Shown: positions 1 through 64,000 of the stretch, one piece after another
Layout: the number at the start of each line of letters is the position of its first letter
Position numbering within the stretch: position 1 is the first letter of the stretch
NCBI GenBank assembly: GCA_964016885.1
Contig: OZ024743.1
Location: 28,210,001 to 28,274,000, forward strand
DNA length: 64,000 nucleotides
Direction of reading: 5' to 3'
Origin: Eledone cirrhosa
Taxonomy: Eukaryota
The notes under the pieces: generated by a model
Databases searched by the model: none
What the model saw: only the letters and a program-made list of their open reading frames with translations
Told to the model about the DNA's origin: nothing
Translations under genes and position numbers: made by a program

Positions 1-280
1 AACATCTGAAACTACTTCGCTTTTCCTTATTCGATATTTACTCCGTCACTCCTATGTGGAAAAAGTACGTTGAGTGCTTGAATTGAATTGCATCAATATT
101 TACCCTAAGTATATATATATATATATATATATATATACTTTGGGAGGGTCATGTTGCCAATAAGAAACACACGTACCAGTTGCTTTCACTTCAATTTATT
201 ATAATAAATTTATAAATTTAGGAATTTATAAATTTCTGGTTGGTTGGTTGGTTCCACAACCAGATAGTTGTTTATATATT

Positions 281-323
281 GTCAAAGTTCTTTCGTCACA
301 CATTCTGTGACCTCTTCAGTGAC
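281..323 (-). ncRNA. Minimal type I hammerhead ribozyme (unit 1)
   Basis: Minus strand reads GUCA-CUGAAGA-G-GUCACA-gaaug-UGUGAC-GAAAG-aa-CUU^UGAC. The core, stems I-III and the NUH site are all present. Confidence 0.8.
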
Positions 324-724
324 TGAGGATTCTTTTCTTTGTTTTTGTGCCTCTCCTTTGTTCTGTCCTACGCCATTTTGTTTTGATGGTGTTGGTGTAA
401 ACTCGGGACGAGGCACATTCTTTTATGAAGTGTAGTTGTCGAGATGTTATGGTTTTTCGTAGACAACAGAACATGGTGGTTTTCAGTATCTTGTTAGCCT
501 GGCTAAGGCTTACGATATTTCGTTTCTGAATTTGTTTAGCAAGATTCTTTATCTGAAATCGTGTGTTGAAACCGATATTGTTATACTTTGGGAGGGTCAT
601 GTTGCCAATAAGAAACACACGCACCAGTTGCTTTCACTTCAATTTATTATAATAAATTTAGGAATCTAGGAATTTATAAATTTCTGGTTGGTTGGTTCCA
701 CAACCAGATAGTTATTTATATATT

Positions 725-767
725 GTCAAAGTTCTTTCGTCACACATTCTGTGACCTCTTCAGTGAC
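725..767 (-). ncRNA. Minimal type I hammerhead ribozyme (unit 2)
   Basis: Identical to 281-323 and located 444 nt away. Confidence 0.8.
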
Positions 768-1037
768 TGAGGATTCTTTTCTTTGTTTTTGTGCCTCTCC
801 TTTGTTCTGTCCTACGCCATATTGTTTTGATGGTGTTGGTGTAAACTCGGGACGAGGCACATTCTTTTATGAAGTGTAGTTGTCGAGATGTTATGGTTTT
901 TCGTAGACAACAGAACATGGTGGTTTTCAGTATCTTGTTAGCCTGGCTAAGGCTTACGATATTTCGTTTCTGAATTTGTTTAGCAAGATTCTTTATCTGA
1001 AACCGTGTGTTGAAACCGATATTGTTATACTTTGGGA

Positions 1038-1120
<83 letters not shown>

Positions 1121-1233
1121 AGAATTAATATCTAGTAACATATATATACATACAGATGCATATCAATGCTAGCAAATATATAGGTTTTGTCTTAGTAACT
1201 TTGTGGTTCAATGCATGGGGTTGCAGAACAATA

Positions 1234-1695
1234 ATATGAGAGACGTAAAATAAGAAAATTATAAAATTAACTTACTTACTAAAATTTCACTCCCAACTAA
1301 TTAGTTTCTGAAATGGAATAAATATACTTTCCGAAGAAAATATGGAGAAGCATTTCGTCGTCAGGGAAGACTATTCTCATATAAGTATCCAGGCAAAGCG
1401 TGGACTCTGGAGACTTATACAAAAATAATTCAGTGGATAGGAAATAGCAAAGCGTGGACTGAATTCCTAGCCACTGAGAAAATCACTGCCTCTGCGTCGG
1501 TGGCAAATTCAAAAAGAAGCAATCACGTGACATCGAGGTCAATCAGTGGAACGTGGTTTGTTAATAAGACAGCGGCCTGCCTGCTACTATAGCAGCAGTC
1601 TTGGCCAATATTGCTCGACAAATAATTTGGAGATAATTATAAAGAATTAATATCTAGTAAGTAAGTTAATTTTATAATTTTCTTATTTTACGTCA

Positions 1696-1702
<7 letters not shown>
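1234..1702. mobile_element. Element with 48-bp inverted ends next to (TA)n (PLE inverted pLTR remnant or MITE)
   Basis: 1234-1281 is the reverse complement of 1655-1702 with 1 mismatch. TATAAAGAATTAATATCTAGTAA is repeated at ~1116 and ~1638. Confidence 0.55.
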
Positions 1703-1747
<45 letters not shown>

Positions 1748-2037
1748 CAAATAACGAAACGAAATTAAATTTCGTTTCGTTTGTAACTCACTTTTGTATG
1801 ACTGACGCTTAAACAATTAAGTTAAAAAATGTACATCTACATATGCATACTGAAATACTAGTGTGTATATGAATACACACACGTATACATATGTAGGTGT
1901 ACCAAGTCTTTCACTGGTCGCTTTACAGTGAGCGGCCCAGCTATTCTGTATGTAAACACACAGACAAACCGGTTTTTAGAGTCATACTGGTTTTTGGGGG
2001 AACACCTTCCCCCTATTCTCCAGAAAGCCAGACAAGG

Positions 2038-2082
2038 AATATTGAACTAGTTTCGTTGTTGTTACAACTCATCAGCAATATT
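2038..2082 (-). ncRNA. Minimal type I hammerhead ribozyme, canonical core
   Basis: Minus strand reads AAUAUUG-CUGAUGA-GUUGU-aaca-ACAAC-GAAAC-ua-GUU^CAAUAUU: 7-bp stem I, 5-bp stem II and palindromic stem III (ACUAGU). Confidence 0.85.
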
Positions 2083-2243
2083 TACCTATCTACCGGCCTC
2101 TCTGGAGAATTGTAAAAGCACATATCGTTATATGCTTTTTCTATGAAAATTAGTAGTGGGCAGACTAATTTGCATAGAGTGTGAGTACGCACCGGTTCAG
2201 CGGAGCTTTAGTCTAAAATACGGTGAAAGCTTATAATTTCTAA

Positions 2244-2369
<126 letters not shown>

Positions 2370-3014
2370 ACTGGGTTCAATCGGGGGTAACCAAGATACA
2401 CAAAATATTAGTAGATTGTAAATATCATGTTTAATATAGAAATGGCTTCTACAGAAAGAAATAATCAGGAAAGCTTTTTTTAAAGAGCACTGAGTACGTT
2501 TATTTTGTATTAGTACTGTTGCTTGAGCTGCACTGATAATAACACCGTTTAATTCCTGTGAGCTTTCTTTTAAATTTAGTGATCCCGCGTGGATGCCTTA
2601 TTTCCTCATGCCCTGACGTCCATTTCAATCTCGACTTTACATTATAACAAGGAACCTATTAACATTAATTATATATTAGCATATCGGCAATTAATTCACC
2701 TCTTCGGTTAAGATAGGATCTTTCGCACTTTAATCGTCTTGATATGCTATACATATCCGGTTTCACCACACCCACTGGATACATGATATCTAATTTTCCA
2801 TCGCATTTATTCATTCTCGTAATCTTATAATAATCCAATCATTATGGTTAATCTCTTATCGAACATTTCTTTGCTCAAATGATGCAATAAACTTAACACA
2901 CACGTGCAGGAAATGGCAGAGCCTCACATTTATAATGCCACAAATCACAATTCTGTACATCGTTATAGCTTAATTAAAACGTATTTATTTATTCATTTAT
3001 CATTATTATTATTT

Positions 3015-3217
3015 GGATTGGCAGTATCGGTAGAGGGTCGGACGCCATGCTTTCCAGCATAGTTACATCCCTTTACGATCTGAGTTCAAATCCCGCCGAG
3101 GTTGACTTTGCCTTTCATCATTACGGGGTCGATAAAATAAAGTACCAGTAATGCACTGGGTAATTGCTGGCCTTGTGCCTAAAGTAGAAACAATTATTAT
3201 TATTATAATTATTATTA
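3015..3217 (+). mobile_element. tRNA-derived SINE with (ATT)n tail
   Basis: A box TGGCAGTATCGG, B box GAGTTCAAATC, 3' end CCTTGTGCCTAAAGTAGAAAC(ATT)n. Four further copies occur in the window. Confidence 0.85.
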
Positions 3218-3219
3218 TT

Positions 3220-4938
3220 TTGCGTGTTATCACTGGATTTCCAAGCGCAGCTCTGTGCGTCTTGGATACATACAGTGTGGTTTTTATGAGTGTTTGTTCT
3301 ATCGTATTGAGAGTAATCTTTGTAATATGTGTGTGTGGTGCCTAGTAGTGCATTTGTTTATTTGTTGTATATATTTGTGAGTCCTGAAGTTTTGGTTATG
3401 TATCTGTCTGCATGCTTTTTTTATCATTCCAAGAACACCTATAATTAAAGGTATTGTTTCTGTCTTCAGCATCCACATCCAAGTTATTTCTATCTCTAGA
3501 TCTTTATATATGAGTAGATTCTCTATTTCCTTGGTTAAAATGTTGTCAACAGTTGGGATTGATACATCAATCAGAAGACATGTTTTTTCTTTGTAGTCTT
3601 TGACGATAATGTCCGGTCGGTTGGCTTTGATCGCTCCGTCTGTATGTATGGGCATATCCCTGAGAATGGTTGCTTTGTCATTTTGTGATACTTTTTCTGG
3701 TGTGTGTTTGTACCATCTTCTGTCTATGGGTATGTCATAGTGTTGGCATAAATTCAAATGTATGTAGATCCCTCCACTATCATGTCTGTGGATGTATTCC
3801 GTTTTGGTTTAAGACCTGGCAGTTTGAAAAATTTCTTTCATACCAGGTGGGTTTTTCACAATGACGACTGTTTCCCTAACTCTCAGTAGAATTTCTTAGT
3901 ATCAGTTTTAAACATCTTATTTTGTCTGCAAAATTTAGGTCAACGTGGGGTCTTATCCTGGAGCTTTTTCTTGACCATCTCTTTCGATGTCAGGACTTCA
4001 TTCATGTTTATCAGACTGTATTTTCGTTCCAGCTTTCTAGCTATTCTCCGTTTTACATTATTTCCTTTGGAAAGTTGGTCTAAGATTGATAATTGCCACA
4101 GGAAGCTCTCAAATTCTTGATTCATGCGCTCTTTCCACCTTGGCTATTTGTGTGCTTTTTGGGGGAACCTTTTACTTTATTTTGTGTTTAATAGATTTTG
4201 AGTATATAATATGATTTAATAGTTAAATCTGTCTCAATTTCAAGGAGAAGCTGCTCCAGGACATAGTCATATATTTTGATTTGGTCTTCTGAAACTTAGG
4301 TAATTGATCTCTCTCATTCATTTCGAGATGTTTAGAAATACGTAACCCTCTCGTGATATCGTTTTTGCCACACGAGTTTTCTCTCTATTCGCTTCAGCAA
4401 ATGCGTTAGACATTGCAGCTTGATGTTCATTTCTACCTTTTATTACATCGGATTCAGCTCGATCATCTATTACTTCAGATTCTAATTTGCCTACATCAAC
4501 ATTATGTTCAGGTATGTCTCAATCAATAGCTTGAATAATGTTTTCCTCTTCATTATTCCCAGTATCTGCATCATGTGCTTCAGTCCGATTTTCTGGGATG
4601 ATAGTGACGTCATTTTTTATATTCTCTAATTCTGCGAGTGTAAAATTGTTGTTGCGTATAATGTTCTGCATACATTGGCTAGTTTTTTGCATTAATATAA
4701 TGAGGGTTGTCGTCCCTTATCATTTCTCTCTCCAGATGTCAAAACACTACTCCATTTTATTATGTCTTGGTTGGTTCAATGCTGTGTAGAATTCTCTCAT
4801 GACTTGTTCATACTCCACTGTTGCCCATCTATTTTTAGTCATTCTTTTGACGTTTGTGTTATTTGGTGTTTGTCGTAAGGTGTCATGGTTGATTTCTTGG
4901 TTCGGATTTCACTCAAGATCATTTTCAGAGGAATTTGC
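3220..4938 (-). pseudogene. Degraded, internally deleted R4/Dong-type RLE LINE
   Basis: ORF 3299-3757 encodes an RLE endonuclease (WYKH-P..NRPDII..LLIDVSIP..KDLEIEI..IPLIIGVLG). ORF 3940-4125 matches the pre-RT region (LERKYSL). The RT core is missing. Flanked by (AAT)n on its sense strand. Confidence 0.85.
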
Positions 4939-4960
4939 TATTATTATTGTTATTATTATT

Positions 4961-6060
4961 GGTGACTAAATAGAGAAGACATGTTATTGTAAGCTTCGAA
5001 ATGTGTGTGTGTCTTAAGTTGTTTGAAATATGATTCGATAAAATATTTTTGTCGCAAAGTGTAATAGTTTGACATATATTGCCCACAGAAAACACGACTC
5101 CTTAATATGTGGGCCTGGGGCCCACATATTGCAATTTCACTTGCAAATTACTTCCATAAAATTATTTTAAAAAAATAGAGGTTTGCACCATCCCCCCATC
5201 TACAGAGAATGAAAGTGAAAAGCTACACGAAGAAAGCCTGCTACATTTTCTCGATAATAGCCAGAAATGAAATCAATAGCACCACTACCACCACCACCAC
5301 TATCACCAATACTAATACAGATACTAACACTACCACTGCCACCAGCACCTTCAACAACAACTATAACAACAACAACAACAGCAGCAGTAGTAGCAGCACC
5401 AACATTAACTGTAAAACTAACAAAAAAAGTCGAAGGCAAAATTCATAAACTAAAATAAAGAATATGAAAACGAATATCCGGTATTACCGGAGTACAACAC
5501 CACCACCACCACCCCCATCATGTCCAGAGCACCAAAAAAAAAAGTATTACAAAAAACAGTAACAGCACTAATACCATTTTCACCACCACCGCCACCACAT
5601 AAACAACAGCAACAACAAGAAAAAGGACTGCTACGAATACGATTATCAACAACAGTGACAGCCACGAGTAAAGCAACAACAACAACAAAAGTTAAAATAA
5701 GAACAACAACAATAATAGCAGCGACAAAATGAATGCAGGCAGACCTAGGTGACCCTTCCCAACAACACAGGAGGATCTCTTGAAATCTGCCGTTTTCTTC
5801 GCATGGGCAACAAAATTCACGTTAAGGAATATGAAATACACGTTAAGGAATATGAAATAAAGGAGTCTAAGCAAATGTTAAAGAGGGGGAGGGGGTCACA
5901 TAGTCAGCCTTACACCTCCAGCCGATGTACTAGAAAACGCACGACGTTGTACGGCAGCATGGCATAGAATTAGAGTGAAGTGACGCCGGGCGGAGCATGC
6001 CATCGAGTCTTTGATCCAAAAAGCTTTGGGTTGCACATGGGAACGCAAAACTCATATCGC
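4961..6060 (+). pseudogene. 5' fragment (UTR plus decayed ORF1) of a Tx1-type L1
   Basis: Starts after (ATT)n. 5'UTR hairpin at 5104-5130. ~5965-6060 translates RIRVK*RRAEHAIESLIQKALGCTWERKTHI, matching ORF1 of the 40541-46406 element (INIKSRRVERASESRIQKALGHVWAKKTHI). Confidence 0.75.
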
Positions 6061-6451
6061 CCCCCCCCCACACACATACACACATACACATGCACACGCA
6101 TCACACAAACTAAATCGACAAATAGTATTTTCACTGAAGATAATGTTCATAAGTGAGTAACGAGGAGAAAGGAAGTCTATTTGGAATTTAGCTGGGAAGA
6201 CTGGATAGTAGATGCTAGGAGATAGTAGATGCTAGGAGATAGTAGATGCTAGGAAATAGTTTCTTTTACTTGCAAAATATTTGAGCGCAACGAGAGGTTT
6301 GTCAACAGAATTACTCTCACACAGTTGATGTGCATACATGCATTAGTTCGTTTAGAAATAATATAAAACAGTGCAATCAAATTTTTGGGGGAATATCTTA
6401 CCTTCTCCAATAAAAAATCTTATGTATTTTGGAAATCCAGAGACTTTCAAT

Positions 6452-6911
6452 AATGACCAGAAGTCGACCCTAAATATTACTAATAGCTCTAGGAAAGCCA
6501 TGAACGACACCACGTCTTTTAAACTATGATTTTGAAAGTAGGTTTATAATTATCAATTTTCATGATTCTTTTGTAGCTGACTCGGTAGCCTAGCTGGAGG
6601 AATCATAGACGGTGGTGATTCTGGTCTGAAGTTCGATCCTGGTCGGGAGTAGGGTTCCAGCTAAACCTTTTGAGTTTGCTTTCTATTGGTTGAAAAATAA
6701 AAAATGTTACCTCTTGACCAGGATCGAAACCAAGACCAGTATCTCTACTGTTGCTAGTACCTACCGCTAGTACACAGACACAACTACGAAAACCTTATGA
6801 AAATTCATATTTATAAACCTACTTTCAAAATTTTCAAAACAAAGTGTTGTGGTGTCGTTCATGTCTTTCTTAATGTTATTGCTCCTACTTAATGTCGACT
6901 TCTAAATCATT
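6452..6911. mobile_element. Foldback/palindromic element with long imperfect inverted arms
   Basis: Mirrored blocks: AGAAGTCGAC/GTCGACTTCT, CATGAACGACACCAC/GTGGTGTCGTTCATG, TTTGAAAGTAGGTTTATAA/TTATAAACCTACTTTCAAA, TCGATCCTGGTC/GACCAGGATCGA. Confidence 0.7.
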
Positions 6912-7021
6912 TGATGTTTCACATCTAGCTAGACTATATTTTAACCCGTAATCTATATTTCATTTTTTTTGCTATCAGTTAGACTCAAACTTACAATGAT
7001 TGGCATTATATATATATATAT

Positions 7022-7643
7022 TTTGGCTGCCCCCTCGTTATCGAGTATGGCCATTGCACGTTATGCCATAATTAATTATTATTAATTAATTCTATCGTGA
7101 AATGCCTGTGCGTGAAGATATTTTTTAAGTGAGGAAAGACTATGCACTGAGCCAATCCCACTCTCTGAGCGACAGTAGCTATAACCCGAAAAGAAGAAAA
7201 GATCAACATCATCGGTAACTGCTGAGCCGCAGGTTTCATATCGGAGTTATCCCAGTTTCCTGAGTTGCCTTCTCCTAGAATAATGCCCTGAAAAAGGCTT
7301 GGGGTCCTTCACACCCAGTGGTTTAACCGCATGATCGGGTGTCCAGCCCGACGTTTTTCTATGTCCCCGCGCATATACATACAGATGCACCCACATGCAA
7401 ACATATGTACATGTGTATATACATATTTACACACTTTTGGATGGCCGTTCACTCTTATGAGTTTTTCCGCCCTTTGTGAGGGTTTTTTTTTTGACCTGCA
7501 GGGTGTCGAAAATCACCATCCTCACCAAGTAAACTTGGTGGGGTTGCCGGTTTAATCGCCGACGACCCGACCATGTGACAGGTTGTACTACGGTTCTTAT
7601 ATATAGCCCTCTTTGGATTTTAGTCTTCAAATTTATTATTATT

Positions 7644-7648
<5 letters not shown>
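7022..7648 (-). mobile_element. Non-autonomous RTE-derived element (5' UTR joined to 3' end) in (TA)n
   Basis: RTE-like leader motif CTAGGAGAAGGCAACTC. The 3' end GGCCATACTCGATAACGAGGGGGCAGCC(TA)n is shared with the RTE remnant at 38944-39232. The same 5' end recurs at ~25160 and ~38893. Confidence 0.6.
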
Positions 7649-7691
<43 letters not shown>

Positions 7692-7694
<3 letters not shown>

Positions 7695-8062
7695 TGGCGG
7701 ACTAGGTCTAAAAATATTAGTTGACAGATGAATGCTATCATTTAATTTTCATAATGGCTATATAATGTTTTTAAAAAATTCACAAGTGGAAACAAAACAG
7801 TGCAATCAAATGTTTGCGGAAACATATCATACCGTCTCCAATAAAAAATATTATGTATTTTGCGAAATCCAGAGACTTTCAATAATGACCTTTGATCTTT
7901 CACACTCACTCATTCTATATATATGTGTGTGTGTGTGTGTATGTAGGGTGTGTGGGTGTTGGGTATATATATATATATACACCACCTTCACAACTAATTG
8001 ATTTGACAGACGTCTATCACCCATTGATACCAAATATTATTTGGTCAGTAGTTCGTGTGTAA

Positions 8063-8127
<65 letters not shown>

Positions 8128-8472
8128 TGTGTCTGTGTCTATATATGTATGTTTGCATACATGAATGAATACACAAAGCTTTAGTTTTAGTAGAATGCAT
8201 AACCATTGTTTCCAGCTATTTGTAGTATCATATATTTTGGTTTCTAGTAATTCCCTAGGTAATTGGTTGACCAAATGCTTTGCTTAATTGTTTTGTTTAT
8301 TTAAAAACACATTTTGTTCTTTCTCTTAGATTTTAGGTATTTTTTAAAAGCAAAGCATTAAAATACTACAGTGGGCCCTGCAATGCTACTTTGGGCTCTT
8401 GCAATGCTACCGTGGGCCTCCTGGGTCCCACTTGCCATTGGGCAACCTGGCAAACTGGCCATTCCGCCACTG
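7692..8472. mobile_element. hAT-like MITE
   Basis: TIRs CAGTGGCGGA / TCCGCCACTG with GGGCCC-like subterminal repeats. The internal block 7798-7890 also occurs at ~6370-6458. No TSD was resolved. Confidence 0.6.
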
Positions 8473-10184
8473 CCATACTATGTTTAAAAAATCAAAATGG
8501 CTAAGATGCTAAAAATAACTCTGCTAAATGTCATTCAAATAACACTCTACTGTCTTAGAAAAGAATATGCCGGATGACATAGTCCCAGGTTAGCTGCACA
8601 AAGGAAAAATGAAATGCCTTTGATCATAGGTGGGCTCAATCGGCATTGATCTCGGGGCTAAACAGCAGAAATATCATACTATACTAGACTACAATAATGT
8701 AGTCTATAAATCCATATATCACATCACACTACACCATACTATATTTCTCTAATCTACAGTATACTATAGTCACTAAGTAACTGTATTACGATTGAACGAG
8801 CGGGCTTTTTTTTTGTAGTCGATTAACCTGCTTTAAATAGGAGACAAAATCTCACTAAATAACATTCTACTGTGATACGAAAATGAAGGACATATAATGT
8901 AATGTTTTCTTACATACCTTATATCTGAAAACCTGACAAGAATATCATTGACGACAGGTCTGTTTGAGACTGTGGTGATGGAGTTAAACAGTGAAACATT
9001 TTCTTAACTGCATTGTATTTAACTGAAACGTAAGTTATAGGTACTAAGATGAAGGAGATATATCGCTGTCATATGATATTCCTGACGAACGATGTAATTT
9101 GTAAAGTGAGTTGAAGAGGAATCACTTACATATAAAGGTGAACAGCTACATGATATCATGTCCACCTTCTTCCATTCCAACCCACCATTCATCACACTGT
9201 ATCTTCTTTCAATTTCACTCATTCTCACTCATCCCTCTTTATCCCCTTTAGAGGTTGCTATGTTAAACACGATAGACTTGAAACAAGTAAGATATCACAA
9301 TAACAATGCGTTAAAGTTATTGTTTCCTAAGCAAAGATTAAAAGTTAAACCAAGTATAATTAATAGATAGATAAAAGTGCACCAACACTTCGACAGCCTC
9401 CATCTATTTAATCGCTTAGTATCAGCTGTAAATCATATACATTGACGACATAAAACTTTCCGAACATCATTTCCAAATATCTTTTTCTATATATCTTATT
9501 CCATTCTAAATACATTTTTATCTTTTTCCTTTTATCTTATATTGATTAGAGATAATTGCCTTTCCTTATCACCACTTTCGGCTTTCCTACCTGTTTATAT
9601 ATCTTCAAAATCTTTTCTTTTTACAGTAATTACTGTTGATAAAGTATAAAAATCTCCAGCATATAACCGTTTATCTTTTATATATAACATCTTTCGCATT
9701 GGTTACTGCATATTTTTGGTGAAGAAACAAGCCCTTGTAAAACAGTTTTACAATCATTAATACTATACATACAGTTAATGTTAACGTGATACTGTCATAT
9801 GCCTTCGTCGATGGTTAGTGGTGTTTATCAGAGGTTATGCATCTTTGAATGGAAGAAAGATAAACTTTACTTAGTACTGGAAGTTAATCTGTTGCCTCGA
9901 ATATTTCCAGAAATACTAGTTCCTTGAACGACAATATCAATTTATTTCCATGTTTAGCTCAAAATCTTACTTGATCTAGCAGAACTGTTGTCAAAGGCAT
10001 TCAAACCTGCTTCATTCCATTTATCTAGACGTACTCAGCACTGCATTTTGCAATCTTACCTTCGTTACTGAAGTGATAATTTTACCAGAATTAAGACCAT
10101 TGCTAGTATTCGTAGGTCAAACTGTTATGTTTTCGTCAGTCTTTCCAGTTGCTAGTACTATCTATCGGTTGCAACTCCAGGTAG

Positions 10185-10300
10185 AAGGAGCAACGTGAAA
10201 TAAAGTGTCTTCCTCAACGACATAACGCATCGCCCGGTCCAGGAATCGAACTCACAACCTCAAGATTGTGAATCCAATTCTCTAACAACTCAGCCACACA
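10185..10300 (-). mobile_element. Old tRNA-derived SINE fragment
   Basis: Minus strand has GTGGCTGAGTTG (A box-like), GAGTTCGATTCC (B box) and a TTGAGGAAGACACTT core-like motif. Confidence 0.55.
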
Positions 10301-10980
10301 TAGATGTTCAATTCGACTGGACTACAACGTAAGCTGACATAAATCTTGTTATTTTTTAAAATACCGTTAATAAATGATAATATATTCACTGACTGACTGA
10401 TTTTACTTTTCACACCCCATTGGCAAGTTTTGGCAATCACTGGATGTAGAGATTTGTAGCGGTAAGCTTAGAAATTCATTTCCCGTGACATGTTTTCCAG
10501 CTGAATAGAGTATATATTCCAGTGAATTCCGTCTTCTGCCAGGGGCTATTTGGGATCTAAGCTAGTTTACGTTACCCGATTCCCTCATCTTTGTTTTTGT
10601 GAAATCGTTCCTTGACCCTATAGCGCACAATTTATCATATTATATGCGTTATATTTGTAAGCAACTCTTCGGGAAAATTTTGAAATCTACAATAAGAAAA
10701 TACGTTTGAACATTTTCGGTCCGTATCATATTTTCATATCCAAAGTTTACAAATAACACCTTTGATGTGTATTTCAAATTAACCTGTTACATTTACTCTA
10801 TTGAGTGTTAGAACTTTGCAAATGTAATCTAAAACCACGTGCTGTGTAAATAAATGGAAATATTGTATATGGCATCTTGCTCGTTGTTATCTATGTACAA
10901 AAATTATATAAAAATTTCGAAAGCATATGTACACACACACACAAATACACACACACACACTCACACAGACAGGCATCCAG

Positions 10981-11071
<91 letters not shown>

Positions 11072-11296
11072 CATACATATAAATGTGTGTGTGTGTGTGT
11101 GTATGTGTGTGTTTGAGTGTATGTTACATTTACTGAATTGAATGTTGGATCCTTACAAATGTAATCTATCTATTAATATCTATCAATTTCTCTCTAATTG
11201 TATGTATATATATATATATATATATATACATGTGTGTGTGAGTGAGTGTTTGTGTGTGTGTGTGTTGTTGGTGTGTGTGTGCGTGTGTGTGTGTGA

Positions 11297-11330
<34 letters not shown>

Positions 11331-11892
11331 AGAGGGGAAGAAAGTACGGTTGAAGTTTAATGAATTTACAAAAACAAAGAAAACTGATCAATTGAGATAC
11401 ACGCAGGAGTAAAAGAAATTAAAATGACATCTTAAATTTTTTCCAGGAGAAAATATTCTTTCATAATTATCAATTGGAAATTATAACACCCTCCAAAATA
11501 TAATGAGTAAAGATTGGTGGCCACCAAATTTAATTAGACACATTTAAAATGCTTATTTTTTAAAATTTTCTACGAATATTATTGGCAGAAAGCTAGGAAG
11601 TTCTTTGTTAATAAACTAATACAAAGGAATGTTTACTGGAGCTGACGGAAAAAGAACTGTGCGCACGAATGCACAGTTTAATTTTCGATTAAAAAAGTAT
11701 GCAAATGGTGAAGACTGAGTCAAAACGCTGTGCATGTGTAATTAATGTGCGTGTAATTAACGGTGATGGTGTGAAGTAATCAACAGAATTGACATGTTAA
11801 ATTTGGTTACGAGTGGATCAACAATCCATTGTATAGAAAACAAAAAAAATATTCTTCCTCATTTAAAGTTGACAAATTCAATTATAGATAAC

Positions 11893-12025
11893 GATTTCTA
11901 ACATAGGCACACGACCACATATCTTGTGGGAGTGGAAGAGTCGGTTAAATCAATTCTATTAATACACTAGGTTCTTATTTTGCCGACCCTGGAATAAGAA
12001 TAGTCAACGTTGAACTCCGAACGTT
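11893..12025 (-). mobile_element. Diverged relative of the (ATT)-tailed SINE
   Basis: TTTCTAACATAGGCACACGACC...TTATTTTGCCGACCC is similar to the SINE 3' half. Confidence 0.5.
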
Positions 12026-12782
12026 ATGAGACTTAACAGATTTAACTTGGATTCTTAGTGTATTTAGTGAAGTTTACTCTATTGCAACCATTCGGTTCAC
12101 GTCTCTGACCTGAGGACACCCGCCTTCTCCCTCACAAGAGCCCTGATTAGGGTGATAGATGCTGTCTTATTCTCAAATACTGAACAGTAAAAAGATGGGG
12201 AAGAAAAAGGGTATTTTGTCTAGTGCACTATCGGTTGCATCATAAACCTCCCTTAATTGCATTACAAATAATTATGACTTGTTCGGATTTATTAATTCCT
12301 AAAATATATTCAGTCACATAAATTCCCTACATTGTGGATGAATGGCTGGAATGTAGATAGATTCCCTAGAATGTTTGAATCTATGGAATTCAGAATATGT
12401 TTGAGCTTCATAAAAATATGCAACAGAAACAAACAGCATCTAAATGTCCCATACCCTATAACCTCGAAAGTAACATTCTATATACGCAAAGAGACAATTA
12501 TCGCCTACAATGTGGAATCTACATTTATGCATACAAACATACATATGCTTACTATTATATATTAAAACGAAATAAATGAAGAAACTTCATTGACGATGAA
12601 GAATTTTCTTACATATTGTTTAGATCAAGGTATCCCAGCATGGGTGAAATATTCCACCAGTGAGCGATTTCGACTGTAATGTGGATGGTGAGAGAAATAA
12701 CACACACACATACTAATATATTCCTTCCATATACTGTACCGATTATGTTGTTATTTCTGTTTACCTTTTACACACGCACACA

Positions 12783-12828
<46 letters not shown>

Positions 12829-12835
<7 letters not shown>

Positions 12836-12925
12836 AAGTAAAATAAAAAGTCAAATGTTTTAAATTTAGCTTCGTTTATTTCTTCGTTTATTTAAACATT
12901 TGACTTTTTATTTTACTTTATTTTA
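12829..12925. repeat. Perfect 32-bp inverted repeat adjacent to (TA)n
   Basis: 12829-12860 is the reverse complement of 12894-12925. Confidence 0.85.
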
Positions 12926-13015
12926 CATTACTCCGGAGTAACCAAACCAACCTGCGCACTTCGCCGAGTGCTCCAGTCTGCATACTGAGGTGTTGGTATA
13001 CAACCAACATATACT

Positions 13016-13125
<110 letters not shown>

Positions 13126-13296
13126 GTATACATATATATATACAGATTTGAGAAAAAGCACAAACCCTCCATCTCAATTCTACTTTTGAAAAACACAAGA
13201 ACTGCGAAACCGGTAAGGGAACCAAATAAATATATTTAAAATAAAAAAGACTCCAGTTGCATTTTAGATTTCATCTTTTTTCCTTATATATATATA

Positions 13297-13535
13297 TGGT
13301 CGGAATTTATCAAGTCGTCCCAGGTTTTTCTGAGTCTGCCTACTCCGTGGCTACCGTCTATTTTTATCGCCCTGCACTTTTTTATACAGCTGTCGACTTT
13401 CATGCGCATCACGTGACCGTACCAACGTAGTCTTCTCTCGAGTAAACAACATCTGATCCCTCTTATTCCTAATAGGGGGTTAAGAACGGAGCCCTGATGA
13501 ACACCAACTTTTACGCTAAACTCTTCACTATATTC
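13297..13535 (-). pseudogene. RTE LINE fragment with internal deletion
   Basis: The RT motif EEFSVKVGVHQGSVLNPLL is fused directly to the C-terminal RRLRWYGHVMRM..GRLRKTW. Confidence 0.85.
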
Positions 13536-13814
13536 GTATATGTGTGTGTATATGCGTGTGTGAGTATTTGTGTGTGTATATGTTTGTGTGTGTGAAAACA
13601 TTCAACTAGCAAAAACAGCGTGAGTGAATAATACAGCACACTGATGTTATATATTAGTATCCAATATTCCCAAATGGCTGCTACACGTGTGTTTTTCCTC
13701 TTGAAACAAATTTCCATTATCTTTATTTATCTCGTTTCTATTTTTCTATTCCCCCGTCTCCCTCATTCTATCTTCCGACGAAGGACTGAAGTCTGAAACC
13801 TTAAAACGATTTCT

Positions 13815-13874
<60 letters not shown>

Positions 13875-15463
13875 ATATTCATGTAATAGACATGAGAATG
13901 AGTGCTCAGTACCGAAGTAGTATTTAAATATTCTTTAGTATGGCAAAGTGGTAAGTCTTGTTACTCTGGAATTTCATCTTTGCACTCACAGGATTATCAA
14001 AGAAGATGATGATCCTGTCACTGCACATGTTTATCTCCAGAATAACAAGACTCACCACATAACCATAATAGAGAATGCTACACAAACAGTTCCTCCTGTA
14101 CCTCAACACTTTCCACAACACCGGGACTGCCGATATCTCACGCGTGTATGTTATATCTAGCATCTCATTACGCACTGAATTACACAATCCCGTCGCTTGT
14201 ATAATCCTTCTTTCCCATCACTCCTTATGCACACTTAATAAACTAGTCTTCTACGCACGCTCGATTCCTATCACAAAAACATATGCATATATACTACGAT
14301 TTTATACATTTCTCTCTCATAATATCTATTTATATCACACACATACAAACATTTTCAAACACACACGCACAAACACATACACACAGACTACTAGTACATG
14401 CATTTATTGTTTAACCCATGCATACTTAAAAGACAAACTATATTGCATGCATATACTAAACATACGTACACCTGCATGCAAAACAGCTCACACGTGTTAT
14501 CATTCATATGCTCACATGTGCAACACTCACTGAGAGAAACAGAACCACATTACATTAATCACATATTTAGACAGCATGTGCAACATACCTACATGCAATC
14601 GATGCACTTCAACCGAGCCCATTACCAGGACTATCAATTAACATGCAAACTCATCTAACACTTCTTAACACTTACTTTAATGCAATCACAAAACCATACA
14701 TAAATATATGTATGACCACACTCACCGTACTAATGACCACCCAGTTGACATAATACTTTATGCACCATTTTTCAATACCCACATTCTTGCTTTTTCTTCA
14801 TTACATTGTTCTCGTTATTTCCTCTTTCTTTTTATTTCTCTCTACCCCTCGTTCTCTATTCTTTCTTTTATCATAAATAACGTACGTCAAAAATGTTAAG
14901 GATATTCAATTATTTCCTTTTTAATTTAGTTGTTAAACTAATACTGTTCATCATTATGTTTGCACTAAAATTAAAACTTCTAGAAGTTAAGAAACTTGCT
15001 TACTTAACACAAACTGTGTAATATTAAATGTAAACTTTATTTAGAATTAAGTAATTAAATTCTTCATTCAAAATTATTAATAAATAAATTATCTTATTGT
15101 GTCATCTTATTCCATTTTCATCAAGCCAATGAATAAGACAAGATACTTTTGTTCGCTTTCATATGACGATATAAAACAGAGACATTTCTTTGAGAAGTTA
15201 GTTTGTGTTCATACACAACGGAAATGGACATTTTCATATAGGAAAATATAATTCAATTGTTCTATCTAAACTATTATCTACCCATAGAATAATAATGGAA
15301 TTCTGTCATCGAGATTGTTATGTAAACACGAAAAATCTACTTTTATTTGAATAACCTTATTCAGAATGAGCAAACTGCTGTAATATAAACCACCCTCCAG
15401 TATATATATACACACAATCATACGTGTAAACACACATGCACAGACAGACACACAAAGACACAG

Positions 15464-15498
<35 letters not shown>

Positions 15499-15795
15499 AA
15501 TGTAATATATATATATCGATATATTAATACAAATTACGATATATTATATATACTAATACATTCATATATACAGCATACACCCATATATCTCTATCGTTAT
15601 ATCTATGTATCTATCTGTCTGTTTGTCTATTTGCTAATCACTCTTATATGCATGTATATATGATTTGATATAAATGAACCAGTTCTAGTTGTGTAGAAGT
15701 CATTCTATATAAACTAAAGATGTCAATAATTTTCTATGGTATTGAGTACCTTTTTTAACCGAGTTCACCTCCCGACACCCATCTGGAATCCTCTC

Positions 15796-15874
<79 letters not shown>
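15796..15874. repeat. (TATC)n microsatellite, 5' flank of Tx1 element A
   Basis: Read directly; the repeat resumes at 21655 after the element. Confidence 0.95.
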
Positions 15875-16092
15875 CGATGGACACATGTGCTGAGCTCGCT
15901 CGGTAAGTTTTTGTTTAAATTCATACGGAAATTGTAAACTGTAAACTTTCATTTTTGTACCATTTTGTAGAGGGACTGCCAGGTCAAATTTTGATCTGGT
16001 CGGTCTCTCAAAATATTCTGCGCCTTTGGGCGAAATAGTATTGTGAACATTTTATCTTTCGAAAAACTTCGAAAAACCCTATTTTGAGAAAA

Positions 16093-16272
16093 ATGGCTGA
16101 AGCATCTTCACCATCAATCAAAGAAGGAAAGGGGAAGTCATACTCACAGCTTCCCCCTGCCACTGTCACAGCAGCAGATGCCAAAGGCAGAGGTCAGAGA
16201 GAGGAAGAATTGTCTTCACCTGTTGACCGACCACTAGATGTAGCCACAACTACACAAGAATTTGAAAACAAC

Positions 16273-16303
<31 letters not shown>

Positions 16304-17955
16304 GCAACAATAAAGACAACAAAAACAACAACAACACAAACGTCACAAGTATCCACACACCAAACGAGAAAGACAACAACAACAACAAAGATGAAAACAA
16401 CTCAAACGACGAGAAACAAAACAATACTAAAATCCAAAGCGAAAACAAAATATCTTTTGCACAAACGGCTAAATTATCAGTCGCGTATGTGCTTGAAGAT
16501 ATTTCAAAAGCAAAAGAAATGCTGGAAAAAGCCAAGAAATATGTATCTTTTGGCGAAAACGGTTCGTTTTCTATACATTCACCTCCAGAACTAAAAAAAC
16601 AGACGGAATTACGAACTGTCATATTCCGAACAATTTTAAATAAAACAAAGAAACCAACGCAACCATCTCAAGCCGAAATTCAGTTAGTCTTGAAAGACGC
16701 GATGAGCGACATCACTTTTATACAAAAGGATAAACTCTATGGGAGTTTATCCATATTGATGAAAGACGAATTGGCGGCGAAAAAATACTCTGTGTCGCCA
16801 ATTCGGTCCACACACTACACCTTCTTCCCCACCTACATGGGTAAAAAAACCCAGAGGATATGGATAACCACCATCACCCCAAACATAAACTACTGGCGGT
16901 TACTAACCGGCTTCCTCAATTTAGACGAGGACAACCTCATTTCAATAGGGAAGGCATCCGGCGACGCGTTCAGTGGAACGAGCATCGAAGTTCTGACCCA
17001 AATAAGGCCAGAACGCATCGCCCAAATCCCTGAGCGCGTCATGCTGGATGACCGTACCCACCTCAACATTATTGTGGAGGGTAGCGTCCCTCCTGTTTCC
17101 TCTGTGGCAATAGAGGTCACCTGAGGGCTGCCTGTCCCCAGCTCACACAGAAAAAAACACTGCTACCAACACCAACACCGCCCCAACAACAACAACAAAA
17201 ACAACCACAACAACAACAACAACAAAAACCAACAACCCCACCACAACCACAACAACAACAACAACAACAAACACGTGAAAAAATAACACAGAATACCGTC
17301 CCACCCAATCCCTCCCCACCCAAAACAAATACAAAAACACACACACCGCAAACACTACCAGAAAACATACCCCTCCCACCCAACAAGGAAGACGAACCCC
17401 TTTCGTCGCAAGACGAAAAAGATCCCTTCCAACAAGTAAAAAGAAAGAAGAGGAGACGCACCACAGACACACATGTTAACTTTAACCCCCCCCCCCAAGA
17501 GAACACAAACTACACACAAACCACCCCTCCCTGTCACACAACACTATTTGCTACACAAAAAAAGACCTTGCAATATACATACATGAACACAGACAACAAA
17601 GAATTACGGAAAACAATTTCAGCAAACCCTTCGGTCCAAACCGAAGGGCCTAACTTTAAAACTGCTGTGGGACTACCTCATTTAAAAATGATAAAAGTCC
17701 CAATGCACTTGTACAAAACACTGAAAATAAATTTCACGGAGGACGTGCCCCCCCCCCCCCCCTGCGCCAAACCAATTAACCGCGTCCTCCTAAAAAATTC
17801 CCCCCCCCCACCCAGACATCCACTCAACCACAAACACCCCAACCCCACAACACACCGATGCCCCTTCACTTCCACAAACCACCACCCCACCCAACAACCC
17901 ATCCCCAACCAGCATGGAAATTGAGCGGCCCGTTTCCCGGGACGCAGAGAGGTAA
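16093..17955 (+). pseudogene. Tx1 ORF1 (gag-like, zinc knuckle), frameshifted
   Basis: ORF 16084-17124. After a 1-nt shift near 17083 it continues RPSCFLCGNRGHLRAAC (CX2CX4HX4C), then a Q/T/P-rich region ending MEIERPVSRDAER*. Confidence 0.8.
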
Positions 17956-17979
17956 GTGCCTTTTCTCCTTACCACCAAC

Positions 17980-20900
17980 ATGGCTGTGCTAAGAGTAGGG
18001 TGTCTAAATGCGCGTGGCCTGGGCTCGTCTTGGAAGCAAGCAATGCTTCTAAATGACCTCAGGTCACAATCTATAAATGTGATGGTTATCTGCGAGGCCC
18101 GGATCAGCAGCATGCGACAGCTAGCCCCCACCTTTGACGACTTTGAGATGCACGCATCTCTCTGTCAGCCCGGAGGTGGGGGTGGGGTTGTCGTTCTGCT
18201 GCAAAAACATATGGGCCTTGCAACACAGATAGTTCACTTGGACCCAGGGGGTCGACTGGTGGTGCTGGACCTTGGCAGTGGTGAAGGTAGAGCCTTTAGG
18301 CTGGTAGCCGCATATGCCCCTTTTGGGACTGAGCGGTCCGACTTTTTCCAGCGTCTGGAGTCTTTTAGTGGGGGATTGGAATGGTATCCTGGATGCACGT
18401 TGGGACTATGCAGGGGCATGTCCCGATAGGGAGGGGTGCAACAGCCTCAAGGGGTTACTCGGCCGATTTGACCTGGCCGATAGATTTCGACTAGATTTTC
18501 CGACGGTGCCAACCTGGTCTTGGTCAAATCGCAGCGGATCATCTAGGTCGTACCTAGATAGATTTTTAGTTAGAAATAAGGACAGGGACTTTTTAAGTTG
18601 TCCAGAAATGCTCATGGTTGGCTATTCAGACCACAAATTGGTGACCTGCATGGTCAACCTTGATAGAACGCATAGACAGGGCCCCGGTTACTGGAAGCTC
18701 AACTTCTCCTTGCCGGCAAGTAGAGCCTACAGGGATCGGATTAGTACGTTAGTTAAGGAACGGTTGACTGGAGCGATCGTCAACAGCAGGTGGTGGGTAT
18801 CTCTAAAGAGAGAGATTAGAGTAGTCTCGATAGAATTTAGTAAGGTTCTAGCTGCGGATAGGAATAGGAAGGAAAGGGAGCTAATACATAGAGTAGAAGA
18901 GGCAATTAGAAGCGGCGACGTGGCCAGAGTGCTAGCGTCGAGAACGGCTTTGAGCCAGTTTTTCGACGCGAAGCACGAAGGCTGCGTTGTCCGAAGTAAA
19001 ATACGTGCTCTAGGGAACGAGGGGACCAAAGCTGTTAGCTGGGCCCGCGTGACAGAGGCCAACAGTGGAACTAAATCCACCATCCGGTCTTTGCGAGACC
19101 TGGATGGACGGACGATTCTTGAGCCTAAGCAGATGTGTGAGGCCTTTCAAAGGCACTTTGCCCGACTGTTCGGGAGGGGCGGGGAGCCGGTTGGGAACGT
19201 GGACTTCGGTCCATACCTCGACGGCCTGCCGCGCCTCTCGGACAGGGAGGCGAAGTCCTGCGAGGAGCCGATTTCGGCCGCTGAGATAGAGGACGTGCTG
19301 AGCCAATGCGGCAAACGCAAATCCCCGGGTCTCGATGGTCTTCCTTACGAATTATATCTAGCTATGCCGGACTTGTTCCCCGATCTCCTCGAGGCGGTCT
19401 ACTGCAACTGGCAACAGAACGGGAGAATTCCCTGTACTGTGACCAAGGGCCTAGTCACGCTAGTGAGGAAGGACGAGAACAAGGGGGACGAAATAAGTAA
19501 CTTCAGGCCCATAACTCTGCTAAATACAGAGTTACAGATTTTGGCCAAGGTGCTAGCAAAGAGGTTGGCGCTTGTCGTGGGCAACCTGGTGGGAGATGCG
19601 CAGACATGCGCTATCCCGTCCAGGTCCATCCATGACAACCTCCACCTCATGCGATACATCATAGAGAGGGTTGGGAACGAACCCGGCTTTGGTGGGGCTC
19701 TGATCAACTTGGATCAATCTAAGGCGTTCGATAGGGTCGACCATGGTTACCTGGATGCGGTGCTAGCGGCGGCAGGCTTCGGACCCGTTTTCAGGGGCTG
19801 GATCACTGCTATGCACAGCAGCCGCATCTGCTCTAGGGTCAAGGTGAAAGGCTACCTCTCGGAGCCGTTCAAAATCGCGCGGTCCATCCGACAAGGGTGC
19901 CCTCTCTCCTCCCTTCTGTATGTGTTGACTCTCGAGCCACTACTGCGGAAGTTGGAGTTGTTGCAGGGCATCCATTTGGAACCGGGATTGCGGAAAGCGG
20001 TGTCGGCCTACGCCGATGACGTGACAGTAATGGTGTCGACGGCCTCCGAAATCGAGGCGGTCGGCACCTTACTGGAGGAGTACGAAAGGTTCACAGGGCT
20101 AAGCTGAACCGGGACAAGTCGATCGGTTTGCAACTCGGCACGTGGAGGGGCAGACCGATGCCCTCCGATGGCGTCGTCGGACGCTGGACGGAGGGCCCGG
20201 TGAAGTTGCTCGGGGTCTGGTTCGGACCGGACCTCCAGGTGGAGAAAAACTGGGCGGAGGTTACGAACAGGGTGTTTGCACTGACCCAGAAGTGGGCCAG
20301 TTGCAAACTATCCCTGAAAGGTCGGGCGGAGGTGGCGAACACCTACATAGCGCCCGTCATCTACTACCGCCTGACCGTAGTGCCCTGCCCAAGGGAAACC
20401 CTCACCAAGATGGAGCGCGCACTCTTCCAATTCCTTTGGAAGAGGCGGGCTCCTATGGTGAGGAGATCCATCTGCTGTCAACACCCTTCGAAAGGAGGGC
20501 TGGGGATGCCGTGGCTAATGATGCGTAAACACGCATTAAGGCTACGGCACCTCTACGTATTCCTCACCGGTCAACCGGTGTGTGCCTCGTTTGTGAGACG
20601 AACCTTTCCCAGACTCGTCTCACTCACCGAGCTGCAATCCTGGGTCAAGCAAAGACCGAGAAAACTGGGCGCCTGGCACACTGAGTGTGCCCAGGCGCTC
20701 ACCGCCCTATGGCAGGCGGATCCGGTTATCAGTGGAGACTCCACCGCAACATTCTATAGGGGGCTGGTACGCAGCAGGTGCGACGACGCCCTCGGAGAAG
20801 CCCTAGACATGGAGGAGGACGAACTGGCCAGCCTGTTCGGTAGGACATTCAGCCCGGGACCTATGGACAACTTCCAGAAGTCCCTGGCCTGGCAGTGCTA

Positions 20901-21390
20901 CCGAGGGGCTTTACCCGTTCGAGAAAGGCTCTACAGACACGGGCGCCCGGGTAGGGACCCCGCCAAAAAGATCTGTCCCAGATGCGTGTGTGACGAGGAA
21001 ACCGTTGCACACGCATTGGTACACTGCTCGGGCGTAGCCGATCTGTGGGGCTATGTCGAACAACTGCTGTCAAGGGTGGGACCGATCCGGTTGACCACCG
21101 AGTCTATTGTAATGATCAAGCCGCCTCCCCCCTTCAAAGATGAAGCAGAGGCGGTGTTTCTGTGCGTAATAGCCATGGCGAAAGAGGTTGTATGGTGGAC
21201 GCGTCTGAAAGGACTGAGGTCAGGCACCTTTCTCTCTGGCCAACAACTGGTCCGTTTCTTCCGATATCATTTCGGAAGAAGGATCAGGATGGAGAGAGAG
21301 GTGCTGCACCCCAGTCGTTTTTATGAAAGGTGGGTGAAAGTGGCGAGAATGGCCCGTGTGAATGGGCCTTCTCTTTACATAAGCCTGTAG
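17980..21390 (+). pseudogene. Tx1 ORF2 (APE endonuclease, reverse transcriptase, C-terminal Zn), about two frameshifts
   Basis: Motifs LNARGL, GDWN, SYLDRF, YSDH, KSPGLDG, RPITLLN, DQSKAFDRV, RQGCPLS, YADD, CPRC..H..C. Breaks at ~18365 and ~20100. Confidence 0.92.
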
Positions 21391-21656
21391 GTGGAAAGGA
21401 GGAAGGAACGAGGGAGCACCCCCTCTCTGTGCTCCTGAGGAAAAGGGTTGCACACTTTTTTCGGGGGTGTGTGCGACCCCCCAAGGCGCCTCCTCTCTAT
21501 TGAGGATTTTGTTATAAATTTTATTTTTTGTTATATCTTATTTTATTTTTATATTTTGTTATTGCCTCCTCCTTATTGAGGACGCCTTTTTGTGTAAACT
21601 CCCCCCTTTGTACTTGTCCCACTTTTGATGCCCTAGTGGCAAATAAAAGAAACATA

Positions 21657-21687
<31 letters not shown>

Positions 21688-21729
21688 ATCTATTTATCCA
21701 TCTATTTATATATCATCTATCTGTTTCTT

Positions 21730-24300
21730 TCTTATTCGGGTATTAGATTTCCTAATTACTCGTACCTGTTACAAATTCCAACATAGGATATATTTTCATC
21801 TATCCCTAAGTGTCTGTAGCATTGCACGCCTGGTACTGGTGAAGCAGTCAAGCCATTGATAGTGTTGTTAATAGATTGACTTGCATTTTTTCATCGCTTT
21901 ATAATCATGTAGGAATATTTCTCCTGGCCAAACTACATACCTATATCTTTCGAGAATGTCGCAACCAGATCAAAGTCTTTTTCATAGCATTTATAATCTT
22001 GGCATACAGAAAGAAGCTATGCCTTTAGTTAATGTTTCTGGCCTCCTCTAAATCAATTATGTATCCTTCATATTTCCTAGGCATAAAGGACAAGAGGAGT
22101 ATAAAAAGCATCTCAGTGAGGTTGTCTTCTTGAGATATACTCCTGTGTTACTCAATTTTATCAGTGACAATATAGACCTCCTTCTCTGAATTTAACTTCA
22201 GGGTGGTGACAGAGGAAGAAGATAGGTTTTCTAAGGCTCTTATTTAACTTTCTTGGACTTTAGCGAATCGAAAGGCTTCTAGCATCCAAGAGTGGGAAGC
22301 ATATTCGAATCCTTTCCTTTAAACCTACCAGACTGTAATCAAGTTCCTCCTATGTCACTGTACCTCTGACATTGCAGTTTCGTTAATTAAGAGTTGCTCA
22401 TCATCACATCCCAAACGTCTTTCTTCCCAGCTGCTTGCTAATCTGTGATGATATTGCAATTGCCACAGTGATCTTAGAGGAATGCATTACAACAGGCTAT
22501 ATATATTATATATATTAGGTTCTGGCACACAATGAGGCGGTAGTTTTTTTCCAAGAGGGTCTCCTTGTTTGGGGAAACCAATCTTGTCTTTGGTAATGTC
22601 AACCAGCTTGATATATGTGTATCTCTTTTGAGAGTTTGCTGGCAAAGTTTGATAAGATAGAGAAAGTCTGTTTTCCTTTTCGTACCAGTAGCCGACAATC
22701 AAGTATCTTCCTGGTGCTTTCTTATCTTGAAGTTTTCCTATCACAGTCTCAAGAGTATCATCATTGATGCTGTATGTTTTTTGATGTAATGCAGAGGCAA
22801 GAGTGCGTTTCGATTTCTTTCAACAATACTGCATCATAGTTGAACTTCTTTTCCTCACTCATATCTTTCTCCAGAACAAATCTATGACTTTCTGGCACGG
22901 GGCGTCGATATCATTTATTGACTTTTCCTCTCGTATCTCTAATGATGTTTGGTTTCGGTGTATCTTTTATTAATCATACTTAATTCAGCCACTCTCTTCT
23001 GACGTCGGAGTTTCTCACTGACAGCTTTCTATTCTTGTTTTAGTGTGATCAATTTGTATTGAAAATATCTGCCTTCACTGTTTCCTAACATAATCCCTAT
23101 TTTTTCCCTCTCTGTTTATAAGGAATGTAATTTTGTGTGTGTTTTCGCTTACATGTGATAGTCATTGTCACGTGGCAGACAGGTCAACGATCCTTTTTAC
23201 TATTTCTGAAATATATGCATTTTTGTGTGTTCTTTTCTGTTAACATTTCTTGTAAAACCAGGATAATGCTTTACAGTCATCGCAATGGCATCCATACAAG
23301 CGTTAATTTTCTAAAGTGTAGGAGTTTTGATTTGTCGTAAATATTCACCTCCAATTTCGTTCATAGCACGCATCATTTCTTTATTCAGTTTCTTGTTTAA
23401 TATTGTCGATTTATATTTCTTCTTAAAAGTAAATTTTATAAATGAATTAATTTCTTTTAGTAAAGTTTCACCAAGAACATATTCTTGATAATTGTACTCT
23501 TCACTCTCTCAACTAATGGGAGATTTGTTATCATTGACAGTATTTTGATGTTGATGGTTATCGTGACTGCGAAATATAGCTGTCGATGTAAAGCCTGTTG
23601 AGATACGTGGTGTCAAATTTATCGTCAGCATTGCTGTTTCAAAAAACTGTTTGTGAGTTGTTGTAGTTTGTTGTTGATGATCATACTGGTTACGAGAAAT
23701 CATGGTAACATATCGGCCTGTAATGACATGTGTTGATTTCTTGTTTGAACTAGGAGAATACTCATTTACTGTTGTAATTTGTTGAGGTTTCACACTTTCA
23801 TTATTGAATTGGATATTTATGTTATTTCTACACTCGATTAACTTTGCTTGATAGCGTAATTGTTTGACTGTGAAATAATTTAGCTCTGTGTGAAGTTCGT
23901 CCAATTGTAGCTTCATTCTGTTCATATAGTCAACAGAGTGATGTTTTCCATTTTATAGATGTTTTCCAATTAAATAGATCATTATTGAGTTCGTAGCCCC
24001 AAGAAAAATGCGATTAATAGTTTCATTCCTTCTGTAACTACAACTAAAACGATTCTGTTTATTCCTATCGTTGTTGTTTGTCTTTGATTCTTTACTAGTG
24101 TTGTTGATATCGATGTTGTCGTGCCCTTTCATATTATTTGTAATAAATCTTTGTATTTAGAATTCAATTTGTCGACTGATATCTCTACGAATTCGAATGA
24201 ATGATGTCCTCAGTGAATATCACCCGAAGCATTTCCAGGCTGGTAGTTGTGGTATTACTGTTGAAGATAATATCAAATTCATGAATAGACATCCACATTT
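21730..24300 (-). pseudogene. Heavily decayed R4/Dong-type LINE
   Basis: Remnant motifs KKAPGRYLIVGYWYEK, GCDDEQLLINE and TFSKDIGM*FG match 47541-50933 (KSPGPDGVQGYW, KDQLLID, FSSDICMQFG). Boundaries are approximate. Confidence 0.7.
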
Positions 24301-52439: not shown

Positions 52440-55400
52440 ATTATTATTGTAATCTCAAGTTTTCTCAAAATGTTTCATTCAAATATTAAGGAAATATTTC
52501 AACATGTATATTAAACATAGGCGACAAACCGCATAGATATACAGATCAAACAAACGCATTCTACCCCTCTAGTCTTGGTTGCAACTCGTTCTAGGAGTGG
52601 TAACACGAAATGATTACCCCTTGGCGGTTAAGGATAAAATGCAACAAAATAAATCCAATGACAAATGATAAAATTTCATACCGCATCGGCCGTCACCCGG
52701 GTCAAAAAGGGCCGCGTCCCGCACAGAAGAACCAGACTGGGCTCGAAAAATCAGCTAATGGTTCAAACCTTCCCATCACTTCGGAGCTGGAGACCTCCCA
52801 TAACCGGAATACTCCTACTGTTGGCCCTCCATGCTCATCACAAAGAAATCCAAAGGAAAAGAGAGAAAAATGGTCAAGGGAAGACAATAAAGAGGTCCTT
52901 GAGGCTGCCATGTACGACCCAGATAGAATACAGAATAGATCAAATACAGAACAGACGTATATCAACTGAAAAAAGAAACATCCCGAAAACAGAGGCTATA
53001 TTGACAGTAACAAATTAGCTATTATACGAAGAAATATTGTTAAGAAAAAGTTACTAACTGATATAGAAATTGATCAGATAAAGCTAGTAGCGCAAAGTCA
53101 GCGAAGGGAAAATGAATCATGTGTCAGTGAAAACGAGGTAAATTTTATCACTTCAAATCCCAGGGTTGGGGCGGAATCACTGACAACAGAACAAATTAAA
53201 GAAAGGATCGAAAAAGCGAAAGGAGTGCATGCTCAAGATTAAACTCAAAATGAAAACAATGAGATCGTCAATGATAAAGAAATGAATGAGAATGAATTCG
53301 CCAACTTGAAGAATGAAATTATGATCGAATGGATGAAAATGAAAGAATCTGACATGGAGGAACGAGACACCCTCCCTAAGATCCAGAACTCCAAACAAAA
53401 CCAAAGGTTAAAAAACATTATCATCACAAATAAACTAAACTGATCTAAATCATCTCTATTATGCATCGGCTTATGTGGAGTGAAGATGAAAATACAAAGG
53501 AATTCCCACAAAAAATCTACTTGGCAAGAGAACATCAATCGCCAAATAAACTTTCTCCGATCTGACATAGAAATTTTAACAAACTAAACTTAGAAAATTG
53601 AAAAGAAAATACAGTATAAAATCAACAAGTGAGATGGACATGCTGATAGAAACAATCAAGCAAATCGTGTCGGCCAAAGCTGCTCGTATAAGGCACTTTG
53701 AAAAACGATCTAGATTCTATAAGGACAATAATATGTTCAAAAACAACCAAAGAAATTTCTACAGAAAAATTGGCAAGTCAACAATAACTGCTAAATCAAT
53801 ACCACCCAAGGAGGAAGTGCTAGAGTTCTGGGAAAAGATCTGGGCCGAAGAAAAAGTTCATAATATACATGCCCCATGGATAGACAGACAAATGAAAGAT
53901 ACATCTCACCTTGAGGAACAAACATAGGAAAATATAACAGTTGAACATCTGCGTTTGCAATATTATCCACTCTGAAGCAGTTCAGTGATATTAAAATGGA
54001 GTTTGGACTAGACAAATGCGCCAAAGCCACGTTCACCAGAGGAAAGCTGCTGAAAAGTTCATACATTAATCTTGATTGGGAGAATGTGATAAGATAACTT
54101 GATCAAGAGGAAACTTACAAATATCTAGGTGTTTGTGAAGGAGACGGAATCAAGCACTCGACAATGATGGAAAGGATAAAGAAGGAATGCTACCGCAGAG
54201 TAAGAGCAATTTTAAGAACGGAATTGAATGCAATGAATAGGATTGATGCCATAAACACGCTTGCCATACCAGTAGTAACCTACAGTTACAATGTCATCAA
54301 CTGGTCAAGCACAGAGATCCGTAGGCTCGATACAAAAATTAGAAAATTCTTAACCATGCACAGAATGCATCACCCTAAGGCAGATAAGATACAGATAGAA
54401 TATATCTCCCTAGGAAAGAAGGAGGACGTGGATTAATCCAGTTATATATTGCTTTGAGAACTGCAACAATTGGATTATCTACATATCTGAGGGAATCACA
54501 TGATTGAGTGATCAAACTCGTTTTGAAACATGAAAGCATCAACAGATCATACTCCATTACAAAAGATGCACAAAGATACAGTAATGAACAATAAATTTCA
54601 GAAGTTCCATTTACTGCTGAAATGAAAAACACAGAAAAAGCGAAGCAGGTAAAAGTAACTGCAAAGAAAGAACTGCTACAGAAACTGGCTAAGAAATGGC
54701 AAGAAAGAGCTAACAATCCTGATGTTGACAAAATGTTAACCCATCAGTGGTTGGCATCCTCTGGACTGAAATCGGAGACTGAACGACTGATTATATCACC
54801 ACAAGATAAGTGTCTGCCAACAAAAAATTACCAAGCCAACATAATAAAAAATGGATGCAACCCATTATGCCGTGTATGTAAAAAGTAACCAGAGACAATT
54901 GATCATATAATTTCAATGCGCAGTCCTATAGCTCCAACCGAATACCTAAACAGGCATGACAGGGCTGCACAATACAAACATTGGATAATGTGTAAGCCTT
55001 TTGACCTGCCCCATCAAAAGAATTGGTGGGAGCATCAACCACCTCCCGTACTTGAAAAAGATCACATCTCAATCTTGTGAAACTTTAACTTCCAAACAGA
55101 CCGAAAAATAGATGCAAATAGACCTGATATAATACTGAAGGACTTTAAAAAGAGGGTATGCCTGCTAATTGATGCGTCCGTTCCAATAGACAAGAATGTA
55201 TGTATAAAAACATTTAAAAATTGAGCAAGTATAAGGACCTGGAGATAGAAATGGGAAAAATGTGGAAATTGAGAACTAAAACAATACCAGTGGTTGTAGG
55301 CGCTCTAGGAATGATACCTAAGGGGTTTAATGATTACTTATAGCAAATTCCAGGAAACCCGCGTATAGGAGAAATACAAAAGATTGTACTAATGAGAACT

Positions 55401-55578
55401 GCCCATATACGAAGGAAGATTCTGTCAATATAAGTACATCACAAGTCTAAACACCTAAAGATGCATGTGTGTGTATGTATGTTCTTTCTTGAACATGGCG
55501 GACTTTGTTGTCTCTTGATGTCACTGGTTGTGACTTGGTGATAACTCGTATGAACATAAAGCAAGATAAATGCAACTG
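52440..55578 (+). pseudogene. Degraded second R4/Dong family copy with RT-core deletion
   Basis: KREKWSRED, KRKYSIK..SAKAARIRHFEKR, a jump near 53950 to FSDIKMEFGLDKC, then CRVC, RHD and NRPDII. Many stops; ends in (AAT)n. Confidence 0.88.
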
Positions 55579-55597
55579 TAATAATAATAATAATAAT

Positions 55598-56144
55598 GAT
55601 TTCATTTATTAGCAACGAGGGCCGACATGTAGGGGACAATACAAAGACGGACAGTGGGGGGTTTACAATAAGGTCGAGTAAAAGTGCACACTGGCAAGAC
55701 TTATTTAACAATGAAGATATAAATATATAAAATAAACTATGCATAAATATAACAAAATAAATTCCCCGATAGGGGGTGGACGACCCTGGGGTGACTCGGG
55801 TAACCACTAATCCTGAACCACCCTGCGCTTCTAGGGCACCCAGGGAGAGCACCCCTCTCCTCAAGTTAGCTAGCCTATAGGCGCATGGTCAGAGTAGGCC
55901 CATTCACACGAGCCATTCTCGCCACATTCATCCACCTTTTAGAAAATGTACGGGGGGGGGGCAGCACTTCTCTCTCCACCCTCACCTTCCTTTCCAGGTG
56001 AAACTTGAAGAAGTTGATGAGAGATTGGCCGAAGAGAAAAGTGTCTGTCTTCAGTCCTTTTAATCTGGTCCACCATATAACCTCTTTCGCAACTGCCACC
56101 AGACAGAGGAAAATGTCCTGCTCTTCCTGACCTAAGGAAGGCGG
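55598..56144 (-). mobile_element. 5'-truncated Tx1 copy (family of element C) flanked by (ATT)n
   Basis: AVAKEVIWWTRLKGL..RVNGPTLTMRL* plus a 3'UTR ending AATAAATGAAATC(ATT)n. Confidence 0.9.
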
Positions 56145-56579
56145 AATAATAATAATAATATATATTTTATATATATTTACCCATTACAATCGCTGTTTAC
56201 ATATTATTATTTGAAGAAAAGAAACAGACATAGACCGGAAAACAGTTTATTTCGGGGGATAAGTTCTGTTTAATCAAAGATCCGACTAATTATTATGCAA
56301 TCATCTCTGTGGCTGAAGATGTGAAAGGTGCATATATATATTTCAAATATTTTTCCAATACAATTCTCTTTTTTTTACATTTCGGTCGATTGTGACTAAA
56401 TTTCAGATTTTGAAAGGAAAATGGACAGTTGAAAGATCACTTCTCTCTCCCACCACCACATTCACAAGCACTTCCTCACACATTCACACCAGTAAATCCC
56501 CAATCTATTTTTAGACTACTGTCACTGACTGCTACCTACCTCCCTTCTCAGTGTCTAATGTGTGGGTATATATATATAC

Positions 56580-59500
56580 CTTCTCTCTCCACCCTCACCT
56601 TCCTTTCCAGGTGAAACTTGAAGAAGTTGATGAGGGATTGGCTGAAGAGAAAAGTGTATGTCTTTAGTCCTTTCAACCTGGTCCACCATATAACCTCTTT
56701 CGCAACTGCCACCAGACAGAGGAAAATTTCCTGCTCTTCCTGACCTAAGGAAGGCGGTGGATCGATCTTCACTATGGACTCGGCCGATAGCCGGATTCGT
56801 TCTACACGCGACAGTAGCTGTTCGACATAACTCCACAAGTCAGTAAGGCACGGACATTGGACAAGTGCGTGCAGAACGGTTTCGTCGTTCTGTGCGCATC
56901 TTGGGCAGGTCCGTCTGACAGCACTTCCGTGCCTGTAGAGTTTATCCCGAACCGGCAGTACCCCTCGGTAACACTGCCAAGCGAGGGATTTCTAGAAATT
57001 GTCCATCGTCCCCGGCTCAAAAGTCCTCCGGTACAGACTGGTCAGTTCGACTTCGTCGAGGCCCAAAGCTTCTCCGAGTGCGTCATCGCACTTGCCCACC
57101 ACTAATCCTCTATAGAACTCGAGAGTGGAAGTTCCACTGATCGCATTGCCCGCTTGGTAGAGGGTAGAGAGTGCCAGGCAACATTCCAGGTACCAGTCAC
57201 CCAGTCTCGGTCTCTTCTTGACCCAGGACTGCAGCTCAGTCAAAGAAATGAGCTGCGGAAAGGCCCGTCTGATAAACGGCGACCACACCTGTTCACCGTT
57301 GAGGCAGAATATCTGGAGATGTCTCAGCCTCAACGCATGTCTGCGCATCATTAGCCACGGCATGCCAAGCCCTCCGCGTAGAGGGTGCTGGCAGCAGATG
57401 GACCGCCTCACCAACGGAACTTGTCCCCTCCACAAGAATTTGAAGAGGAGCCGTTCCAGCTTGACGAGGCGCGGACGGGGGCAAGGCACGACGGTCAGGC
57501 GGTAGTAGATGACAGGCGCGATGTACGCATTCACCACCTCCGCGCGACCTTTCAGTGATAGCTTCCTCCCAGCCCATTTTTGGGTGAGACTGGCTACTCT
57601 GCTCGTTACCTCGTCCCAATTCTTTTCCACCTGGAGGTCTGGTCCGAACCAAACCCCGAGCAACTTTACCGGTCCGTCCGTCCAGCGCCCCACGACGCTG
57701 TTGGACGGCATGGGCTTGCCTCTCCAGGTTCCGAGCTGCAAGCCCACCGACTTTTCCGGGTTAAGTTTGGCTCCTGTCAACCTTTCATATTCCTTCAATA
57801 AGGTGCCGACCACCTCGATTTCTGAGGTGTTCGACACCATCACGGTGATGTCGTCCGCATAAGCCGACACCGCCTTTCCACGTCCCGGTTCGAGCGGGAT
57901 GCCCTGCAACAGCTCCAGCTTCCGCAGTAAAGGCTCGAGAGTCAATACGTACAGAAGGGAAGAGAGAGGGCACCCTTGACGGACCGATCGGGAGAGCCTA
58001 AATGGTTCCGAGAGGTGGCCATTAACCTTGACCACCGAGCATGTGTCGTTGTGCATTGCAACGATCCAGCTTCTAAAGACAGGGCCGAAGCCAGCTGCTT
58101 TGAGGACAAACTCCAGATACCGATGGTCGACCCTATCAAATGCTTTCGATTGATCTAAATTGATCAGGGCCCCACCGAAGCCAGGTTTACATCCTACCCT
58201 CTCTATGATGTATCGCATGAGGTGGAGATTGTCGTGTATGGACCTGGCTGCGATTGCACAAGTTTGCGCCTCCCCAACCAAATCCTCGACGACAAGCGCC
58301 AATCTCTTTTCTAACACCTTGGCCAAAATCTTAAACTCTGTGTTGAGCAGAGTTATGGGCCTGAAGTTGTCTAATGTATCCCTCTTGTTCTCATCTTTCC
58401 TTATCAGCGTCACCACTTCCCTGCTCACAGAACTGGGAATACTCCCATTCTGCTGCCAGTTGCAGTAGAGTGCTTCGAGGAGTTCGGAGAACATGTCTGG
58501 CATATTTACGTAAAGCTCGTAGGGCAGGCCATCCAAACCGGGTGACTTGCGCCTCATGCAGCCGACAAGGGCGTCCTGAATTTCGGCTGAAGTAATCGGC
58601 CTTTCGCAGCGCTCAGCGTCGACCGTCGAGATGCGCGGCAAGCCGTCAAGGTAGGGACTGAAATCCGCTACTCTCTCTGACTCGCCACTCTCTCTGAACA
58701 ACCGAGCAAAGTGCTGGCGAAAGGTCTCACACATCCGCTTGGAATCGCTTATCTCGTGTCCGTCTCGGTCCGCCAAAGACCGAATTGTGGTTTTATTACC
58801 ACGCTGCGCCTCCACCACGCGGGCCCATCGAACAGCTTTAGTTCCCTCGTTTCTCAGCGCACGCGCCTTAGTTCTGACAATGCAACCTTCGTGTTTGGCA
58901 TTGAAGAAATGGTCTAATGCCATTCTCGCCGCTTGCACGTCAGTTGCGATGCCACTACAAATAGCCTCGTCTAACTTATCTACCAGCTCCCCTTCCTTTC
59001 TATTTTTCTCTAACGCTAGTTCTTTGCTGAACTCTGTCGAAGTTACTCTAATCTCTCTTTTGAGAGCCACCCACCATCTGTTGTTGATGATCCCCCCTAT
59101 CAACTTTTGCTTAACTAAATTGTTGACTCGGTCCCTGTAAGCCTTACGTGCCGGAAATGACATGTTCAGCTTCCAGTAACCCGGTCCTAACCTACGCGTT
59201 TTATTTAGGTCGACCGTACAGATCACAAATTTGTGATCTGAATAGGCGACCGTTTTAAAAAGTGGACAGCCCACACTATTTCTATCTATTTTCCTAATGA
59301 AGATCCTGTCTATATACGATCTAGATGACCCCATTCGGTTGGTCCATGTCCATACTGGCACAGTGGGGAAATCTCGTCGATACCTGTCAGACAGTTGGAA
59401 CTGGCTGAGTAGGTGCTTGAGGCTTTTGCACCCCCCGCTCCTATCGGCTACTCCCACACAATCCCAGCGTGCGTCTAAGATGCCATTCCAGTCCCCCGCT

Positions 59501-62120
59501 AACAGTAAAGGGCGAGACGTACCCAGAAAGGTCTCCAGGCGCCTAAAGAAGTCAGGTCGTCCGGCCCCTGTAGGGGCGTAGACGGCCAGCAGTCTAAAGG
59601 CACCACCTTCGCTACTGCTCACATCCAAGACCACCAACTTACCGTCCGGGTCCCGGAAGATCGACCTTATCTCGAGATCCAGTCCTTTCCTAAACAGCAC
59701 TGCTACCCCACCCCCCATTCCCGGCCTGCTAACAGATGCGAAGATCTGATAGTCGTCGAAAATGGGGGTAGTGCGCGCGTGTCGGAAATTCTGGTCTCGC
59801 TTACGGCAATCACATCGATTTCCAGCGACCGGAGGTCGTTGAGCAGGCGACCCTGCTTCCAGGGTGACCCCAGGCCGCGAACATTTAAACTTCCTACTCT
59901 TAATATGGCCATATTGGTAAGCTAAGAGAGAGAGAGGGAAGGTTTACTTACCTCCCGGGTCTTGTGAAGGTCGGGTGGTTCGACCTCCATGGTTGGTGGG
60001 GTTTCTTTTGGGAACCTCTTTAAAAGTCTTGATGTAGGTTTCACATTCGGGGTTCCCACGTCTTGAGGAAAGCTCTCTCGAATTTCTTTGAAGGAATTGA
60101 GTGACATTCGGACCAGAAGCAAATCTTCTGGCACGCAAAATGTGCTCATTTCAAAAATCTCCCCCTGTTTGAATGTCCTCGCTTCGCGCTAACAGGGCCA
60201 TCAGTTTATCGTTGGCCCTTCTGACAAGCACGAAGTTTTTAACATTTTGTTGGTGTGGTTTTATTTGTTTTCGTTTTGGCGAAGGTGGTGGCGATGGTTT
60301 TGGTGGTGTTGTTTCGGGTATGTCTATGTTTGTTGTAGGTGTGGTGTCTGCAATTTCAGGTATTTGTGTGTTTATTTGTACTTGTGTTTGTTTACGTTGT
60401 TTCCGTTTCGGGGATTGTGGAGGTGGTGTCGATGTTGCTGTTGGTGATGATGTTATTGGGGAAGTGTTTGCGTTAGTGGTGTCTGTATTTTTTGTTGTGT
60501 GTTTTTGTGTTTTGTTAGGGCTTTTTTTTGTGAGTTTTCTCTGTTTTTTTGCACTTTTGGGTTTTCCTTCATCTTCGCTGCTGGAAGACAAAGGGTCTGT
60601 GTCTGTGAGTGTCTCTGTGTCTGTGTGTGCGTTTATTGTTTTGTCTATGTGTATAATTGGGGGGGGGGGGGGAGCTTTCCTAATTTTCTCCTTGGATTGG
60701 TTTTGGTGTTGGTGGTGATCCGGCTGCTTTTTATGTTGGTGTCAGTGTTTTTGTTGATGTTGTTTTTGGTGGTGGTGGTGGTGCAGCTTTCCGTGCTGAC
60801 ACTGGCGTTGGCAACAAAGGTGGTTTGCGACCCCCTGCCTTTTTGCGCTGAGGGCAGAAGGCTTGAAGATGCGTTGCTTCCCCGCAGACGAAGTAGCATG
60901 GCCTTCTTCCGTCAATCATTAGTTGGATTGTTGTCCCGTCCTGCAGGCGGGTAAAATCCGGGATGTTATTCATATCCTCCGGTTTCATTTGGAGAAGAAT
61001 CTCCAAATCCATTCCGGACCAGTCCTCTCTCTCTGTCCTTTTGATGTCCAGGAGGGTAGTGTCTGTCCCCTCCTCGATTACGCATCCCAGCAGCCACCAT
61101 ATGTTCATTCCTGGTGGGATGCTGGGAATGCGTACCTTCACTGTCCTTTTACCCATATAGGACGGATGCATGATAATGCGTTCCGTTCTGCAGGGGGTCA
61201 CCGATGCTTAATAGCGAGGGCCTCGGTTTTGAACAGTACCGAGATGGTACCGAACTGTTTGCCTCTTGCTTTGTACTCTATGTTACTTCCCATGTTCTCC
61301 AAAGCAGCCTCTACCTCTGCTTGGCTCGCAAGTTCCACTTTTCGTGTCTGCACCGAAATACATCGAAAGAACACCGTCCTCCTTTGCATGGCCGCTATTG
61401 CCTCGTCCGGGATGGTCAGGTTTGCCCAGGACTTCTCCCGTTTAATTAGCCTCCACGCTTTGGCCAACTGTTCGTCTTTATCGCTAATATCAATATCAAT
61501 ATTCAATAAGCGCTTTGTTTTTGCTGCTGCAGCAGCAAATGTGGTGTTTCTGATGCTCTTATTGTTGTTGTTGTCATTCTTGCTGTTGTTATTGGTGTTG
61601 CCACCGCCATCCTTGTTTACATTGAAGCTTTCGGTGTTATTGTCGTTATTGCTCTGAGTTGTTGTTGTTGTGGTGGTGGTGGTGGCGGTGGTGGCGGTGG
61701 CAGTGATGTCGTTTTCAAATGATACTGCTGCTATCACAGTAGGTTGTGACGGTAGCTTTTGAGTTTTGCCTTCACATTCAGTAGAGTGGAAGACAGGCAT
61801 AACTGTAGCCGTCGTCGTCGTGGTGAAATCTACAGTGGCTGCCGTTAAACTTTTGACCTGAACGTTGTTTACCGTTTCAAGGTCGAACATTTCCATAATT
61901 TTCTTTTGGTGGGAAGTGATTTTTTTCGAAGTTTTTAAAAATAAATCTGAATATTCGGGCTTAAAGCCCGAATATTGAGAGGTATCCTTCTCTTTAAATC
62001 AAGATGTTTACCTTAAGTTTCGTTAACGACAAGAAAATACAAAAAATGACACTTTAAAACAGCTTAAAGTTACGAACCTTTTCCCCCGCAGATTTGTACT
62101 GTCTTCACACATGTGCGGCC
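56580..62120 (-). mobile_element. Tx1-clade L1 (element C), complete 5' end but missing 3' end
   Basis: ORF1 pieces 61896-59922. ORF2 starts at 59912 with a 908-aa open stretch (59718-56992) and a CAG>TAG stop at 56992. (ATT)n at the 5' end. Confidence 0.93.
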
Positions 62121-62149
62121 ATAATAATAATAATAATAATAATAATAAT

Positions 62150-62433
62150 GCTTTCTTTATTAACCACAAGGGTTTACACAAAGTAGACATTAAGGACAGT
62201 ACAGGACAATACTGGACGGTACAAAAGGGCATTTCTGCGTGTAAAAAAAAACAAAAAAAAACAGAGGATGTAATAATAGAACAATGAAAAAACTCCTCAG
62301 TAAGGGGGAGACTTCAGAGGGACATTCGTGGAGAAAGCCCATTAAAAAGCCACAGTGACCCTGACCACGAGGGCAAGTGCCCTCTCCCAGTTTTCCACCT
62401 TTAATTTACAGACACATACTCAGAGGCCCATTC
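62150..62433 (-). mobile_element. Short 5'-truncated copy of the element B family (3'UTR)
   Basis: Matches 40543-40815, with (ATT)n on both sides. Confidence 0.9.
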
Positions 62434-62465
<32 letters not shown>

Positions 62466-62467
<2 letters not shown>

Positions 62468-64000
62468 TTTCTTTATTGGCTACAAGGGCTGACATCAAGA
62501 AAAACATTACAGACGGCACAGGACGGTACAGGGCGGTACGATGTGGGTTTTGTGCGTGTAAATATTTTTATTATTTATATAAGAAAAGAAGAAAAAAAAG
62601 ACATATTAACATATATATATATATATAAACAATGAAAATGAAAATTGAAACAATGAAAAATTCCCCAATAGGGGGGAAACCCCCGCGGGTTACTCCTGGC
62701 GAAAACCACACAAAAGACCACGGCCACACTGACCACCAGGGCAAGCGCCCTCTCTCAATTTTTCCATTTCTCAAACTACAGACGTATATTCAGAGTGGTC
62801 CCGTTCACTCGGACCATTCTCGCTACATTCACCCACCTTTCAACAAACTTGCGAGAAGGCAGCCTTGCCTCTCTACCCTGATTTTCCTCTTCAAGTGAAA
62901 CTTGAAAAAGTTAATTGGGGATTCGCCGAAAAGGAAAGTGTCTGTCTTTAACTCTTTCAACCTTGTCCACCACACAATCTCTTTCGCCATGGCCACCAGG
63001 CAGATGAAAACCGCCTGCCCTTCCTCCTCGAAGGAAGATGGCCAGACCATCTGCACAATGGACTCAGTCGATAACCGGATCAGCCCTACACGCGACAGCA
63101 ACTGTTCGACATAGCTCCACAAGTCAGCAATGCTTGGGCACTGAACGAGTGCGTGCACGACTGTTTCGTCTCTCTGCGCGCATCTCAGACAGGCTCGGCT
63201 GACGGCACTTCCGTTCCTGTAGAGCTTATCTCGAACCGGCAACGCTCCCCGGTAACACTGTCCTCTATAGAACGTCGAGGTGGATGTTCCACCTATACTG
63301 GTGCCCAGCTGGCAGAGGGCAGTGAGCGCCTGGAGACATTCCAGTTTCCAAGCGCTATCCCTCGGTCTTTTCCTAACCCAGGATTGCAGCTCCGTCAAGG
63401 AGACGAGCTGTGAGAAAACGTGCCTGGCGAACGGCGACCACACCTGTTCACCGTCGAGGAAGCACCAGCTCATGTTTGCGCATCATCAGCCATGGCATGC
63501 CCAGTCCTCCACGCAACGAGTGTTGACAGCAGATGGATCGTCTGACCATGGGAGCACGTCCCTACCACAAAAAGCGGAAGAGGAGGCGCTCCATTTTGAT
63601 GAGAGTTTGGCAGGGGCAAGGGACGATGGTGAGGCGGTAGCAGATGACGGATGCGATGTACGCATTAGCCACCTCCGCCCGGCCTTTCAGGGACAGCTTC
63701 CTCTCGGCCCATTTCTGAGTGAGGGACGCCACCTTGCTCGTCAACTCGCTCCAGTTCTTCTCCATCTAGAGGTCCGGTCCGAACCAGACCCCGAGTAATT
63801 TAACTGGTCCTTCCGTCCAACGCCCCACGACGCTGTCGAACGGCATGGACGGTGCCGAGCTGCAAGCCCACCGACTTTTCTTGGTTTATCTTTGCTCCTG
63901 TCACCGCTTCGTATTACTTGAGAGCGGTGCCGAGCATCTGGACGTGTCTGGTGCTCCATACCACCACGGTGACGTCGTCGGCGTAAACCGACTCGGATTT
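62466..64000 (-). mobile_element. Further Tx1 subfamily (element D), 3' part, runs off the window
   Basis: YADD at the window edge, EKNWSELT, MAKEIVWWTRLK, and a distinct 3'UTR ending CCCTTGTAGCCAATAAAGAAATC(ATT)n. Confidence 0.92.

Follow-up and report, generated by a model that had tools for sequence, protein, structure and literature searches.

Insertion of an APE-type LINE family of Eledone cirrhosa into (TATC)n microsatellites and its sister lineages on (ATT)n

Results

A LINE flanked by (TATC)n on both sides

Element A, a LINE located on the analyzed stretch of Eledone cirrhosa DNA (64,000 nucleotides, hereafter the window), belongs to a family that inserts one-way into (TATC)n. The choice of this target is probably made by the endonuclease of the family itself, nicking the bottom strand after 5'-GATA-3'. 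In a preliminary description, (TATC)n had been reported at both junctions of the element, and there it was seen both in the sequence and by TRF, in A's own orientation (Table 1). The upstream (CTAT)x19.8 is (TATC)n in another phase; the downstream block decays into TATC-like units. Between both blocks the body of the element reads CGATGGACAC...GGCAAATAAAAGAAACA. Its 3' terminus is precise (...AATAAAAGAAACA), and the target DNA starts directly after it, with TATC or, less often, with TATA.

Table 1. Coordinates of the LINEs, their domains and the flanking repeats in the window
Feature	Position	Strand	Basis or remark
Upstream half of target microsatellite, (CTAT)x19.8	15796..15874	+	TRF, 100% matches
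Element A, APE-type LINE specific for (TATC)n	15875..21654 (5780 bp)	+	full-length, broken
ORF1 of element A	16096..17124	+	ORF list
APE endonuclease domain, ORF2 of element A	17980..18712	+	translations, codon alignment
RT core of element A	19487..20107	+	Pfam RVT_1, E 1.6e-23
C-terminal zinc-binding motif zf-RVT, element A	20878..21048	+	Pfam PF13966, E 8.7e-6
AATAAA signal plus 7 nt (AGAAACA), exact 3' end of element A	21642..21654	+	sequence
Downstream half of target microsatellite, (TATC)x17 by TRF	21655..21722	+	TRF, sequence
Element B, (ATT)n-specific sister family	40542..46406	-	TRF, Pfam, sequence
Element C, R2/R4-group (Dong-like) LINE	46499..52010 (end ~52010)	+	restriction-like endonuclease
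Element D, second (ATT)n lineage	56600..62120	-	5' junction on (ATT)n 62121-62149; 3' end lost
5'-truncated 3' fragment of B-like element	62150..62433	-	between two (ATT)n blocks, sequence
Element E, third (ATT)n lineage	62466..64000	-	leaves window; remainder read from L087

Element A is a dead copy with frameshifts in both ORF1 and ORF2. The end of ORF1 is frame-shifted, a CCHC knuckle lying in another frame from position 17085; the zf-CCHC matches obtained with Pfam were weak (E 0.004, under the curated cut-off and frame-shifted relative to ORF1). The APE domain displays the motif string MAVLRVG...GDWNG...SDH...GPGYWKLN and is interrupted by a short deletion or frameshift near 18380-18400. 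The RT is frameshifted near 20090-20107 and carries on in the next frame, and ORF2 stops at 21388-21390. Many genomic copies are 98-99% identical to element A, whose family is a very young and abundant LINE with APE and RT.

Insertion sites in the genome

The 3'-terminal 23-mer of element A occurred in 731 exact genomic copies, a reversed-pattern control in none. The exact word TATCTAT followed 553 of these 731 termini (76%), and TTATTAT followed none of them genome-wide; the question raised beforehand, whether other copies of the family lie in random or ATT sites, was thereby answered in favor of a specificity of A. Since TATCTAT starts at 0.053% of the window positions (both strands, A's own flanks included), its enrichment after A termini is far above chance. 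Inclusion of degenerate arrays and of single TATC sites raises the share of matching flanks to approximately 85-90%, as judged from a chromosome-1 sample. Within the first 30 loci of the family, TATCTAT was present at 24 of 27 3' junctions. Full-length 5' ends adjoined (TATC)n in 29 of 30 cases, and eight of nine 5'-truncation junctions were situated on TATC-type repeats. The presence of the repeat at the 5' ends of both full-length and truncated copies indicates targeting and not a 3' tail. Most copies carry the microsatellite at both junctions in one orientation, the pattern by which LINEs of the Kibi/Koshi type are recognized, and none of the A-family junctions read was in GATA orientation. 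No RNA source is listed for the 3' region of element A. Contigs from the runs X1, X4, X5 and X6 are interrupted at the repeat and give no information on junctions or transcript ends; on one loose end of X5 a 3' end is followed by TATC units and a truncated copy.

Off-target copies and the position of the nick

Twenty of the 21 chromosome-1 copies lacking the exact TATCTAT were read. Eight of these exceptions resided in (TA)n, two at mixed TA/TATC sites, four in degenerate TATC arrays and four at a lone TATC(T) followed by other sequence, while one flank started with TATAA and one copy had a poly(A) tail. In 19 out of 20 the flank began with TAT. (TA)n is a secondary target of the family. The copies flanked by (TA)n were scattered over the family tree (seven changes for seven rows, no fewer than with shuffled labels), which points to sporadic slips of the same lineages and not to a sub-lineage.

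Copies at lone-TATC sites were bracketed by a target-site duplication of 7-18 bp opening with that TATC. The same length range was found for off-target copies overall, the first bases being TATC or TATA. Duplications starting at the element end were TATCTTTCACA, TATCTACT, TATAATTTTAAGCGG, TATCTATCTGTTTCTCAC and TATCTATCTCTATC; a further one, TATCTCTTTC, marks an insertion into the sole variant of a satellite unit containing TATC. Three of 11 off-array or short-array copies with a 5' junction read (L066, L138, L139) had no duplication. Duplications opening with TATC or TATA place the first nick at bottom-strand 5'-GATA^, a position deduced from junctions alone and from those outside arrays, as the register is invisible inside them.

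Sister lineages on (ATT)n and the unrelated element C

Element B is flanked on the + strand by (AAT)n (40477-40541 and 46407-46498), i.e., by (ATT)n on both sides in B's own orientation. All 30 of 30 B-family copies had (ATT)n after the 3' end. Out of 2769 genomic copies of the 3' 23-mer of element B, 2372 were continued by TTATTAT and none by TATCTAT. Many BLAST break points taken for 5'-truncation junctions were internal rearrangements; only L040, L041, L045, L046, L049 and L053 had seemingly clean junctions on (ATT)n, and L060 lies on (CTT)n. The B-like fragment and element E also possess (ATT)n at their 3' ends. Tabulation of the junctions per family, as had been suggested, revealed mutually exclusive targets genome-wide: B/D/E never exchange targets with the A family.

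According to the preliminary description, every intact junction of the relatives of A (B, C, D and fragments) is (ATT)n, and their ORF2s are homologous. Both statements hold for B, D and E, which together with A are sister APE-type LINE lineages, the first also for the fragment; neither holds for element C, which is a different, R2-like element with a restriction-like endonuclease. Read in the orientation of C, the repeat on both of its sides is (AAT)n/(TAA)n; the arrays are those in which B lies. Its best matches among solved structures were R2 proteins (PDB, E 4e-30), in its C-terminal residues 1029-1102 the alignment covers the R2 endonuclease part, and Pfam gave no match to an APE domain. 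The R2 matches and the C-terminal restriction-like endonuclease rule C out as a relative of A. The R4/Dong type has a single ORF, in which CCHC and a PD-(D/E)xK restriction-like endonuclease come after the RT, and inserts into (TAA)n. With its RT, restriction-like endonuclease and (TAA)n site, C appears to fit this type, the placement in R4 rather than R2 being made by features. A second 5' fragment of the C type starts at 52067.

Divergence of the APE domain

Nucleotide identity amounted to 83% between A and a second TATC lineage (A2), to 69-71% between A and B/D/E, and to 73-77% among B, D and E. In the proposed alignment of A with B, to which D and E were added, APE turned out to be the most class-diverged domain of ORF2. 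Its identity was 56-60% between the TATC and ATT classes versus 68-85% within the ATT class, whereas RT exhibited no comparable gap (70-80% between and 71-78% within classes). Class-separating positions made up 23.9% of APE versus 10.4% of RT; the linker and C-terminal parts were also fairly diverged (18-19%). The stem branch leading to the TATC clade measured 0.32 in the APE tree versus 0.18 in the tree of the remaining ORF2. Since APE is far more diverged between the classes than RT, the TATC/ATT target difference would reside in the DNA-cutting APE domains and is likely set by them.

The two families had been considered a natural pair for mapping specificity residues. This remains valid inasmuch as APE is the domain that diverged most, but the two do not form a minimal pair: the classes are separated at 56 of the 234 APE positions that could be compared and, as the comparison comprises two TATC lineages (A, A2) and three ATT lineages, all decayed copies, these positions mix drift with function. 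The region aligned to the hairpin loop of the L1 endonuclease is near-identical in both classes. Support for the way in which the A clade, D, P0005 and B+E branch was only 52-53. At 32 strict APE positions the outgroups P0006 and P0008 gave six ATT-like, three TATC-like and 23 other residues, which is uninformative on the direction of the switch.

Classification of the elements

Pfam identified Exo_endo_phos in B (E 8e-10) and D (E 2e-10). The APE of A aligns to those of B/D/E over 235 positions with the GDWN and SDH motifs kept, and zf-RVT (PF13966) was matched after the RT in A, B and the C-terminal part of E. In PDB comparisons the ATT-class APE matched the human LINE-1 endonuclease (E 0.001-0.004); the TATC-class APE gave weak and partly spurious matches, with the L1-EN variant 2v0s at E 0.07. 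ORF2 of element D was closest to human LINE-1 ORF2p (E 7e-53; R2 proteins, E 6e-19), which assigns it to the L1 group and not specifically to Tx1. An ORF1 with CCHC zinc knuckle(s) is a feature of the L1 group and the Tx1 clade. Membership of the A family in the Tx1 clade is suggested by architecture and habit, not by a tree. None of 59 database relatives bore the name of a transposon family, and the cluster records were likewise nameless; the sole source name, on a partial match, was neprilysin. Families called L1-Tx1 are listed in the accessible text of cephalopod repeat papers (PMC13282606, PMC8967140), which is suggestive only.

Discussion

We propose that the nick after GATA would be followed by reverse transcription primed from ...GATA-3'OH directly at the last bases of the RNA, and that the second strand would be nicked 7-18 bp further downstream, irrespective of sequence. 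In this picture a microsatellite is a dense run of nick sites, in which copies would stack head to tail. A few UAUC units at the 3' end of the RNA could help priming, which is conceivable because AATAAA is located so close to the element end.

It is rather improbable that the RNA mainly picks the target, its short repeat tail annealing at the nicked repeat and the endonuclease only loosely preferring T/A-rich DNA. Each family's RNA would then carry a copy of the repeat surrounding its source copy, and priming would be productive only there. Transcripts containing flanks exist, as is evident from heritable bits of degenerate repeat at 5' ends (TCTCTCTA, CTCTTTA, TCCATTA); copy L142 has 25 nt of extra TATC-like sequence at this end. 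The spacing of 7 nt between AATAAA and the end of A is similar in B, E and diverged TATC lineages, and polyadenylation cleavage usually takes place further downstream of the signal, here inside the flanking repeat. The secondary target (TA)n, too, agrees with three of the four bases of the TATC unit. However, four to five target bases in a fixed register suffice at the lone-TATC sites, where the duplication starts exactly at this word; a sequence-specific nick predicts such insertions, which speak little for annealing. Moreover, copies residing in (TA)n founded no (TA)n-seeking sub-lineages, and in L065 a poly(A) tail directly follows ...GAAACA, so that repeat units are missing from at least some RNAs, which stop where the element ends. 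The strong divergence between the classes in APE, of all domains, likewise argues against a choice by the RNA.

That there is no targeting at all, (TATC)n being self-made 3' tails or the copies having spread with their flanks by segmental duplication, is scarcely credible: although all copies carry the repeat 3' in the same orientation, as a self-made tail would be, and some 3' tracts comprise only two to three units (L012, L016), (TATC)n also lies upstream of full-length copies and of copies truncated at many different internal positions, TATC at non-repeat sites belongs to a duplication present on both sides, element-free (TCTA)n arrays occur (e.g., window 35925-36051), the sequence beyond the arrays varies by locus, and L075, L071, L079 and L142 exclude that upstream repeats are always 3' tails of upstream copies.

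Human LINE-1 ORF2p, the best solved RT relative, shares with A and B/D/E the layout of APE, RT and C-terminal cysteine motif. L1 has no specific site: its nick at TTTT/AA is loosely defined, and its copies end in poly(A). Unlike L1, the A family has a nick word of 4-5 nt, and an A-tail was absent save in one of 20 copies examined. The teleost Tx1-clade LINEs Kibi, (TC)n, and Koshi, (TTC)n, are microsatellite-specific, which the accessible text of PMC4494074 and PMC3812793 attributes for the most part to their endonuclease. A and B/D/E resemble them, compared by description, as APE-type LINEs inserting sequence-specifically into a microsatellite, but the host is Eledone cirrhosa and the units are TATC (A) and ATT (B/D/E), so these families are not Kibi or Koshi themselves. 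Crocodilian Tx1 families (Tx1-1_Crp group) prefer (TTCC)n/(TTTC)n according to the accessible text of PMC4494074, where a share of 20% of the flanks already qualifies a family as specific; in the A family the share is 76% by exact match. This group shares with A, whose putative Tx1 status derives from features, the preference for a tetranucleotide repeat; its targets are pyrimidine-only and close to those of Kibi and Koshi, that of A is TATC. Waldo, (ACAY)n, and Mino, (AC)n, described in the accessible text of PMC3812793, are also APE-type and microsatellite-specific, including a 4-nt unit, but belong to the R1 clade, occur in insects and use other units than A. Dong of the R4 clade, including DongBg of a snail, is (TAA)n-specific according to the same source (PMC3812793). 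It shares the microsatellite with B/D/E, and element C fits its kind; Dong, however, uses a restriction-like endonuclease and B/D/E use APE on the same repeat in opposite orientation.

In agreement with the preliminary description, no published LINE targeting TATC/GATA repeats was found in the accessible text of the literature (including PMC4494074, PMC4640811, PMC3812793, PMC3544641, PMC13282606 and PMC8967140). Targeting of microsatellites is an established habit of such LINEs, whose range of target repeats is extended by TATC. Within the same scope, the accessible literature on site-specific LINEs yielded no APE-type LINE specific for (ATT)n, suggesting that (ATT)n has hitherto been recorded as a target of the unrelated Dong type alone.

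It is about as likely as not that the closely related LINE endonucleases of this genome, all active recently, form a natural series in which every member recognizes a short word of its own in a fixed register, by a code that would be readable from ~30-56 candidate residues and could be re-aimed. The series would comprise a nick at GATA^ in (TATC)n and one at (ATT)n made by APE; among thousands of insertions there was no cross-over.

Safe-harbor integration is exemplified in nature by site-specific LINEs, and to our knowledge the reading of sequence by APE-type endonucleases is understood in few cases only. The two sister families described here have young copies by the thousands, targets that exclude each other, a junction-mapped nick site and a shortlist of residues separating the classes; nicking assays and domain swaps could start from this material. 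Due to the targeting by the A and B/D/E families, TATC and ATT microsatellites are often interrupted by stacked elements, which matters for repeat annotation, assembly and the use of these loci as markers.

Element A and its neighbours

The reverse transcriptase of element A was recognized by a Pfam RVT_1 match (E 1.6e-23). Its ORF2 contains a small deletion or frameshift near 18380-18400 and another frameshift near 20090-20107 and is thus broken twice, so that this copy is dead. Nevertheless, many other genomic copies are 98-99% identical to A. Open ORF2 frames of 1153 aa among the fetched copies, together with short terminal branches (median 0.0034 substitutions per site in a tree of 35 copies), indicate that the family was mobile very recently. 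The 3′ end of A reads ...AATAAAAGAAACA, which places a poly(A) signal 7 nt before the last base.

Features of the window (APE, endonuclease domain of ORF2; L numbers, loci elsewhere in the genome)
Feature	Position	Strand	Remarks
(CTAT)x19.8	15796-15874		upstream flank of A
A, 5780-bp non-LTR retrotransposon	15875-21654	+
ORF1 of A	16096-17124	+	end, with weak CCHC match, in shifted frame
ORF2 of A	from 17980	+	order: APE endonuclease, reverse transcriptase, C-terminal zf-RVT motif
(TATC)x17	21655-21722		downstream flank of A
tRNA-SINE-like element	40418-40475	-	also upstream of 5′ end of E (L087-derived); 5′ flanks in L041, L045, L052
B, relative of A	40542-46406	-
B/C shared arrays	46407-46498		also L041, L047, L051, L057
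C	46499 to about 52010	+	flanks (AAT)n/(TAA)n in own orientation
D, relative of A	about 56600-62120	-
Fragment, relative of A	62150-62433	-
E, relative of A	62466 to past window end	-	remainder taken from L087
Splice-donor-like word	15900-15912 (A), about 46541 (C), about 52110 (C′)		C′, second C fragment

All surviving junctions of B, D, E and the fragment are (ATT)n when read in the direction of the respective element. Just upstream of the array of B lies a (TA)n tract of 2.3 kb (37907-40214; ~1140 units, 76% matches). The short tRNA-SINE-like element ends with ...CCTTGTGCC(T/A)AAAGTAGAAACA followed by (ATT)n; as it shares the ...GAAACA end of the LINEs and the (ATT)n site, the B-type family may mobilize this SINE.

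Element C had been grouped with B and D as a relative of A, which turned out to be wrong. APE was not found in its 1141-aa frame, R2 proteins match it best among solved structures (E 4e-30; L1 ORF2p, 1.8e-13), and residues 1029-1102 align with the R2 restriction-like endonuclease. Together with the (AAT)n/(TAA)n flanks, this identifies C as a Dong-like member of the R2/R4 group; in the available part of a review, (TAA)n is given as the known Dong target, a snail member included (PMC3812793). Repeatedly, an APE-type B and a Dong-like C element were found in one (ATT)n/(AAT)n array in opposite orientations, arranged either head to head or tail to tail. Thus, a single microsatellite is used by two unrelated kinds of LINE.

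For the A group, represented by the ORF2 of D, L1 ORF2p was the best solved relative (E 7e-53). This supports membership in the L1 group, while the more specific Tx1 label of the preliminary description is still inferred from layout and habit.

Target association of the two families

The 3′ ends of the B family and A are visibly homologous, the former ending in GGTTAATAAAGAAAACA followed by TTATTATT, the latter in GGCAAATAAAAGAAACA followed by TATCTATC. Exact copies of the 3′ 23-mers were counted in the 3.0-Gb assembly, in which the window belongs to contig C4. The A 23-mer yielded 731 copies (reversed-pattern control, 0), of which 553 (75.6%) were followed by TATCTAT and none by TTATTAT. Behind the B 23-mer, TTATTAT was found in 2372 of 2769 cases (85.7%) and TATCTAT in none. 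In the window, TATCTAT starts at 0.053% and TTATTAT at 0.116% of positions. Among the first 30 fetched A loci, TATCTAT was present at 24 of 27 readable 3′ junctions, the others being one degenerate array and two other sequences; four loci without match to the exact probe were left out. (ATT)n followed the 3′ end in 30/30 B-family loci. The array at one 5′-truncation junction of the B family (L060) is (CTT)n rather than (ATT)n. The contrast first noticed at the junctions in the window is therefore a family trait, with no crossover in the genome-wide counts, and the TATC specificity of the A family is real and strongly supported.

Sequence-specific APE LINEs in microsatellites are already known. 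The available parts of PMC4494074, PMC3812793 and PMC4640811 describe Kibi in (TC)n, Koshi in (TTC)n, crocodilian Tx1 families in (TTCC)n/(TTTC)n, and the APE-type elements Waldo in (ACAY)n and Mino in (AC)n, as well as Dong on (TAA)n with an endonuclease of another kind. A resembles the APE-type elements in its habit and is set apart by its unit TATC; B, D and E use the same microsatellite as Dong, but with APE. In the accessible text of the published literature searched, neither a LINE aimed at TATC/GATA nor an APE-type LINE aimed at ATT was found. The TATC target would add a repeat unit to this known habit. Two cephalopod repeat papers report abundant or recently active L1-Tx1 and Dong-R4 families and, in the parts available, make no statement on their targets (PMC13282606, PMC8967140).

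Probable position of the nicks

Exact TATCTAT followed 79 of the 100 first-listed chromosome 1 copies of A, and 20 of the 21 remaining copies were fetched. Their 3′ flanks comprised (TA)n (eight), mixed TA/TATC (two), degenerate or offset TATC arrays (four), a single TATC(T) running into other sequence (four), a flank beginning with TATAA (one) and poly(A) directly after ...GAAACA (one); 19/20 started with TAT. (TA)n is thus a secondary target of the family.

At non-repeat sites target-site duplications could be read: TATCTTTCACA (11 bp, L075), TATCTCTTTC (10 bp, L071, inserted in the sole satellite unit variant with TATC), TATCTACT (8 bp, L079) and TATAATTTTAAGCGG (15 bp, L080). Five more copies (L138-L142) added TATCTATCTGTTTCTCAC (18 bp, L142), TATCTATCTCTATC (14 bp, L140) and, with uncertainty, TATCTAT (L141). 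The junctions of L138 and L139 in this set and of L066 in the first revealed no duplication. Because ...ACA is the exact end of A and the duplications open with TATC (or TATA), these data place the first nick on the bottom strand after 5′-GATA-3′ (or TATA); from the duplications, the second would fall 7-18 bp downstream. One TATC(T) suffices, and the microsatellite therefore represents a dense run of sites. In the B family, exact TTATTAT was absent in 5 of the first 100 chromosome 1 copies; three of them exhibited degenerate ATT arrays, and the other two, both in the same satellite, are inserted at an isolated (A)TTAT and have duplications of 4-5 bp.

Possible contribution of the transcript

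A UAUC tail on the transcript could help priming on nicked GATA. The poly(A) signal very near the element end, heritable short pieces of degenerate repeat at 5′ ends and 25 nt of extra TATC-like sequence at the 5′ end of L142 imply that transcripts can include flank. However, lone TATC words are hit at a fixed register, poly(A) directly follows the element end in L065, and copies flanked by (TA)n are spread across the A-family tree (last 900 nt; 7 TA, 17 TATC and 11 other copies, six shorter ones dropped). There, the 7 rows labelled TA require 7 changes, compared with 6.5 on average after the labels were shuffled. These points speak against RNA guidance as the main cause.

A (TATC)n tail made by the element itself is contradicted by the TATC repeats upstream of 5′ ends, both truncated (8/9 junctions inside fetched flanks directly on TATC-type repeats, the ninth reflecting a related copy that is internally rearranged) and full-length (29/30 with (TATC)n directly upstream; exception L101). 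Stacking is common: behind a 3′ end come a few TATC units and then another copy, beginning with its 5′ end. Lineages just 75-85% identical also occur in such stacks; they have variant termini of their own, all followed by TATC.

At the 5′ junctions of L088-L117, short variants (TCTCTCTA, CTCTTTA, TCCATTA) between (TATC)n and CGATGGACAC are common to many independent copies, so that the start of the transcribed unit seems to lie within degenerate repeat, a few bases further upstream. In L065 (C1:138799500-138806385) the 3′ end ...GAAACA is followed by poly(A) and then (TAA)n, in that orientation a Dong-like site. This copy resembles an A transcript that was polyadenylated and then integrated by the machinery of another element; it also places a poly(A) site at the boundary of the element. 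Some 25-45 nt from their 5′ ends, A, A2 (L086, a second TATC lineage) and the unrelated C carry a splice-donor-like (G)GTAAGT(T); weaker forms are present in B and D (GGTTTGT, GGTTCGT), and a further GGTAAGT is located at the ORF1/ORF2 boundary of A (17953).

Divergence of the endonuclease

A and A2, the latter full-length and flanked by TATC on either side, were compared with B, D and E (E completed from L087). Nucleotide identity was 83% between A and A2, 69-71% between A and B/D/E, and 73-77% among the latter. The APE domain is frameshifted in 5/5 compared copies; in the codon alignment used, each break is marked by X.

Identity between and within target classes (TATC: A, A2; ATT: B, D, E)
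Region	Between classes	Within ATT class	Class-separating positions
APE	56-60%	68-85%	56/234 (23.9%)
Linker	58-63%	62-76%	40/212 (18.9%)
Reverse transcriptase	70-80%	71-78%	30/288 (10.4%)
C-terminal part	65-67%	72-77%	68/373 (18.2%)

The ATT group is uniform at 32 of the 56 separating APE positions, which cluster at alignment positions 47-92, 111-115, 152-163 and 205-235. The two classes hardly differ in the stretch aligned to the hairpin loop of the L1 endonuclease. The stem branch leading to the TATC clade measured 0.32 in the maximum-likelihood tree of APE and 0.18 in that of the remaining ORF2. The branching order of the A clade, D, the database relative P0005 and B+E received low support (52-53), and the outgroups fail to polarize the change between TATC and ATT targets. 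The proposal that APE is the specificity domain gains from the largest gap between classes and the longer TATC stem, a pattern expected if the target change went with an endonuclease change, though it is not proof. A and its ATT sister families provide a natural contrast for endonuclease specificity.

Follow-up and report, generated by a model that had tools for sequence, protein, structure and literature searches.

Why would a LINE carry a 5' splice-site motif between its two open reading frames? The balance in bicistronic LINEs between an excess of ORF1 and rare ORF2 is only partly understood, and because LINEs copy themselves via RNA, a working intron should vanish at once and an unused donor should come at a cost. 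The window analyzed here, a stretch of 64,000 nucleotides from Eledone cirrhosa, contains three L1-type LINEs, denoted as elements A, B, and C, each with a donor-like motif at its ORF1/ORF2 junction. The source genome is 3.0 Gb in size.

The junction motif and its elements

When the sequence of the window was re-read, AGGTAAGT was found at 17950-17957 on the forward strand (A) and at 44246-44253 (B) and 59946-59953 (C) on the reverse strand, exactly where the initial annotation had placed it. The ORF2 ATGs lie 28, 38, and 39 nt downstream of the first intronic G in A, B, and C, respectively, and each motif is followed by a pyrimidine tract, in agreement with the 28-39 nt and the tract described before. 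The ORF1 TAA was correctly said to fall inside the motif in A and B, while ORF1 of the window copy of C runs through the motif and stops downstream of it (Table 1). The motif occurs five times in the window against 2.2 expected, and at least five times in 6 of 100 shuffles. Because this bare count is within chance, the case for the motif rests on its position.

Table 1. Positions of the elements and their junction features in the window.
Feature	Position	Strand	Remarks
Element A, full-length, very young Tx1-like LINE family	15874..21653	+	in (TATC)n; frameshifted copy
A 5' UTR: second G/GTAAGT at +30; 68-nt AG-free T-rich GT..AG segment, predicted intron	15903..15970	+	
A ORF1	16093..17955	+	616 aa when intact; 39% A; one putative CCHC knuckle; frameshift near 17083 in window copy
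AATAAA in A ORF1	17726..17731	+	~225 nt 5' of donor; 4/4 A copies checked
A junction motif G/GTAAGT	17951..17957	+	ORF1 phase 2; stop TAA 17953-17955 inside motif
A spacer: pyrimidine tract and CCAAC start context	17958..17979	+	
A ORF2: APE endonuclease, RT, zf-RVT	17980..21390	+	1145 aa in intact copies; frameshifts in window copy; ATG from 17980
Element B (subfamily B1), full-length, decayed	40543..46406	-	in (ATT)n
B junction motif G/GTAAGT	44246..44252	-	phase 2, contains ORF1 TAA; ORF2 ATG from 44213
Element C (subfamily C2), full-length, decayed	55598..62120	-	in (ATT)n
C junction motif G/GTAAGT	59946..59952	-	phase 0; ORF1 TAG 59922-59924; ORF2 ATG from 59912

All three copies in the window are broken. 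Family A is very young, with 266 genomic copies that include its ORF1 end and an intact ORF2 in many, and D2 resembles it in being young and having copies with an intact ORF2; the young active families have more than 100 near-identical copies, ORF2 being intact in many. Pfam domains in ORF2 were Exo_endo_phos and RVT_1, plus zf-RVT at a score slightly below its cut-off, and the closest solved protein was human L1 ORF2p with an E-value of 2e-48, compared with 6e-19 for R2. Two ORFs, and an ORF2 with N-terminal APE, RT, and C-terminal zinc domain, place the elements in the L1 group. A CCHC zinc knuckle in ORF1 is a feature of the Tx1 clade, and the zf-CCHC match of ORF1 had an E-value of 0.0034 at 17.8 bits, under the cut-off of 20.8. 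Families A, D, and G are inserted in (TATC)n and B, C, and E in (ATT)n, a target-sequence preference in an animal genome that marks Tx1 elements according to the accessible text of PMC4494074. No database match was named Tx1, and the nearest named protein was from Argonauta hians (67% over the RT region). The Tx1 label for the clade, given by features rather than by an RT tree, is consistent with these properties. ORF2 amino-acid identity is 67-76% between the groups of families A, B, and C. While the motif is indeed present in all three diverged families, as first described, they are homologous members of one clade and therefore do not represent three independent origins of it.

Conservation and constraint across the clade

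All 12 junction variants, from eight families (F, G, and H with one copy each), have G/GT followed by AA, GA, or AG and then GT at the ORF1 stop. Conservation across subfamilies had been named in the initial annotation as a check; it held, and the motif is confirmed to be wider than was stated there. We selected 150 loci on ORF2 alone, as the best 30 of 150 listed from each of five ORF2 N-terminus searches, a few possibly being the same place twice. An exact GGTRAGT lay within 60 nt upstream of the ORF2 ATG in 124 of these, and the rest comprised 22 loci with one mismatch, three 5'-truncated below the motif, and one with a deletion. In control windows of the same loci, the exact motif was found in 73 of 7050. 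The 600 kb tiles taken blind gave ten matches, two of which were weak, to other elements, and dropped; the eight ORF2 starts of the clade showed six exact motifs, one point mutant at -1, and one G/GTAGGT. The 30 mutant copies, with a top pair identity of 0.97, showed no conspicuous sublineage that shares a mutant motif. Among 17 distant L1-type loci from metagenomes (25-37% identity, two further matches being spurious), nine had an ORF2 start, and in none of these nine was the motif within 60 nt of it. The sister clade, at about 40% identity, is represented by protein sequences without the corresponding DNA, and no ORF1 homologue was found in our search.

Within the motif, G, G, T, G, and T at -1, +1, +2, +5, and +6 are invariant in 12 of 12 variants and +3/+4 is AA, GA, or AG only, while -2/-3 are free. 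When the ORF1 tail and the spacer were aligned 12 ways, six columns were invariant, and five of them were these G, G, T, G, and T, which form the sole invariant block of the region. As a neutral comparison, 86 of 295 four-fold sites of ORF2 are invariant over seven subfamilies. The chance of the four fixed positions outside the stop is therefore near 0.006, calculated as the product of base-specific four-fold invariance and leaving out the added requirement that the positions spell a donor. ORF1 meets the motif in phase 2 in A, B, D1, and G, where the stop (TAA, TGA, or TAG) is inside the motif, in phase 1 in C1, C-intermediate, D2, E, and H, where the stop is at +6 to +8, and in phase 0 in C2 and F. 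The earlier remark that C is in another phase stood for the C2 subfamily and not for C overall, the remaining C subfamilies being in the third phase. On the tree, the ORF1 phase changed at least four times, or five times including the single-copy F, by manual count. Since the motif was kept through at least four phase changes and with all three stop codons, it is selected as nucleotides, which bears out the nucleotide-level constraint suspected initially; as the families share ancestry, this is retention and not convergence. The sequence evidence for selection on the motif is strong, and the pattern of constraint it supports is that of a 5' splice site, namely a fixed GT, -1G, and +5G. To our knowledge, the 5' end of U1 snRNA is universal. 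Judging from this profile and the U1/5' splice-site consensus, the motif likely binds U1, and the element likely draws on the host U1 particle to regulate the RNA it makes.

Two explanations dispense with U1 altogether. The motif could be a stop codon in an inherited context, kept by descent alone and having no function. All families belong to one clade that is unsaturated, with four-fold identity of 0.53-0.60 between the main groups, and the algal-looking L1-type loci examined lack the motif, as this explanation would have it. However, the four positions outside any stop stay fixed while the aligned flanks vary, former stop bases outlast the phase shifts, and the conserved block is a donor, so that we consider a functionless motif very unlikely. 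The other explanation takes the motif as a site on the DNA to which a transcription factor binds, or as an RNA signal or hairpin for re-initiation at ORF2, that resembles a donor by chance. Given that the human L1 5' UTR donor is kept because it lies within a RUNX3 site (PMC5860796, accessible text), we regard this as improbable rather than negligible. The purine at +7 in 11 of 11 variants would suit it, in 13 of 13 folded variants the pyrimidine tract has a predicted pairing with upstream purines and GG, and E holds a near-complement of the motif. Against it, variation in the motif obeys donor rules, with three common donor hexamers and free -2/-3. The fold z-score was below -2.5 in only four of 13 variants (C1 and three E copies) and native arm pairings were no better than swapped ones (median permutation p 0.21), so a hairpin as a shared selected structure was rejected. 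Read-through of the stop was rejected as well, since ORF1 and ORF2 share one frame in only three of ten representatives.

Possible splicing from the junction donor

If the motif is a donor, where would it be spliced to? The initial annotation had proposed splicing to the next AG, located 42, 53, and 30 nt downstream of the donor in A, B, and C, respectively, which would join ORF1 in frame to ORF2. Across the subfamilies, an intron of 30-58 nt would be removed. Splicing at the first AG would keep the frame in A, B1, B2, C2, and D1, and D has a canonical-looking acceptor 7 nt upstream of the ORF2 ATG. The in-frame claim thus stood for the A, B, and C2 representatives, but it failed for five of ten subfamilies, the first AG being out of frame in C1, C-intermediate, D2, E1, and E2 (the frame of C1 comes from a separate determination, as the copy first used had a mutated Arg codon). 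Although the D acceptor is the best, the sister subfamilies D1 and D2 share it in different frames. The A/B acceptor is the AG of ORF2 Arg5, and AGN codons throughout are common among invariant Arg columns (27 of 56), while the C acceptor is absent from C1. Moreover, ORF2 retains its own AAC/ATG-type start context, with AA at -3/-2 in 11 of 11 variants. Since an RNA with the two ORFs fused would still encode ORF2 and thereby copy itself, the failure to find any copy without the short intron in A, C1, C2, and D counts against fusion. On the five-to-five split in frame, the missing intron-less copies, and the start context of ORF2, we rejected this proposal, which seems highly unlikely. The live candidates are the two alternatives named in the initial annotation, an ORF1-only mRNA made with a distal acceptor and U1 binding without splicing.

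The main rival to an unspliced U1 site is splicing from the donor to an acceptor far downstream, whether within ORF2, in the 3' UTR, or in host sequence beyond the element, which would yield an ORF1-only mRNA and leave the unspliced RNA for ORF2 and as template. In addition to the junction donor, the clade would then have a 60-68-nt intron in the 5' UTR, which would make ORF1 a true exon, and the spliced ORF1-only mRNA would not be copied. Whatever the phase, the donor is located right where ORF1 ends, as would suit a tail that can be dispensed with, and the exon boundary is 5' of the ORF1 stop in every variant. In six of seven 5' UTR types (G shares that of D2, and E1 has none), a donor-like GT at +30 to +57 is followed by a first AG 60-68 nt on, counted from at least 40 nt. 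The shuffle probability of these segments is about 0.2 each and 5e-5 jointly, for a window chosen afterwards and UTRs that are possibly distant homologues, whereas single 5' UTR donors are within chance (P 0.05-0.65). Two pyrimidine-rich YAG sites in ORF2 (nt 415 and 2807) are common to seven subfamilies, and at least two such shared sites appeared in 12 of 1000 codon shuffles. However, depending on the phase, each of these candidate acceptors adds either 1-19 or 205-1006 residues, and therefore neither gives one product; no acceptor common to the 3' UTRs was seen by eye. Gag-only spliced RNAs of Ty1/copia elements offer a precedent (PMC5580714; PMC3735527, accessible texts).

Genomic copies of spliced RNA also bear on distal splicing. 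Our retrocopy patterns covered exons other than those that begin with GT, as in C1, or with G, as in C2 and most A copies, and within their reach no spliced retrocopy was found in A, C1, C2, or D. For A, the single match was a point mutant, against the 266 copies with the ORF1 end; the 23+7 matches for C1 were all point mutants or small indels; and there were no matches for C2 and D, with at least the copies seen as denominator. In human L1, by contrast, spliced copies make up about 2% of the full-length elements (PMC5860796, accessible text). The result is nevertheless what would be expected if the spliced RNA has neither ORF2 nor the 3' tail. A search for removal of the A 5' UTR segment gave two matches, neither of them spliced, and 18 of 18 A 5' ends in the fetched loci were unspliced, which fits either no splicing or a spliced RNA that lacks ORF2 and is not copied. 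When contigs of four runs, of unrecorded kind, were compared with element A, no joint at the donor was present among 15 listed of 155, which is uninformative either way. Distal splicing is a serious candidate, somewhat less probable than U1 binding without splicing.

Proposed U1 binding without splicing and known systems

We tentatively favor, at somewhat less than even confidence, a U1 site left unspliced in replicating RNA, where it would guard the full-length transcript against early polyadenylation in the A-rich ORF1. The motif is conserved independently of ORF1 phase and stop, its profile is donor-like, and spliced genomic copies were absent from the families searched. In the proposed mechanism, the junction donor would bind the U1 particle without splicing in replicating RNA, and the bound U1 would shield the full-length transcript from premature cleavage and polyadenylation within ORF1; an occasional splice at the donor would be allowed. 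The motif may overlap the ORF1 stop because TAA, TGA, or TAG gives half a donor where coding constraint first ends. The protective role, drawn by analogy with Arabidopsis EVD, is the least certain part. ORF1 consists of 39% A, and AATAAA lies 250-580 nt upstream of the ORF2 ATG in six of eight subfamilies (A, B1, B2, C1, C2, and G), although it is missing in one of four C2 copies. On the other hand, D2 and E keep the motif and yet have no AATAAA within 1 kb 5' of the donor. No depletion of poly(A) signals or donors was detected in ORF2 compared with codon shuffles. An unused consensus donor keeps mRNA in the nucleus (PMC4380460, accessible text), which would be a cost to a LINE RNA that needs translation. 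The exon boundary that is always 5' of the ORF1 stop and the six intron-like 5' UTRs fit real splicing. U1 binding without splicing and distal splicing are compatible, since EVD does both.

Splicing-independent action of U1 is exemplified by the major donor of HIV-1. Telescripting and 5' splice-site-dependent nuclear retention (PMC4380460 for the latter) resemble the present case in that a donor acts without intron removal; there, polyadenylation or export is affected in host mRNAs and retroviruses, and here the RNA is that of a LINE. The human L1 that gives rise to SpIREs (PMC5860796, accessible text) is likewise an L1-clade element with a conserved donor, and its spliced RNAs leave countable genomic copies. 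However, its donor is in the 5' UTR and ascribed to overlap with RUNX3, with about 2% spliced copies, whereas ours is at the ORF1/ORF2 junction with none found. Kibi and Koshi of the Tx1 clade (PMC4494074) and the L1-Tx1 families active in Octopus vulgaris (PMC13282606) are similar to our elements as animal L1-type LINEs with an APE-RT ORF2 and a microsatellite preference. The accessible text of PMC4494074 makes no mention of a junction donor, nor does that of PMC13282606, in which 'splic' is absent. In the open literature, as searched by title and opening of the abstract, we found no report of a donor at a LINE ORF1/ORF2 junction and no description of a U1 donor as a selected LINE element.

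The closest parallels are Arabidopsis EVD (PMC5580714) and barley BARE1 (PMC3735527), which, as far as the accessible texts go, also have a U1-type donor between their structural and enzymatic parts. The conserved donor of EVD binds U1, and it both makes a Gag-only RNA and represses premature termination of the unspliced RNA (PMC5580714). While EVD and BARE1 are single-ORF LTR elements whose intron has been mapped, the elements described here are two-ORF LINEs whose donor lies over the ORF1 stop and is known from DNA alone. Being non-LTR and having two ORFs, the clade falls outside the shGAG type, and it may work like the Ty1/copia shGAG system without being a member. Conserved donors that manage structural-protein output are thus known in Ty1/copia (PMC5580714; PMC3735527), and a donor at a LINE junction seems new. 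It provides a single 7-nt target for mutagenesis, and a single junction can be sought in RNA data. If true, the exon-intron plan would mean that an active L1-type element obtains its ORF1 excess from two pools of RNA, much as retroviruses or copia elements do. That young active families keep a selected donor where their ORFs meet suggests that U1 is used deliberately, in convergence with plant Ty1/copia elements.

The ORF1/ORF2 junction and its spacer

Among the 150 ORF2-anchored loci, about 33 upstream breakpoints were considered, and three of these lie at most 10 nt before the ORF2 ATG against an expectation of about 0.2, for an interval that was picked post hoc. A stop of reverse transcription inside the spacer, the stretch between the donor-like motif and the ORF2 ATG, could possibly account for these breakpoints. 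In the E family, the spacers (e.g. at loci L224, L296 and L298) hold a sequence that complements the motif nearly or perfectly, and folding models predict that the E motif is buried in a 9-bp stem with this complement.

Upstream of the donor, at a distance of 23-49 nt, a start-like ATG-GA(A/G) codon pair is present in families A, C, D, F, G and H, and it shares the ORF1 frame in A, C and D. In subfamily B1, a short out-of-frame ORF begins at the pair.

Positions of features in the window and at genomic loci
Feature	Window position	Loci	Remark
ATG-GA(A/G) pair	17914-17922		equivalents in other families
Breakpoints just before ORF2 ATG		L053, L069, L266	ORF2 start at about 1500
Intron-like 5' UTR segment	15903-15970	5' UTRs of L244, L239, L238, L234, L289, L318
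Frameshifted ORF2 G run	about 44010 (B), 59715 (C)
Nested or arrayed elements	62120-63800	L112/L113, L033, L046, L050
ORF with RT	47508-50933 (+)		1141 aa
ORF with RT, partial repeat	51355-51936
GIY-YIG-like fragment	27385-27849 (+)

5' UTRs, depth of coverage and copy structure

In six 5' UTR types, a GT resembling a splice donor lies between +30 and +57 (in G, at +79) and is followed by a T-rich stretch of 60-68 nt ending in AG; among the types compared, the E1 5' UTR showed no such segment. In subfamily B2 (L239, L241 and L242), which was compared with L298, the 5' UTR is that of E2, as is part of the ORF1 tail, and the junction and ORF2 are as in B. From sequence, B2 is thus likely a recombinant of E2-type and B-type parts.

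Over 15874-21656, the depth of sequencing run X4 climbs steeply at the element A 3' end relative to run X1, so that X4 may be poly(A) RNA. Many B and C copies with an otherwise long ORF2 are frameshifted at a G run at about ORF2 nt 180, through either slippage or assembly error. Elements are also inserted in one another's microsatellite tails, giving head-to-tail arrays and nested 3' fragments.

Other elements in the window

One fragment, judged by eye, resembles a Penelope-like GIY-YIG endonuclease. The RT-bearing ORF is unbroken and has a C-terminal motif resembling a restriction-like endonuclease, and we take its element to be likely of the R4/Dong type.
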